Part shown: piece by piece, positions 1 to 47,455 of the stretch
Layout of the letters: each line of letters begins with the position of its first letter
Numbering within the stretch: the stretch's first letter is position 1
Source of the DNA: Gammaproteobacteria bacterium
GTDB taxonomy: Bacteria > Pseudomonadota > Gammaproteobacteria > Pseudomonadales > Azotimanducaceae
Direction: 5' to 3'
Assembly: GCA_002707325.1 (NCBI GenBank)
Contig: PAMO01000028.1
Coordinates: 1 to 47,455 of the forward strand
DNA length: 47,455 nt
Made by a program: the position numbers and the translations under genes
The notes under the pieces: generated by a model
The model's database searches: none
Told to the model about the DNA's origin: nothing
Seen by the model: only the letters and a program-made list of their open reading frames with translations

Positions 1-2
1 AA

Positions 3-435
3 ATAAATTTACCTCCTTTAAGGAGAAGGCGAGAAGATATTCACTTGTTATTTAGAAAGTTTTGTTCCGATTTTGCACAAAAATATAGTATGCCTGCAAT
101 AAAATTAGAGGATAAAGCGGTTAAAATTTTAGTTAACTACAGTTGGCAGGGTAATATTAGACAGTTAAGAAATATTGCTGAACAAGTGTCTGTTCTTGAA
201 GAAAACAGAGCAATAACAGCATCTACCCTGCACGGATATTTACCTAACAACAATTCAAGCAATTTACCTGCGGTAGTTTCCAATTCTAAATCTGAAAGTG
301 ATTTCAGCAACGAAAGAGAAATCCTATACAAGGTTTTGTTCGATATGAAAGGCGACCTTAACGACCTTAAGAAGTTGACCATGGAGCTACTTAAGAACAA
401 TGATTCTCAAAAAGTTCAAAAAGAGAATGAAAACC
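3..435 (+). pseudogene. Internal fragment of a sigma-54-dependent (NtrC/Fis family) transcriptional activator: end of the AAA+ module plus linker. The N-terminus is lost at the window edge and the C-terminal HTH is missing.
   Basis: The frame is open from base 3. INLPPLRRRREDIHLLFRKF ... VNYSWQGNIRQLRNIAEQ matches the LPPLRxRxEDI and Y-x-W-x-GN-(I/V)-R-(E/Q)-L-x-N motifs of enhancer-binding proteins. Homology ends near 435, after which the track ORF 45..506 simply reads through the antisense of rpmB. My count for bases 1-100 is 31 percent GC, much lower than the neighbouring genes. Confidence 0.6.
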
Positions 436-558
436 TTATACGTAAAATCTATGGTAATGAAGATTTGGGGCAAAACGTCGGCGCGTTCGGTTTTTTGCAT
501 GGCTAACATTATTGCCCGCCATTGGGCCCTTACCTGTAACCTGGCATACCTGAGACAT
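436..558 (-). pseudogene. rpmB: 5' fragment of ribosomal protein L28 (first 40 codons only)
   Basis: Minus-strand translation [40 protein letters not shown] matches the L28 N-terminus (E. coli [40 protein letters not shown]...). An AAGGAA Shine-Dalgarno lies upstream of the ATG at 558. The reading frame stops right after ...HRFYV at about 436, although L28 normally continues for about 38 more residues. Confidence 0.75.
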
Positions 559-751
559 TGCTAGCATTCCTTTACGGAAAAGAGGCGCGTTTATACTACA
601 GTGTAACTTGCTCCACAAGTCTTCTTACAAAGACTGGGGCTGGAAAACCTAAATTTTGTGTTACGGTGCAGGAATTTAGGCCATAGTGACTATGCGCTGG
701 TAATGGTATCGTTGCACCAGTGAAACTTACTAATTTGCAGGGAATTCGATT

Positions 752-2038
752 ATGCCCTCAAAAATTCTGCGTGATTTCGTTAACCTCGAATCCAAAAACG
801 TACTACTTGGAGTTACAGGTGGCATCGCTGCCTATAAAAGCCCAGAGTTAGTTAGGCTGTTAAGAGGCGAAAAAGCTTCTGTTCAGGTCGTCACTACGGC
901 TTCCGCAAAACAATTTGTGACTAATACCACCCTTCAATCGGTTTCTGGTCGGCCAGTGCGCGACAACTTATGGGACTCATCAGCCGAGGCCGCCATGGGG
1001 CACATTGAACTTGCGCGTTGGGCAGACTTAATACTTATAGCGCCTGCTACCGCGAACCTGTTGAGTGATCTTGCAACGGGGCGGGCAGGCTCTCTACTTA
1101 CTACGCTATGTTTGGCAAGCGAAGCGCCTATAGTTATTGCGCCAGCCATGAATAGGGTGATGTGGGAACACTTAGCCACACAGGAAAACATCAAAAAACT
1201 TAAGAAACGAGGAACCATCATTCTTGGTCCGGATGACGGGGAACAAGCCTGCGGAGAAATTGGTCCCGGCAGAATGAGAGAGCCAGAAGCTATTCTTTCT
1301 GACCTGAAAATACTAGGCTCGCCAAAAACAGGGGCTGGCCCTCAAAAACTAGAGGGGAAAAAAGTAGTAATAACAGCAGGTCCGACTAGAGAACCCATAG
1401 ATCCAGTGCGATATATCAGTAACCATAGCTCAGGAAAACAGGGATATGAGTTGGCCACAGCAGCGAAAGACTTAGGTGCTAATGTGATATTAATCTCTGG
1501 TCCAGCTAATCTTCCTGCTCCTATAGGAGTAAAGCTCATTAATGTAATTACAGCCCAAGAGATGTGTGCTGAAGTGGAAAAACAGCTACATGATTGCGAT
1601 GTTTTCATAGGAGTTGCTGCTGTTGCTGATTATCGGCCCTCCACCGTGTCCCCAAAGAAAATAAAAAAAGATGCAACTAGAAACAAATCTGAGATCAGTT
1701 TAACCCTCGAAGAGAACCCTGACATTATTGCTTACGTGGCTAAAAGTGCTCATCGGCCTTTGACAATAGGCTTTGCTGCGGAAACTGATTCTGCCGAAGA
1801 AAATGCTCTCAAGAAGCTAAAAGAAAAAAAGCTAGATGCGATCATAGTGAATGACGTAACGGCGAATGGTGTGGGTTTTGATAGCGACGAAAACGCGGCT
1901 ACCCTTATTTGGACAGAAGGGAAAACTCACTATGAAAAACAAAGTAAAGCATCGTTATCAATCACGATAATGCGAAAAATAGAGAAGCTTTTTTTCTCCG
2001 AAACAGCCCTATCAGCAACAAAACAAAAGATGGGGTAG
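752..2038 (+). CDS. coaBC: Bifunctional phosphopantothenoylcysteine decarboxylase / phosphopantothenate-cysteine ligase
   Basis: 428 aa. N-terminal flavoprotein motif LLGVTGGIAAYKSPELVRLL, and a C-terminal CoaB domain (ITAGPTREPIDPVRYISNHSSGKQG). Sits in the conserved position divergent from rpmB. Confidence 0.95.
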   Translation: MPSKILRDFVNLESKNVLLGVTGGIAAYKSPELVRLLRGEKASVQVVTTASAKQFVTNTTLQSVSGRPVRDNLWDSSAEAAMGHIELARWADLILIAPATANLLSDLATGRAGSLLTTLCLASEAPIVIAPAMNRVMWEHLATQENIKKLKKRGTIILGPDDGEQACGEIGPGRMREPEAILSDLKILGSPKTGAGPQKLEGKKVVITAGPTREPIDPVRYISNHSSGKQGYELATAAKDLGANVILISGPANLPAPIGVKLINVITAQEMCAEVEKQLHDCDVFIGVAAVADYRPSTVSPKKIKKDATRNKSEISLTLEENPDIIAYVAKSAHRPLTIGFAAETDSAEENALKKLKEKKLDAIIVNDVTANGVGFDSDENAATLIWTEGKTHYEKQSKASLSITIMRKIEKLFFSETALSATKQKMG

Positions 2039-2077
2039 AGAGAATCAGCTCCCTCCTTTGCAAGCTGAGGTTTCCTT

Positions 2078-3478
2078 GTGAAAGATTCAACAAATAAGCA
2101 AGCCAGACTGAAAATCGACAAACGCATCTTCAGAGCGTATGACATTCGAGGGATAGTCAAAACCGAGTTGTCTCCAGATATTGTTTACCTAATTGGCAAG
2201 GCCTTCGCTACAAAAGCGGTGAGATCTAGCCAGCCGGAAATGGTCGTTGGCAGGGATGGCAGGCTCTCAAGTAGCACTCTTCGTGATGCGCTAGTTTCTG
2301 GTTTAATCGATGCAGGCATAAATGTTGTAGACGTTGGTTTAGTCCCAACACCCATTCTTTATTACGCGACAAACAAATTGGGTCTAGGGACGGGGATAAT
2401 GATAACGGGTAGCCATAATCCACCCGAGTACAATGGGTTGAAAATGATGATTGCTGGAAACACTCTGGCCGGTAATGAAATAGCCGAACTTTATGAAAGT
2501 ATAGTGAACGGCGATCTGCTGAATGGTAGCGGTACTGCGGGCAGTCTAGCCTTAGACATTAAATATGAGGAAGAGATCAAAAAAGATATAACGCTCGAAA
2601 GAAAAATTAAGGTAGTTGTCGACTGCGGGAATGGCGCAGCAAGTAATATCGCTCCAAGACTACTAGAAGGCCTGGGTTGCGAAGTCATCCCTTTGTACTG
2701 CAAAGTAGATGGAACCTTTCCTAACCATCACCCAGATCCCGCGGATCCAAATACTTTGAAAGACCTCAAAAATACGGTTTTACAGCACGAAGCTGATATA
2801 GGCATCGCCTTTGACGGAGATGGCGATAGGATAGGAGTAGTGACCGAAAAAGGTGCCATTATCTGGCCCGACCGACTAATGATGCTCTTCGCTGAAAGTA
2901 TTATTAGCCGCCACCCCGCAACCCCAATCATTTACGACGTAAAATGTAGCCGAAATCTTGAAAAGGTTATAGAGAACAAAGGTGGTGTAGCAATAATGTG
3001 CAAGACCGGTCATTCACATATTAAGGCCAAAATGAAAGAAACTGGAGCCCTGCTCGGGGGAGAGTTCAGTGGCCACATTTGTATTGCCGAAAGATGGCTT
3101 CCTTTCGATGACGCTATTTACGCGTCAGCTAGACTAATCGAACTCTTGAGCAAAGAAGACTGCGCCCTAAGTGACATTTTTGCTAACTATCCATCTACCC
3201 ACAATACTCCTGAAATAAAGATCCCTACAACCGAGGACAAGAAATTCGCGATAATCGATCGCCTTTCCCGAGCGGGAGGATTTGAAGGAGGAAAAATTTC
3301 AACCATCGATGGAGTTCGGGTTGACTATGACGATGGATGGGGTTTAATCCGAGCATCAAATACCAGCCCGGTACTAACTTTGCGTTTCGAGGGTGAAAAC
3401 GAGGCAGCCCTAGAGAGAATAAAAAAGGTTTTCCAAAGCCGCCTAAGCAATATTGAGCCTAATCTAACTTTTCTATAA
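2078..3478 (+). CDS. algC: Phosphomannomutase/phosphoglucomutase (alpha-D-phosphohexomutase family)
   Basis: 466 aa with a GTG start. Active-site loop TGSHNPPEYNG, Mg-binding loop FDGDGDR and sugar loop GGEFSGH. The coaBC-(dut)-algC-argB order matches Pseudomonas. Confidence 0.9.
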   Translation: MKDSTNKQARLKIDKRIFRAYDIRGIVKTELSPDIVYLIGKAFATKAVRSSQPEMVVGRDGRLSSSTLRDALVSGLIDAGINVVDVGLVPTPILYYATNKLGLGTGIMITGSHNPPEYNGLKMMIAGNTLAGNEIAELYESIVNGDLLNGSGTAGSLALDIKYEEEIKKDITLERKIKVVVDCGNGAASNIAPRLLEGLGCEVIPLYCKVDGTFPNHHPDPADPNTLKDLKNTVLQHEADIGIAFDGDGDRIGVVTEKGAIIWPDRLMMLFAESIISRHPATPIIYDVKCSRNLEKVIENKGGVAIMCKTGHSHIKAKMKETGALLGGEFSGHICIAERWLPFDDAIYASARLIELLSKEDCALSDIFANYPSTHNTPEIKIPTTEDKKFAIIDRLSRAGGFEGGKISTIDGVRVDYDDGWGLIRASNTSPVLTLRFEGENEAALERIKKVFQSRLSNIEPNLTFL

Positions 3479-3481
3479 TTG

Positions 3482-4378
3482 ATGGACATGGAAAAAGAAA
3501 ATAAGACTAAAGCAGCGAGGGTGCTGACCGAAGCCCTGCCTTATATCCAAAAATTTCACGGTTCCACCTTCATTATCAAATATGGTGGGAATGCCATGGT
3601 TGAGGAGGGGCTAAAAAATAATTTTGCCCGAGATATTGTGTTAATGAAGCTAGTGGGCCTGAACCCAATAGTGGTCCATGGTGGTGGCCCCCAAATTGGG
3701 ACGTTACTTGATCGCCTGAATATCCCGTCTAAATTCGTGGCCGGCATGAGGGTAACTAATTCGGAGACTATGGACGTTGTAGAAATGGTATTAGGCGGCC
3801 TAGTAAACCAAGAAATAGTATCTCTAATTAATAAGAATGGCGGGAAAGCTGTCGGCATAACAGGAAAGGATGGGGACCTAATTACCGCTCGTAAGTTAGA
3901 GGTTAATGAAGCCTCCAACGAACTAAAAGCATCGGAAATTATTGATATTGGACAGGTTGGAGAGGTTGAAAAGGTAAATGCCGAGGTGCTGAATACCTTG
4001 ATCGAACAAAACTTTATACCAGTAGTTGCGCCAATTGGTGTTGGTGCGGAGGGCGAATCTTATAATATTAATGCTGACCTTGTAGCCGGTCGGTTAGCTG
4101 CTGAGCTCCATGCTGAAAAACTAATTCTAATAACGAATACACCAGGAATTCTAGATGAGAAGGGAGAAACAATACCTAATCTCACGATTCCGGAGCTAGA
4201 CAATTTAATACTACAAGGAGTTATCAAAGAGGGAATGCTACCTAAAGCACAATGCGCAAAAACAGCTGTTGCGCAGGGGGTGCGCAGTGCGCAAATAATT
4301 GACGGAACGCTGCCAAACTCGTTACTCCTTGAAATTTTCACTGATGAAGGGATAGGGACTCAGGTTATAGATGCCTAA
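3482..4378 (+). CDS. argB: Acetylglutamate kinase
   Basis: Motifs [19 protein letters not shown] and [10 protein letters not shown]. The track ORF starts at TTG 3479; ATG 3482 or 3488 is more likely. Confidence 0.93.
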
Positions 4379-4961
4379 AAGTAATCGGCGCCAAGAAATT
4401 CTACAAACTCTAGCGGTAATGCTGGAGGAGGGTCATGGATCCCGAATTACAACGGCAGCGCTGGCCCAAAAAGTCGGGGTCTCAGAAGCTGCACTATACC
4501 GGCATTTCCCAAGTAAAACGAAAATGCTTGAAGGCTTGATTGAATATATTGAGGAAAGTCTTTTTAGCCGGCTTAGCTTAATAATGACAGAGGAACCAAC
4601 TACTCAGAAAAAATGTCGTGGCCTTCTTTGGCTAATTGTCTCGTTCGCTGAACGGAACCCAGGACTGGCAAGGTTGCTTGCAGGAGACGGGCTATTGGGA
4701 GAGGACCATCGGCTACATTCTAGAATGCGTCAGATCTTCGATAGATTAGAGACACAACTCCGTATGATTCTTAGAGATTGGGAAATAACACAACCCACCG
4801 CACCTCAATTTCCAACGCCTATCATGGCTAACCTCTTGTTATCAGCTGCAGAAGGCCGCATTCATCAATATGTAAGAAGCGGGTTTCAGAAGCCGCCAAC
4901 TTACCGGCTAGAAGAACAGTGGAAAATGCTTAGCAAGGCAATCTTCGAAACTACGAACTAA
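4371..4961 (+). CDS. slmA: Nucleoid occlusion factor SlmA (TetR family)
   Basis: 196 aa. [59 protein letters not shown] closely parallels E. coli SlmA. The conserved position upstream of and convergent with pyrE supports the call. Confidence 0.88.
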
Positions 4962-5623
4962 TTAACCCCGTACTCATCTCGATATTCCTGAAGGCGAGAT
5001 AGTATAGAAGCGCTATTGATTTGCGTTTCGGGCTCTTTCTTAAAAAAAGCAATGACATCATCGAGATTTAAAAGACTCAGTACGGGCACCTTTAATTCTT
5101 CCTCAATCTGCTGCACCGCGGTTTTAGCGGATTTATTAGACAGGCACTCCTGTCGATCCATAGTAACGATTACTCCTGCCAACTCGGCATCGGTATGCTT
5201 AAGTAAACTAATCGATTCCCTAATAGCAGACCCGGCAGTAAGCACATCATCGACAAGTAAAATCTTTCCTCCAATCTCTGCTCCGACAAAATGGCCGCCC
5301 TCTCCATGTGGCTTAACCTCTTTCCTATTAAAGGCCCATCCAACATCATAGCCCCTTCGAGCAAGAGCCTCGGCGGTAGAAACAACTAATGGTATCCCTT
5401 TATACGCGGGCCCAAATAGCAAATCGAAGGCGATGCCAGCCTCTAAAATCCGGTCAGCATAGGCTTCAGCTAGCCTGGTAGTCTTTACCCCAGTATTTAT
5501 AGATCCCAAATTAAAAAAATAAGGGCTCTCTCGCCCCGATTTTAGTCGAAAATTCCCAAATATAAGTACCCCACTATCGATAAGGAAATCTACTAATCCC
5601 TTTGCTTCTCCTCTGTCACTCAT
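4958..5623 (-). CDS. pyrE: Orotate phosphoribosyltransferase
   Basis: [17 protein letters not shown] and the PRPP loop [13 protein letters not shown]. The start is probably MSDRG (5623) rather than 5629. Overlaps the rph stop, as in the rph-pyrE operon. Confidence 0.93.
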
Positions 5624-6353
5624 CCCCAACCTCCTCAGGTATTAGGATACCTAAAGCCGCTCGCTGGATTGCAAAGAGACGCTCGGTCCCGGTTTTGCCT
5701 AATTTAAGCATTGCAAGCAGTTCCTGTTCCGAAAACGGGGCTCCTTCGGCAGTCCCCTGTAATTCTATAAAGCCACCATCCTCCAGTACCACCATATTCA
5801 TATCAGTTTCTGCTGCAGAGTCTTCTGCGTAATCCAAATCGAGTATCGGTTTCCCTTTCCAAATTCCAACGGAGACTGCCGCCACCAGCTGTCGGTATGC
5901 ACCCTCTAAACCGCGCCCCTTTAAAGCATCATGTAACGCCACAGCTGCCCCACTTATCGAGGCTGTACGAGTACCGCCATCAGCCTGAATAACATCACAA
6001 TCTATTCGAATAGTCCGTTCCCCTAGCAATCTCATATCAATTGCGGCTCTCAAGGATCGGCCAATTAGGCGCTGGATCTCATAGGTTCTGCCGCTTTGTT
6101 TTCCTCTAGCTGCCTCGCGATCTACCCTGGTATGTGTTGAGCCAGGCAGCATCCCATACTCCGCTGTGATCCAACCGATTCCTTTTCCCCGCAAAAAGCC
6201 AGGAACAGTATTCTCCACAGTAGCCGTACAAATAACCTTGGTCCCACCGAATTCAACTAATACCGATCCCGCGGCGTTAGCCGTAAAATTCCGCGCAAAC
6301 CCAACACTACGGAGTTCATTTAAAGCCCTTCCACTTGGTCTTCCCTCTTGCAC
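5616..6353 (-). CDS. rph: Ribonuclease PH
   Basis: 245 aa. [33 protein letters not shown] and [18 protein letters not shown] match RNase PH nearly motif for motif. Confidence 0.95.
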
Positions 6354-6614
6354 AGTCCACCTCTAGTTATTTTCCATCGAGATTATAAAGCAGGTAGCTA
6401 AGGAAGAATGCGATTAGTGTAAATTAGTTTTATGATTTGTCGGGGTTTAAGCTAAAATTCCAGTTGTGGAACCCTGTAGCAAGTTAGCCGGTTAAGGACC
6501 CCGACTAACCTCGTCCGTTTTAAAGGCAACAGACATTGGGAAGACAAAAAAGAACAAGCTGGCACAGTCAACATTTTGGCAATAGCTGTAAGACAAATAA
6601 CAGGCAGATATAAA

Positions 6615-7247
6615 ATGCGTATCCTATCAAGCTCTAATCAGATCTTCGTTATTTCAGCGCCTTCTGGCGCTGGTAAAACTAGCCTGGTTGACGCATTGCT
6701 CAACAAAGATGCGAATATTGTTGGCTGCACATCGCATACCACGCGACCCCTAAGAGAGGGCGAAATAAATGGTGAAAACTACCATTTCGTTGACGATAGC
6801 GAGTTCATGAAACTCATAAAGAATAATCAGTTCGTAGAGTATGCAAATGTTTTCGGTTATAGATATGGAACATCTGAACTGGAACTAGAGAAGACTCTGA
6901 ATGCTGGGCTTGACGTCATTCTGGAAATAGACTGGCAAGGCGCAGAACAAGTTCGGAACGCTTACAATAACTGTAGCTCTATATTTATCCTCCCGCCTAG
7001 CCTATCGGCACTTGAAGAGCGACTGCGCTCTAGAGGGAAGGATACGGCGGAAGTTATCAGGGCGCGGTCCCAAGAAGCAGCTAGGGAAATCAAACAATGC
7101 GATAACTTCGATTATGTAATCGTGAACGACGATTTTAATAAGGCTTTACAAGAACTAGTAACTATCATTAACGCTGTCCGTCTAGAGACCAGCAAACAAC
7201 GCCTTAAACTAGCTTCCCTCCTTAGGAATCTATTGCCAGATGAATGA
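6615..7247 (+). CDS. gmk: Guanylate kinase
   Basis: P-loop SAPSGAGKTS and TTRPLREGEINGENYHFV. ATG 6615 (MRILSS...) is preferred over the upstream TTG at 6576. Confidence 0.93.
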   Translation: MRILSSSNQIFVISAPSGAGKTSLVDALLNKDANIVGCTSHTTRPLREGEINGENYHFVDDSEFMKLIKNNQFVEYANVFGYRYGTSELELEKTLNAGLDVILEIDWQGAEQVRNAYNNCSSIFILPPSLSALEERLRSRGKDTAEVIRARSQEAAREIKQCDNFDYVIVNDDFNKALQELVTIINAVRLETSKQRLKLASLLRNLLPDE

Positions 7248-7322
7248 ACGTCCTGTTGCAAGATATATCTGCGCTGGTTAGACTCGCAGCCTCATACAAC
7301 AGTTTGAAGATTAAGGTACGGC

Positions 7323-7601
7323 ATGGCGCGTGTGACGGTAGAGGATTGTCTAGATAATGTAGAGAACCGATTTGCTTTGGTCATGCTTGCTTCCCGGCGA
7401 GCAAGGCAAATGAGACGTTTCGGGGTGGATCCACTTGTACCAGAAGAGGACGATAAAGCTACCGTAATAGCCTTGAGAGAGATAGCCGAAGGCCTCATTT
7501 CAACAGAAATGCTTGACGCACAGGAAGTCAGGCAAGAGGACGAAGAAATAGATATTTCATTCGGCACGGGAGATGAGCAAAACGGCGACAACCAAGCATA
7601 G
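7323..7601 (+). CDS. rpoZ: DNA-directed RNA polymerase subunit omega
   Basis: [29 protein letters not shown] is the canonical omega N-terminus. gmk-rpoZ-spoT synteny supports it. Confidence 0.95.
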
Positions 7602-9861
7602 CAAACAGGGCCCCAGGCCAAACGTAAATGGATCTCCAGAAGTCATGGAGGCAAGCCTTAAAGCCGAGGGAACCAGACATAGCGAGTCTTATTTCACGGC
7701 CAAACTTGCAGCGTCAGCTAAGGCCAATAAAGTGGCTGCCCCAATTAGTATCGATGGGCTTTGTGAAGCGCTCCAGCTATACCTTTCGCCTGAACAAATT
7801 AGGAAGGTAAGACGCGCATACGAGTACGCACGTACTCAACATACCGGCCAATATAGAAGAACCGGTCACGAATATATTTCTCATCCCCTCGCCGTTGCAA
7901 AAATCCTCGCTGAAATGCGCATGGACCATCAAACTCTCATGGCTGCATTACTTCATGATGTTATCGAAGACACTCATACCGATCGAGCAACTGTTGCCAA
8001 GAAATTCGGGAAATCAGTTGCGGAAATTGTTGATGGCGTCTCAAAGCTTTCAAAAATTTTTCATTCTAAGGATGAAGCCCAAGCCGAAAATTTCCAAAAA
8101 ATGGCTATGGCCATGGCAAAGGACATTCGGGTAATAATCGTGAAGCTGGCCGACCGGCTTCATAACATGCGAACTATTGGTGTCATGTCTCGCGATCAAC
8201 GAAAGCGTACTGCTCGCGAAACACTGGACTATTATGCACCAATTGCAAATCGCCTTGGAATTCATAACCTAAAACTTGAATTTGAGGATTTAGGTTTCCA
8301 TGCCTTATATCCTCTTAGAGCTGACCGTATTTCTAGAGCTGTGCAATCAGCTAAAGGCAACCGGAAAGAACTTATGGAGGAGCTCAGAAAGTCCTTGGAG
8401 GGCTCACTCAAAACAGAGGCTATTACTGCAAAAGTAACTGGGCGCGAAAAACATCTCTACTCTATTTACAGCAAGATGCGGTCTCAACAAAAACCATTTT
8501 CCGAAATCATGGATGTCTTTGGATTTCGGGTAACGGTCAACCAGGTAGATGATTGTTACAGGGCGTTGGGTATCGTACATAACCTCTACAAGCCGGTGGC
8601 AGGTAGATTTAAAGACTACGTCGCTATTCCAAAAGTGAACGGTTATCAAGCCTTACATACCACTCTTTTCGGCATGCATGGGGTACCTATCGAGGTGCAA
8701 ATTTGTACCGAACAAATGGCCGCAGTCGCTGAAAATGGTATTGCAGGCCACTGGCTTTATAAGAGCGACGAAAAAGATTTTCAAAGTAGCCAGCAACGCG
8801 CCAGACAATGGATTAAAGACTTACTTGACCTTCAACAACGCGCTGGTAACCCGCTTGAGTTTATTGAAAGCCTAAAAATCGACCTATTTCCAGATGAGGT
8901 TTATGTCTTCACCCCCAAGGGAGATATTCTAGAACTTCCAAGTGGCTCTTGCGCGGTTGACTTCGCATATGCTGTACATACGGACATCGGGGATAATTGC
9001 GTAGCCTGCAGAATCGATCGAGCGCTTGCCCCCTTATCTCAACAATTACAAAGTGGTCAAAGCGTTGAAATAATAACCTCGGATGGCGCGGGGCCGACGC
9101 CTGATTGGCTAACCTTTGTGGTATCGAGCAAGGCCCGTAGCGGGATCCGTCAGGCGCTTAAAATGCAGCAGGACTCGGAAAGTATAGAATTTGGAAGAAG
9201 GTTGCTGAATAGATCCCTCGCAAATTCGAATAAAAGTATTAAGGACCTGGATTTCCGACGCCTGCGCCGTGTATTTAAAGAATTTGGGGTAAAAAAGCTT
9301 AATGAAGTCTTGGCTGCCATAGGGAATGGGGAATTAATGGCGTATGTTGTTGCAAAGAGCCTGTTAGCGGCAGATGATCCAAATTACGAAGGTGTTCCTG
9401 TTGAAACTAGTGGCCCAATGGCAATCAGAGGCGGCGAAGGCCTGGTTATAAAGTATGGTCGATGCTGCGGGCCAGTGCCTGGCGATCTTATCGTTGGGCA
9501 TATGACACCGGGTAAAGGCTTCGTCGTGCATATAGAATCATGCGCAAACATGGTAAATGTTCGACGCGGAAGGGGAATAAATGAGATTATCCCGGCCCAC
9601 TGGGCCAATACTAGCGATGCCGAATTCCTGACCACCCTACGAATAGAGGTGCACAGGGACAAAGGGATTATTGCACAATTGGCTGCGGCAGTAACCGATG
9701 CAGATGCAGGCGTGGAAAATATTCACGTCGAAGAGCGCAACGCCGAGCTAAGCAGTGTTATTGTTACGATCGGTGTAAAAGATCGAACTAAGCTTGCTCG
9801 AGTAATCCGCAAACTTCGTGCTATTAATAGAGTAACAACCATAAGTAGAGTAAGCGCATAG
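7573..9861 (+). CDS. spoT: Bifunctional (p)ppGpp synthetase/hydrolase (RelA/SpoT homologue)
   Basis: 762 aa. HD hydrolase motifs ([20 protein letters not shown]), a synthetase domain, and TGS and ACT-like C-terminal regions. The start is uncertain: ATG 7573 overlaps rpoZ by 29 nt, and the alternative is ATG 7645. Confidence 0.9.
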
Positions 9862-9871
9862 GTTACAGTTA

Positions 9872-10261
9872 ATGGAAAAACAAACTATTCAGACAGATAA
9901 AGCGCCAGACGCAATTGGTACATATTCGCAAGCTGTTTCACAAAATGGCTTGGTATTCCTATCGGGACAAATTGGGTTAGATCCGTCAACGATGAAGCTG
10001 ATAGACGAAGATTTCGTTTCAGAAGCGAAGCAAGCATTTAGGAACTTATCTGAAGTAGCTCTAGCGTCAGGAGCCACGCTTGATGCTGCGGTCAAAATAA
10101 ATATTTACCTAAGAAACCTCGATAATTTCCAGGCAGTAAACGAAATAATGTTATCAATATTCAAGCAGCCGTATCCAGCTAGGGCTGTAATCGGTGTCTC
10201 AAGTCTTCCCAAAAACGCGAACATTGAAGTGGACGCGATTTTATGTCTGGCTAATAGGTAA
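9872..10261 (+). CDS. ridA: RidA/YjgF/TdcF family reactive-intermediate deaminase
   Basis: 129 aa. APDAIGTYSQAV...GLVFLSGQIGLDP and PARAVIGVSSLPKNANIEVD are typical of RidA. Same position between spoT and recG as in Pseudomonas. Confidence 0.9.
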   Translation: MEKQTIQTDKAPDAIGTYSQAVSQNGLVFLSGQIGLDPSTMKLIDEDFVSEAKQAFRNLSEVALASGATLDAAVKINIYLRNLDNFQAVNEIMLSIFKQPYPARAVIGVSSLPKNANIEVDAILCLANR

Positions 10262-10262
10262 A

Positions 10263-12287
10263 TTGTTAGATAATCAAAAATATCCCGAGTTATCCCAATC
10301 GATTAAGTCCTTAAGGGGAGTAGGTCCAAGCCTCACTAAAACGCTAGGCAAGTTGGAAATTTTCACTATCGGTGATCTTCTTAAGCATTTACCTACTAGC
10401 TATGAGGATCGGTCTCATATAGTCCCAATTAAAGCTCTGGAGCTAGGACAGAATGCCCTAATAGAAGGGGAAATCGTAGATAGCCAGCTCGCATATGGAA
10501 AGAAACGCAGCCTCTTAATTACCGTTAGTGATAATACTGGTTACATCAAAATACGGTTTTTCCACTTCTCAAAAAACCAGCAGTCCGCACTAAAAATTGG
10601 AGCCCTCATTCGCGCCTTTGGTATTCCTCGCATTACGAAAAGCGGGTTCGAATTCGCTCATCCTGATTATCAGGTGCATATGGAAAAACCGCCGCCACCC
10701 TCAGATTCATTAACGCCTGTCTACGCTCTAACCAAAGGTGTTGGGCAGCGTCGCATGCGATCTCTTACCAAACAACTAGTTGAGATCACCTCAGCAAAGC
10801 AGGGTGTTGATTCCTATGAAACCATGCTTTACCTCCATCGCCCTCCGCAAAATGCAACCGATAATGACCTCAGGGAAGCCCAGGAAAAAATCGCGGCAGA
10901 TGAACTGACAGCCCATTACATAGCGATGAAACAACAACAAAGGATGTATCATAGCCTGCCTGCTATTCCGCTACCATCATCCATAAAGCTTGGACGGCTG
11001 CTGCTAAACCAACTCGGTTTCACCCTAACTAAAGCTCAACAACGTGTTTTGAGGGAGGTATTAGAGGACCTCGAGAAACCCATACCTATGCTTCGCTTAT
11101 TGCAAGGAGACGTTGGATCAGGGAAGACTATCATAGCGGCTTTCGCTGCTATTCGGGCGGCCGAACAAGGCAGACAGACTGCAATAATGGCTCCAACCGA
11201 AATCCTCGCGGAACAGCACTACCTGAATTTCTGCAATTGGTTAGAGCCTTTAGGGATTTCTGTGGAGCTGGTTACTGGTAAACAAAGAGCGCCCGTCAAG
11301 CGAAGAGTGGAGCAAGCTATAGCTAGCGGAACAGCGCTCGTTGCGATTGGAACTCATGCCATATTCCAAAAATCGATTTCCTTTAACAATCTATCTCTAA
11401 CCATCATCGATGAACAACATAGGTTTGGTGTACACCAACGAATGGCGCTACTAGAAAAAGGCGCCATTTCTCATCAACTAGTAATGACCGCAACGCCTAT
11501 TCCAAGAACATTAACGATGGTGCTTTACGGCAATATGGATGTTTCAGTTATCGATGAACAACCACCGGGACGCCAAAAAATAGACACCAGAGCGATCCCA
11601 TATGAACGGCGTGAACAGGTCATAAGTGCGATAAAAAGTGCCACTGATGGAGGACAGCAAGCATATTGGGTTTGCCCTTTAATCGCAGAATCAGACCAAT
11701 TGCAACTAGCAGCCGCGGAAACAACTGCTCAAATGCTATCGCAACATATAGGTGCGTCAAGCGTCTCTCTATTGCATGGCCGTATGACAAACACAGACAA
11801 AACAACCGTAATGCGTGCATTCAAAGATGGGAAAATTAAGCTACTTGTTGCTACGACCGTTATAGAAGTGGGCATGGATGTCCCGAACGCTACGATAATG
11901 GTAATAGAAAACCCTGAGCGAATGGGTCTTGCGCAATTGCATCAGCTAAGAGGTCGGGTCGGGCGAGGAGTTCTTCCTTCACACTGCATATTGCTTTACA
12001 AAAATCCACTTAGCGAAAAAGCTCGCGAAAGACTAGAGATCATGCGCACGAGCACAGATGGGTTCCATATAGCAGAAAAAGACCTGGAAATGCGGGGTCC
12101 CGGGGAGCTAGGCGGGACACGCCAAACTGGGGAACAACAATTTCGAGTGGCAGACCTGGCCAAACATGCCCATCTAATTCCCTCAATAATCACTAACGCT
12201 GAAGCGCTGATGAGATCTGATAAGCAAGCCGTTGATTTACTTCTTGAAACCTGGGGACCAAGATCCATTGAAACTCTAAAAGTCTGA
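10263..12287 (+). CDS. recG: ATP-dependent DNA helicase RecG
   Basis: N-terminal wedge region (SLRGVGPSLTKTLGKLEIFTIGDLLKHLPTSYEDR), Walker A GDVGSGKT, DEQHRFG and QLRGRVGRG. The track start 10194 overlaps ridA by 68 nt, so in-frame TTG 10263 just after the ridA stop is preferred. The start remains uncertain. Confidence 0.9.
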   Translation: MLDNQKYPELSQSIKSLRGVGPSLTKTLGKLEIFTIGDLLKHLPTSYEDRSHIVPIKALELGQNALIEGEIVDSQLAYGKKRSLLITVSDNTGYIKIRFFHFSKNQQSALKIGALIRAFGIPRITKSGFEFAHPDYQVHMEKPPPPSDSLTPVYALTKGVGQRRMRSLTKQLVEITSAKQGVDSYETMLYLHRPPQNATDNDLREAQEKIAADELTAHYIAMKQQQRMYHSLPAIPLPSSIKLGRLLLNQLGFTLTKAQQRVLREVLEDLEKPIPMLRLLQGDVGSGKTIIAAFAAIRAAEQGRQTAIMAPTEILAEQHYLNFCNWLEPLGISVELVTGKQRAPVKRRVEQAIASGTALVAIGTHAIFQKSISFNNLSLTIIDEQHRFGVHQRMALLEKGAISHQLVMTATPIPRTLTMVLYGNMDVSVIDEQPPGRQKIDTRAIPYERREQVISAIKSATDGGQQAYWVCPLIAESDQLQLAAAETTAQMLSQHIGASSVSLLHGRMTNTDKTTVMRAFKDGKIKLLVATTVIEVGMDVPNATIMVIENPERMGLAQLHQLRGRVGRGVLPSHCILLYKNPLSEKARERLEIMRTSTDGFHIAEKDLEMRGPGELGGTRQTGEQQFRVADLAKHAHLIPSIITNAEALMRSDKQAVDLLLETWGPRSIETLKV

Positions 12288-12301
12288 CCCATGGCCCAGT
12301 C

Positions 12302-13585
12302 TCACGAGACTACCCTATTGGCAAATGTGGTCCTATCCAGCTCGCCTTCGCTATGCGCTACCACTGATGCTACTGTTGCATCCCCAGCCACATTAACCGC
12401 CGTCCGCATCATATCTAAAAGCCGATCAACCCCAATTATGAACATAATTCCCTCGACAGGTAGGCCCACCTGATTAAAGACCATAACAAGCATTATCAGA
12501 CCAACGCCCGGCACACCCGCTGTCCCTATAGATGCTAACGTTGCCGTCAGAATTACCATGAGATAGTCTGAGGCACCTAGGTCTATCCCGTACAGTTGCG
12601 CTACAAATACCGTGGCAACACCCTGCATAATAGCAGTGCCATCCATATTTATAGTGGCACCTAGCGGTATAACAAACGATGAGACCTCATTACTAATTCC
12701 AATTTTTTCTTTTACAGTCCTTAAAGTCACAGGGATCGTGGCTCCACTAGAGGACGTGCTGAAAGCTACCAGAATCGCTTCCCTTAATTTTCTAAAAAAT
12801 ATTATAGGGTTTAGCTTTGCCAAGAAAGTTAATAGCATCGGATACGTAAGGCCTGCATGCAACGCTAACACAACTACGACAGTGCCAAAATACAGGATCA
12901 ATTTCGCTATTTCTTCCCAGCCTAAGGTAGTGAATAAACGGCCCATCAAACAAAATACGCCAATAGGTGCAAGCTCGATAAGCAGCGTGATTAGCTTCAT
13001 CATTACCGCATTAAGAGCGGAAAAGATGCCTTTAACTTTCAAGCCTGCATCCCCAGTTTTTGATATTGCTACACCGAGCAGCAAGGCAAACAAAATTATC
13101 TGTAGCATATTCCCATCAGCCATCGCTGCCACGGGATTGGTTGGGAAAATATTTATAAGCGTATCTTTGACCGGCTCCGGTGCTTTGACTACATAATCTA
13201 CCGAATCTCCCAGCCCTGTTGGGCCATTGTGATCTGACAAGCCCTTTCCAGGATCGATCACAGAGGCAATACCAAGCGCTAGGCCTATAGCAAGAGCGGT
13301 AGTCAAAAGGTAAAGTCCTACGGTCTTTCCTGCAACCCTCCCCATATTACCCGAGCTTCCAAGTTCTGATGAGCCAAAAACCAGTGAAATAAATACCAAA
13401 GGCACGACCAATAACTGTAGCGACCGCATGAAAATCTGGCCGCCCGCATCCAACAAGCCATCAGCCAAAAAAGCTCGAACCCAATGCTCAGGGGCAACCC
13501 CGCTCCACTGCACCAGGAACCCGAATAGCACGCCAGCCAACATCCCTATTAGGATCCGACTAGTGAGGCTCATAGTAATTCCCAT
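12302..13585 (-). CDS. Dicarboxylate/amino acid:cation symporter (DAACS / SLC1 family)
   Basis: 427 aa polytopic membrane protein with family-typical segments (AFSTSSSGATIPV, GATINMDGTA, DRLLDMMRTAVNVAGD). The start may be the second Met at 13573. Confidence 0.85.
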   Translation of the reverse strand: MGITMSLTSRILIGMLAGVLFGFLVQWSGVAPEHWVRAFLADGLLDAGGQIFMRSLQLLVVPLVFISLVFGSSELGSSGNMGRVAGKTVGLYLLTTALAIGLALGIASVIDPGKGLSDHNGPTGLGDSVDYVVKAPEPVKDTLINIFPTNPVAAMADGNMLQIILFALLLGVAISKTGDAGLKVKGIFSALNAVMMKLITLLIELAPIGVFCLMGRLFTTLGWEEIAKLILYFGTVVVVLALHAGLTYPMLLTFLAKLNPIIFFRKLREAILVAFSTSSSGATIPVTLRTVKEKIGISNEVSSFVIPLGATINMDGTAIMQGVATVFVAQLYGIDLGASDYLMVILTATLASIGTAGVPGVGLIMLVMVFNQVGLPVEGIMFIIGVDRLLDMMRTAVNVAGDATVASVVAHSEGELDRTTFANRVVS

Positions 13586-13621
13586 GAAACCGGTTGCAAC
13601 ATCCGGCTAGCTAACAATTAG

Positions 13622-13789
13622 CTACCCAACCTCAATCATTTCGAAGTCGTCTTTACCTACTCCGCACTCTGGGCAAACGAAATCTTCGTCCACATCTTCC
13701 CATTTGGTACAAGGAGCAATATCTTCATCTTCATAGCCTTCGGCTTCATCATAAATCCAGCCGCAAACGATACATTGCCATTTTCGCAT
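13622..13789 (-). CDS. Rubredoxin (55 aa; not in the supplied ORF track because it is under 60 aa)
   Basis: My translation of the minus strand is MRKWQCIVCGWIYDEAEGYEDEDIAPCTKWEDVDEDFVCPECGVGKDDFEMIEVG, ending at TAG. It has two CxxCG knuckles (CIVCG, CPECG) plus the conserved W/Y/F aromatic core of rubredoxins. Confidence 0.85.
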   Translation of the reverse strand: MRKWQCIVCGWIYDEAEGYEDEDIAPCTKWEDVDEDFVCPECGVGKDDFEMIEVG

Positions 13790-13922
13790 TATATTAAGCG
13801 TCCAACTACAACAAGGCGCGCTAAATTACTCATCCAGAGACAAAAAAGCAACTTTCCAGGCTGCATCAATAGGCTTAAGCAGGATAAAATCCTGGAATTC
13901 AGAAGAAAAAGGTCCGAGCTAG

Positions 13923-14801
13923 TTGATCGCAAAACAGTTAAAGCCGTATTACCGACTGATGAGGTTTCAAAAGCCTGTTGGCACTTTGCTATTGCTTTGG
14001 CCGACGCTCGCCGCACTATGGGCAGCCTCAGAGGGATTACCTCCATGGACTCTGGTAATCGTCTTTAGCTTAGGCGCATGCTTTATGCGCGCCGCGGGCT
14101 GCGTGATTAATGACTACGCTGACCGAGATTTTGATGGGGCTGTCGCTCGGACTAACCAACGGCCTCTAGCTACTGGCGAGATTACTGGAAAACAAGCGCT
14201 AATTTGTTTCGCGATACTCATTATCTTGGCGGCCAGCCTGCTATTTTTTTTAAATGATTTTACAAGGCTGCTTGCAATTGGGGGCGTATTTATTGCGATC
14301 GCCTATCCCTTCATGAAGCGTTGGACACATTTGCCGCAACTTGTTCTTGGGATAGCCTTCAGCTGGGGTATTGTAATGGCCTTTGCTTCCGTTCGCGAAA
14401 CCATCCCCGCGAGCGGATGGATAATGTTTGTAGCAAGTTTCGTGTGGATTACTGCTTACGACACCATCTATGCCATGGTCGACCGACAAGATGATCTCAA
14501 AGTTGGCATCAAATCAACGGCAATATTATTCGGGTCAGCGGATAAAATCATCATCGCCATACTCCAACTATTATTCCTACTTCTCTTGTTATTGCTGGGA
14601 GTAACCTTGGACTATGGGTGGGCCTATCATATTGGACTTGGTATAGCAGCAAGCTGCTTAATATATCAGCAATGGTTGATTCGAAAACGGCAGCCCATGA
14701 TGTGCTTCCAGGCTTTTGCAAATAATGTTTGGGTTGGTTTTGCAATTTTTTCTGGCATCGTTCTTGAGACCAGCAGTTTTGACTGGCTACATAGTTTTTA
14801 G
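13923..14801 (+). CDS. ubiA: 4-hydroxybenzoate polyprenyltransferase
   Basis: 292 aa. [20 protein letters not shown] parallels E. coli UbiA ([20 protein letters not shown]). Asp-rich motifs NDYADRDFD and YAMVDRQDD are present. TTG start. Confidence 0.9.
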   Translation: [292 protein letters not shown]

Positions 14802-14811
14802 CGGAGCTGTC

Positions 14812-15300
14812 ATGATTTTAATAATCTCTAGATTTATAACATTGTTGGGACAAACGATAGCATGGCTTAACCCCCTCATGGCTAGCCTCGTAGTGGTTGT
14901 GGTGACGCTTCGATACCTTTTTGATACTGGCTCTTTGCTGCTGCAGGAGTCTGTGATTTATCTTCATGGAGCAGTGGTTATGCTAGGAATATCTTATGCT
15001 CTCCAAAATAAATCGCACGTGAGAGTCGATATCGTTTTCTCGCGCTGGAGTAAAAAAACCCAAGCGACTGTTGATCTAGTAGGCCATTTGATATTTCTAA
15101 TGCCTTTTTCTCTATGTGTTTTGGTTTTCAGCTGGGAGTACGTCCTAGCTTCTTGGCAAATTAGAGAGGGCTCCCAGGAAGTTGGAGGATTACAAGCCGT
15201 CTTTGCATTGAAAACACTGATACCTGCAATGGCTATTACCCTTTTAATCCAGGGTCTAGCAGAATCATTGACATGTATTCGCATCATAAAGGGAAATTAG
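14812..15300 (+). CDS. TRAP transporter small permease subunit (DctQ-like)
   Basis: About 160 aa and four hydrophobic helices, immediately upstream of a DctM-type gene. ATG 14812 lies 10 nt after the ubiA stop; the track start 14716 overlaps ubiA. Confidence 0.75.
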   Translation: MILIISRFITLLGQTIAWLNPLMASLVVVVVTLRYLFDTGSLLLQESVIYLHGAVVMLGISYALQNKSHVRVDIVFSRWSKKTQATVDLVGHLIFLMPFSLCVLVFSWEYVLASWQIREGSQEVGGLQAVFALKTLIPAMAITLLIQGLAESLTCIRIIKGN

Positions 15301-15303
15301 CAA

Positions 15304-16674
15304 GTGCTTGAACTAATACCTATGTTTATGTTTCTTGCTGTTTTCGCCGTTTTAATTAGTGGCTACTCAGTTGCGCTATCTTTAGCGGGTGTAGCACTCC
15401 TTTTCGCAATCGCTGGTAATTTTTTTGGGATCTTTGATATCCAAGATCTCGGATTCATCCCTGGCAGATTGTTCGGCATTATTACAAATCAGACATTAAT
15501 TGCGGTACCCCTCTTCGTACTCATGGGGGTTGTTCTTGAAAAAACCGAGATTGCTGGTCGGCTATTGAGAAGCCTCTCAGCACTAATGGGACATTTACCT
15601 GGTGGTCTGGCGCTCGCCGTAATTATTGTTGGAATGTTGATGGCAGCTAGCACAGGAATAGTTGGGGCTACGGTTGTCACTATGGGCCTTCTTTCGCTAC
15701 CTACAATGCTTGAGCAACGCTACGACCATCGATTTGCGACGGGTACTATAGCGGCAACAGGAACCCTGGGCCAACTGATACCGCCCTCAATTGCTTTAGT
15801 CTTACTCGGCGATGTAATGTCCAACGCTTACCAGCGCGCGCAGCTCGAACAAGGCATTTTTGTTCCTGATACAGTCAGCGTAGGTGACCTTTTCGCAGGG
15901 GCCCTAGTGCCTGGCTTAATCTTAGTGGGGCTATATTTGGCTTACGTGATGTGCACATCCTCATATTGGCCTTCTCGAGCGCCTCGTCGGGAGCTTGATC
16001 AAGTAAAGCCCAGCCTTCGCAGGTTGGCGAGTGATGCTTTCGCACCCCTCCTATTAATCATCCTAGTGCTGGGCTCAATACTAGGAGGTTACGCTACCCC
16101 TACCGAAGCTGCAGGTGTTGGTGCCGCAGGATCGATTTTACTGGCGTGGACAAGCAATAGACTAGATCGAAGAGTTATAAAAGAGGCTAGCCAAACTACA
16201 GTTAATACTACAGCTATGGTGTTCTTCATTATTATCGGTGCCTCCATATTCTCTCTCGTTTTTCGCGGCTACGGAGGTGATGAATTGGTTCACAGCTGGT
16301 TCGAACATATGCCTGGTGGGATATGGGGAGCTTTCAGTATCGTTATGTTAGCGATCTTCCTTTTAGGCTTCGTCTTAGATTTCATCGAAATCACATTCCT
16401 CGTGGTACCGATTGTAGGCCCCATTTTACTTGGTCTCGGTATCGATCCAATATGGCTAGGGGTGATGATCGCCGTGAATCTGCAAACCTCGTTTTTGACT
16501 CCGCCATTTGGTTTCGCGTTATTCTATCTGAGAGGTGTAGCCCCAAACTCTATATCTACTCAAGATATTTACCGCGGTGTGGTCCCTTATATTGGCCTAC
16601 AATTGCTATTAATTGGCATGCTGGTAGCTTGGCCCAATCTCGCCACCTGGCTCCCCGAGCTTATTAAAGGATAA
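15304..16674 (+). CDS. TRAP transporter large permease subunit (DctM-like)
   Basis: 456 aa polytopic membrane protein with DctM-family stretches (LIAVPLFVLMG, GIVGATVVTMG, FLTPPFGFALFYLRGVAP). Starts 3 nt after the small-subunit stop. Confidence 0.88.
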   Translation: MLELIPMFMFLAVFAVLISGYSVALSLAGVALLFAIAGNFFGIFDIQDLGFIPGRLFGIITNQTLIAVPLFVLMGVVLEKTEIAGRLLRSLSALMGHLPGGLALAVIIVGMLMAASTGIVGATVVTMGLLSLPTMLEQRYDHRFATGTIAATGTLGQLIPPSIALVLLGDVMSNAYQRAQLEQGIFVPDTVSVGDLFAGALVPGLILVGLYLAYVMCTSSYWPSRAPRRELDQVKPSLRRLASDAFAPLLLIILVLGSILGGYATPTEAAGVGAAGSILLAWTSNRLDRRVIKEASQTTVNTTAMVFFIIIGASIFSLVFRGYGGDELVHSWFEHMPGGIWGAFSIVMLAIFLLGFVLDFIEITFLVVPIVGPILLGLGIDPIWLGVMIAVNLQTSFLTPPFGFALFYLRGVAPNSISTQDIYRGVVPYIGLQLLLIGMLVAWPNLATWLPELIKG

Positions 16675-16677
16675 ATA

Positions 16678-17844
16678 ATGATCACCGCTTTGACCGGTCT
16701 AAGTATCTGGGATGGCCAAGCAGCCAGCAACGCTGACTGCATTGTCTTTGAGAACTCGAAAATTAAATCAATCTGCAGCCTCGAAGACGTTCCTCGCCAA
16801 GCAAAGACTATTTCCTGTGGCGGAGCCACTGCATTACCTGGGCTCATGGACGCCCATGTCCACATGGAACTTGACCCCAATCACAAAACAGCGCCGAAAA
16901 AAACTGATCCAAAACAAACCGGGCCTATGCGCATACGGGCTGGCCAAATGGTAAAGGCCGGAATAACGACTGCCAGGGATCTCGGTGGTGGAGCATGGCT
17001 AGAGATTGACCTGCGCAATCAGATCAATTCCGGTGATATCTTAGGGCCAAGGCTGTTATGTGCCGGCCAACCAATAACGTCCATCAAGGGACATTGCCAC
17101 TTTTGGGGAGGGGAGGCCGGCGACCTGGAGGAGGCAATAAAAGTTTTACACCGCCAAATAGATCATGGTGCGGACTTAATTAAAATCATGGCTACCGGAG
17201 GAAGAATGACGACTGGATCCTCTCCTAAGGAGACCCAGTTCGATCTGGTGACGATGGCCAATCTAGTCATGGAGGCCGAAAGGAATAATCTTAGCGTAGC
17301 AGCCCATTGCCATGGAACGGCAGGAATAGAGCTAGCAGCTAAGGCTGGCGTCCACACTATAGAGCACTGTTCTTGGGTAGGCCGGGATGGCTGGGGGAGT
17401 GATTTCCAACTTGATATTGCGCAGATCGTAGCAGCCCAAGGAGCATGGGTATCCCCAACAATTAACCGCGGTTGGCAAAGAATGTTAGATAACAAAAACC
17501 AAACCTTGGTCAATCGCTTAAGGGGTATTTACCAGTCAATGGACGAGATGGGTATACCATTTATAGCTTCAACGGATGCGGGTATCCCAGGAGTCTTCCA
17601 TCACCATCTCCCCGAAGCACTTAACGTATTTTCAAAAATTGCCGGTCTTAGCGAAGAACGGACGCTTAAAACAGCGACCTCCTCTGCAGCTTCCGCTCTC
17701 GGGTTAGGTGGTATTACCGGACAGCTCAAGCCAGGGCTAGATGCTGACATTTTACTGGTCGACGGAGATCCACTGGAAAACCTTAACGCTTTAACACGGC
17801 CAATAGGCGTATGGTCTAGAGGGATTGCTGCTCGGTTACCATAA
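16678..17844 (+). CDS. Metal-dependent amidohydrolase superfamily protein
   Basis: 388 aa. HxH motif (LMDAHVHME), later His/Asp ligand contexts (AAHCHGTAG, IEHCSW, STDAG) and a C-terminal ADILLVDGDPLENL, typical of imidazolonepropionase/prolidase-like amidohydrolases. Starts 3 nt after the dctM stop. Confidence 0.8.
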   Translation: MITALTGLSIWDGQAASNADCIVFENSKIKSICSLEDVPRQAKTISCGGATALPGLMDAHVHMELDPNHKTAPKKTDPKQTGPMRIRAGQMVKAGITTARDLGGGAWLEIDLRNQINSGDILGPRLLCAGQPITSIKGHCHFWGGEAGDLEEAIKVLHRQIDHGADLIKIMATGGRMTTGSSPKETQFDLVTMANLVMEAERNNLSVAAHCHGTAGIELAAKAGVHTIEHCSWVGRDGWGSDFQLDIAQIVAAQGAWVSPTINRGWQRMLDNKNQTLVNRLRGIYQSMDEMGIPFIASTDAGIPGVFHHHLPEALNVFSKIAGLSEERTLKTATSSAASALGLGGITGQLKPGLDADILLVDGDPLENLNALTRPIGVWSRGIAARLP

Positions 17845-17857
17845 ATCAGGCATACTT

Positions 17858-18961
17858 TTAGTCCCTAGCTTCCAAATAAGCTTTCTCAGAAAGCTCATGG
17901 TAGGTCCGACTGCGCTTAAGAAATTCTGTATAAGATTTATGGATACGCATCGCTAAATCCGTCCCCTTACCTGCTTCTTCAACAACATCATGGGAAATCT
18001 CCCTTAAACGGCGTACGACATCTGCTGGTAATTCTCTGATCTGAACCCCGTGATCATCTACTAGCGTTTGCAAAGAGGCTGCATTCTTCGCCGTAAGCTC
18101 ATCAAGCAGATCAGCGTTGACCGCTCTACTAGCTGACTCTAGGATAGCTTTGAGATCATCTGGCAAAGTATCCCAAGCGTCCTTGTTAACTAGGGCCTCA
18201 AGCGTCGTCCCTGGCTCGTGCCAACCTGGAAAATAATAGTAGCTAGCAACAGTTTGCAGCCCCAAAGCCAAATCGTTAAACGGGCTGACCCACTCAACCG
18301 CATCAATAACTCCGGTTTGAAGCGATGTATAGACCTCAGAACCCGGCAAGGTCACCGGCACGCCCCCAGCCCTTTTGAGCACCTCCCCACCTAGCCCAGG
18401 TATACGCATTTTCAATCCTTTTAAATCCTCAACAGAGTTTATCTCTTTGTTGAACCAACCCGCCATTTGCACACCGCTATTCCCAGCTGCAAATGGTATT
18501 AGGTCGAATGGGGCGTAAAGTTCTTGCCACAATTGTAAGCCCCCACCGTAATGCAGCCACGCATTCATTTCTTGGGCTGTCATCCCAAAGGGGACCGTCG
18601 AAAACATCGCTGCGGCTGGCAATTCCCCCCGCCAATAATAGGCTGAGCCATGGCCCATTTCAGCAACCCCCTGAGAGACCGCATCAAAAACCTCAAAGGC
18701 AGGTATCAACTCCCCAGCCCCATAAACCTTAATATTGAGACGCCCATTACTCATGCGCTTGACTCTATCAGCTAAACGTTCTGGGGCCATACCAAGACCC
18801 GGTAGATTTTTCGGCCAAGTAGTTAGCAACTTCCAGTGAAAGACCTGGGCGGTGTTATCTACTGGTGGCGATTCAGTTTCAATGGCTTTTTGACTACACC
18901 CCCCGGCGAAAAAAAATGCTATTAATAACCCAAAACCGAATATTTTTTCTCGCCACAACAT
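17858..18961 (-). CDS. TRAP transporter periplasmic solute-binding protein (DctP family, mannitol/chloroaromatic-type subfamily)
   Basis: 367 aa. Signal/lipobox-like N-terminus (LLIAFFFAGGCSQ) and family-typical WKLLTTWPKNLPGLG. Convergent with the permease operon. Confidence 0.8.
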   Translation of the reverse strand: MLWREKIFGFGLLIAFFFAGGCSQKAIETESPPVDNTAQVFHWKLLTTWPKNLPGLGMAPERLADRVKRMSNGRLNIKVYGAGELIPAFEVFDAVSQGVAEMGHGSAYYWRGELPAAAMFSTVPFGMTAQEMNAWLHYGGGLQLWQELYAPFDLIPFAAGNSGVQMAGWFNKEINSVEDLKGLKMRIPGLGGEVLKRAGGVPVTLPGSEVYTSLQTGVIDAVEWVSPFNDLALGLQTVASYYYFPGWHEPGTTLEALVNKDAWDTLPDDLKAILESASRAVNADLLDELTAKNAASLQTLVDDHGVQIRELPADVVRRLREISHDVVEEAGKGTDLAMRIHKSYTEFLKRSRTYHELSEKAYLEARD

Positions 18962-18989
18962 CTTTAATCCTTACCTCAACAATAAAAAG

Positions 18990-21191
18990 TTATTCTAAAG
19001 GTTCAATTTTAGCTATGCCCAGCATTAGCCACTTTGACCCCACATTTGAAAACCGTATCTGCACCCGCGCCCTTTCACCAGAACCCTCAGCTTGTGTTAC
19101 CACGCCTTCTCCAAACTTCGCATGTCTCACTCTCTGCCCCATACGCAGGCCTATGGCCGCTTCATCAATTAAAGGCCTAATGCTGCCACCAGAGGGGCTA
19201 ACGCTTTTTTTCTTGGGATACCCTAGGCTTGATTTAATGCGGATTTGTTGAAGAAGCTCTGTAGGTAACTCTGCTATAAATCTAGAGGGGCGATTGTATG
19301 TGTCACTACCATGCATACGGCGACTTTCCGCATAGGTGAGGTACAATTGCTGCATCGCCCTGGTAATACCTACATAGCAGAGCCGACGCTCTTCCTCCAT
19401 TCGCCCTGGTTCCTGAGCTGACATTTGGTGCGGAAACAAACCTTCTTCCATGCCAGATAGGAAAACTAAGGGGAATTCTAGGCCTTTTGCAGAATGGAGC
19501 GTCATCATCTGCAAAGCTGGGCCCCCCTCAGCTTGCCTGTCGCCTGAGTCGAGCACAACTTGATCTAGAAACTCCTCCAAAATAGTAGTCTCCTCTCCTG
19601 TTTCTTGGCCAAGCGGAAAAACTAGCTCTCCGGAAAACTCTCGGCAAGCAGATACTAGTTCTTCCAAGTTCTCTTTTCGGGCCAGGCCGCGCTCTCCTCT
19701 TTCACGACCATGGAATTCCATTAGCCCGCTTTTTTGTATCGTATAGTCTGCCAGCTCATGGAGGTCCATATCGTGTGTCTCATGGCGCATCATATCTATT
19801 AGACGTAAAAACCCCCCTATCTTTTCCGTTACTCTTGCGCCAGCCGAGCTCATTTCAATTAAGTCTTCAGCAGCCTTCCACAATGAAACAGATTGGGTGC
19901 GTGCTTGATTACGAACAGCCTCCAAAGTCTTATCACCGATTCCTCGGGTCGGGATATTAATCACCCGTTCAAATGCTGGATCTGAATGCCGATCATGCAG
20001 TAGTCGCATATAACTAAGAGCATTTTTAATTTCCGCTCTTTCGAAAAAACGCTGCCCGCCATATATCCGATATGGAATTTGCGCCCGAAGCATCGCCTCC
20101 TCCAACACCCTAGACTGCGCGTTAGATCTATATAACACAGCTACTTCACCGCTAGACCCGCCGGTCGCAATCCAAGCCTGAACGCGCTCCGCGATAAATC
20201 GTGCTTCGTCTAGATCATTATAAGCAGAGTAAACCTGGATAGGTTCTCCCTCTGGGCCATCCGTCCACAGCTCTTTGCCAAGACGGTCCTGATTATTTCC
20301 AATTAGAGCATTCGCTGCTTTAAGCACAGTGGCAGTAGAACGATAATTCTGTTCTAGCCTTATAACCATCGTTTTCTGGAAGTCCTCTTTGAAGCGATGA
20401 ATGTTTTCCATCTTGGCTCCCCGCCAACCATATATGGACTGGTCATCATCACCGACGGCCATCACATTAGAATGGTCTCCAGCGAGCACCCTTAGCCACG
20501 CATATTGAATAGTGTTTGTATCCTGAAACTCATCCACCAAGATGGACTGAAAACGCTCTTGGTAATGGCGCAATAGTGATGGGTTTTCCAGCCAGAGTTC
20601 ATGGCTTCTCAGAAGCAATTCAGCAAAGTCTACTAGGCCTCCTTGGTTACATAGTCGTTCATAGTTTTCATAAATCTTTTTGTGCGTTATCTGAAATAGA
20701 TCGTCGCTAACCGGGATCTCTTTAGATCTTTTCCCTTCATCTTTTTGGCTATTAATAAACCATACAGCTTGGCGGGCTGGCCATTTTTGTTCGTCAATCC
20801 CCTGATCTCGCATAATACGCTTAACTAACCGAAGCTGATCATCTGCATCTAAAATTTGGAAATTCTGCGGCAGTCCAGCCTCCTGCCAGTGCATTCGCAA
20901 TAATCGATGGGCCAGCCCATGAAAGGTTCCAACCCAAAGAGTTTGACCCGACATGTTTAGGAGTTCCTCTATACGCGATCGCATCTCTGCCGCAGCTTTA
21001 TTCGTAAAAGTTACCGCCATCAGCCCGTTGGGGGAAACCCCTTCTATCTGAATCAGCCAAGCTACACGATGCACTAGGACCCGAGTTTTTCCGCTCCCTG
21101 CTCCCGCTATCACCAGAGAGTTTCCTTGTGGTGAGGTCACAGCTTCTCGCTGCCGCTCGTTCAAGCCATCTAAAACGCTAGTTACATCCAT
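18990..21191 (-). CDS. uvrD: DNA helicase II (UvrD/Rep superfamily 1A)
   Basis: 733 aa. Walker A AGAGSGKT, VDEFQDTN, YRS motif, TLHSAKGLEF and VGITRA, plus a C-terminal GQRVRHAKFGEGVV Tudor-like tail typical of UvrD. Confidence 0.9.
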   Translation of the reverse strand: MDVTSVLDGLNERQREAVTSPQGNSLVIAGAGSGKTRVLVHRVAWLIQIEGVSPNGLMAVTFTNKAAAEMRSRIEELLNMSGQTLWVGTFHGLAHRLLRMHWQEAGLPQNFQILDADDQLRLVKRIMRDQGIDEQKWPARQAVWFINSQKDEGKRSKEIPVSDDLFQITHKKIYENYERLCNQGGLVDFAELLLRSHELWLENPSLLRHYQERFQSILVDEFQDTNTIQYAWLRVLAGDHSNVMAVGDDDQSIYGWRGAKMENIHRFKEDFQKTMVIRLEQNYRSTATVLKAANALIGNNQDRLGKELWTDGPEGEPIQVYSAYNDLDEARFIAERVQAWIATGGSSGEVAVLYRSNAQSRVLEEAMLRAQIPYRIYGGQRFFERAEIKNALSYMRLLHDRHSDPAFERVINIPTRGIGDKTLEAVRNQARTQSVSLWKAAEDLIEMSSAGARVTEKIGGFLRLIDMMRHETHDMDLHELADYTIQKSGLMEFHGRERGERGLARKENLEELVSACREFSGELVFPLGQETGEETTILEEFLDQVVLDSGDRQAEGGPALQMMTLHSAKGLEFPLVFLSGMEEGLFPHQMSAQEPGRMEEERRLCYVGITRAMQQLYLTYAESRRMHGSDTYNRPSRFIAELPTELLQQIRIKSSLGYPKKKSVSPSGGSIRPLIDEAAIGLRMGQRVRHAKFGEGVVTQAEGSGERARVQIRFSNVGSKWLMLGIAKIEPLE

Positions 21192-21531
21192 CTTTGCTAA
21201 TATGCTCGTTTAATTCAACTTTTACTAACTTTTAGGGAATTATTTTTCCTGGAAAGGAGGCCCCGCTGTGCGCACAATCTGCAGCAACCACCAAGCCAAT
21301 ACAAAACCCTCAACAGCCCTAACTCCCTGATAAGGAAAAGCTCGGCAACTCCAAAAAGAATTAAGAATAGGGTCATACAAGATAAAATATGCTGGCCTGT
21401 GGAAAGATGAGAGTTGCCCAGCTAAAAACAGCCTTGGTTAGTGCTGACGTGCTCTCGCTAGTCGGCCATCGATCCAAGCCTATCCACGCAAAAACACTCA
21501 GCCCACTTAACCTCCGCATATGAACAGTGTG

Positions 21532-21804
21532 TTAATTGTCCGTGCACCACACATCGTAGACGGTCGACCAATCAGCAGATAGTCGCGAAAATATTATCGC
21601 TCTTTCCCAAGCTTCCTCATATTTCCTGCTCCCCTCCTTGTGTTTCTCTATATCCTTGAAAAAGTAGTCCGATGTAGCCATCAAGCCAAAAATATCTTCG
21701 CGCATTTCCGCGCATTCTTCCTGCGAAATCTCTTGCTCCTCTGAAAATGCGGGGGTCGCAAAAAATATAACGGCTAGACTAAAAAAAAGATGCTTCAACA
21801 ACAT
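21532..21804 (-). CDS. Small secreted hypothetical protein
   Basis: 90 aa with an N-terminal signal peptide (MLLKHLFFSLAVIFFATPAFS/EE). I recognise no domain. Confidence 0.5.
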   Translation of the reverse strand: MLLKHLFFSLAVIFFATPAFSEEQEISQEECAEMREDIFGLMATSDYFFKDIEKHKEGSRKYEEAWERAIIFSRLSADWSTVYDVWCTDN

Positions 21805-21893
21805 ATTACAATTCTCCTCGTAACTACGATTATCGCGCTAGGTTATGCCGCACGCTGATACGCCAATTTTTCGCACATTGGCCATTTGTCGAT

Positions 21894-22406
21894 TCATGGG
21901 TTACTGTTGGCCCCATCCAACCAAGCGAAGTAATCCTCCTCATTAACCACATAGGACCAGTGTAACAGTGATTGCTGAATTCTGGGGCTAACGTTAAAAC
22001 AATCGGCCACTGAGAACCCCGATTTTTCTATCTTCGCATAAATAGTATTGCGCCATCGGCCCTTTGGCCCACAAAAGGCTAACCATCTCTTAATTTGACG
22101 GGCATCATCCGCATGCCTGCGTCCAAGATAATACTTGCAATACCACTCAAACCAACCTCGTGGATCATCTGCATGCATCCAGCCCTTCGCTTCCCACTCT
22201 CTCTGGGTCTGCCCGGATCTAACACCAAAGCAGTTAACTGCCGTCAAATACTTAGGCGAGCAATATCGATGAGGCGCTAACCCTGCAAACCAAGCTTCGG
22301 GAAAATCCTCATAACTAATAATTTCAGCGAAATAGGTGCCTCCGAAAATTCCTTTCCGGAGCATTTCCTGTGGCGATAACATAGGGGCAAACTGATTCTC
22401 AATCAC
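21894..22406 (-). CDS. Conserved hypothetical protein (Trp/Arg-rich, no signal peptide)
   Basis: 170 aa long ORF with a distinctive DDPRGWFEWYCKYYLGRRHADDARQIKRW block. It lies 11 nt downstream of the PQQ dehydrogenase gene on the same strand. Confidence 0.6.
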   Translation of the reverse strand: MIENQFAPMLSPQEMLRKGIFGGTYFAEIISYEDFPEAWFAGLAPHRYCSPKYLTAVNCFGVRSGQTQREWEAKGWMHADDPRGWFEWYCKYYLGRRHADDARQIKRWLAFCGPKGRWRNTIYAKIEKSGFSVADCFNVSPRIQQSLLHWSYVVNEEDYFAWLDGANSNP

Positions 22407-22417
22407 AAATGAAGCAC

Positions 22418-24481
22418 CTATTCCCCTGCGGGCAACTCAAAAACATAAATTGCCTGACCACCGGTTGGCTGATAAATTTCTGGTGCTAGCGTAGCCGTCA
22501 AAGCTCGAAAGACACCAATCCCAGTTTGCACTGCTATATATTGTTTCCCGTCTACAGCATATGTAACAGGATACCCATGTAGAGGCGCAGCTAGCCGCGA
22601 CGACCAAAGTTCTTTCCCAGTATCACTGTCAAAGGCCTTAAAGAAACGGTCGAGATCACCGATAAATGTCAAGCCGCCGCCAGTAGTGAGAGCGCCTGTT
22701 AAAAACATCGCTCTTTGTTGAACTCGCCAATTGACTGCCATCGACACAGCATTAACTGAAATCAGAGCGCCAAGGTTGTCATTATGACCAGGCATTGGGT
22801 AGGTTGTAGTTCCCGCCCCAAATCCACCGCCTCCGAGAACCTGCTCTACCGGTTGCCCCGTCATCTCTGAGCAAGTTTGATGAAGAGGTATGACTAGGGA
22901 CTTGCTTTGGGGGACAAATGCCATCGATTGCCAGTTGTGTCCACCATAGATCCCGGGGCAGGCCGTAATCGTTTTCCCGACGGGGGCCGACATGATATCG
23001 TCCCGATAAACAACAATTCCGCGTTCGCGGTCCACGGTCTTGAATACTGTCTGGGGTAACGTTTCAAGCAGGTCTACATATTTCCCAGTCTGAAGGTCTA
23101 GCTTCCAAAGAATCCCATCCTTTCCAATCGTAAAAACGAAGTCTGTCCCATTTAGGTTGGCAATCAGCCTTTCGAATCCCACCTCCATGTCGATGGTCTC
23201 CCCTGGGACATGCTGAAAATGCCATTTGATCTCGCCCGTATGCGGATCAAGTGCTAGGGTAGTGTTAGTAAATAAGGCCTGGTCTCTTGGGGTCATGCCG
23301 CGGCTAGCCGCTACCCAAGGCTTTGGTTGCGATGTCCCAATCACAAATAGCCCAAGGTCGGCATCGTAAGAGCCCGCAATCCACATATCTCCACCCGCTC
23401 TATACTCAGCTGCAAGCCCCGCCCAGGTATCGCCTCCCGCACTGCCAGGTAGAGCTATCGTTGATGTGCGCCAAAGCTCTTTCCCAGTATCGGGATCGTG
23501 CCCAGTAATAAAGCATCCGGCTTTTGTATAAAGCTCGCAACCATTGATGCCGCTTAAGACCACTCCATCGCCAATTATCGGGCCAGCACTATGAGTATAG
23601 GCCTGCCTATAATCGGCTTTCTCGGAGTGCCACACTTCTGCACCCGTTGCTGCGTCAATAGCAACGATGGCGGCATCATAGGTCGTCATAAAAAGCTTGT
23701 CCCCATAGATTGCTATGTTACGCATCGGGCCGCCCAGCACCCGAGAATCTTCGGGGTACTCGTGGCTGTATTCCCACAGCACTTCGCCCGTCGCACCATC
23801 AACAGCCTGCAGCATATTTGTAGGATGCGTAAGAAACATAATCCCGTTGTAAACGAGGGGGGTGCCTTGATTGCTTCCCTCGGTCATAGCAAGAGACCAT
23901 GCTAAGCGAAGCTTTCCAACATTGCGTCTATCAATTTGTCGAAGTGGACTATACCCCTGACCATCAAGAGTTCGTCGCCAACTCAGCCAATCAGCATCTT
24001 TAGGGTTCTCCAGTATCCCCTTAGAAACAGACTGGTAATTCAACAGGGGCTTATTTTCAAAACCGCCGCGGCTCAAGGCCATTGCTGCCACCGCCTCTGG
24101 GCCAGACCATGCCACCGTATCTCCAATGGTCTCAGCACTAGCTAAATCGCCGAATAAGGGCAGCTGGGCATCAGCTAACTGCTGATTTCCAGCGATGATA
24201 TAACTGTTAATTGCCTGGTGTTGTTTCACAGACAGCTTGGCACCGCCACCCGGAGGCATACTGGCTCGGGTATATTCCAAAAGCTCCCCTGCGGAACGAT
24301 CACCCCATTGCGCCAAAAAGGCCGGTCCAATCAACGCACTGCCATGCGCCGACCCTCTAAGACTCGCGCCATGGCAGGCAGCGCATTCTTCCTTATAAAG
24401 GGTTAGCCCTAACTCAGCAGCCTGGGGGTTGGCCACGCTACTAAAAATCGCTATCCCCGCCAACAACAACTTCGTCACCAT
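22418..24481 (-). CDS. Periplasmic quinohemoprotein: N-terminal cytochrome c domain fused to a PQQ-dependent dehydrogenase beta-propeller
   Basis: 687 aa. Signal peptide (MVTKLLLAGIAIFSSVANPQAAE), one heme-c site CAACHG near residue 33, then repeated W-docking-type propeller segments (LAWSLAM, VLWEY, EVWHSE, ELWRTS, IKWHFQ, ELWSS) typical of PQQ dehydrogenases. Confidence 0.8.
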   Translation of the reverse strand: MVTKLLLAGIAIFSSVANPQAAELGLTLYKEECAACHGASLRGSAHGSALIGPAFLAQWGDRSAGELLEYTRASMPPGGGAKLSVKQHQAINSYIIAGNQQLADAQLPLFGDLASAETIGDTVAWSGPEAVAAMALSRGGFENKPLLNYQSVSKGILENPKDADWLSWRRTLDGQGYSPLRQIDRRNVGKLRLAWSLAMTEGSNQGTPLVYNGIMFLTHPTNMLQAVDGATGEVLWEYSHEYPEDSRVLGGPMRNIAIYGDKLFMTTYDAAIVAIDAATGAEVWHSEKADYRQAYTHSAGPIIGDGVVLSGINGCELYTKAGCFITGHDPDTGKELWRTSTIALPGSAGGDTWAGLAAEYRAGGDMWIAGSYDADLGLFVIGTSQPKPWVAASRGMTPRDQALFTNTTLALDPHTGEIKWHFQHVPGETIDMEVGFERLIANLNGTDFVFTIGKDGILWKLDLQTGKYVDLLETLPQTVFKTVDRERGIVVYRDDIMSAPVGKTITACPGIYGGHNWQSMAFVPQSKSLVIPLHQTCSEMTGQPVEQVLGGGGFGAGTTTYPMPGHNDNLGALISVNAVSMAVNWRVQQRAMFLTGALTTGGGLTFIGDLDRFFKAFDSDTGKELWSSRLAAPLHGYPVTYAVDGKQYIAVQTGIGVFRALTATLAPEIYQPTGGQAIYVFELPAGE

Positions 24482-24506
24482 GTGCGATAGCCTCTACCAA
24501 AAGCGA

Positions 24507-24884
24507 TCATTCAACCTCCGATAACGCCGACACTTGGGGGGCTAGATCATCAAGGCTTAAGACCTGCGGAAATTTCGTTTCTTCATAACCGTCAACAACA
24601 CGGGGCTGCCCAAACCACTCAACGGCTGGGCCAACTTCGGCCAGAGCCAATAGAAGTTTTAGTAAGTTGCTATCCGGCCCATCCAGTTCCCCTAACTTCT
24701 TACCAGCAAGATAGTCTAGGGCACTCGAAGCAATACCCACCATGTCATCATAAAACTCTCGGATATCCACCATGCTCGCGGCTACTCTCGCAGAGTTTCG
24801 CGCATTGGTATCTGGCAGACACCATCGATCGCAGTAGTGATCCAGCTTAGCGAAAGGCTTAGGCAGTAGCTTCTGTTTCATCAT
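24507..24884 (-). CDS. Hypothetical protein translationally coupled to the Rieske oxygenase gene
   Basis: About 125 aa. ATG 24884 overlaps the TGA of the upstream gene (caATGAtga). I recognise no motifs, and it does not look like an NTF2-type oxygenase beta subunit. Confidence 0.55.
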   Translation of the reverse strand: MMKQKLLPKPFAKLDHYCDRWCLPDTNARNSARVAASMVDIREFYDDMVGIASSALDYLAGKKLGELDGPDSNLLKLLLALAEVGPAVEWFGQPRVVDGYEETKFPQVLSLDDLAPQVSALSEVE

Positions 24885-26092
24885 TGCTCTAGTCCAAGGT
24901 GCTTGCAAACAGTGTAATGCTGGTAGCGCAAAGACAGCTCGTGATCGTGGAAATGAAATTCTTTAATAAGGCCCGTTGCCACATTGCTGGTCATTCGCTC
25001 TAGAGTATTTGCGTCCTCAAGTACTGCGTCGCGCAATTCTACAATAGCGTGCTCTTGACCGAAGCGTTCCGCCGCATTATCCGCTGGCCTCAAATAACCG
25101 GTCATTTCCCATTTCGTCCGATTTGGGCCTAAGGGCCACATTTGATGTGTAAAATACATTCCTGGGTTAATCACGCAGACTAAGCCAGGGAAGAAAACCG
25201 TGACATCTATCGCCCAGTTTTTAGCGCGAGTCTGATTTAGCCCTTTTGGTAGCTCTACGGTCGTAGCCACCGCACTTGTAATAGAAGTTGCTGCCGCGGC
25301 TGCAGCCAGCCCCTGAACCGGTTGCGGCTCATAATCCAAATTAGCCCAAACGGAAGTAGTTCTATGGTCTCCTTTCAAACGAACATCAATAGCCCGCCCA
25401 TGAGGATTATCCGAGCCAGCCATGGTTTGTCGTATGGTTCGGCTATGCAAGTATGGCACATGATAGGTCTCGCAAAACGAGTCTACTAAAAACTTCCAAT
25501 TTGTTTCCACCGTACCGGAAAACTGGAAGCGGGACGTGCCGGACGAAAACGGATACCCATGAAGGTCCATTCCTTGTTCCCCGACATATTCGCTCAGTGT
25601 TTGATCTGGCTCTTCCTGGATATTAATAAAAATAAAGCCTTCCCAGGTTTCACATGAAAACTGCTTCAAGCCAATATCTGCCTTGTTCAATAACGGAAAC
25701 CCTTCTTCATCAGGCACCGCAGCCAGCCGCCCTTCCAGATCGTACTTCCAAGCATGAAATTTACAGGTAAAAGCGCTGCGCCTTCCGCACTCAGTTAGTT
25801 CCACCTGATTTCCTCTATGCGGACAGGCATTCATAAAAGCTCTAATTCGGTTGTCTCGTCCCCGTACAATTATGGAAGAGAAATCAAAGGTTGGCAGCTC
25901 CTTAACGAAAAATTCGCCGGTTCTCGAAATTTGCTCCTCCCGCCCTACGTAATGCCAGGTTTTCTTGAAAATACGCTCCACCTCCAATTCATACAGCTCC
26001 GGCTTCCAATAAATATCAGTACTAACTGGACCGTTGTGCATTTCCGGATGCTTGGCAGTTAAGTTTATGTCTCCTGGCTGTGTCTGGCCCAT
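24881..26092 (-). CDS. Rieske [2Fe-2S] non-heme-iron oxygenase, alpha (catalytic) subunit
   Basis: 403 aa. Rieske motif CPHRGNQV...(17 aa)...CKFHAWKY, and a mononuclear-iron motif in DSFCETYHVPYLH. Confidence 0.88.
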   Translation of the reverse strand: MGQTQPGDINLTAKHPEMHNGPVSTDIYWKPELYELEVERIFKKTWHYVGREEQISRTGEFFVKELPTFDFSSIIVRGRDNRIRAFMNACPHRGNQVELTECGRRSAFTCKFHAWKYDLEGRLAAVPDEEGFPLLNKADIGLKQFSCETWEGFIFINIQEEPDQTLSEYVGEQGMDLHGYPFSSGTSRFQFSGTVETNWKFLVDSFCETYHVPYLHSRTIRQTMAGSDNPHGRAIDVRLKGDHRTTSVWANLDYEPQPVQGLAAAAAATSITSAVATTVELPKGLNQTRAKNWAIDVTVFFPGLVCVINPGMYFTHQMWPLGPNRTKWEMTGYLRPADNAAERFGQEHAIVELRDAVLEDANTLERMTSNVATGLIKEFHFHDHELSLRYQHYTVCKHLGLEQ

Positions 26093-26250
26093 ATGCCCCC
26101 CTTTTCTAAGTATCGATTGCCAATTCTAACGAAATTTGAGCCCCTGGCCTAAATACTAATGAGGCCCCTCGCCATCGCGATCCAATTTGCCTATTTGTCC
26201 TTTCCGGTCAAAAGCGTTCGCCAATATGTGGCAGGATTGTACTACCTCTC

Positions 26251-26613
26251 TTAGGGTAGCCTACCTTTTCTCGGTTCAGATACTGTTGCGCTCCTTCGCT
26301 GAGCTGCACCTGTTGTTGAGGACTTTCTACCCTGGCGAACCTCCCTTCCAAGACGATCCACCATCCCCACAAAACCAAACGCAAAGGAAAGTGCCAATAG
26401 AACCGCTAAAATAATTAATAGATGTAAGGAGCCAGGCAAGTTATATATAGCCTGCACAGCTATGGTTAATGTCTGGCTTTCAAACGATGGGCCTATGAAA
26501 TTGTATTTGATGAGAGGCAAAAGAACGCACCATAGCAACAATAAATAGAAACAAATTTCGGCCGTAATTGACCAAAGAAATTTGAATATGAAAGTGAATA
26601 ATCTTTTACCCAT
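26251..26613 (-). CDS. Hypothetical small membrane protein
   Basis: 120 aa with two to three hydrophobic helices and a basic C-terminal tail. Divergent from the acyltransferase gene. Confidence 0.45.
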   Translation of the reverse strand: MGKRLFTFIFKFLWSITAEICFYLLLLWCVLLPLIKYNFIGPSFESQTLTIAVQAIYNLPGSLHLLIILAVLLALSFAFGFVGMVDRLGREVRQGRKSSTTGAAQRRSATVSEPRKGRLP

Positions 26614-26721
26614 TCATTTTCCCATCGCGGCTTCTTAAAAAGCCCCTTTCATAAAACTAGCTCATTTAAGGGTAGCTGTTATATTAGCTAATCACAATCA
26701 ACCAAAGGCTAGGTTTGAAAG

Positions 26722-27549
26722 ATGGACATGGAAAAGTTCAGTTATGCCGCGCCAGATGACCCGTTGCTTAGAAGGCTGATTATAAGAGCTATCGAGTCAT
26801 TCATTGGACAGCCCTTCCTGAAAGAACTCTATAGCAATTATCGCAGCTCCGGGGTGCCGCACCACCTTTTCTTTGCCAAAGCGATCGAGCTCCTAGACAT
26901 AGATGTTCAATGGCATGGTAGCTCTTTCGACAATATCCCTCCGCAAGGGCCTCTGGTCTTTGTCGCCAACCACCCTTATGGCGTTTTGGATGGCCTAGTT
27001 ATATGTCTGCTGGCAAATCAAACTCGGCGGGATTTCAAAATTTTAATCAACTCAGTCCTATGCAATGCTCCAGAGATGAAAGATTGTTCGCTGCCTATAG
27101 ATTTCGGTGATACGGCAGAAGCCATACAAACCAATGTGGCATCGCGTAAAGCCGCCCGCGAACATCTAAAAAATGGGGGAGCACTCATCGTATTTCCAGC
27201 CGGCGGGGTGGCGACCACCCCCAACATCTTCTCGAGGCAGGCTCAGGAAAGCGACTGGGCTCCATTAGTGGGGCAATTAATCCGAAGATCACGTGCCAGT
27301 GTTGTCCCCATGTATTTTGCCGGACAAAACAGCTTGTTCTTTCAGGTCGCTAGCCATTTCAACTACACGCTACGTACAGCCTTGCTTTTTCGTGAAACGC
27401 GGCGGCGGATGGGAACTGTATTGGACGTGGTGCTAGGGGACCCATTAATATACGAGCAACTGGAGAACCAACTGCCCCCAGTAAATTTGGCTAAAATGCT
27501 CCAACGTCATACGCAAGCACTAGCTAAACCCTATGATCTTGTGGGCTAG
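26722..27549 (+). CDS. Lysophospholipid/glycerolipid acyltransferase family protein (PlsC-like)
   Basis: 275 aa. HX4D catalytic motif NHPYGVLDG and a downstream VFPAGG block. Confidence 0.75.
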   Translation: MDMEKFSYAAPDDPLLRRLIIRAIESFIGQPFLKELYSNYRSSGVPHHLFFAKAIELLDIDVQWHGSSFDNIPPQGPLVFVANHPYGVLDGLVICLLANQTRRDFKILINSVLCNAPEMKDCSLPIDFGDTAEAIQTNVASRKAAREHLKNGGALIVFPAGGVATTPNIFSRQAQESDWAPLVGQLIRRSRASVVPMYFAGQNSLFFQVASHFNYTLRTALLFRETRRRMGTVLDVVLGDPLIYEQLENQLPPVNLAKMLQRHTQALAKPYDLVG

Positions 27550-27830
27550 CCTCCGGCTTCGTCTAGCAACAACCGCTCTTTCATAGCCGCACCCCCATTA
27601 GCACTATACCCCCCAAGAGAACCATCTGATTTGATCGCCCGATGACAAGGAATCCAAATTGGAAAAGGATTTCGGCCACATGCATTCGCTACGGCCCTAG
27701 CGGACTTGGGGCGGCCAATCGCTATAGCGATGTCCAAATAAGATCTCGTCTGCCCTCGCGGAATTCGCGTCAGCTCTGCCCAAACCTTGCGCTGAAATGC
27801 TGTAGATGGTTTCCCTTGAATAGTTCGCAT
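27546..27830 (-). CDS. MGMT-family (methylated-DNA-protein-cysteine methyltransferase DNA-binding domain) protein, single domain
   Basis: 94 aa. VWAELTRIPRGQTRSYLDIA followed by the active-site-type IPCHRAI motif. Confidence 0.75.
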   Translation of the reverse strand: MRTIQGKPSTAFQRKVWAELTRIPRGQTRSYLDIAIAIGRPKSARAVANACGRNPFPIWIPCHRAIKSDGSLGGYSANGGAAMKERLLLDEAGG

Positions 27831-27858
27831 TCGTAGCTCTCCTGAGACCCTTTACCCT

Positions 27859-28701
27859 CTAGGTAGCAAGGTGTTGAATAAATAAAGTTGGGACTCCCCG
27901 AGTATGCGACTTTACCGTGCACACAACGGTATTCGGCTTCCTACCTTCTCTTATCTCGCTTACCTCTACGTTTTCCCTAATTAAGCGGTCACGCGCTAAG
28001 TCCAAATCATCGACTGACCAAGCTAATCCCCATAGGGAATCCTGTGTTTCTTTACTATCCCCCCTGCCAATCACCTCAATTGTGGTTTTGTTAAGCCGGA
28101 AGAACAACATCCTGCCACCCCACTGCTCCACTGTCTGGTCAAGACTTAATCTTATACCTAGGGCATCTTGATATAACGCCACAAACCCATCAGGATCATT
28201 GGTGTTAATGACCACGTGATCTAGTCGCCCCATCTGCGACGCATTGGCTTCTATCTCTCCCAGGGTACCAGTAAGGTGTTCTATTGCTAATAGCCGAAGC
28301 CCCCTCGTTGAGGCCCCCAGAAAAAAAGCGCTTTTCCAAGTCCGGGTCTTTACACCATCTCGGCTCACCCCTTTACCATTGGCTATCTTTCCCATTCTTA
28401 TATCTTTGCTAGCTAAGGCGGTTTTCAAAGCATCCAGATTATCGGTCCGCAGAGCCATCCCGCATAAGCCCTCTCCGTTGTCATGCAAGCTCTCTTGGAC
28501 CATGTCCGCTCCCGGCCCCCGGCCTCGGGCACTCAATAATTCTAGGTAGGTATTCTGAACTGGGAAAAGCGCGTTTTCCGTGCCAAGCTGGGGGTGGTTT
28601 CCCATCCATATCGGTGGAAAACCCAGAACCTTGGTGTAATCATCTGTAGCGGCATCCAGGTCATCCACAGCGATAATTAGGTGATCCAATTTGTTAAACA
28701 T
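27859..28701 (-). CDS. Two-domain VOC (glyoxalase/bleomycin-resistance/dioxygenase) superfamily protein
   Basis: Two repeats of the VOC signature (LDHLIIAVDDLDAATDDYTKVLGF and LDHVVINTNDPDGFVALYQDALG). Start chosen at MFNKLDH (28701). The track ORF extends to 28794, but that extension overlaps the divergent gene. Confidence 0.75.
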   Translation of the reverse strand: MFNKLDHLIIAVDDLDAATDDYTKVLGFPPIWMGNHPQLGTENALFPVQNTYLELLSARGRGPGADMVQESLHDNGEGLCGMALRTDNLDALKTALASKDIRMGKIANGKGVSRDGVKTRTWKSAFFLGASTRGLRLLAIEHLTGTLGEIEANASQMGRLDHVVINTNDPDGFVALYQDALGIRLSLDQTVEQWGGRMLFFRLNKTTIEVIGRGDSKETQDSLWGLAWSVDDLDLARDRLIRENVEVSEIREGRKPNTVVCTVKSHTRGVPTLFIQHLAT

Positions 28702-28729
28702 ATATGAGGTATTACTTAGAGTAGTGGTC

Positions 28730-30544
28730 ATGCTTGCACTGGTTAGTGCGTTACCCAGCTGCGGTGGCGGGGCTTCGCTTGAAAGCAAGGCCAACCCTCT
28801 ATCAATTCAGGTCTCCGGTTTGGTAAATAATAACTTCAGCTATATGCCACAAAGTATAACGGTAGAATCGAATTATCCGAACTGCGGATATAAGCTCTCT
28901 CAAAATGATCAGTCGCCCAAAATTCTACATACTAAAACATCAAACGATAAAGACTTCATTTTTCGCAATCCAATACTCTATGAGGCAACATCGGATATTA
29001 CCCTTACAATATCAACCATCTCTTCACCCGACTGCCCAGCTGGCTTCAAAGATATTCACTTCAGTATCCAACGATATCCGACCGATTTCTCTGTCGAACC
29101 GCGAAATCCGGCCAATCTCAACACAAGAGTATTTCAGGTTAGTGACATTGGGTTTGGTGGGTTAGTCATTACCGATCGTTATACTGCAACTATATGCTAT
29201 CCAACTCCTGACGACTGTGAGCCTATAACCGATCAGCTGTTTGGCCAGGACGCACACAATATGACCGCCGGCGATTTCAATGGTGATGGGCACGAAGATT
29301 TGTTAGTAGCTTGGGCTATATTCCCCCACACCATCGAAGAGTCGCAAAAAATAAATGCCCCGATCAACATCTATTTAAATAATGGTCAGGGCCGCTTTGC
29401 AGAGGACCTAGCTATTTATGCCGCGGGGCATCCTCCAACACACCCCTTCGCCTACAGGGTGGTCGTTGAGGATTTTAATGGCGATGGAATCGACGATGTG
29501 TTCGCCGGTTCTATGGGTATACAGGTCAGAAGTCCTAACCACGAAGAAGACTATATAGACCCGTACCCCCACCTTCTCCTGCTTTCTGATCAAAATGGCC
29601 AGTTAGTTGAGGCAAAGGAAAATATTGAGAGCAATAATTCTCAAGCGAACTCCCTCTGCAGTTTTGCCCATGATGCGAGCGCGGGAGATGTCGATGGCGA
29701 CCATGATATAGATATATTCGCCTGCAATGTTTTGCTGATAAATGATGGGGCCGGCAACTTCCATGTCCACCAATACATAAATCAGGATTGGAGGTCTGCC
29801 AACCAATATGGAAACCCTATGAGCAGTTTGGTCAAGGATCTCAACAATGACGGTTTTGATGACCTGTTATTTTGGAGCTTCGATAATAGATCTAGCTGGT
29901 CCAGCGCAGATGAGGGATACATTTTGCTGAGCGACCATACGGCTCAAATAGAAAACTGGGAACAGATTCCTCTGCCAGTAGGTCCATTCGGGTATGACCA
30001 CAATAAATACAACCATGCCACATCAGGCGACTTGAATGGGGACGGCCATATGGACGTGGCTGTGGCCATCACCCGCGATATACCGTACTACGAAGGCAGC
30101 TACATACAGATACTCATTAATGACGGGACCGGTCAACTAGACGATCAAACTGACTCCCGATTCCCCAACCAGGCTCGTGCTGACACTCACCATGGGGAAG
30201 GCAACATCTATGCCAACGATTTTAACATGGATGGGCATATCGATATTATTCATTCTACAAGGGATTATCAAAGCGGTTACCACGGGGTTAATATCGCCAT
30301 AAACAACGGGGATGGTTCGTTCACCTCTCTTGCTGAGAGCGATCTTCCAATGCGCCCACGCGAGTTAGGCCTAAATAGTCTCATAACCCAAGGGGACTAT
30401 AACTATTTGACAAAAGGACTCCCCATCAATGCCGATAATGAAGCCTGCCTGGATTTAATCTCGGCCACTGAGGTCGGCTTGGGCGACCCACCTGCAACAA
30501 GAAACTATCTATTTTCAATTATCAGCAAAAGTTGTGACTTCTAG
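28730..30544 (+). CDS. FG-GAP/VCBS repeat lipoprotein (integrin-alpha-like beta-propeller)
   Basis: Lipobox MLALVSALPSCGG. Six DxNxDGxxD calcium-type repeats (GDFNGDGHEDLLV, EDFNGDGIDDVFA, GDVDGDHDIDIFA, KDLNNDGFDDLLF, GDLNGDGHMDVAV, NDFNMDGHIDIIH). ATG 28730 is preferred over TTG 28691. Confidence 0.8.
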   Translation: MLALVSALPSCGGGASLESKANPLSIQVSGLVNNNFSYMPQSITVESNYPNCGYKLSQNDQSPKILHTKTSNDKDFIFRNPILYEATSDITLTISTISSPDCPAGFKDIHFSIQRYPTDFSVEPRNPANLNTRVFQVSDIGFGGLVITDRYTATICYPTPDDCEPITDQLFGQDAHNMTAGDFNGDGHEDLLVAWAIFPHTIEESQKINAPINIYLNNGQGRFAEDLAIYAAGHPPTHPFAYRVVVEDFNGDGIDDVFAGSMGIQVRSPNHEEDYIDPYPHLLLLSDQNGQLVEAKENIESNNSQANSLCSFAHDASAGDVDGDHDIDIFACNVLLINDGAGNFHVHQYINQDWRSANQYGNPMSSLVKDLNNDGFDDLLFWSFDNRSSWSSADEGYILLSDHTAQIENWEQIPLPVGPFGYDHNKYNHATSGDLNGDGHMDVAVAITRDIPYYEGSYIQILINDGTGQLDDQTDSRFPNQARADTHHGEGNIYANDFNMDGHIDIIHSTRDYQSGYHGVNIAINNGDGSFTSLAESDLPMRPRELGLNSLITQGDYNYLTKGLPINADNEACLDLISATEVGLGDPPATRNYLFSIISKSCDF

Positions 30545-30641
30545 CTGAAAAGTCTAAGTACCAGCGCTAGGCGGAAAGTCTTTTATGTTGCGTGCCCCTC
30601 GAATAAGATAAAAGCCAATTATTGAAAGGGAATAATTAGCG

Positions 30642-30788
30642 ATGGATTGTGGATGTGGACGAAGCCCAACAGGAAAGTGTGTCGGCTGGCATAGCCTTAC
30701 TGAGGAACAATACCAGCAAGAACTACAAAATTATGAGCAGGCCATTGATCAGGAAAATGGCTCGGACGAAGACAATGTTGAAACGTAA
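30642..30788 (+). CDS. Possible 48-aa Cys-rich/acidic peptide (not in the ORF track)
   Basis: My translation is MDCGCGRSPTGKCVGWHSLTEEQYQQELQNYEQAIDQENGSDEDNVET, ending at TAA. It occupies an otherwise empty 270-bp gap and has only a weak purine-rich region upstream. Confidence 0.3.
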   Translation: MDCGCGRSPTGKCVGWHSLTEEQYQQELQNYEQAIDQENGSDEDNVET

Positions 30789-30818
30789 ATAACTGATCAC
30801 TATCTGCCGGCGGCTCTA

Positions 30819-31178
30819 TTACAACCAAGCCAGCTTGCTGTCTGTATAAATGTCTGTGTTAGGCGCAAAGTCCTGCGGCTTGTCAAGACTGCAGATGGTA
30901 ATGTCAATGCTCTCTGGGTATTTGGCAAGAATGCATGCCAATGGCGTGCCGCACGCCTCACAAAAATAGCGTGTTCCATTATCCGTAGAATGCAGTACTT
31001 TGGGATTTCCCTGAGTGTAGGCAAACCGGTCCATTGGAACAACCATCCAAGATACAAATGGTGCGGCCGAAATGCGCCGGCAAATAGAGCAGTGGCAATT
31101 GGCTGAGGGGTAATCATTTTGCTCAAAGGCATAGCGAACCTTGCCGCAAAAGCAGCCTCCTTGAATAAGCTCATCCAT
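30819..31178 (-). CDS. GFA (glutathione-dependent formaldehyde-activating / CENP-V) family protein
   Basis: 119 aa. GGCFCGKVRY plus CHCSICRR plus CEACGTPL are the zinc-binding Cys clusters of the GFA fold. The alternative overlapping ORF 30800..31174 is rejected. Confidence 0.8.
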   Translation of the reverse strand: MDELIQGGCFCGKVRYAFEQNDYPSANCHCSICRRISAAPFVSWMVVPMDRFAYTQGNPKVLHSTDNGTRYFCEACGTPLACILAKYPESIDITICSLDKPQDFAPNTDIYTDSKLAWL

Positions 31179-31280
31179 GAAATTTATCCCCCCAATATTA
31201 GCGATTCGCGTCCCATAGGTAAGGATATAGGATTAACAATATTTTGAAACGCCTCACCGAGCACATAGGCTGCCTCTTAT

Positions 31281-32537
31281 TTATCTCGGTTTGAAATTCA
31301 ACACTGTTGCGTTGATGCAATATCTTAAGGAGCCGTTAGGCCCATCATCAAAAACGTGGCCCAGATGAATGTCCGACGTTACCGATCTGATTTCCGTCCG
31401 TCGCATACCAAAACTGTTATCTGGCCTGCTATAAACGGAACCGTCTACTGGTTTTGTAAAGGACAACCAGCCAGAAGTTGAATTAAAGCGGTCTCTGGTG
31501 TCAAACAACGGCGCTCCACTAAGCTTATCCACAAAGATTCCATCGGGCGTGTTTTTGAAAGCCTTATACTCTTTGCAAAAGCGAGCATCCGTGCCCTCAT
31601 GAAACGCAACGCGGTATGCTTTAGAGTCGCCAAGCTTGAAATATCCAACCGCCTCGTAGAATTCCTTCGGCGACATATAGCCTTGGTGCCCAAACACCTC
31701 CCGTCCTTCTTCAAGAAATAATATTGTAGGGGTGGCCCATGTGGGCGAATCGATTTGTAGCCCTTCCAGCTCGCTGGCAAGCCTGAACACTAGGGGGATA
31801 TCACCCTGATAATGTTTTGCGACACGGTCTTTAAATTTTTCACAGTAAGGGCAGTATCCATCAGGCTCAATCACGACCATGCTTTTACCGGTGACTATAT
31901 CAGTGTTATCTAATGGCTTTGAGCTATTAGTCTTGCTGAATTTGACCCCTGTGGAATGATCCGGGCAATACCCATTTGGGTTTTTCTTAATGTAGTCCTG
32001 GTGGTAATTCTCGGCTTTATAGAACTCTTCAAGGGGCTTGACCTGCGTTGCTATATTTCCGTAGCCAGCGCGGTAGAGCAGCGCTTGATATTCGCTCACG
32101 GCGTTTTCGATGGCTAACCGTTGATCTTCATTTGAATACAAGATGATTGACCGATACTGTGTTCCAATATCATTGCCTTGCCTATTTATTTGCGTGGGAT
32201 CATGCGATTCGAAGTAATGAGCTAGAACCTCGTGAATTGAAATTACATTCTTGTTGAAAGTCACCTCCACAACTTCCGCATGGTTGCTCTCATTAAATCG
32301 GTTTTTTAGCTTGGTTATCTCCCTATACGTCGCCCGAACGCCACTCCCATCGGCATAGCCTGATACCGCATCTATAACTCCCGGTAGCGATTCGTAGCCC
32401 TTCTCAGCACCCCAAAAACATCCAGAGCCTAGAACAATTTTTTCAGTATGCAATGTTGCCTGATCAACTCTAGCTAGAGCTTGCGAGCCGACAAATGGTA
32501 CCCACAACATAGATATATATAAGGCGAGTTTTATCAT
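31281..32537 (-). CDS. msrAB: Exported tri-domain peptide methionine sulfoxide reductase: MsrA - thioredoxin-like - MsrB
   Basis: Signal peptide from MIKLALYISMLWVPFVGSQALA (start 32537 preferred over 32603). MsrA motif GSGCFWGAEKGY, a central CPYCEKF thioredoxin-fold motif, and C-terminal MsrB motifs (GWLSF, RTEIRS, HLGHVFDDGP, RYCINA). Confidence 0.85.
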   Translation of the reverse strand: MIKLALYISMLWVPFVGSQALARVDQATLHTEKIVLGSGCFWGAEKGYESLPGVIDAVSGYADGSGVRATYREITKLKNRFNESNHAEVVEVTFNKNVISIHEVLAHYFESHDPTQINRQGNDIGTQYRSIILYSNEDQRLAIENAVSEYQALLYRAGYGNIATQVKPLEEFYKAENYHQDYIKKNPNGYCPDHSTGVKFSKTNSSKPLDNTDIVTGKSMVVIEPDGYCPYCEKFKDRVAKHYQGDIPLVFRLASELEGLQIDSPTWATPTILFLEEGREVFGHQGYMSPKEFYEAVGYFKLGDSKAYRVAFHEGTDARFCKEYKAFKNTPDGIFVDKLSGAPLFDTRDRFNSTSGWLSFTKPVDGSVYSRPDNSFGMRRTEIRSVTSDIHLGHVFDDGPNGSLRYCINATVLNFKPR

Positions 32538-32758
32538 ATCTTCACTTAACTTATTTAAACGCTCTTTTTCCCGCAACCCGGAAAAACAACTAAGCGCGTT
32601 CATTCAATATAGCAAAAATATCCGGGTCTGGCTTAAGGGCCGGCAGCTATTAATTAATTGCTATCACCTTGCCATACAATAAAAAAATCTAGGAGGCATT
32701 CATTTTTTGAAATTCTCCGGTAGGCTTTGCCCTCACACTAACGATGGGAGGTTAACGT

Positions 32759-33664
32759 ATGCGAATAGGCATATCTGTATGCTCGAGCTATCAGATGACA
32801 GACCCTCGAGAGGGCGCGCAATACATGGTTGAACGCGCTCGCGCGGCGCGGCATGCAAATTTAGATATGCTATTTGTAGGAGACCATCATGCTACGCCAT
32901 CACACTATTTCCAAAACACGCCCATGCTTGGACGTATGCTAGCCGAATGGAATGCGAACCCGGCTGGCGCACTTTACTTGTTACCATTGTGGAATCCGGT
33001 CCTATTGGCTGAACAAATTGGGACCCTGGCCTCTATCATGAAAGGTCGCTTTATCTTGCAATGTGCTCTCGGCGGAAGTCACAAACAAAGTTTAGCTATG
33101 GGTGTAAATCCCAAAGATCGGGCCCCTATGTTTGAAGACGCTCTCGCCATCATGAAAGATTTGTGGGCCGGCAAAACGGTCGACCACGATCGGTTTTGGC
33201 CGATAGCTAATGCAAAAATCTCTCCCGTTCCGTCGGAGCCAGTGGAGGTGTGGGTCGGCGCTGTTGCGCCTGCTGCAATTAATAGAACGGCACGTGTGGC
33301 TGACGGATGGCTTGGGCAGCCTGCCCTTGGGCTATTGGAAGCTAGAAACCAAGCCAACCAATATCGACAAGCGTGCGCCGAACATGGCACAAATCCAAGT
33401 GCTGTCGCGGTTCGAAGAGACATTTTCATCGGCGAGTCAAGCCAAGAAGCGAGGAGAGTAAAGGATCAATACATGGCTAAGGGTTATCGTGGCTTTGCAG
33501 AAGATGCCTTTATGGCTGGTTCTGTCGCTGAGATAGCTGAGCAAATGATGAGGTTCGCTGAGTCTGGTTTTACTGACATTATCGTTAGAAATATGAGCAG
33601 CGATCAAGGCCAGGCATTATCGACAATTGAGCGCTTGGCCGAGGTAAAAGTGCAAATACGGTAA
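32759..33664 (+). CDS. LLM-class (luciferase-like) flavin-dependent oxidoreductase
   Basis: 301 aa. The overall pattern (MRIGIS..., LDMLFVGDHH, GRFILQCALGG, FTDIIV) resembles the TIM-barrel LLM family. This is a family-level call only. Confidence 0.65.
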   Translation: MRIGISVCSSYQMTDPREGAQYMVERARAARHANLDMLFVGDHHATPSHYFQNTPMLGRMLAEWNANPAGALYLLPLWNPVLLAEQIGTLASIMKGRFILQCALGGSHKQSLAMGVNPKDRAPMFEDALAIMKDLWAGKTVDHDRFWPIANAKISPVPSEPVEVWVGAVAPAAINRTARVADGWLGQPALGLLEARNQANQYRQACAEHGTNPSAVAVRRDIFIGESSQEARRVKDQYMAKGYRGFAEDAFMAGSVAEIAEQMMRFAESGFTDIIVRNMSSDQGQALSTIERLAEVKVQIR

Positions 33665-33779
33665 CAGATGAACGTGACCAATAGGAGCCCAAAAATATGC
33701 CCCGAAAGAAGCGATAAAGGTGTCTTTTTATTGTAATCGTGCAGTGACGAAGTGATTTTGAGGCAGGTCTGAGTTTTTT

Positions 33780-34184
33780 CTATTCGTCATGACAAGAACA
33801 ATCTTCGTTCCTACAGGTTTGGTAGTTTCTAAAATGGGCATAGGCGACCAGCATTGAGCCCAGCAAGGTAAACCCCTTTTCTCCCAATTCTCCTAAGGCG
33901 TCGGCACCTAGAGCCACGGCCGCAGTAAGCATAAGCAGCCCAAGAATGCCCATGAGTAGAAAAGAAAGGGCCTTGTGGTTTCTATATCCCACCGTTAGAG
34001 AAAAGAGGCTAACTGGAACTGCTACAAGCACAATGAATTTATGCACAAATTCATTATCAAGCGCGAGAGCAAGAAAGCCGGAACTTAAAATGATAAAAGA
34101 TGGCACAAAGAAACAATGAACCACGCATGCCAAAGACAGGGTTATTGCTACTTTATCCGCAGTTAATTGTGTTTTGATCATCAT
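33780..34184 (-). CDS. MerC-like membrane protein with a Cys/His-rich C-terminal tail
   Basis: 134 aa and four hydrophobic helices. Helix 1 has LSLACVVHCFFVP (a Cys/His pair in the membrane, as in MerC-family proteins). The tail is CRNEDCSCHDE. Confidence 0.5.
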   Translation of the reverse strand: MMIKTQLTADKVAITLSLACVVHCFFVPSFIILSSGFLALALDNEFVHKFIVLVAVPVSLFSLTVGYRNHKALSFLLMGILGLLMLTAAVALGADALGELGEKGFTLLGSMLVAYAHFRNYQTCRNEDCSCHDE

Positions 34185-34572
34185 TTTTATTCACTACTCG
34201 GCGCTAGACTTCTGCCACACAAGCGGCTAAACATGAAGTGTTTTCTGTTATTTAGAGTTAGATTCGCCATCATCTCAACCCTGTAATAGCAATTATTAGT
34301 TATATCGGGAAGATCTTCAAGATTTGCGCGAGCTTACTCAGATTAATTATTTAATTCACCCTTCTTAATTACCCGTCGGCCACAGGTCTTATCCAACCGG
34401 GGGAGGCGGCTCTCATCAACTTTGCAGAGCCCGTCCATTTTCACATTAATTGACTCGCCCCTCCCTCCATCTATATTCTTCTGGCATGGGGAGGAACGGC
34501 AATTTCAATCATGTTCCTTGTAAGACTTTTAAGCCAAGCCTGCACGATACAGTGTAGTTAAAAGGGGGCGCT

Positions 34573-35274
34573 ATGGTCATGGAAAATGAAGATATCCGCA
34601 ACCAGGTGCTTGAGGCCTGCAGAGGACTGGCCGCATGTGGATTAGGGTCAGGTATTGGCGGGCATGTTTCCGTAAGATATCCGAATGAACCTTATTTCTA
34701 TATGCATGTTTTCGATCGCACTTTCGAAGAGATGCAGATTGAAGACATTCTTTTGTTCGATTTCGAAGGCAGCCCCGTCGATTCAGGTCGAGCTCCGAGT
34801 CTTGGTATTGAGTTCCATCACGGTATCTACAAGCAGCGGCCGGACGTTCAGGCAATTGTTCACTCGCATGGTTTCTGGATAACAGCACAGGCAGCGTTGG
34901 CTCGCACTCCCAGAATCCTCAATAATGTCTCCACAGTGTTTTATGAGCGAACTACAGTAAGTCCCAACGACGATTTTGCGTCGATTGCCAAAGTTCTCGG
35001 TGATGACGACATCGCCATCGTTATTCCCTGGCATGGTGCTATCACATTAGGGGCAAACGTCGGAGAGGCGGTGTCAAGACATGTAGTATTTGACTATACG
35101 GCTCGCATGGACGTCACACTGCCGCCTGAAGCTCCACAGATGCCGCACGAGCAATGTGCTGATTTAAGAAAGCTTGTTGAACGAGCAGATTACTACAGCG
35201 AAACTTGGAAGCTGATCCAGCGTAAAGCGAAAGCAACTTATGACGGAAGTCGCGTGGTCCCAATAGTCTTCTAG
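34573..35274 (+). CDS. Class II aldolase/adducin-domain protein
   Basis: 233 aa. GGHVSVR, EFHHGIYKQRPDVQAIVHSHG (metal-binding His cluster) and PWHGAITLG. AAGGGGG Shine-Dalgarno upstream. Confidence 0.8.
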   Translation: MVMENEDIRNQVLEACRGLAACGLGSGIGGHVSVRYPNEPYFYMHVFDRTFEEMQIEDILLFDFEGSPVDSGRAPSLGIEFHHGIYKQRPDVQAIVHSHGFWITAQAALARTPRILNNVSTVFYERTTVSPNDDFASIAKVLGDDDIAIVIPWHGAITLGANVGEAVSRHVVFDYTARMDVTLPPEAPQMPHEQCADLRKLVERADYYSETWKLIQRKAKATYDGSRVVPIVF

Positions 35275-35386
35275 GCCCCTAAAATAGTTATCTAGAGCTA
35301 TTCGATCGTGACCCATTGGTTGAGATTGGACAATACTCTAAGTCTTATCTAGCGTAAGATTAATTTGAACAACATAGAGTATTAAA

Positions 35387-35848
35387 ATGAAAAGTATAGG
35401 ATCATTAATCACTACCCTTTTTTTACTCCTTTTTTTGAGTTCTTTTGCCAGAGCACAGACAGAGAAACTGGACAATCTCGCTGCATGTGCGGGTGTAGTA
35501 ATAGGGAATGGGTCCGTAGATTTCTATATGGGTGATGAGCAGTCATTTGATGATGCCGCAAATATTGCGTATTCGGCGTATCTTTCAGAGATTTTTGCTG
35601 GAGGATATGGTCAAAATGATTTGAAGGTAGCAGACCAAATCCTTGGCGGAAACGTAGACAAAATAATAAGCGCCTACAACAGCGAGAATTTTACTGCAGA
35701 TGTGTATGAAGAAGTAGTTGGGTGTTATAGGTCTCTTGCCAAACAATTAATGGAGGGAGCAGAGACTATTATTAATAATCAGAGTAAGTGGAAAAATTTA
35801 AAGGATACGTCCATTGGCACTTTGAAACGAATGCTGAGAGCGGGTTGA
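35387..35848 (+). CDS. Hypothetical secreted protein (island gene)
   Basis: 153 aa. Signal peptide MKSIGSLITTLFLLLFLSSFARA/QT and a helical-looking mature part. Its stop is 19 bp from the stop of the convergent 479-aa gene. Confidence 0.6.
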   Translation: MKSIGSLITTLFLLLFLSSFARAQTEKLDNLAACAGVVIGNGSVDFYMGDEQSFDDAANIAYSAYLSEIFAGGYGQNDLKVADQILGGNVDKIISAYNSENFTADVYEEVVGCYRSLAKQLMEGAETIINNQSKWKNLKDTSIGTLKRMLRAG

Positions 35849-35867
35849 GTTGATTTTTCATCATCAT

Positions 35868-37307
35868 TTATCTATTTTCTATATATGAATCTATAAATGG
35901 ATATTTTTTTCTTAATCGTTTAATGATCTTTTCTTCGCCTTTTATCTCATCATTAAGCTGACTTATGTTCTCTTCAATTGTTTTCTTCTCAAGCTCCAAC
36001 TTACCAATTTGGTTATTTAGAGTGAGCTTTTGTTTATTAATTTCTTCTATTGAATTGCTTATAGAATCAATTTCTTTTTGAATCTTTTTATTTTGTTTCG
36101 TCCATCTAGTTGCTGTCTCTTTTTGTTTTTCCCTCGCTATTTCACGATCCAGGCTTTCTCTCTCGCGCGCTAATCTTACTGATTGTTCTTTAGCTTCATG
36201 GCTTCTCTTAAGCAAAAATCGAATGAAGAAATAAACAACAAGAGAAAAAATTGAAAAACTTAAGATGCCCGCTTTAAACTCGTCCCAACGCTGACTTCGC
36301 CTTATTCTTGCCTCCGTCTCAGCTTTTTTCTCGTCTGCCTCTATCTGCTGCAACCGTATCTTTTCTACCTCTATCAAACGTTCATTTTCAGCTCTTTCTT
36401 GCCTCTCCAATCTTTCCTCTTCTGCCTCTTTCGCCCTCCTTCTCTCTTCTAATGCTAAAAGCTTTCTTTCATGTTCCTGTGCCTCAGCCTGTGCCTTAGC
36501 TACCGCCTCCAGTCTCAGCTTTTCTTTTTCTAATTCAAGATTTTTAGCTTCTATCTGGGCAAGTCGTTCAACCTCCATCTGATGAAGTTCATCAAATCGT
36601 TTGATAAGCGCGGGGTGCATTTCTTTTAGGAAAAATAGAGCATGAATATTGATATCTCTGAGATTTCTTTGATCGGTTATGATTCGATTACCAGTAGTAT
36701 TATTGAAGCCACGCGTAAGCATTCTAGAATCCATTTGATCTTTATAGGCTTCTTGCCACTTTATCCGTGGGCTACGGCTATATTGCGAATACGAACCTCT
36801 TTCGTAGTAGTATAGATGTATAGGTAAGCAGGTGCTCGTCATATCTGGAAGCCTCTCGCCTAAATCTTTATAAGTTCTTAGTTTTAAAAAATGATCTCTT
36901 GTAGCCCATTTCTGTTTATCTGAAGTATGCATGCCTACAAAAGCTGGGTTAAAGGGAAGCATGCTAACAAATTCTTCTATAATTCTATCGATTGGGACAT
37001 AGACATAATCTCCACCTTGGGATTGAAATTTCTCTTTGGAAAAAACGGGATGCTTAAAGAGCGAACAAATTTCCTCTTCTGAAGCAATTGTTCCAAGAAG
37101 GAAATAACCCTCATCGTTATTGCTTTTTAGTGTATTTTCATAAGTTGTCCTGCTCTGCCTCGATGATGAGACATAATATTTATTACCCAGATCCTCTTTA
37201 ACTTGTGCGCTCACTAGATCTTCGTTAACTTGTGCGCTTACTAAAAGAGAAGCCAAAGAAAAAATAATACTCACCATAAAAGGATATTTAATAACACTTA
37301 GCCTCAT
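35868..37307 (-). CDS. Hypothetical bitopic envelope protein: signal peptide, globular domain, long charged helix, TM helix, second coiled coil (island gene)
   Basis: 479 aa. The N-terminal hydrophobic signal is followed by about 200 aa of mixed composition, then residues about 240-340 of E/K/R/A heptad-like sequence (LEKEKLRLEAVAKAQAEAQEHERKLLALEERRRAKEAEEERLERQERAENERL). A hydrophobic helix GILSFSIFSLVVYFFIRFLL spans about 347-366, followed by a K/E/I/N-rich coiled coil. The ATG overlaps the stop of the upstream gene (ATGA). Confidence 0.75.
   Translation of the reverse strand: MRLSVIKYPFMVSIIFSLASLLVSAQVNEDLVSAQVKEDLGNKYYVSSSRQSRTTYENTLKSNNDEGYFLLGTIASEEEICSLFKHPVFSKEKFQSQGGDYVYVPIDRIIEEFVSMLPFNPAFVGMHTSDKQKWATRDHFLKLRTYKDLGERLPDMTSTCLPIHLYYYERGSYSQYSRSPRIKWQEAYKDQMDSRMLTRGFNNTTGNRIITDQRNLRDINIHALFFLKEMHPALIKRFDELHQMEVERLAQIEAKNLELEKEKLRLEAVAKAQAEAQEHERKLLALEERRRAKEAEEERLERQERAENERLIEVEKIRLQQIEADEKKAETEARIRRSQRWDEFKAGILSFSIFSLVVYFFIRFLLKRSHEAKEQSVRLARERESLDREIAREKQKETATRWTKQNKKIQKEIDSISNSIEEINKQKLTLNNQIGKLELEKKTIEENISQLNDEIKGEEKIIKRLRKKYPFIDSYIENR
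37191..37244 (-). repeat. Tandem 27-bp duplication inside the 5' end of the 479-aa gene
   Basis: On the plus strand, aacttgtgcgctCact at 37200-37216 recurs as aacttgtgcgctTact at 37227-37243 (period 27). This encodes LVSAQVNED / LVSAQVKED. Confidence 0.85.
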
Positions 37308-38116
37308 GAGGGTTCATTAATATTATGTTTTCTGAGCACTTCCTCTAAAGACTCAAGTTCGCTACTTAAAGCATCCTCTTTATTTTCTATGTTCTTGAGC
37401 TCTCTCTGATCACTTTTTAATTTTGTATTGATCTCTTCTAAATCAAATTTAGCATTGAAAATTAACTTTTCCTCATCAACTTGAAGTATTTGAGAAATTG
37501 TAAGAATGTCTTCTGTTTCTTCCTCAGTAAGTTGAGAGGTTAACTTTTCAAGCATAGATTTTAATTCGTCGTTTGTTGAATAAATCAAGTCCTTGTCATC
37601 AAAGGAGTTTGACAACTCCGTTGAAATACCAAAATCCCTTATGGATGCGATGTGATTAATTATTTGAATAACTTTTTCAACTCTTGTGTCCCATGAATCA
37701 TTTATATTTTCAAGATCTTTGTTTATATTAAAAATACAATCTCTTCTGCGTGACTCTATATCTTCATGATTTTGTTTAATTCTAAGTCTTAATTCGTTGT
37801 TTTCATGTTTGACTAAATCTAAGTCGTGACTATTTTGGGCTATTTGGTTGCGTATCTCGCTGAGGCGAGTCTGCTCTTCTAGCTGGGTCAATTGCATGCT
37901 TGCAATTGCATTCATCTCGCGTTGAAGGCCAACACCCTCCATTTTAATTTCATTAAGGTCTGATTGTAGCTCCGTCTGTCGCTGCATTTCTTGTAGCTGC
38001 TGTTCTTGAAGGTGGTTTAATTTATCAGCTGCCGCGGCTTGCCTTGTGCCATTATTTATATGTTTCCATGTCCCATAGACAGCAGCGCCTGTTAAAGCTG
38101 GGTTTGGATTACTCAT
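37304..38116 (-). CDS. Hypothetical cytoplasmic coiled-coil protein (island gene)
   Basis: 270 aa with no signal peptide or TM helix, Q/E/L/N-rich heptad-like sequence throughout. Its stop codon overlaps the start of the 479-aa gene. Confidence 0.7.
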   Translation of the reverse strand: MSNPNPALTGAAVYGTWKHINNGTRQAAAADKLNHLQEQQLQEMQRQTELQSDLNEIKMEGVGLQREMNAIASMQLTQLEEQTRLSEIRNQIAQNSHDLDLVKHENNELRLRIKQNHEDIESRRRDCIFNINKDLENINDSWDTRVEKVIQIINHIASIRDFGISTELSNSFDDKDLIYSTNDELKSMLEKLTSQLTEEETEDILTISQILQVDEEKLIFNAKFDLEEINTKLKSDQRELKNIENKEDALSSELESLEEVLRKHNINEPS

Positions 38117-38278
38117 TTGTTTCCTTATTCTGTTTTGAAGAAAGCATTCCTCTTTATACAGGTCTAATCGTAATTAATCGATTATCACGCATCAATGCTT
38201 CAAAAGGTGCTTGCTAGTGCGTGGAATATATTCGAAGTCAGATATTGTGCGCAGGCCATTAAATAATGTTTGTAAACA

Positions 38279-38479
38279 CTACGAGCACACCACACAGAAA
38301 TAAACCAAAAAGGTCGTATGTGAGAAGTCGATTATTTTGAACTGAAACGCAGAATTTAATGTTGCAAAATCTGCGTTTAAACTTACTCGACAGTCATTGA
38401 GTGTTTTGGAACAGTGATTTGATTTTTCATCAAATGCTTTATGAAAATTCTTATAAAACTTAATGTATTTTTCTTCCAT
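38279..38479 (-). CDS. Possible 66-aa protein (island gene)
   Basis: MEEKYIKFYKNFHKAFDEKSNHCSKTLNDCRVSLNADFATLNSAFQFKIIDFSHTTFLVYFCVVCS. The ATG at 38479 lies 2 nt after the stop of the zinc-ribbon gene. The longer track ORF (to 38584) would overlap that gene. Confidence 0.35.
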   Translation of the reverse strand: MEEKYIKFYKNFHKAFDEKSNHCSKTLNDCRVSLNADFATLNSAFQFKIIDFSHTTFLVYFCVVCS

Positions 38480-38481
38480 GG

Positions 38482-38670
38482 TTAGAAAAGAACCCCGAAA
38501 ATAATCATAAATATTATAAAAATGAATAATCCCATACCAATAATGGTGTTTACAACTGCAAAGAATCCACTTACAGGTTTCCACTCATATTGGTTGGGAT
38601 GTCCACAATGCGGGCAAACCTTTGCTTCATATGAAACCTGCCCATTGCATACAGAGCATTCTTTAATCAT
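38482..38670 (-). CDS. Zinc-ribbon protein with a C-terminal transmembrane anchor (island gene)
   Basis: MIKECSVCNGQVSYEAKVCPHCGHPNQYEWKPVSGFFAVVNTIIGMGLFIFIIFMIIFGVLF has a CxxC...CxxC knuckle pair followed by about 30 hydrophobic residues. ATG 38670 overlaps the TGA of the lipoprotein gene (ATGA). Confidence 0.65.
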   Translation of the reverse strand: MIKECSVCNGQVSYEAKVCPHCGHPNQYEWKPVSGFFAVVNTIIGMGLFIFIIFMIIFGVLF

Positions 38671-39686
38671 TTGAGAGAAATCCGCGCGATCCAATTTGTC
38701 AATGGAGGTCCTGGTCTATCGTAAGATATTTCGAACTTGTCACTTAAATTTCCATCCGAATAGGTCCCATACCCATTGTTGTTGAGTCTACATAAGTCGT
38801 ACATTTCAGTTCCTTCTTCGTACTTATAACTCCAGAATCTACAAACTAAGTATTCTTGAAGGCGTTCTTTTTCTACATCAGTCAACATTGAAACAATTTC
38901 ACTTACTAGTTCTATATCTTTTTCACTATCAATGTTGTGGGGACGGTCGTGATCATATTCAGATACTGCAATTACAATATTAGTTATTCCATCTTCGTCC
39001 CAGAAAAACATTATTCCCTCTTGCTCTTGATTTATAAAACCAAGATCGAACTTATCTCGTTTCTTGTTAAAATTATTTAGAGAATGCACTGAAATCATTC
39101 CTTTGCGATCGTAATTGTTATAGGGCGAGAACCCCAGTTCATTTAACAAAGGAATAACTTCATCCAGAGGGTTTTCTGGCAACAGGACAACATTGCTATG
39201 GAATTTTCCTGGGTACAAATATGATTCTTTTGTTCTCTTGCGCTCTTTTCCTTTCCCAGAAAACCGGTCCATAGAGCAGGAAATTCTCACGTGGTCCTTT
39301 TTTTCTGGGACAATCTTCAATTCAAATGTATTCGACGGGTTAGAAATTTCTGAGTTGTAGTCTGTGCACCTAAACGCTTTGCTCTTTGTTATTGTTGCTA
39401 ATTCTTCTTTTGAAAGAGTTCCTGATTTATCGTAAATAGTCCCAAAAATCGATATGCCTATATCCGATTTCACTTCGAGGTGCAGTATCTCTTTTGATTC
39501 AAACTCATATCTTCTCTCTGGGATCATGTACTGTTTTAAGACAGAATCTTGGGGTTTAATAGCAAGATCTATCTCTAAGTTTTGTAAATCATATAGGGGT
39601 TCGGGTTCATTCTCTTTTACTTCGCCACATGCGGTTATGAGATAAACTAAAATAAATGACGGTATTATTTTTCTTATCTTAATCAC
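38667..39686 (-). CDS. Hypothetical lipoprotein (island gene), starting 9 bp after the glmS stop
   Basis: 339 aa. GTG start, n-region MIKIRK, h-region and lipobox LITAC. I recognise no domain. Confidence 0.72.
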   Translation of the reverse strand: MIKIRKIIPSFILVYLITACGEVKENEPEPLYDLQNLEIDLAIKPQDSVLKQYMIPERRYEFESKEILHLEVKSDIGISIFGTIYDKSGTLSKEELATITKSKAFRCTDYNSEISNPSNTFELKIVPEKKDHVRISCSMDRFSGKGKERKRTKESYLYPGKFHSNVVLLPENPLDEVIPLLNELGFSPYNNYDRKGMISVHSLNNFNKKRDKFDLGFINQEQEGIMFFWDEDGITNIVIAVSEYDHDRPHNIDSEKDIELVSEIVSMLTDVEKERLQEYLVCRFWSYKYEEGTEMYDLCRLNNNGYGTYSDGNLSDKFEISYDRPGPPLTNWIARISLK

Positions 39687-39695
39687 TGTTCCAAC

Positions 39696-41531
39696 TTATT
39701 CCACCGTGACTGATTTTGCTAAATTTCGAGGTTGATCGACATCTGTACCCTTAAGTAATGCGACGTGGTAAGCCAGAAGCTGCAATGCGACGACGTACAA
39801 AATTGGACTCATCATCAGATGCACAGATGGCAACTGAACCACAGTTACCCCATCTTCATTCTTAAACCCAGATTGCTTGTCGGCAAACACGATAAGCTCC
39901 CCGCCTCTTGCCCTAACCTCCTGGAGGTTGGATTTTACTTTCTCTAACAATTGGTCATTGGGAGCAACCGCTATTACGGGAACATCCTCGTCTACTAAAG
40001 CTAGTGGGCCGTGCTTTAGTTCTCCAGCTGCATAGCCCTCCGCATGAATATAGGCTATTTCTTTCAGCTTAAGTGCTCCTTCCATTGCCAGCGGGAACAT
40101 GGGGCCTCGGCCAAGAAATAAGGCGTGGTGGCGATTGGTGAAACGTTCGGCTATTCCTTGAATGGTTTGGTCTAGCTCTAATGCCTCTTCCATGACAGTG
40201 GGTAACCCCGCAAGCGCTCTAACTAGCTCTTGTTCCGCGTCTGGCTCTAACCCGTGCCTGCGAGCAACCAAGATTGCCAGCATCATAAGATCCGCTAGTT
40301 GGGTCGTGAACGCCTTGGTGGAGGCAACGCCTATTTCCATCCCCGCCTTAGTCATAATAGCCGCATCGGACTCGCGTACTAATGAACTATTGGGAATATT
40401 GCATAAGGCCAGCGCGCCAACATAAGGCCTATCCCTAGAAATGCTTAAAGCCGCCAAGGTATCCGCTGTTTCGCCGGACTGAGAGATGGTGACAAACAAG
40501 GTCCCCGGAATAACCGAGACCTGACGGTAACGATATTCGCTTGCCACCTCTACTTGGCATGGAAGACCCGCAAGTTCTTCAATCCAGTATTTGGCTATCC
40601 AGGCTGCGTAGTAACTGCTGCCACATGCAACAAAGGTTAATGCCTTAGTTTTATCAAGGAGCCCCTTTATTGTTTCGCCAAAAGCCTCTTCCAAAAGGCT
40701 ATCTTGCCCCAGCCTGCCTTCGAGAGTTGAAGCTAATGCAGCACCCTGTTCATAAATCTCCTTTTCCATGTAATGCCGGTAAGGCCCTTTATCTACATCA
40801 TCGGCATCTGGCTCTACACGAACCGTACTCCGAATGACCGACTCATCGGCCAAATTCCAAATAGAAATATCCTCCGCAGTCAGCTCAATTAGATCCCCCT
40901 CCTCGAGGAAAATAAATCGGTCGGTTACAGAGCGCAAAGCTAACGCGTCTGAGGCGATATAATTCTCGCCCATCCCCTTTCCGACCACCAGAGGGCTTCC
41001 CACCCTTGCGGCCACTATGGTCTCTGGGTCCGCTAGGGCGATAACACCTATAGCATAGGAGCCCTCCAGCTTTTTGGTCGCCTGCCTAACCGCCTCGAGA
41101 AGCCCCTTTTCGTGGTCATAATAAAAATCAACAAGATGGGCAATCACCTCCGTGTCTGTTTCTGACGTCAAGGTATATCCGGCCTCCTGCATATCGCTGC
41201 GTAGCTTCTCATAATTTTCAATAATGCCGTTATGCACGACACTAACCCGGCCAGACGAGGACTGGGGGTGGGCATTTTCTGCACTTGGTTTTCCATGGGT
41301 AGCCCAACGCGTATGCGCTATGCCTGTCCTTCCTTGCATCTCGGTAGATTCTAGGTCGACAAGCAAATCCTTCACCTTGCCAGCTCGGCGACGACAATCG
41401 ATGACTCCCGACCCAGGAGCAAGCACAGCTATACCTGCCGAATCATAGCCCCGATACTCAAGCCTCTTAAGCCCTTCTATAAGTATAGGAGTAACATCTC
41501 TACTAGCGGCAGCACCTACAATTCCGCACAT
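39696..41531 (-). CDS. glmS: Glutamine-fructose-6-phosphate aminotransferase (isomerising)
   Basis: 611 aa. N-terminal nucleophile MCGIVGA, two SIS domains and the canonical C-terminus PRNLAKSVTVE. Confidence 0.97.
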   Translation of the reverse strand: MCGIVGAAASRDVTPILIEGLKRLEYRGYDSAGIAVLAPGSGVIDCRRRAGKVKDLLVDLESTEMQGRTGIAHTRWATHGKPSAENAHPQSSSGRVSVVHNGIIENYEKLRSDMQEAGYTLTSETDTEVIAHLVDFYYDHEKGLLEAVRQATKKLEGSYAIGVIALADPETIVAARVGSPLVVGKGMGENYIASDALALRSVTDRFIFLEEGDLIELTAEDISIWNLADESVIRSTVRVEPDADDVDKGPYRHYMEKEIYEQGAALASTLEGRLGQDSLLEEAFGETIKGLLDKTKALTFVACGSSYYAAWIAKYWIEELAGLPCQVEVASEYRYRQVSVIPGTLFVTISQSGETADTLAALSISRDRPYVGALALCNIPNSSLVRESDAAIMTKAGMEIGVASTKAFTTQLADLMMLAILVARRHGLEPDAEQELVRALAGLPTVMEEALELDQTIQGIAERFTNRHHALFLGRGPMFPLAMEGALKLKEIAYIHAEGYAAGELKHGPLALVDEDVPVIAVAPNDQLLEKVKSNLQEVRARGGELIVFADKQSGFKNEDGVTVVQLPSVHLMMSPILYVVALQLLAYHVALLKGTDVDQPRNLAKSVTVE

Positions 41532-41540
41532 AGCCCGGCC

Positions 41541-42956
41541 CTACCCCTTATCGGTGCCACGAGCGGAAGGTGGTCTCCACCCCTTGATGTTTTTCTGGCG
41601 CCCTCGACCAACGCCTAAATCGCCTGCTTCCACGGTCTTTGTGATCGTTGAACCAGCTGCAACGAAAGCATTGTCCTCGATATCCAGGGGGGCCACTAGC
41701 GTTGCATTTGTTCCAACAAAGACCTCATTGCCTATTTTGGTAGTGTGCTTTTCAGCGCCGTCATAATTGCAGGTAACCGTGCCCGCTCCAACATTGCAAT
41801 CCTCTCCAAGGTTTGCGTCACCAAGATAAGCAAGGTGGTTGGCTTTAGTCCCTCGGCCTAGTGTCGCCTTTTTGGTTTCTACAAAATTGCCTATCTTCAC
41901 GTTTTCATCCAAAACAGTGCCCGGGCGAATGCGAGCGAAAGGACCCAACGTGCAGCCCTTGGCGACACTGGCGCCATCAACAACAGTGTGCGGCTCTACC
42001 CTGACCCCATTCCCCAGCCGCGAATTGCTTATAACGCAACCAGATGCAATAGATACGCCATCACCGAGAACTACTTCCCCTTCGAAAATTACGTTGACAT
42101 CGATGAAACAATCGACGCCCGCCGTAACTTCACCCCGGATATCTAGTCTTTCCGGGTCCGCTATTGCGGTCCCTCCGGCCATCAATTTCCGTGCCAGCTT
42201 ACGTTGATGGCTGCGCTCTAACGCTGATAATTGTTGCCGGGTATTTATCCCAGACACCTCATCAGCATCGGCTGCCTTCATCCCGGTTACCTCAATACCA
42301 CTAGCCTTAGCTATGCCAACAATATCGGTAAGGTAGTATTCTTTCTTTGCGTTATCGCTAGATACCTGGCTTAAAAGATCTACAAGAATCTCGCTTGGTA
42401 TCGCCATTATTCCCGAGTTAATTTCCGTAATCCTTCGCTCATCATCAGTGGCGTCTTGCTGTTCTACAATTTTTTCTATTGCCCCCTCTGCATTTCGGAT
42501 AATTCTGCCGAGCCCGTCGGGGTTCGCGACCTCCGCCGTCACTACACAAATGGAATTGTCCGCAGCTTGCTCAACACAAGCACTAAGCGTCTCTTCGGTA
42601 ATAAGGGGAACGTCACCCAGCAGGACAAGAACGGTAGCGCCTTTGCCTATTCCCTGCGTGGCCTGTTGCACGGCATGGGCGGTCCCGAGCTGTTGCTCCT
42701 GCGTGACCCAGGTTATCTGGCCATTCATATCATCTAAAGCTTCGCGAACCTGCGCAGCCTCAAAGCCAACCACCACGTGAGTACTTTCAGGCTCCAAGTG
42801 CGCAACCGTGGTTAACACGTGCCTTAGCAATTCTTGGCCCGCAAGATGATGCAACACCTTGGGCAGCTTGGAAGCCATGCGCGTTCCCCAGCCTGCCGCA
42901 AGAATCACCGCTTCAATTTTTTTATCGGGCTCAGCCCCCAGGCTGGACATGCTCAT
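41541..42956 (-). CDS. glmU: Bifunctional UDP-N-acetylglucosamine pyrophosphorylase / glucosamine-1-phosphate N-acetyltransferase
   Basis: VILAAGWGTRMASKLPKVLH nucleotidyltransferase motif and a C-terminal left-handed beta-helix of hexapeptide repeats. The start is uncertain among 42977, 42956 and 42950. Confidence 0.93.
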   Translation of the reverse strand: MSMSSLGAEPDKKIEAVILAAGWGTRMASKLPKVLHHLAGQELLRHVLTTVAHLEPESTHVVVGFEAAQVREALDDMNGQITWVTQEQQLGTAHAVQQATQGIGKGATVLVLLGDVPLITEETLSACVEQAADNSICVVTAEVANPDGLGRIIRNAEGAIEKIVEQQDATDDERRITEINSGIMAIPSEILVDLLSQVSSDNAKKEYYLTDIVGIAKASGIEVTGMKAADADEVSGINTRQQLSALERSHQRKLARKLMAGGTAIADPERLDIRGEVTAGVDCFIDVNVIFEGEVVLGDGVSIASGCVISNSRLGNGVRVEPHTVVDGASVAKGCTLGPFARIRPGTVLDENVKIGNFVETKKATLGRGTKANHLAYLGDANLGEDCNVGAGTVTCNYDGAEKHTTKIGNEVFVGTNATLVAPLDIEDNAFVAAGSTITKTVEAGDLGVGRGRQKNIKGWRPPSARGTDKG

Positions 42957-43022
42957 CCTCCATAGGCCAAAGTCCACGTTACCACCGACAAGGCCCTTAG
43001 ACTAATAATTATATGGGGCCGG

Positions 43023-43053
43023 AAAACAAAAAGGGGTGATATTTACCACCCCT
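43023..43053 (-). terminator. Rho-independent terminator after atpC
   Basis: The minus-strand RNA reads AGGGGUG-GUAAAUAU-CACCCCU followed by UUUUGUUUU. The stem pairs 43032-43038 with 43047-43053 (7 bp perfect), about 55 nt downstream of the atpC stop. Confidence 0.7.
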
Positions 43054-43107
43054 CCTTACGTAACCCCCAAGCAGTCTACTTGCTTCTTTGCTTGTCGCCA
43101 ATAGGTG

Positions 43108-43530
43108 TTAGCGCTTTCGCTTCCTGAGCTCAGCTAAAGTGCGCTGCCTTGCCGTTGCTTCCGCTAGCATAGCCGTCGCCGTTGAGAACTCTAGTTCTGC
43201 AGTCTGCTCAGCCAGCGCTCGCTCTGCCTCTTGCTGTGCTTCAGCTGCCGCCGCCTCATCAATATCCTCCGCACGAAGTGCCGTGTCCGCCAATATGGTT
43301 ACTACTCCAGGTTGCACTTCTAAAAAGCCTCCTGAGGCAAAAAAAACTTCTTCCTCGCCGTCCTCTAGCTGCAACCTTACAGGTCCGGGCCGTATGCCCG
43401 TCAACAGAGGGGCGTGCCCTGGAAGGATGCCCAACTCCCCAATGCTGCCCGTTAGACTAATTTGGGTAGCGCGGCCAGAAAAAATTTCGCGTTCAGCGCT
43501 AACAATATCGCAATGAAATGATGTTGCCAT
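43108..43530 (-). CDS. atpC: F0F1 ATP synthase subunit epsilon
   Basis: 140 aa. [14 protein letters not shown]...[14 protein letters not shown] is typical of epsilon, and the gene is in operon position after atpD. Confidence 0.93.
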
Positions 43531-43540
43531 GTTGAGCGCC

Positions 43541-44962
<1,422 letters not shown>

Positions 44963-45826
44963 CTAAACCGCTGCCGCGCCACCAACAATTTCTGCTATTT
45001 CTTGAGTAATGGCTGCTTGGCGGGCATTGTTGTAGATAAGCCGTAGTTCGTCGATCAGCTTTTCTGCATTCTCTGTAGCGCTTTTCATCGCGACCATTTT
45101 TGCCGCTTGTTCGCATGCGCTATTTTCTACCACCGACTGGTAAACCTGCGATTCAATAAACCTTGTAACGAGCCCTTCTATTAGTTGCCTGGCGTCTGGC
45201 TCATAAATATAGTCCCATCGCCGAGATCCACCAGAGTCATCTTCTATGGGCTCAAGAGGAAGTAGCTGCCTAACCGCAGGTTCCTGTGTCATGGTATTAA
45301 CAAACTCATTGCTTGCTATATACAAGCGGTCAATCTTTCCTTCCTCGAAAGCATCTAACATCACCTTGATGCCCCCAATTAAATCATCCAGACTGGGCGA
45401 TTCCCCAATGTTATTTAAAGCCGCCACAATATTCCCTCCGACCGACCGGAAAAAGGCGGCGGCCTTATTGCCAACTAATGCCAAATCAGATTCCACCCCC
45501 TTTCCATGCCAGTCGGCCATATCTCTTACCAACGTTCTAAACAGGTTGATGTTTAGTCCGCCACAAAGGCCCTTATCGGTGGAAACAACAATGTATCCTA
45601 CTCGGCTTACTTCTCGAGGGGACATATAGATATGGCGATACTCTGGATTTGAGTTGGCTAAATGGCCTATTACCGCCCGTATTTTTTCCGAATATGGCTT
45701 GCCTTCACGCATTCGCTCTTGTGTTCGGCGCATCTTGCTTGCCGCTACCATTTGCATAGCGCTTGTGATCTTCTGCGTATTTTCAACGCTGCCGATCTTT
45801 TTCTTAATTTCCTTTCCTACCGCCAT
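44963..45826 (-). CDS. atpG: F0F1 ATP synthase subunit gamma
   Basis: 287 aa. [30 protein letters not shown] and the C-terminal [15 protein letters not shown]. Confidence 0.95.
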
Positions 45827-45858
45827 ATGCTTCTCACTGAGCCTTGCTCATTATCTTT

Positions 45859-47403
45859 CTAAAAGTTAGCCTGTGCTTTATAAGCCTCTATGGCTTGACG
45901 CATTTTGGCCTCGATCTCATCACCATAATCGCCCGTTTCATTTATGTTCTGCATAAAATCCGCATGTTCCGAATTCATATACGACAAGAGGCCCTGCTCA
46001 AATTCTAGAACCTGATTAACCTCTATATCCTCAAGATATCCGGCGTTGGCAGCAAACAAGCTCACCCCCATATCCGCTACAGTCATCGGCGAATACTGCT
46101 TTTGCTTCATCAGTTCGGTAACCCTGCGGCCGTGCTCCAGTTGCCGGCGCGTAGCATCGTCAAGATCAGAAGCGAACTGCGAAAACGCAGCTAGCTCTCT
46201 ATATTGCGCCAAGGCCAACTTAATGCCCCCTGAAATCTTTTTCATAAAGGACACCTGGGCTGAGCCCCCAACTCTAGAGACCGATATGCCAGGGCTCATC
46301 GCGGGCCGCAACCCAGAATTAAAATTATCTGTCTCCAAAAAGATCTGGCCATCGGTAATCGAAATTACGTTGGTAGGCACAAAGGCTGAAACATCTCCCG
46401 CTTGTGTTTCAATTATGGGAAGAGCCGTTAACGAGCCACTTTGTCCCTTAACCGCTCCGCCGGTATGTTCCTCAACATAATCAGCATTTACACGGGCGGC
46501 ACGCTCCAAAAGCCTAGAGTGCAAATAAAAAACATCGCCGGGGTATGCTTCTCGTCCAGGGGGACGTTTTAATAGTAAGGATATTTGCCTATATGCCCAA
46601 GCCTGCTTGGTTAGGTCATCATAAATGATTAGAGCGTCTTCCCCGCTATCACGGAAGAACTCGCCCATGCTACATCCCGAATATGGGGCAATAAACTGCA
46701 TAGGGGCTGGGTCCGAGGCGCTTGCTGCCACAATGATCGTGTTGTCCAGCGCTCCATGCTCGTCAAGAGTGCGCACAATGGTAGCTATTGTTGACATCTT
46801 CTGCCCGATTGCCACATAAACGCACTTAATCCCACTGTCTTTTTGATTGATTATCGCGTCCACAGCAATCGCGGTCTTCCCAATCTGACGGTCGCCAATA
46901 ATCAACTCGCGTTGTCCACGGCCAATTGGCACCATCGAGTCAATACACTTTAGGCCAATTTGAACCGGCTGATCTACCGACTGCCGAGCAATTACGCCTG
47001 GTGCCACTTTTTCTATAGGAGAGGTCTCGCTAGCATTCAGAGGGCCCTTGCCATCTATAGGGTTTCCCAGCGAGTCAACAACCCGTCCAAGCAATTCTCT
47101 TCCAACAGGTACCTCTAAAATCCTACCGGTACAACGTGCCGTCATCCCCTCCGACAACCCTTCATAGTCACCTAAAACGACCACGCCGACTGAGTCCCTC
47201 TCTAGGTTCAGTGCCATCCCGTAAAGGCCTCCAGAAAATTCTATCATTTCCCCATATTGCGCATCGGCAAGCCCATGAATACGCACGATACCATCGGATA
47301 CGCCCACGATTGTTCCTTCGTTTTGCGCTTCCGACCGGACGTCCAGACCCTCTATCCGGTTGCGAATGATGTCGCTAATTTCAGAAGGGTTCAATTGTTC
47401 CAT
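45859..47403 (-). CDS. atpA: F0F1 ATP synthase subunit alpha
   Basis: 514 aa. Walker A GDRQIGKT and [21 protein letters not shown]. Confidence 0.97.
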
Positions 47404-47417
47404 TTCGAATTCCTCTA

Positions 47418-47455
47418 TCAGTTACGCGCCACGGCGCCCGGAATTAATTCCTTTG
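47418..47455 (-). CDS. atpH: 3' end of ATP synthase subunit delta (partial at window edge; frame and stop not resolved)
   Basis: Inferred only from atpH-atpA operon order. Two minus-strand frames are open to the window edge, with stops at 47418-47420 or 47422-47424. Too few residues are available to choose between them. Confidence 0.35.

Follow-up and report, generated by a model that had tools for sequence, protein, structure and literature searches.

The AT-rich island behind glmS is very probably an array of recombinase-less, integron-like mobile cassettes

Introduction

The region just downstream of glmS is the attTn7 hotspot, where Tn7-like elements and their cargo accumulate. Our literature searches returned only Tn7 as an element reported at the glmS site, and no description of a cassette system there. 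At other genes, islands are known to grow by stacking: in streamlined marine bacteria, tycheposons and tandem tRNA islands arise by successive site-specific integrations at a conserved gene 3′ end, with partial target copies left between units and newcomers pushing older elements inward (Hackl et al., bioRxiv 10.1101/2020.12.28.424599).

Here, we analyzed a 47,455-nucleotide stretch (the window) of contig PAMO01000028.1 from a gammaproteobacterium of the Azotimanducaceae (assembly GCA_002707325.1), in which an AT-rich island lies directly behind glmS (39696-41531). An original prediction, made from the letters alone, had described this island as one horizontally acquired, envelope-spanning module of six genes. 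All features below are on the minus strand unless stated otherwise, and genes are those of the ORF list.

Results

A profile in 500-nt windows gave a GC fraction of 0.34-0.39 across 35.5-39.5 kb, compared with 0.44-0.54 on both flanks. This bears out the predicted sharp drop behind glmS and an AT-rich island at 35.3-39.7 kb; the 60-nt spot counts of 25 and 32% GC given at the time reflected a real drop, but their values are local extremes. Comparison with strain-level relatives placed the variable segment between window position ~39706, within the last codons of glmS, and 35298-35317, so the predicted limits were nearly exact. The foreign DNA starts inside the stop region, nearer the glmS stop than the Tn7 insertion point, as had been noted, and it is not Tn7. 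Profile searches and gene tables yielded no tnsABCD, integrase or transposase gene within the window, in agreement with the predicted lack of mobility genes, and neither Tn7-type ends nor a tRNA gene were found in it. The claim that end repeats are missing is correct for Tn7-type ends, but direct repeats of the glmS end and cassette-specific inverted repeats do delimit the island. Searches of Pfam, NCBIfam, PADLOC and PHROGs gave no match above a curated cutoff for any of the six ORF proteins, consistent with the earlier statement that they contain no nameable domains. Five of the six ORFs are credible, and the sixth, which spans a cassette junction, is likely spurious.

Three co-oriented copies of the glmS 3′ end lie exactly at the island borders and at one internal junction. 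They share a 20-nt core (consensus A-x-TC-x-GT-x-AC-x-GT-x-GA-R-TA-R, encoding SVTVE-stop) that matches the window three times, compared with a mean of 0.57 in shuffles, 0 of 100 of which reached three. Core 1, the chromosomal docking site, is the last 20 nt of glmS (AATCAGTCACGGTGGAATAA, K-S-V-T-V-E-stop; 39696-39715). Core 2 (ACTCAATGACTGTCGAGTAA; 38383-38402) copies the glmS end with a single mismatch (GTG to ATG) and forms the junction of two units, M1 and M2, while the degenerate copy core 3 (AATGGGTCACGATCGAATAG; 35298-35317) marks the distal end of the array. The cores thereby bound M1, with a lipoprotein gene and a Zn-ribbon gene, and the composite M2, with a 270-aa/479-aa gene pair and a 153-aa gene.

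Alignment of the glmS-downstream locus across relatives revealed the presence/absence polymorphism for which the original prediction had suggested looking. Among contigs with identical (100%) GlmS and flanks of 99.3-99.9% identity, we found four alleles: M1 followed by M2 (the window, L184 and L085), a restriction-modification (R-M)/GmrSD cassette followed by M2 (L083 and L167), a 555-bp remnant cassette (L081 and L082), and an empty site (L168). M1 is thus replaced in L083 and L167 and absent from L081, L082 and L168; these last three also lack M2, which the window, L083, L167 and L184 carry. The last glmS codons differ synonymously from allele to allele. Within core 2, L083 and the window agree in the 3′ half, but the 5′ half found in L083 is its own; in core 3, the 3′ half ACGATCGAATAG is common to the window and L081, and the 5′ halves differ. 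The empty-site contig lacks core 3; it has an unrelated 110-bp spacer in place of a simple junction formed by the core alone.

M1 (38403-39695) is an intact and probably recently acquired cassette. A perfect 14-nt inverted repeat lies at its exact ends: the left arm GTTGGAACAGTGATT (39681-39695), which includes the GTG start codon of the lipoprotein gene, is complementary at 14 of 14 positions to the right arm AATCACTGTTCCAA (38406-38419). This left-arm class is the commonest in SAR86 arrays, and the reconstructed circular junction of M1 folds at -15.5 kcal/mol (z -6.4). Over window positions 39713-38367, M1 is 98.9% identical to copies in L178-L183, which lie deeper in another host's array and in a different context, whereas the orthologous GFA and MerC of that host are only 63% and 44% identical to those of the window. 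The presence of M1 in so distant a host, along with four alleles including an empty site at identical GlmS, supports the predicted horizontal acquisition.

The lipoprotein gene (38667-39686) encodes 339 aa with a signal peptide and lipobox (LITAC). The protein represents an orphan family: it has only four homologue clusters among 5.8 billion proteins and no Pfam, NCBIfam, PADLOC, PHROG or PDB match, and its AF2 model (pLDDT 53) gave no fold match. Its stop codon is overlapped by the gene for a Zn-ribbon (CxxC...CxxC) single-pass membrane protein (38482-38694; 70 aa if started at TTG, 62 aa in the gene calls of relatives), which has weak zinc-ribbon Pfam matches below cutoff. The same pair occurs at 49% identity in a third host (L197), as the first cassette behind glmS. 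The small ORF (38279-38584, up to 101 aa; previously listed with 66 aa) is probably not a gene because it extends through the right arm of M1, core 2 and the left arm that follows; L083 has a different sequence in place of the 5′ half of this ORF and shares only the 3′ half.

The two ends of M2 (35318-38382) are now mismatched, and the unit appears to be an older one that has lost its matching ends. At its left end (38342-38382), the complement TCTGCGTTT of an arm GTTTAAACGCAGA comes 17 nt after that arm, an arrangement that resembles the remains of a cassette that was emptied or has collapsed. Only window positions 38193-35861 are homologous (87.5% nucleotide identity) to an intact 270+480 cassette in L187 with perfect arms (TTTATAACCGTTACTC / GAGTAACGGTTATAAA); a 270/480 cassette with perfect arms is third in the L187 array and first in that of L192. 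The 270-aa cytoplasmic coiled-coil protein (37304-38116) has only six true homologues in an exhaustive HMMER search, and its gene is translationally coupled to the 479-aa gene (35868-37307) by an ATGA overlap. In the loci compared it always lies upstream of a ~480-aa gene, and the two are conserved as a pair down to 32% identity. The 479-aa bitopic protein consists, in order, of a signal peptide, a conserved ~210-aa periplasmic domain, a variable coiled coil, a transmembrane helix and a cytoplasmic coiled coil, and ends in an invariant LRKKYPFIDxYxxNR motif; its AF2 model is confident for helices only, and it has no PDB or family match. The 153-aa secreted protein (35387-35848, plus strand) is encoded convergently with the 479-aa gene.

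The conservation of each two-gene pair, to 49% and 32% identity, agrees with the view that these genes are functional, the small ORF excepted as likely spurious. In contrast, the idea of a single envelope-spanning module fails, since M1 and M2 are independent cassettes found apart in other genomes. Nor do all six genes form one unit: the 153-aa gene is joined to the 270/479 pair in this lineage only and is not beside it in L187, L191, L192 or L188.

The same integron-like system is common in SAR86 and other marine Proteobacteria, among loci whose sampling is biased by the peptide patterns used for fetching. Behind glmS, SAR86-clade loci contain 2-8 cores, each in the orientation of glmS, while loci of Brevundimonas, Sphingomonadaceae, Zetaproteobacteria and the like contain the glmS copy only. 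An alphaproteobacterium of the Rhodobiaceae and a 1.9-Mb genome of 45% GC have the system as well, and the same cassettes are found at different array positions in hosts with GlmS just 54% identical. The ~150 cassettes (0.2-5 kb; median GC 31%), some of which are compound or decayed, contain a single ORF in 90 of 150 cases; the longest ORF is co-oriented with glmS in 77% (p = 1e-10), and ORFs start a median 32 nt past the core. Conservation tracks codons: across 196 distinct cores it is 92-99% at codon positions 1 and 2, while position 3 is free. Array cargo is mixed (cadherin-like, lectin, GH81, sulfatase, glyoxalase, NT5C and esterase proteins). Some cassettes are led by a conserved family of stand-alone 83-130-aa proteins weakly similar to the PF07508 Recombinase domain, and small ORFs with this domain also occur in two alleles of the window locus. 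The window and the cassettes examined yielded no recombinase, and neither cassettes nor flanks yielded a gene for a catalytic serine recombinase; viral, phage and plasmid collections gave no circular cassette or free attP-like site.

Across these arrays, the two ends of one cassette pair with a score of 8.6, compared with 4.7 for ends of different cassettes (p = 9e-23), although only 59 of 141 cassettes score 10 or higher. Compensatory double changes were present in 15 of 17 stem pairs of an alignment built from sites pre-selected for inverted repeats. Reconstructed circular junctions fold (z -4.8 to -6.9), and real array junctions and the glmS end show no pairing; the cassette-specific terminal inverted repeats give a hairpin only once the cassette is circularised. 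The inner arm motifs end in ..AAC and begin with GTT... At positions 11-20, the variable bases of the core are linked to the downstream cassette (0.78-0.97; background 0.30-0.51), whereas those at positions 2-8 are not (0.28-0.29), which maps the crossover to the central AC of the core, within a 2-3-nt interval across hundreds of junction pairs. In core 1 the exchange point A9/C10 is 39707/39706, and the final T-V-E-stop codons of the window's glmS therefore arrived with M1.

Discussion

We propose that the island is very probably an array of at least two mobile cassettes without a recombinase of their own, integrated site-specifically in the last 20 nt of glmS. The free cassette would be a small circle whose site is a palindrome of right arm, 20-nt mimic of the glmS end and left arm. 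A recombinase encoded elsewhere would exchange strands between this mimic and the real glmS end at the central AC; because none was identified, we infer this catalytic step, as we do the class of enzyme. Since exchange falls at the central AC, the incoming cassette would supply glmS with a new synonymous T-V-E-stop and push the old ending downstream as a direct repeat. Repeated glmS-proximal insertion would then build an array with the newest cassette first, in which M1 would be the recent intact arrival and M2 the older one. The low GC of the island would reflect a cassette pool circulating mainly in low-GC marine bacteria such as SAR86. No transcription terminator was found between glmS and M1, and the cassette genes are probably expressed by read-through from glmS. 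The unmatched ends of M2 and the unrelated spacer of L168 indicate that homologous recombination or deletion has also shaped the locus.

It is very unlikely that the array is an ordinary integron remnant, that is, a CALIN with divergent attC sites served by an IntI integrase encoded elsewhere. Such a remnant would share with this locus the mostly single-ORF, co-oriented cassettes (those examined without a recombinase gene), a recombination site that varies in sequence and is conserved in structure, and the ..AAC / GTT.. arm motifs. However, the right arm of one cassette pairs with the left arm of the next no better than random, whereas an attC stays nearly whole; the crossover lies centrally in a conserved core and not at the G|TT of an R' box; and an invariant centre with variable arms is the opposite of attC. 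Moreover, docking occurs at the end of a coding gene with no intI, attI or Pc nearby, and the system is present in an alphaproteobacterium, a class not known to have integrons. We regard as very unlikely that a replacement-type flexible genomic island was exchanged by homologous recombination in its flanks (glmS and an aldolase gene), the repeats being relics of immobile integrase-bearing elements. Flanks more than 99% identical between alleles, with sharp breakpoints, the decay of M2 and an empty-site allele that is not a clean excision product would fit that account, as at first sight would the small Recombinase-domain ORFs in two alleles, if taken for recombinase-gene fragments; these belong, however, to the conserved stand-alone 83-130-aa family. 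The same cassettes also sit at other array positions in hosts with GlmS 54% or other orthologues 44-63% identical, where no flanking homology is available for a swap, and neither exchange within 2-3 nt of a 20-nt core over hundreds of junction pairs nor own-end inverted repeats maintained by compensatory change fits it. That the island is an ancestral AT-rich core locus of the lineage has practically no likelihood, even though the 153-aa gene and M2 occur in many of its contigs: the empty-site and remnant alleles in strains with identical GlmS refute it, and unrelated hosts share M1 and the M2 gene pair at identities far above those of host genes.

The cargo of the cassettes most likely serves strain-variable envelope or surface functions and is possibly phage-related. 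More specifically, the 270/479 pair, possibly with M1, might provide envelope-based anti-phage or anti-plasmid defence, in line with the phage or plasmid exclusion named among the candidate roles in the original prediction; we consider this reading, which concerns function only, rather unlikely. The same slot holds an EcoRI-type methylase with GmrSD/HNH in sister strains and R-M pairs in other hosts, an HNH nuclease cassette adjoins the lipoprotein pair in L197, the 270/479 pair is rare, patchy and horizontally mobile, and there are weak PADLOC matches (PD-Lambda-1, 6.9e-5). These matches, however, fall on coiled-coil segments at noise level, none of the six ORFs has a PADLOC match above noise, and profile and PDB comparisons found no nuclease, NTPase, protease or other effector domain. 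In addition, the structure models are too poor to help, and cargo across arrays is a broad mix, so that occupancy of this slot is weak evidence for defence.

Compared with known systems, the array of glmS cassettes shares with Tn7 and Tn7-like elements the extremely conserved C-terminal coding sequence of glmS as a safe and universal docking site and accessory or defence cargo. Tn7, however, inserts ~25 bp past the stop, does not duplicate the glmS end and has TnsB-binding end repeats and tnsABCD, neither of which is present here, where the junction is inside coding sequence. Tycheposon islands show the same growth at a gene 3′ end with repeated target copies, but tycheposons bring a tyrosine recombinase and replication genes of their own and insert at tRNA genes, whereas the glmS units are 0.2-5 kb, without a recombinase gene, have cassette-specific inverted ends and target the last codons of a protein-coding gene. 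As in large serine recombinase systems, a dyad-symmetric donor site of ~50-60 bp meets a chromosomal partner of lower symmetry, strands are exchanged only at a central, non-palindromic dinucleotide located on the dyad axis, and small proteins weakly similar to PF07508 lead some cassettes; yet no cassette or flank has a catalytic serine recombinase gene, and the arms differ by cassette, which a sequence-reading recombinase would not easily tolerate. Integrons differ in docking at attI next to intI rather than in the stop region of an essential gene. Here, in addition, the site has an invariant centre and variable arms, the palindrome is split mid-way upon integration so that junctions within an array form no hairpins, crossover occurs at the central AC and not G|TT, no IntI is nearby, and the system reaches an alphaproteobacterium. 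Nevertheless, as in integrons, the cassettes are small, mostly single-ORF, co-oriented and apparently promoter-less, and form arrays without their own recombinase gene; their sites vary in sequence while self-complementarity is conserved; their cargo mixes orphan, surface, metabolic and defence genes; and the newest cassette is plausibly the one nearest the docking site.

Variation behind glmS among near-identical strains

The DNA directly behind glmS, which ends at 39696 on the minus strand, was originally predicted to be a horizontally acquired AT-rich module of six genes without mobility functions. A 500-nt sliding window bears out the drop in composition, with a GC content of 0.34-0.39 over 35.5-39.5 kb against 0.44-0.54 on either side. 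All six ORFs are present as predicted and none reaches a curated cutoff in Pfam, NCBIfam, PADLOC or PHROGs, the zinc-ribbon matches of the 70-aa protein all being sub-threshold; no Rfam family was found in the island. The lack of mobility genes holds across the entire 47-kb window, which contains no integrase, transposase or tRNA gene and encodes housekeeping functions elsewhere (coaBC, argB, slmA, pyrE, rph, gmk, spoT, recG, a TRAP transporter, uvrD and atp-glmU-glmS). A 135-aa fragment in the 90% cluster of the window's AtpD bears the NCBI label 'Rhodospirillaceae bacterium'; this MAG fragment is probably mis-binned, because the gene order of the window (coaBC..slmA-pyrE-rph, gmk..spoT..recG) is gammaproteobacterial.

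Relatives were gathered by exact-sequence look-up of an identical GlmS or an identical flanking aldolase, and the contigs carrying either came from TARA and other marine metagenomes and from one NCBI assembly (GCA_902530935.1). Their flanks match the window at 99.3-99.9% identity with sharp breaks (blastn), and between glmS and the aldolase gene we found four different alleles. Allele a (the window, L184 and L085) consists of M1, the glmS-proximal cassette with the lipoprotein and the Zn-ribbon protein, followed by M2, a composite unit holding a 153-aa gene and a pair formed by a 270-aa coiled coil and a 479-aa bitopic coiled-coil protein (the 270/479 pair). In allele b (L083/L169 and L167), M1 is replaced by an 84-aa Recombinase-domain-like ORF, an EcoRI-type methylase and a GmrSD/HNH protein; homology to the window resumes at ~38400 and M2 follows. 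Allele c (L081 and L082) carries a 555-bp insert with an N-terminal HsdM fragment and a 95-aa Recombinase-domain-like ORF, breaking from the window at 39693 and rejoining it at 35312. Allele d (L168) is an empty site, in which the glmS stop is followed by an unrelated 110-bp spacer and the aldolase flank from 35298. Because close relatives differ in content behind glmS, we conclude that the island was acquired, in agreement with the original prediction, and reject an ancestral locus, under which all of them would share the same genes. Synonymous differences between alleles extend into the last codons of glmS (GTG GAA TAA, GTT GAA TAG and GTA GAG TAG). The spacer of the empty site (L168 1148-1257) is unique and absent from every cassette-bearing allele; the latter are therefore not simple insertions into the L168 sequence. 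Two independent metagenome contigs, L084 and L086, both end at window position 39682, in the left terminal repeat of the first cassette, and many other contigs break likewise; cassettes vary within the population, and this interrupts short-read assembly precisely at the glmS stop.

Site anatomy and position of the exchange

The island had also been proposed to form a single module. Instead, it consists of two cassettes bounded by ~20-nt copies of the glmS 3' end (cores), which lie at 39696-39715 (glmS itself), 38383-38402 and 35298-35317, all on the glmS strand; 0 of 100 shuffles reach three copies. The ends of M1 carry a perfect 14-nt inverted repeat (arms at 38406-38419 and 39681-39694). The predicted 66-aa ORF is probably not a gene: it spans an arm, the second core and the next arm, and its 3' half alone is present in allele b. 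The lipoprotein gene has its GTG start codon within the left arm of M1 (AACAGTGATT), at window 39681-39686, and the core ends in a GGAG-like sequence a few nucleotides upstream; the commonest arm class could therefore also serve in translation initiation.

Repeat analysis of contigs from other hosts (L178-L183) showed that every inter-cassette junction holds a ~20-nt core, and that the sequences around each core are inverted repeats of the same cassette's other end. The core consensus, A-x-TC-x-GT-x-AC-x-GT-x-GA-R-TA-R, corresponds to the glmS end encoding S-V-T-V-E-stop and, when repeated on the glmS strand, provides a search key for arrays. Among 196 distinct cores, the first and second codon positions are 92-99% conserved, whereas the third is free to vary, a pattern that we therefore interpret as the footprint of sequences repeatedly serving as a real glmS end. 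An RNA regulatory element was rejected as an explanation for the copies, since their conservation tracks codon positions.

The arms fall into at least 15 classes. Ends of the same cassette pair with a mean score of 8.6, compared with 4.7 for ends of different cassettes (Mann-Whitney p = 9e-23), and a score of at least 10 is reached by 59 of 141 own-end pairs and by 36 of 1395 pairs taken from different cassettes. When 33 reconstructed sites are aligned, double changes preserve the pairing of 15 of the 17 stem pairs; because these sites were pre-selected for inverted repeats, the comparison of own with other ends is the unbiased test. Reconstructed circular junctions (own right arm, core and own left arm) form strong hairpins (z -4.8 to -6.9), with 0 of 200 shuffles folding as well, whereas junctions of unlike neighbours, as found in arrays, fold poorly, and so does the glmS end. 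The right arm of one cassette and the left arm of the next score 4.85 across 156 internal junctions; randomly combined arms score 4.50 and shuffled arms 3.94, and pairing the glmS end with an arm of the first cassette gives 3.79. Since only the ends of one cassette pair with each other, we infer that the palindrome exists solely in the circularised cassette and is split midway upon integration.

We mapped the crossover from junction pairs sharing one neighbour only (the downstream cassette in 65 pairs, the upstream unit in 221). Core positions 11, 14, 17 and 20 are linked to the cassette downstream (0.78-0.97, compared with a background of 0.30-0.51), whereas position 2 (0.92) and, in part, positions 5 and 8 (0.53-0.58) follow the upstream unit and show no linkage to the downstream cassette (0.28-0.29). 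This split linkage places the exchange between positions 8 and 11, at the invariant A9-C10, which is non-palindromic and lies on the dyad axis of a 5-bp inverted repeat (positions 1-5 / 14-18). In the window, A9-C10 is found at 39707/39706, within a Thr codon of glmS; the present T-V-E-stop of glmS would have arrived with M1. Such a sharp central exchange would fit a 2-bp staggered cut of the serine recombinase type or a precise single-strand exchange.

Neither the window nor the cassettes examined yielded a recombinase gene, and nor did 42 large ORFs by SAR86 arrays, judged by the 25 most frequent of their 50 families. A recurring 385-aa cassette ORF was rejected as a candidate, being cadherin-like cargo. 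PF07508-like ORFs were likewise rejected as decayed recombinase fragments: they form a conserved family of small stand-alone proteins (83-142 aa) weakly similar to this 'Recombinase' domain of serine recombinases, with more than 272 clusters, all small; those found here have no resolvase catalytic domain. In both Alpha- and Gammaproteobacteria, the gene starts ~62 bp past the glmS stop, and it is the first gene of cassettes with R-M, GmrSD or HNH genes. Such ORFs lie at L083 1897-2148, L081 12084-12368 (minus strand), L193 10001-10258, L194 7004-7261 and L197 2158-2586, and in five further loci (L099, L103, L105, L117 and L146). Their products may act as regulators of the controller type or assist recombination as accessory factors. 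Viral contigs gave 0 matches to arm-plus-core or core-plus-left-arm patterns, and annotated phages and plasmids no match to the island DNA or the cassette-leader protein. A gene for a 487-aa PIF1-like helicase, the sole DNA-transaction enzyme seen near arrays, lies a few kb past the arrays of two SAR86 loci (L019 17442-18902 and L135 9504-10964) and is probably core genome.

Cassettes in other hosts and their cargo

GlmS-based scans of genome and metagenome contigs yielded about 160 glmS loci and no close relative (best 58% identity), and SAR86 loci from the same scans revealed arrays. Loci of the SAR86 clade and of unclassified gammaproteobacteria have 2-8 cores behind glmS, each on the same strand as glmS; those of Brevundimonas, Sphingomonadaceae, Roseicyclus, Zetaproteobacteria and Opitutales have only the glmS copy. 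The cassettes have a median length of 576 bp (range 166-5253 bp, 141 cassettes) and a median GC content of 0.31. A single ORF of at least 60 aa is present in 90 of 150 cassettes, 111 of 145 have their longest ORF in the orientation of glmS (binomial p = 1e-10), and the ORF starts a median of 32 nt past the core. Large cassette ORFs encode cadherin-like, YHYH/lectin, GH81, sulfatase, FG-GAP and SnoaL proteins. Two further kinds of host have the system: a Rhodobiaceae alphaproteobacterium and a 1.9-Mb genome whose GC content is 45%, against 27-31% in its cassette island. Directly behind glmS, each carries an R-M pair preceded by an 85-aa Recombinase-domain-like protein, bounded by the core and matching arms.

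The 339-aa lipoprotein of M1 occurs in identical form in L178-L183, where no glmS adjoins it, an Exo_endo_phos gene lies upstream and a run of small ORFs follows. The DNA in common (window 39713-38367, 98.9% identical) includes the last 18 nt of "glmS". Orthologues in the L178 host are 63% (GFA) and 44% (MerC) identical to those of the window, and such near-identity of M1 in a distant host therefore indicates recent transfer. The genes for MerC (window 33780-34184) and GFA (window 30800-31174) lie just past the array, as they do in L178 (4511-6196), suggesting that synteny distal to the glmS array is conserved in this part of Gammaproteobacteria. A third host carries the lipoprotein/Zn-ribbon pair at 49% identity, as the cassette nearest glmS and flanked by arms of another class.

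The M2 proteins are rare: the 479-aa protein has 11 homologue clusters only among 5.8 billion proteins and no match in an exact look-up, and an exhaustive search found 6 true homologues only of the 270-aa protein. The pair stays together even at 32% identity. In L187, whose GlmS is 54% identical to that of the window, the pair forms a clean cassette at 76% identity, the third of the array that follows atp-glmU-glmS, and its arms are perfect; in L192 the pair stands directly behind glmS at 55% identity with the same left arm. Homology between M2 and the L187 cassette is limited to window 38193-35861 (87.5% at the nucleotide level). Both original ends of M2 have been replaced. The right one gave way to the 153-aa gene in reverse orientation, whose linkage to the pair is confined to this lineage. 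M2 is thus an older unit that has become fused or decayed.

M1 encodes a lipoprotein with a probable N-terminal beta-rich domain and a single-pass Zn-ribbon membrane protein, and M2 a cytoplasmic coiled-coil protein translationally coupled to the bitopic protein, whose periplasmic domain is conserved and whose cytoplasmic C-terminal motif, LRKKYPFIDxYxxNR, is invariant. Just past the signal peptide of the 479-aa protein, window 37189-37242 holds a 27-nt tandem duplication (89% identical; VSAQVNEDL / VSAQVKEDL), one copy of which is missing from the homologue P0003. Its periplasmic coiled coil (window 36306-36432) is of low complexity, rich in E/K/R/A and internally repeated, and varies in length among homologues, which suggests a spacer whose length may change freely. 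Matches above cutoffs were absent from Pfam, NCBIfam, PADLOC, PHROGs and PDB sequences. AF2 models were poor (pLDDT 55 for the 479-aa protein and 53 for the lipoprotein) and gave no usable structure, and Foldseek on the lipoprotein model returned generic beta-sandwich noise only (TM at most 0.25). Island proteins had no convincing match to a defence model in PADLOC-DB, the best (E = 6.9e-5) falling on a coiled-coil segment. We consider a defence role for this cargo possible but unlikely, because cargo across the system is heterogeneous, even though sister alleles carry defence genes in the same slot. We found no terminator between glmS and M1, and the cassette is therefore presumably expressed by read-through.

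Discussion

SAR86 and similar bacteria are very abundant and carry few recognisable mobile elements, which raises the question of how they exchange genes. If the island is indeed an array of recombinase-less gene cassettes inserted site-specifically into the last 20 nt of glmS, such cassettes would provide a concrete, testable route of gene flow for streamlined marine bacteria, one not confined to a single class, given the near-universal GlmS C-terminus. They would also explain AT-rich islands of orphan genes behind glmS without a mobility gene, as well as the breaks of metagenome assemblies exactly at the glmS stop (L084 and L086), and might supply a second natural safe-harbour integration chemistry at glmS, beside Tn7, for engineering.

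The position behind glmS invites comparison with Tn7, but the choice of glmS is all that the two have in common. Tn7-like elements encode tnsA/B/C and a target selector (tnsD/tniQ), domains that are absent from the island ORFs and the rest of the 47-kb window. They insert ~23-25 bp past the glmS stop with a 5-bp target duplication and leave glmS untouched, whereas here foreign DNA begins 0-3 nt from the stop, the exchange falls inside the last 11 nt of the ORF and the duplicated sequence is the 20-nt glmS end. Their terminal inverted repeats contain multiple TnsB-binding repeats, and a repeat search of 34.0-40.5 kb found only the 14-nt cassette arms. We therefore reject a Tn7 remnant; a tRNA-targeting island is rejected as well, as the window has no tRNA gene. 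Tycheposons share the use of repeated partial copies of a target gene's 3' end that part the units, but they carry their own tyrosine recombinase and target tRNA genes, whereas these units have no recombinase and target the protein-coding glmS. In elements with large serine recombinases, the att sites are dyad-symmetric and strands are exchanged at their central, non-palindromic dinucleotide; the exchange here is confined to the invariant A9-C10 on the dyad axis, although a precise single-strand exchange would leave the same footprint. Such elements encode the catalytic recombinase, and only PF07508-like proteins of 83-130 aa were found here. Xer-dependent modules (IMEX / pdif) are bounded by 28-nt XerC/XerD-type sites (11-6-11). 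The core, a 5-bp inverted repeat with an 8-nt spacer, looks by eye unlike the gammaproteobacterial dif consensus.

Full-text literature searches, in which many subscription-journal papers are missing, found no description of glmS-end cassettes, only Tn7/TnsD at this site, so an earlier description is possible. Closest in organisation are integron cassettes, which are also small, mostly of one ORF, co-oriented and without a recombinase of their own. Yet the system departs from integrons in three defining features, namely an adjacent intI, attC hairpins and the crossover. In integrons, intI adjoins attI and the array, whereas the array here is preceded by glmS, glmU and the atp operon and followed by housekeeping genes, with no Phage_integrase match in the window, loci or cassettes examined. 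attC sites are self-complementary hairpins within the array (R''/L''...L'/R'), whereas array junctions here pair barely above random arm combinations (4.85 vs 4.50). Integrons cross over between G and TT of the R' box, at the attC edge, and these cassettes between core positions 8 and 11. We regard the system as a form of site-specific gene-cassette array. More tentatively, it might constitute a new gene-capture class apart from integrons, docking at the stop region of glmS, an essential and universally conserved gene, through palindromic mimics of the glmS end that are cut at the central AC by an enzyme encoded outside the cassettes (perhaps a housekeeping enzyme put to new use, or one of a new type), contributing a major source of the SAR86 flexible genome and moving genes, including R-M genes, between Alpha- and Gammaproteobacteria in the ocean.

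What the first reader, a model, noticed from the sequence alone, without database searches (positions are those of the whole stretch)
35868..38116. Translationally coupled coiled-coil pair, including a bitopic protein with long helices on both sides of the membrane
**Seen in sequence**
- The 270-aa gene (no signal peptide or TM helix, heptad-like Q/E/L/N-rich throughout) ends in an ATGA overlap with the 479-aa gene.
- The 479-aa protein reads as follows: signal peptide; about 200-aa globular region; about 100 residues of E/K/R/A-rich charged helix; one TM helix (GILSFSIFSLVVYFFIRFLL); then about 100 residues of K/E/I/N-rich coiled coil.

**Inference**
- The long charged helix would span the periplasm, in the manner of TolA domain II-type helices.
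- The C-terminal coil would be cytoplasmic and could pair with the soluble 270-aa coiled-coil partner.
- I know of no described two-gene system with this architecture next to glmS.
Basis: partly seen in the sequence, partly recalled or inferred. Interest (0 to 1): 0.6.

Follow-up and report, generated by a model that had tools for sequence, protein, structure and literature searches.

The report
Undescribed soluble-plus-membrane helical protein pair
Two overlapping genes in a marine gammaproteobacterium encode a soluble helical protein and a membrane-spanning partner that always occur together, or fused into one protein, and match no described family, so their role is still unknown.

Summary
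A 270-aa gene (A, 37304-38116, minus strand) overlaps a 479-aa gene (B, 35868-37307) by ATGA. B has a signal peptide, an exported domain with two invariant Cys, a 104-aa charged proline-free helix, one TM helix, a cytoplasmic coil and an invariant C-terminal motif, RKKYPFIDxYIxNR.

The pairing is real. An A homologue sits directly upstream of a B homologue in all eight other loci where the upstream DNA is held. At least nine distant A homologues are single chains that end in the B tail motif. A complex prediction gave weak support (0.52 against 0.00 in controls).

Only A and B's TM-coil-tail part are conserved. The outward-facing part of B is interchangeable: a globular domain, a lipoprotein or a multi-TM block.

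Pfam, NCBIfam, PADLOC, PHROGs, PDB sequence and fold searches and the ESM Atlas gave no significant family match. PspA, TolA and SMC readings failed their tests.

The family is rare and patchy: 2 of 400 genomes in the class and 4 of 266 in a second order. It evolves fast, and I found it only in marine sequence. The position next to glmS is incidental.

I read it as a new membrane-tethered "A captures B's tail" module. Its physiological role is unresolved. The scan had already noted the homologous pair on another genome (e1-2107648).

The parts
37304..38116 (-). Gene A: 270-aa soluble all-helical protein
   Evidence: ORF. It has no hydrophobic segment. The AF2 model has pLDDT 82, with helices 6-138, 145-161, 172-194, 198-211 and 215-266. 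The profile search found 65 representative clusters at E<=1e-3, and none of the 53 scanned carries a Pfam domain covering the A region.
37457..37750 (-). Conserved core of A (residues about 123-220): motifs RDxIF, VEK, ISTExxxSFxDKE and EExED...VDEE
   Evidence: Invariant and near-invariant columns in alignments A2 and A7. This region forms a generic three-helix bundle in the model, with VIA Z<=9.1, which is within the noise for helical proteins.
37304..37307 (-). ATGA stop/start overlap of A and B
   Evidence: Sequence read. The same 4-nt overlap occurs in L003, L004, L005, G456 and G750; L006 and L007 overlap by more, and G776/L002 has a 2-nt gap.
35868..37307 (-). Gene B: 479-aa bitopic inner-membrane protein, predicted N-out/C-in
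   Evidence: ORF, two hydrophobic segments, 11 homologous clusters.
37233..37307 (-). B signal peptide (residues 1-25), predicted cleavage after VSA
   Evidence: Kyte-Doolittle windows above 1.6 at residues 3-28. Alignment A1 keeps a small residue at -1 followed by invariant Q-V. No dedicated signal-peptide predictor was available.
37189..37242 (-). 27-bp tandem duplication (89% identical) that duplicates LVSAQV(N/K)ED at the cleavage site
   Evidence: Repeat family D2. Homologue P0003 has a single copy.
36579..37205 (-). B exported domain (residues 35-243) with invariant C81, H86, D107, C160, H231, D239, E240 and H242
   Evidence: Alignments A1 and A3. C81 and C160 are the only Cys in B. The AF2 model failed at pLDDT 33, so the fold is unknown.
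36270..36578 (-). B charged helical stalk (residues 244-346), about 52% charged, no Pro and a single Gly
   Evidence: Composition. Its length is 59-104 aa among homologues. A periplasmic location is inferred from the topology.
36210..36269 (-). B transmembrane helix (residues 347-366, GILSFSIFSLVVYFFIRFLL)
   Evidence: Peak 19-residue Kyte-Doolittle mean of 2.26. A TM helix is present at this position in all B variants.
35913..36209 (-). B cytoplasmic K/E/I-rich coil (residues 367-465)
   Evidence: My crude heptad score (not a validated coiled-coil predictor) reaches 0.57-0.70 at residues 401-445. The region is conserved in alignment A5.
35871..35912 (-). B C-terminal tail motif RKKYPFIDSYIENR (residues 466-479)
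   Evidence: It is nearly invariant across the close B family and kept in weaker form in distant B variants. It is also found at or near the C-terminus of A-domain single-chain proteins. hhalign E-values are 2.5e-5 to 4.9e-4.
38117..38278 (-). 162-bp spacer upstream of A holding its ribosome-binding site; possible own promoter
   Evidence: Sequence. No consensus sigma-70 site was found there, so a promoter is not shown.

Best explanation
A and B are the two halves of one undescribed protein module.

Shown
- The conserved parts are the A domain and B's TM-coil-tail part, which ends in KK[YH]xF[IV]..[IL]..NR.
- These parts are always encoded together, either as overlapping genes or as one chain.
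- Whatever lies between them varies.

Inferred mechanism
- B inserts N-out/C-in.
- B's exported domain probably contains a disulfide bond. It sits on a 59-104-residue charged helix, 9-16 nm long if it is one continuous helix.
- B's cytoplasmic coil and tail motif capture A in a 1:1 complex, and translational coupling sets that ratio.
- In single-chain relatives the same A-to-tail contact would close the molecule or link molecules head to tail around a variable middle module.
- The gene fission seen here is what lets that middle module be exported through Sec.

Functional commitment
- I read it as a non-enzymatic, membrane-tethered helical scaffold or switch. It couples an exchangeable envelope-facing module to a conserved cytoplasmic A:tail assembly.
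- That makes it an envelope tether or sensor rather than a transporter or an enzyme.
- The cue and the output are unknown.
For: Co-conservation
- An A homologue lies directly upstream of a B homologue in L003, L004, L005, L006, L007, L002/G776, G456 and G750, with a 4-nt or larger overlap in all but L002/G776, where a 2-nt gap separates them.
- The flanking genes differ in every case.

Fusions
- Proteins found only through the A profile carry the B tail motif at or near their C-terminus: P0028, P0044, P0045, P0051, P0052, P0053, P0057 and P0067, all without a TM helix. P0109 has two TM helices.
- hhalign of the tail profile against P0052, P0108 and P0109 gives E 2.5e-5, 6.6e-5 and 4.9e-4, each aligned at or near the target's C-terminus.
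- TM-less and two-TM fusions put the A domain and the tail in the same compartment.

Variable outward part
- B variants carry a globular domain, a lipoprotein (L002), four TM segments (G456, P0094) or a different exported domain (G750).

Topology
- Supported by the conserved cleavage site, the two invariant Cys lying only in the exported domain, and the single TM helix.

Complex prediction of A with B residues 376-479
- Verdict: weak support. Score 0.52 in three runs; best of three controls 0.00.
- The mark was reached by 58 of 80 solved complexes and 2 of 110 mismatched pairs.
- At 0.60 or under it was reached by only 7 of those 80 solved complexes and by both of the mismatches that passed.
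- The runs agree in at least 98% of contacts, and partner pLDDT is at least 85.

No enzymatic or known domain
- None was found in Pfam, NCBIfam, PADLOC or PHROGs.
Against: - No direct evidence of binding, topology or expression exists. No RNA run was available.
- The complex score is in the band where passes are more often wrong than right unless the prior is high.
- The fold of the exported domain could not be modelled (pLDDT 33). Its invariant Cys, His, Asp and Glu residues could form a catalytic or metal site, which would contradict the non-enzymatic reading.
- Charges flanking the TM helix are similar on both sides (5 K+R each), so the positive-inside rule does not decide orientation on its own.
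- dN/dS of 0.35-0.54 shows weak constraint.
- The scaffold/switch reading follows from architecture, not from any assay.
Confidence: 0.55

Rival explanations
1. Envelope-triggered anti-phage defence, or abortive infection. B's head on its stalk senses phage-induced perturbation near the peptidoglycan or outer membrane. The signal passes through the TM helix and releases or activates A. This would resemble how Zorya and Kiwa use membrane complexes as infection sensors.
For: - Distribution is very patchy: 1 of 61 relatives, 2 of 400 in the class, 4 of 266 in a second order.
- In the window the pair sits in a 37% GC islet against about 47% GC flanks.
- It is a self-contained two-gene unit found in changing contexts.
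- It evolves fast, with dN/dS of 0.35-0.54.
- Its layout is a variable sensor-like part joined to a conserved core.
- There is a weak PADLOC hit to PD-Lambda-1 (E 6.9e-5, B residues 353-472).
- Membrane-embedded sensing complexes are an established defence theme (Zorya, PMC11946911; Kiwa, 10.1101/2023.02.26.530102).
Against: - No recognisable effector such as a nuclease, NADase, protease or pore domain is present.
- No PADLOC model matched A or nine further family members.
- The PD-Lambda-1 hit covers only profile positions 10-128 of 491 and falls on TM plus coiled coil, so composition could explain it.
- Neighbours are housekeeping or envelope genes, not defence genes: rpoD/dnaG, xerC/dapF/polA, ferritin, MsrAB.
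- Many family members are soluble and cannot sense the envelope.
Confidence: 0.15
2. Envelope stress or repair scaffold, functionally like PspA-PspBC or LiaH-LiaI. A membrane anchor recruits a soluble helical protein to damaged membrane, possibly linked to oxidative damage of envelope proteins.
For: - The gene order and logic match: a soluble helical protein followed by a small membrane anchor with a cytoplasmic coil.
- An exported MsrA-Trx-MsrB fusion lies on the same strand 3.3 kb from B in the window and 1.8 kb from B' in L002/G776. It is the only other gene the two loci share, and this fusion is rare (5 of 151 genomes in the order).
- A ferritin-like gene directly follows B'' in G456.
Against: - A is not a PspA relative: hhalign probability is 0.75%, Pfam PF04012 gives no hit, and the model lacks the ESCRT-III hairpin.
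- Four other genomes with the MsrAB fusion have no A-B beside it.
- L007, G750 and G739 have no redox genes nearby.
- The association therefore rests on two or three loci.
Confidence: 0.15
3. Cytoskeletal or division-site scaffold. A and the B tail would form a polymerising coiled-coil assembly anchored at the membrane, in the manner of EzrA- or DivIVA-type proteins.
For: - A has a very long helix (residues 6-138) and B has long coils.
- A head-to-tail A:tail contact in the single-chain forms could give filaments (inference).
Against: - The family was not found in nearly all genomes searched. That does not fit a core cell-biology role.
- No match to any such family was found.
Confidence: 0.07
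4. Two unrelated low-complexity ORFs that are merely adjacent, or non-functional island filler.
For: - Composition is biased (E/K/Q/N/L-rich).
- Constraint is weak.
- No annotated relative exists.
Against: - The two are adjacent in eight independent loci down to 22-25% identity, and there are at least nine fusions.
- Motifs are invariant in both proteins.
- dN/dS is below 1.
- The stretch is held by marine metagenomes from at least 7 studies.
Confidence: 0.03

Closest known systems
TolA (domain II helix of the Tol-Pal system)
   Same: Both have a long, charged, Ala/Glu/Lys/Arg-rich, proline-free helix predicted to cross the periplasm from an inner-membrane anchor and carry a globular domain at its far end.
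   Different: - The order is reversed. Here it is signal peptide, globular domain, helix, TM helix and then a long cytoplasmic coil. TolA has an N-terminal TM helix and no cytoplasmic domain.
- No TolA profile hit was found.
- No tolQ/tolR/pal genes lie beside it.
- The partner is a soluble cytoplasmic protein.
PspA-PspB/PspC and LiaH-LiaI (phage-shock type pairs)
   Same: A soluble all-helical protein of about 220-270 aa is encoded just before a small membrane protein whose cytoplasmic part could recruit it.
   Different: - A shows no sequence or profile similarity to PspA/IM30 (hhalign probability 0.75%).
- The predicted fold differs: one 133-residue helix plus a three-helix bundle, with no ESCRT-III hairpin.
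- B has a large exported domain and a conserved C-terminal peptide motif that PspB, PspC and LiaI lack.
Zorya ZorAB and Kiwa KwaAB (membrane-embedded infection sensors; PMC11946911, 10.1101/2023.02.26.530102)
   Same: Each is a membrane complex with long helical extensions and a soluble partner, carried on accessory DNA with a patchy distribution.
   Different: - There is no MotAB-like stator, no KwaA/KwaB (DUF4868) similarity and no PADLOC hit.
- No nuclease or DNA-binding partner is present.
- No defence-island context was seen.
- Soluble single-chain relatives exist.
PD-Lambda-1 (PADLOC PDLC03976)
   Same: A weak profile match (E 6.9e-5, 19.9 bits) over B's TM helix plus cytoplasmic coil.
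   Different: - Only profile positions 10-128 of 491 are matched.
- The rest of that protein has no counterpart.
- The match lies on composition-biased sequence.

Membership tests
TolA / Tol-Pal | Sequence match to TolA models | tested here: not met
   TolA does not appear among Pfam or NCBIfam hits at E<=1.
TolA / Tol-Pal | N-terminal TM anchor, then the helical domain II, then the C-terminal domain III | tested here: not met
   The order here is signal peptide, globular domain, helix, TM helix, cytoplasmic coil.
TolA / Tol-Pal | Encoded with tolQ, tolR, tolB and pal | tested here: not met
   The neighbours are glmS, a lipoprotein, a Zn-ribbon protein, a secreted 153-aa protein and an aldolase.
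PspA/IM30/Vipp1 (ESCRT-III superfamily) | Profile similarity to PF04012 | tested here: not met
   No Pfam hit at E<=1. hhalign of A2 against a PspA alignment from relatives gives probability 0.75%, E 0.075.
PspA/IM30/Vipp1 (ESCRT-III superfamily) | Alpha1-alpha2 helical hairpin fold | tested here: inconclusive
   The AF2 model shows one continuous helix at residues 6-138 and no hairpin. No ESCRT-III chain was listed by Foldseek or VIA. This is a prediction, and a family not being listed does not exclude it.
SMC-like / Lamassu LmuB | ABC-type ATPase head domains flanking the coiled coil, and a score above the model cut-off | tested here: not met
   TIGR02168 scores 16.3 bits against a cut-off of 567. 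LmuB has E 0.031. Both hits lie on coil only, and no ATPase motif or domain is present.
Methyl-accepting chemoreceptor | Cytoplasmic MCP signalling domain, with or without HAMP | tested here: not met
   The only hit is PilJ N-terminal at E 0.022, 15.3 bits against a cut-off of 26.6. There is no MCPsignal or HAMP hit.
IcmG/DotF (type IVB secretion) | Score above the NCBIfam cut-off | tested here: not met
   17 bits against a cut-off of 200.
PD-Lambda-1 defence protein | Match along the 491-position profile | tested here: not met
   Only profile positions 10-128 are matched, at 19.9 bits. No hit was found in nine other family members.
Tn7-like element at attTn7 (downstream of glmS) | tnsABC(D/E) genes, and element ends starting about 23 bp after glmS | tested here: not met
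   No transposase ORF lies in the islet. The next gene starts 9 bp after the glmS stop. No flanking direct or inverted repeats bound the islet.
The A + B-tail family defined here | A-domain motifs RDxIF, VEK, ISTExxxSFxDKE and EExED...VDEE | tested here: met
   All are present in window A, and the columns are conserved across 26 sequences down to 18% identity.
The A + B-tail family defined here | A coil ending in KK[YH]xF[IV]..[IL]..NR, encoded in the next gene or in the same chain | tested here: met
   Window B ends in RKKYPFIDSYIENR. The motif recurs in alignment A5 and in the fusions.

The most novel reading that the evidence does not exclude
A-B is a new kind of envelope-spanning sensor. 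B's exported head is held at a set distance from the inner membrane by a rigid charged helix whose length varies between lineages (59-104 residues). The head detects a change at the peptidoglycan or outer membrane, for example phage attachment or oxidative damage. The change passes through the single TM helix and makes the cytoplasmic tail release or reorganise A. The soluble single-chain relatives would be the cytoplasmic ancestors of this switch.
Probability: 0.15. Interest if true: 0.8.

Novelty: categorically new. Interest (0 to 1): 0.55.

Why it matters
The result defines a protein family that no database names. It comprises at least 65 clusters (at 50% identity) of A-domain proteins and at least 33 clusters (at 90% identity) of tail-bearing proteins. 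Its two-part logic is clear and testable: a conserved helical domain, a conserved C-terminal peptide, and an exchangeable module between them.

Within one family it shows a gene fission that lets the middle module be exported. That is a neat example of how a cytoplasmic protein can become a trans-membrane system.

I found the family only in uncultured, mostly small-genome marine Gammaproteobacteria, where a large share of genes have no function assigned. If the outward-facing module senses envelope damage or phage, this would be a new signalling or defence principle with no enzymatic domain.

The value is tempered because no function is shown and the family is rare.

Tried and rejected
The long contigs that hold P0002 (24 kb), P0106 (79 kb) and P0134 (870 kb) could not be read, so the neighbourhood census rests on nine loci.
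- AF2 of the exported domain, using a 7-sequence alignment, failed (pLDDT 33).

Searches that gave no lead
- ESM Atlas: no feature hit for A or the B domain. Structure rows had TM below 0.5 normalised by the query; one row reached 0.54 by the target's length.
- Foldseek against PDB for A: nothing at E<=0.001.
- VIA wide search: only generic three-helix bundles (spectrin, GAT, BAG) at Z<=9.1, within the noise for helical proteins.
- PDB sequence profiles: best E-values were 1.5 for the B domain and 0.026 for A (VapW antitoxin, 61 residues); not meaningful.
- Viral contigs (IMG/VR): no relative of A or of the B tail with the patterns used.
- Sequencing runs: no RNA holder listed.

Metagenome contigs laid on the window
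- They are short pieces.
- One joint, 34060 to 38383, rests on a single contig with 25 letters on one side and was discarded.
- Many loose ends at 39696 show only that the sequence after glmS differs among organisms.

Ideas rejected
- MsrAB linkage as a rule: four other genomes with the fusion lack A-B next to it.
- Tn7 origin of the islet: no tns genes and no end repeats.
- Weak hits to Ribosomal_L1, PilJ, DUF1664, RtcR, SMC, IcmG, PcsB, CARF, DruG and LmuB all lie on coiled coil, far below the cut-offs.
Full report
**1. What is in the sequence**

- Gene A (270 aa) lies at 37304-38116 and gene B (479 aa) at 35868-37307, both on the minus strand.
- They share ATGA at 37304-37307.
- A has an AAGGAA ribosome-binding site and a 162-bp spacer upstream. 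B has no comparable site, which fits translational coupling.
- Both genes lie in a 37% GC stretch (35387-39686) that begins 9 bp after the glmS stop. The rest of the window is about 47% GC.
- glmU and the atp operon lie beyond glmS (named by recognition of the translations, not by a family scan).
- The islet also holds a 339-aa lipoprotein, a 70-aa Zn-ribbon membrane protein, a 66-aa ORF and a convergent 153-aa secreted protein. Only the Zn-ribbon protein has hits, all weak zinc-ribbon matches below the cut-offs.

**2. Anatomy of B**

- Hydropathy shows exactly two hydrophobic segments, at residues 3-28 and 344-367.
- The first ends in V-S-A followed by Q-V. Across ten homologues the Q-V is invariant and position -1 is always A or S. 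This is the pattern of a signal-peptidase I site.
- Residues 35-243 are the best-conserved part. Invariant residues include C81, H86, D107, C160, H231, D239, E240 and H242.
- C81 and C160 are the only Cys in the protein. That fits a disulfide in an exported domain.
- Residues 244-346 are 52% charged and have no Pro and a single Gly. In homologues this stretch is 59-104 residues long. As a single helix that would be 9-16 nm.
- After the TM helix come about 100 residues of K/E/I-rich coil with heptad-like periodicity by a crude score of my own.
- B ends in the motif RKKYPFIDSYIENR, which is nearly invariant across the family.
- The N-out/C-in topology is inferred. K+R counts are 5 on each side of the TM helix, so orientation rests on the signal peptide and on the fusion evidence in section 5.

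**3. Anatomy of A**

- A has no hydrophobic segment.
- With an 11-sequence alignment, AF2 gives pLDDT 82. The model has one helix at residues 6-138, then helices 145-161, 172-194, 198-211 and 215-266.
- The family's conserved motifs are RDxIF, VEK, ISTExxxSFxDKE and EExED...VDEE. They fall in residues about 123-220. So A is not a featureless coil.

**4. Known families**

- Pfam, NCBIfam, PADLOC and PHROGs give only sub-threshold coiled-coil hits.
- PDB sequence profiles give nothing meaningful.
- Foldseek finds nothing for A.
- VIA-align finds only generic three-helix bundles, within the noise for helical proteins.
- The ESM Atlas gives no lead.
- hhalign of the A family against a PspA alignment built from relatives gives a probability of 0.75%.
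- AF2 of the exported B domain failed (pLDDT 33), so its fold is unknown.
- All named cluster members are "hypothetical protein" from marine metagenomes and one Gammaproteobacteria MAG.

**5. The pair is a unit**

- B has 11 homologous clusters and A has 6 in the 90% identity collection.
- In metagenome loci L003-L007 an A homologue directly precedes and overlaps the B homologue.

Three more distant loci show the same arrangement with a different B:

| Locus | A homologue | B variant |
|---|---|---|
| L002 (= G776) | 281 aa | 249-aa lipoprotein with no globular domain |
| G456 | 251 aa | 296-aa protein with about four TM segments |
| G750 | 241 aa | 375-aa protein with a signal peptide, an unrelated exported domain, an EKERKR-rich helix and a TM helix |

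- All three B variants end in a coil plus a version of the tail motif.
- What is conserved is therefore A plus the TM-coil-tail part of B (alignment A5).
- A search with that part finds 33 clusters. They include abundant 295-307-aa multi-TM forms.

**6. Fusions**

- An exhaustive profile search with A alone found 65 representative clusters at E<=1e-3, and 25 at E<=1e-10.
- Among the longer hits, P0028, P0044, P0045, P0051, P0052, P0053, P0057 and P0067 have the A domain at the N-terminus, a variable middle of 150-250 residues and no TM helix. Each carries the B tail motif at or near its C-terminus, for example ...LYKKYPFIKEILTNRI.
- G739 encodes the A domain, two TM helices and ...KHYPFLSEIF in one chain.
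- hhalign of the tail profile against P0052, P0108 and P0109 gives E 2.5e-5, 6.6e-5 and 4.9e-4. Each alignment lies at or near the target's C-terminus.
- These proteins were found by the A domain alone, so the tail motif is independent evidence that the two parts work together.
- The TM-less and two-TM forms place both parts in the cytoplasm.
- A complex prediction of A with B residues 376-479 gave weak support:
  - The score was 0.52 in three runs, and the best of three controls was 0.00.
  - The mark was reached by 58 of 80 solved complexes and 2 of 110 mismatched pairs.
  - At 0.60 or under it was reached by only 7 of those 80 solved complexes and by both mismatches that passed.
  - The runs agree in at least 98% of contacts, and partner pLDDT is at least 85.

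**7. Distribution and evolution**

| Sample searched | Genomes with a match |
|---|---|
| Relatives of the window's genome (B query) | 1 of 61 (the window's own genome) |
| Same class (A profile) | 2 of 400 |
| Order of G456, genomes of about 1 Mb (A profile) | 4 of 266 |
| Same phylum (A profile) | one marginal hit among 400 |

- No relative was found in viral contigs with the patterns used.
- The window's stretch is held by marine metagenomes from at least 7 studies.
- Against L003, dN/dS is 0.35 for A and 0.54 for B, at dS of about 0.3. The genes are constrained but evolve fast.
- Contexts differ between loci:
  - glmS in the window
  - rpoD/dnaG in G750
  - xerC/dapF/polA in G739
  - a ferritin-like gene and aconitase (recognised from its sequence, not scanned) in G456
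  - hydrolases and small secreted proteins in L007
- In two relatives of the window's genome, glmS is followed by a long helicase-like ORF (recognised from its N-terminal sequence) and there is no islet.
- The islet has no transposase and no bounding repeats.
- The glmS position is therefore incidental to the system.

**8. One recurring neighbour**

- The window and L002/G776 share only A, B and an exported MsrA-Trx-MsrB fusion (63% identical). It lies on the same strand, 3.3 kb from B in the window and 1.8 kb from B' in L002.
- That fusion is rare: 5 of 151 genomes in the order.
- Four other carriers of the fusion have no A-B beside it.
- I keep this as a lead towards envelope oxidative stress, not as a finding.

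**9. Reading**

Shown:
- A and the B tail module are co-inherited or fused.
- The part between them is interchangeable.
- No known family matches.

Inferred:
- B is N-out/C-in, with its head held on a helical stalk.
- A binds the cytoplasmic coil and tail motif.
- The split into two genes allows the middle module to be exported.

My best reading is a membrane-tethered, non-enzymatic scaffold or switch that couples an envelope-facing module to a conserved cytoplasmic A:tail assembly (confidence 0.55).

Rivals:
- Phage defence (0.15). It is favoured by patchiness, the islet location and fast evolution. It is weakened by the lack of an effector, of PADLOC hits and of defence neighbours.
- A PspA-like stress scaffold (0.15). 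This is by analogy plus the MsrAB and ferritin neighbours. Homology to PspA is excluded.
- A cytoskeletal scaffold (0.07).
- Chance adjacency (0.03).

**10. Verdict**

- The TolA comparison is only an analogy, and the glmS context is irrelevant.
- The family is new to the databases, and its function remains to be tested.
- The scan had already noted the homologous multi-TM pair on another genome (e1-2107648). I had reached that locus independently in G456.

Noticed in passing
window 37189-37242: A 27-bp tandem duplication (89% identical) duplicates LVSAQV(N/K)ED, giving two candidate VSA|Q signal-peptidase sites. Homologue P0003 has one copy, while P0001, P0002 and P0004 have two.
   Followed up: partly
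window 31281-32603 (-) and L002:10466-11743: An exported MsrA-thioredoxin-MsrB fusion (63% identical between the two) lies on the same strand within 1.8-3.3 kb of the A-B pair in both loci. It is the only other gene they share. The fusion occurs in only 5 of 151 genomes of the order, and four other carriers lack A-B beside it.
   Followed up: partly
window 35387-39686: The whole 37% GC islet after glmS has no Pfam, NCBIfam, PADLOC or PHROG match apart from weak zinc-ribbon hits. It holds a 339-aa lipoprotein, a 70-aa Zn-ribbon TM protein, a 66-aa ORF, A, B and a convergent 153-aa secreted protein. None of the other islet genes accompanies A-B elsewhere.
   Followed up: partly
protein P0028 (602 aa) and P0073 (575 aa), metagenome proteins: Two single-chain family members continue past the tail motif. 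P0028 runs into a ribosomal L7/L12 C-terminal domain (96.5 bits). P0073 has only a weak match (E 0.038). P0028 is a one-member cluster, so a chimeric assembly is not excluded.
   Followed up: no
L011 (G456) 6469-6909: A ferritin-like gene (PF00210, E 3.9e-16) lies 222 bp downstream of the B'' gene on the same strand, in a 1.3-Mb genome.
   Followed up: no
window 39696 (glmS stop): Contigs from four marine metagenomes show many loose ends exactly at the glmS stop. The sequence following glmS therefore differs among the organisms or strains that share this glmS end.
   Followed up: no
genome G000 as a whole: The assembly is 853 kb in 43 contigs and 57% complete. Its 'same genus' relatives differ strongly: the G002 glmS region is about 65% GC and its glmS is 70% identical, and the best G001 glmS match is 41% identical. 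The placement of this MAG is therefore loose.
   Followed up: no
L007:4519-4863 and 341-853: In the 7.7-kb metagenome locus the pair is flanked by a GRAM/bacterial-PH-like protein, an alpha/beta hydrolase, a protein with a sub-threshold MORN-repeat hit and several small secreted or lipoproteins. This looks like a flexible-genome region.
   Followed up: no
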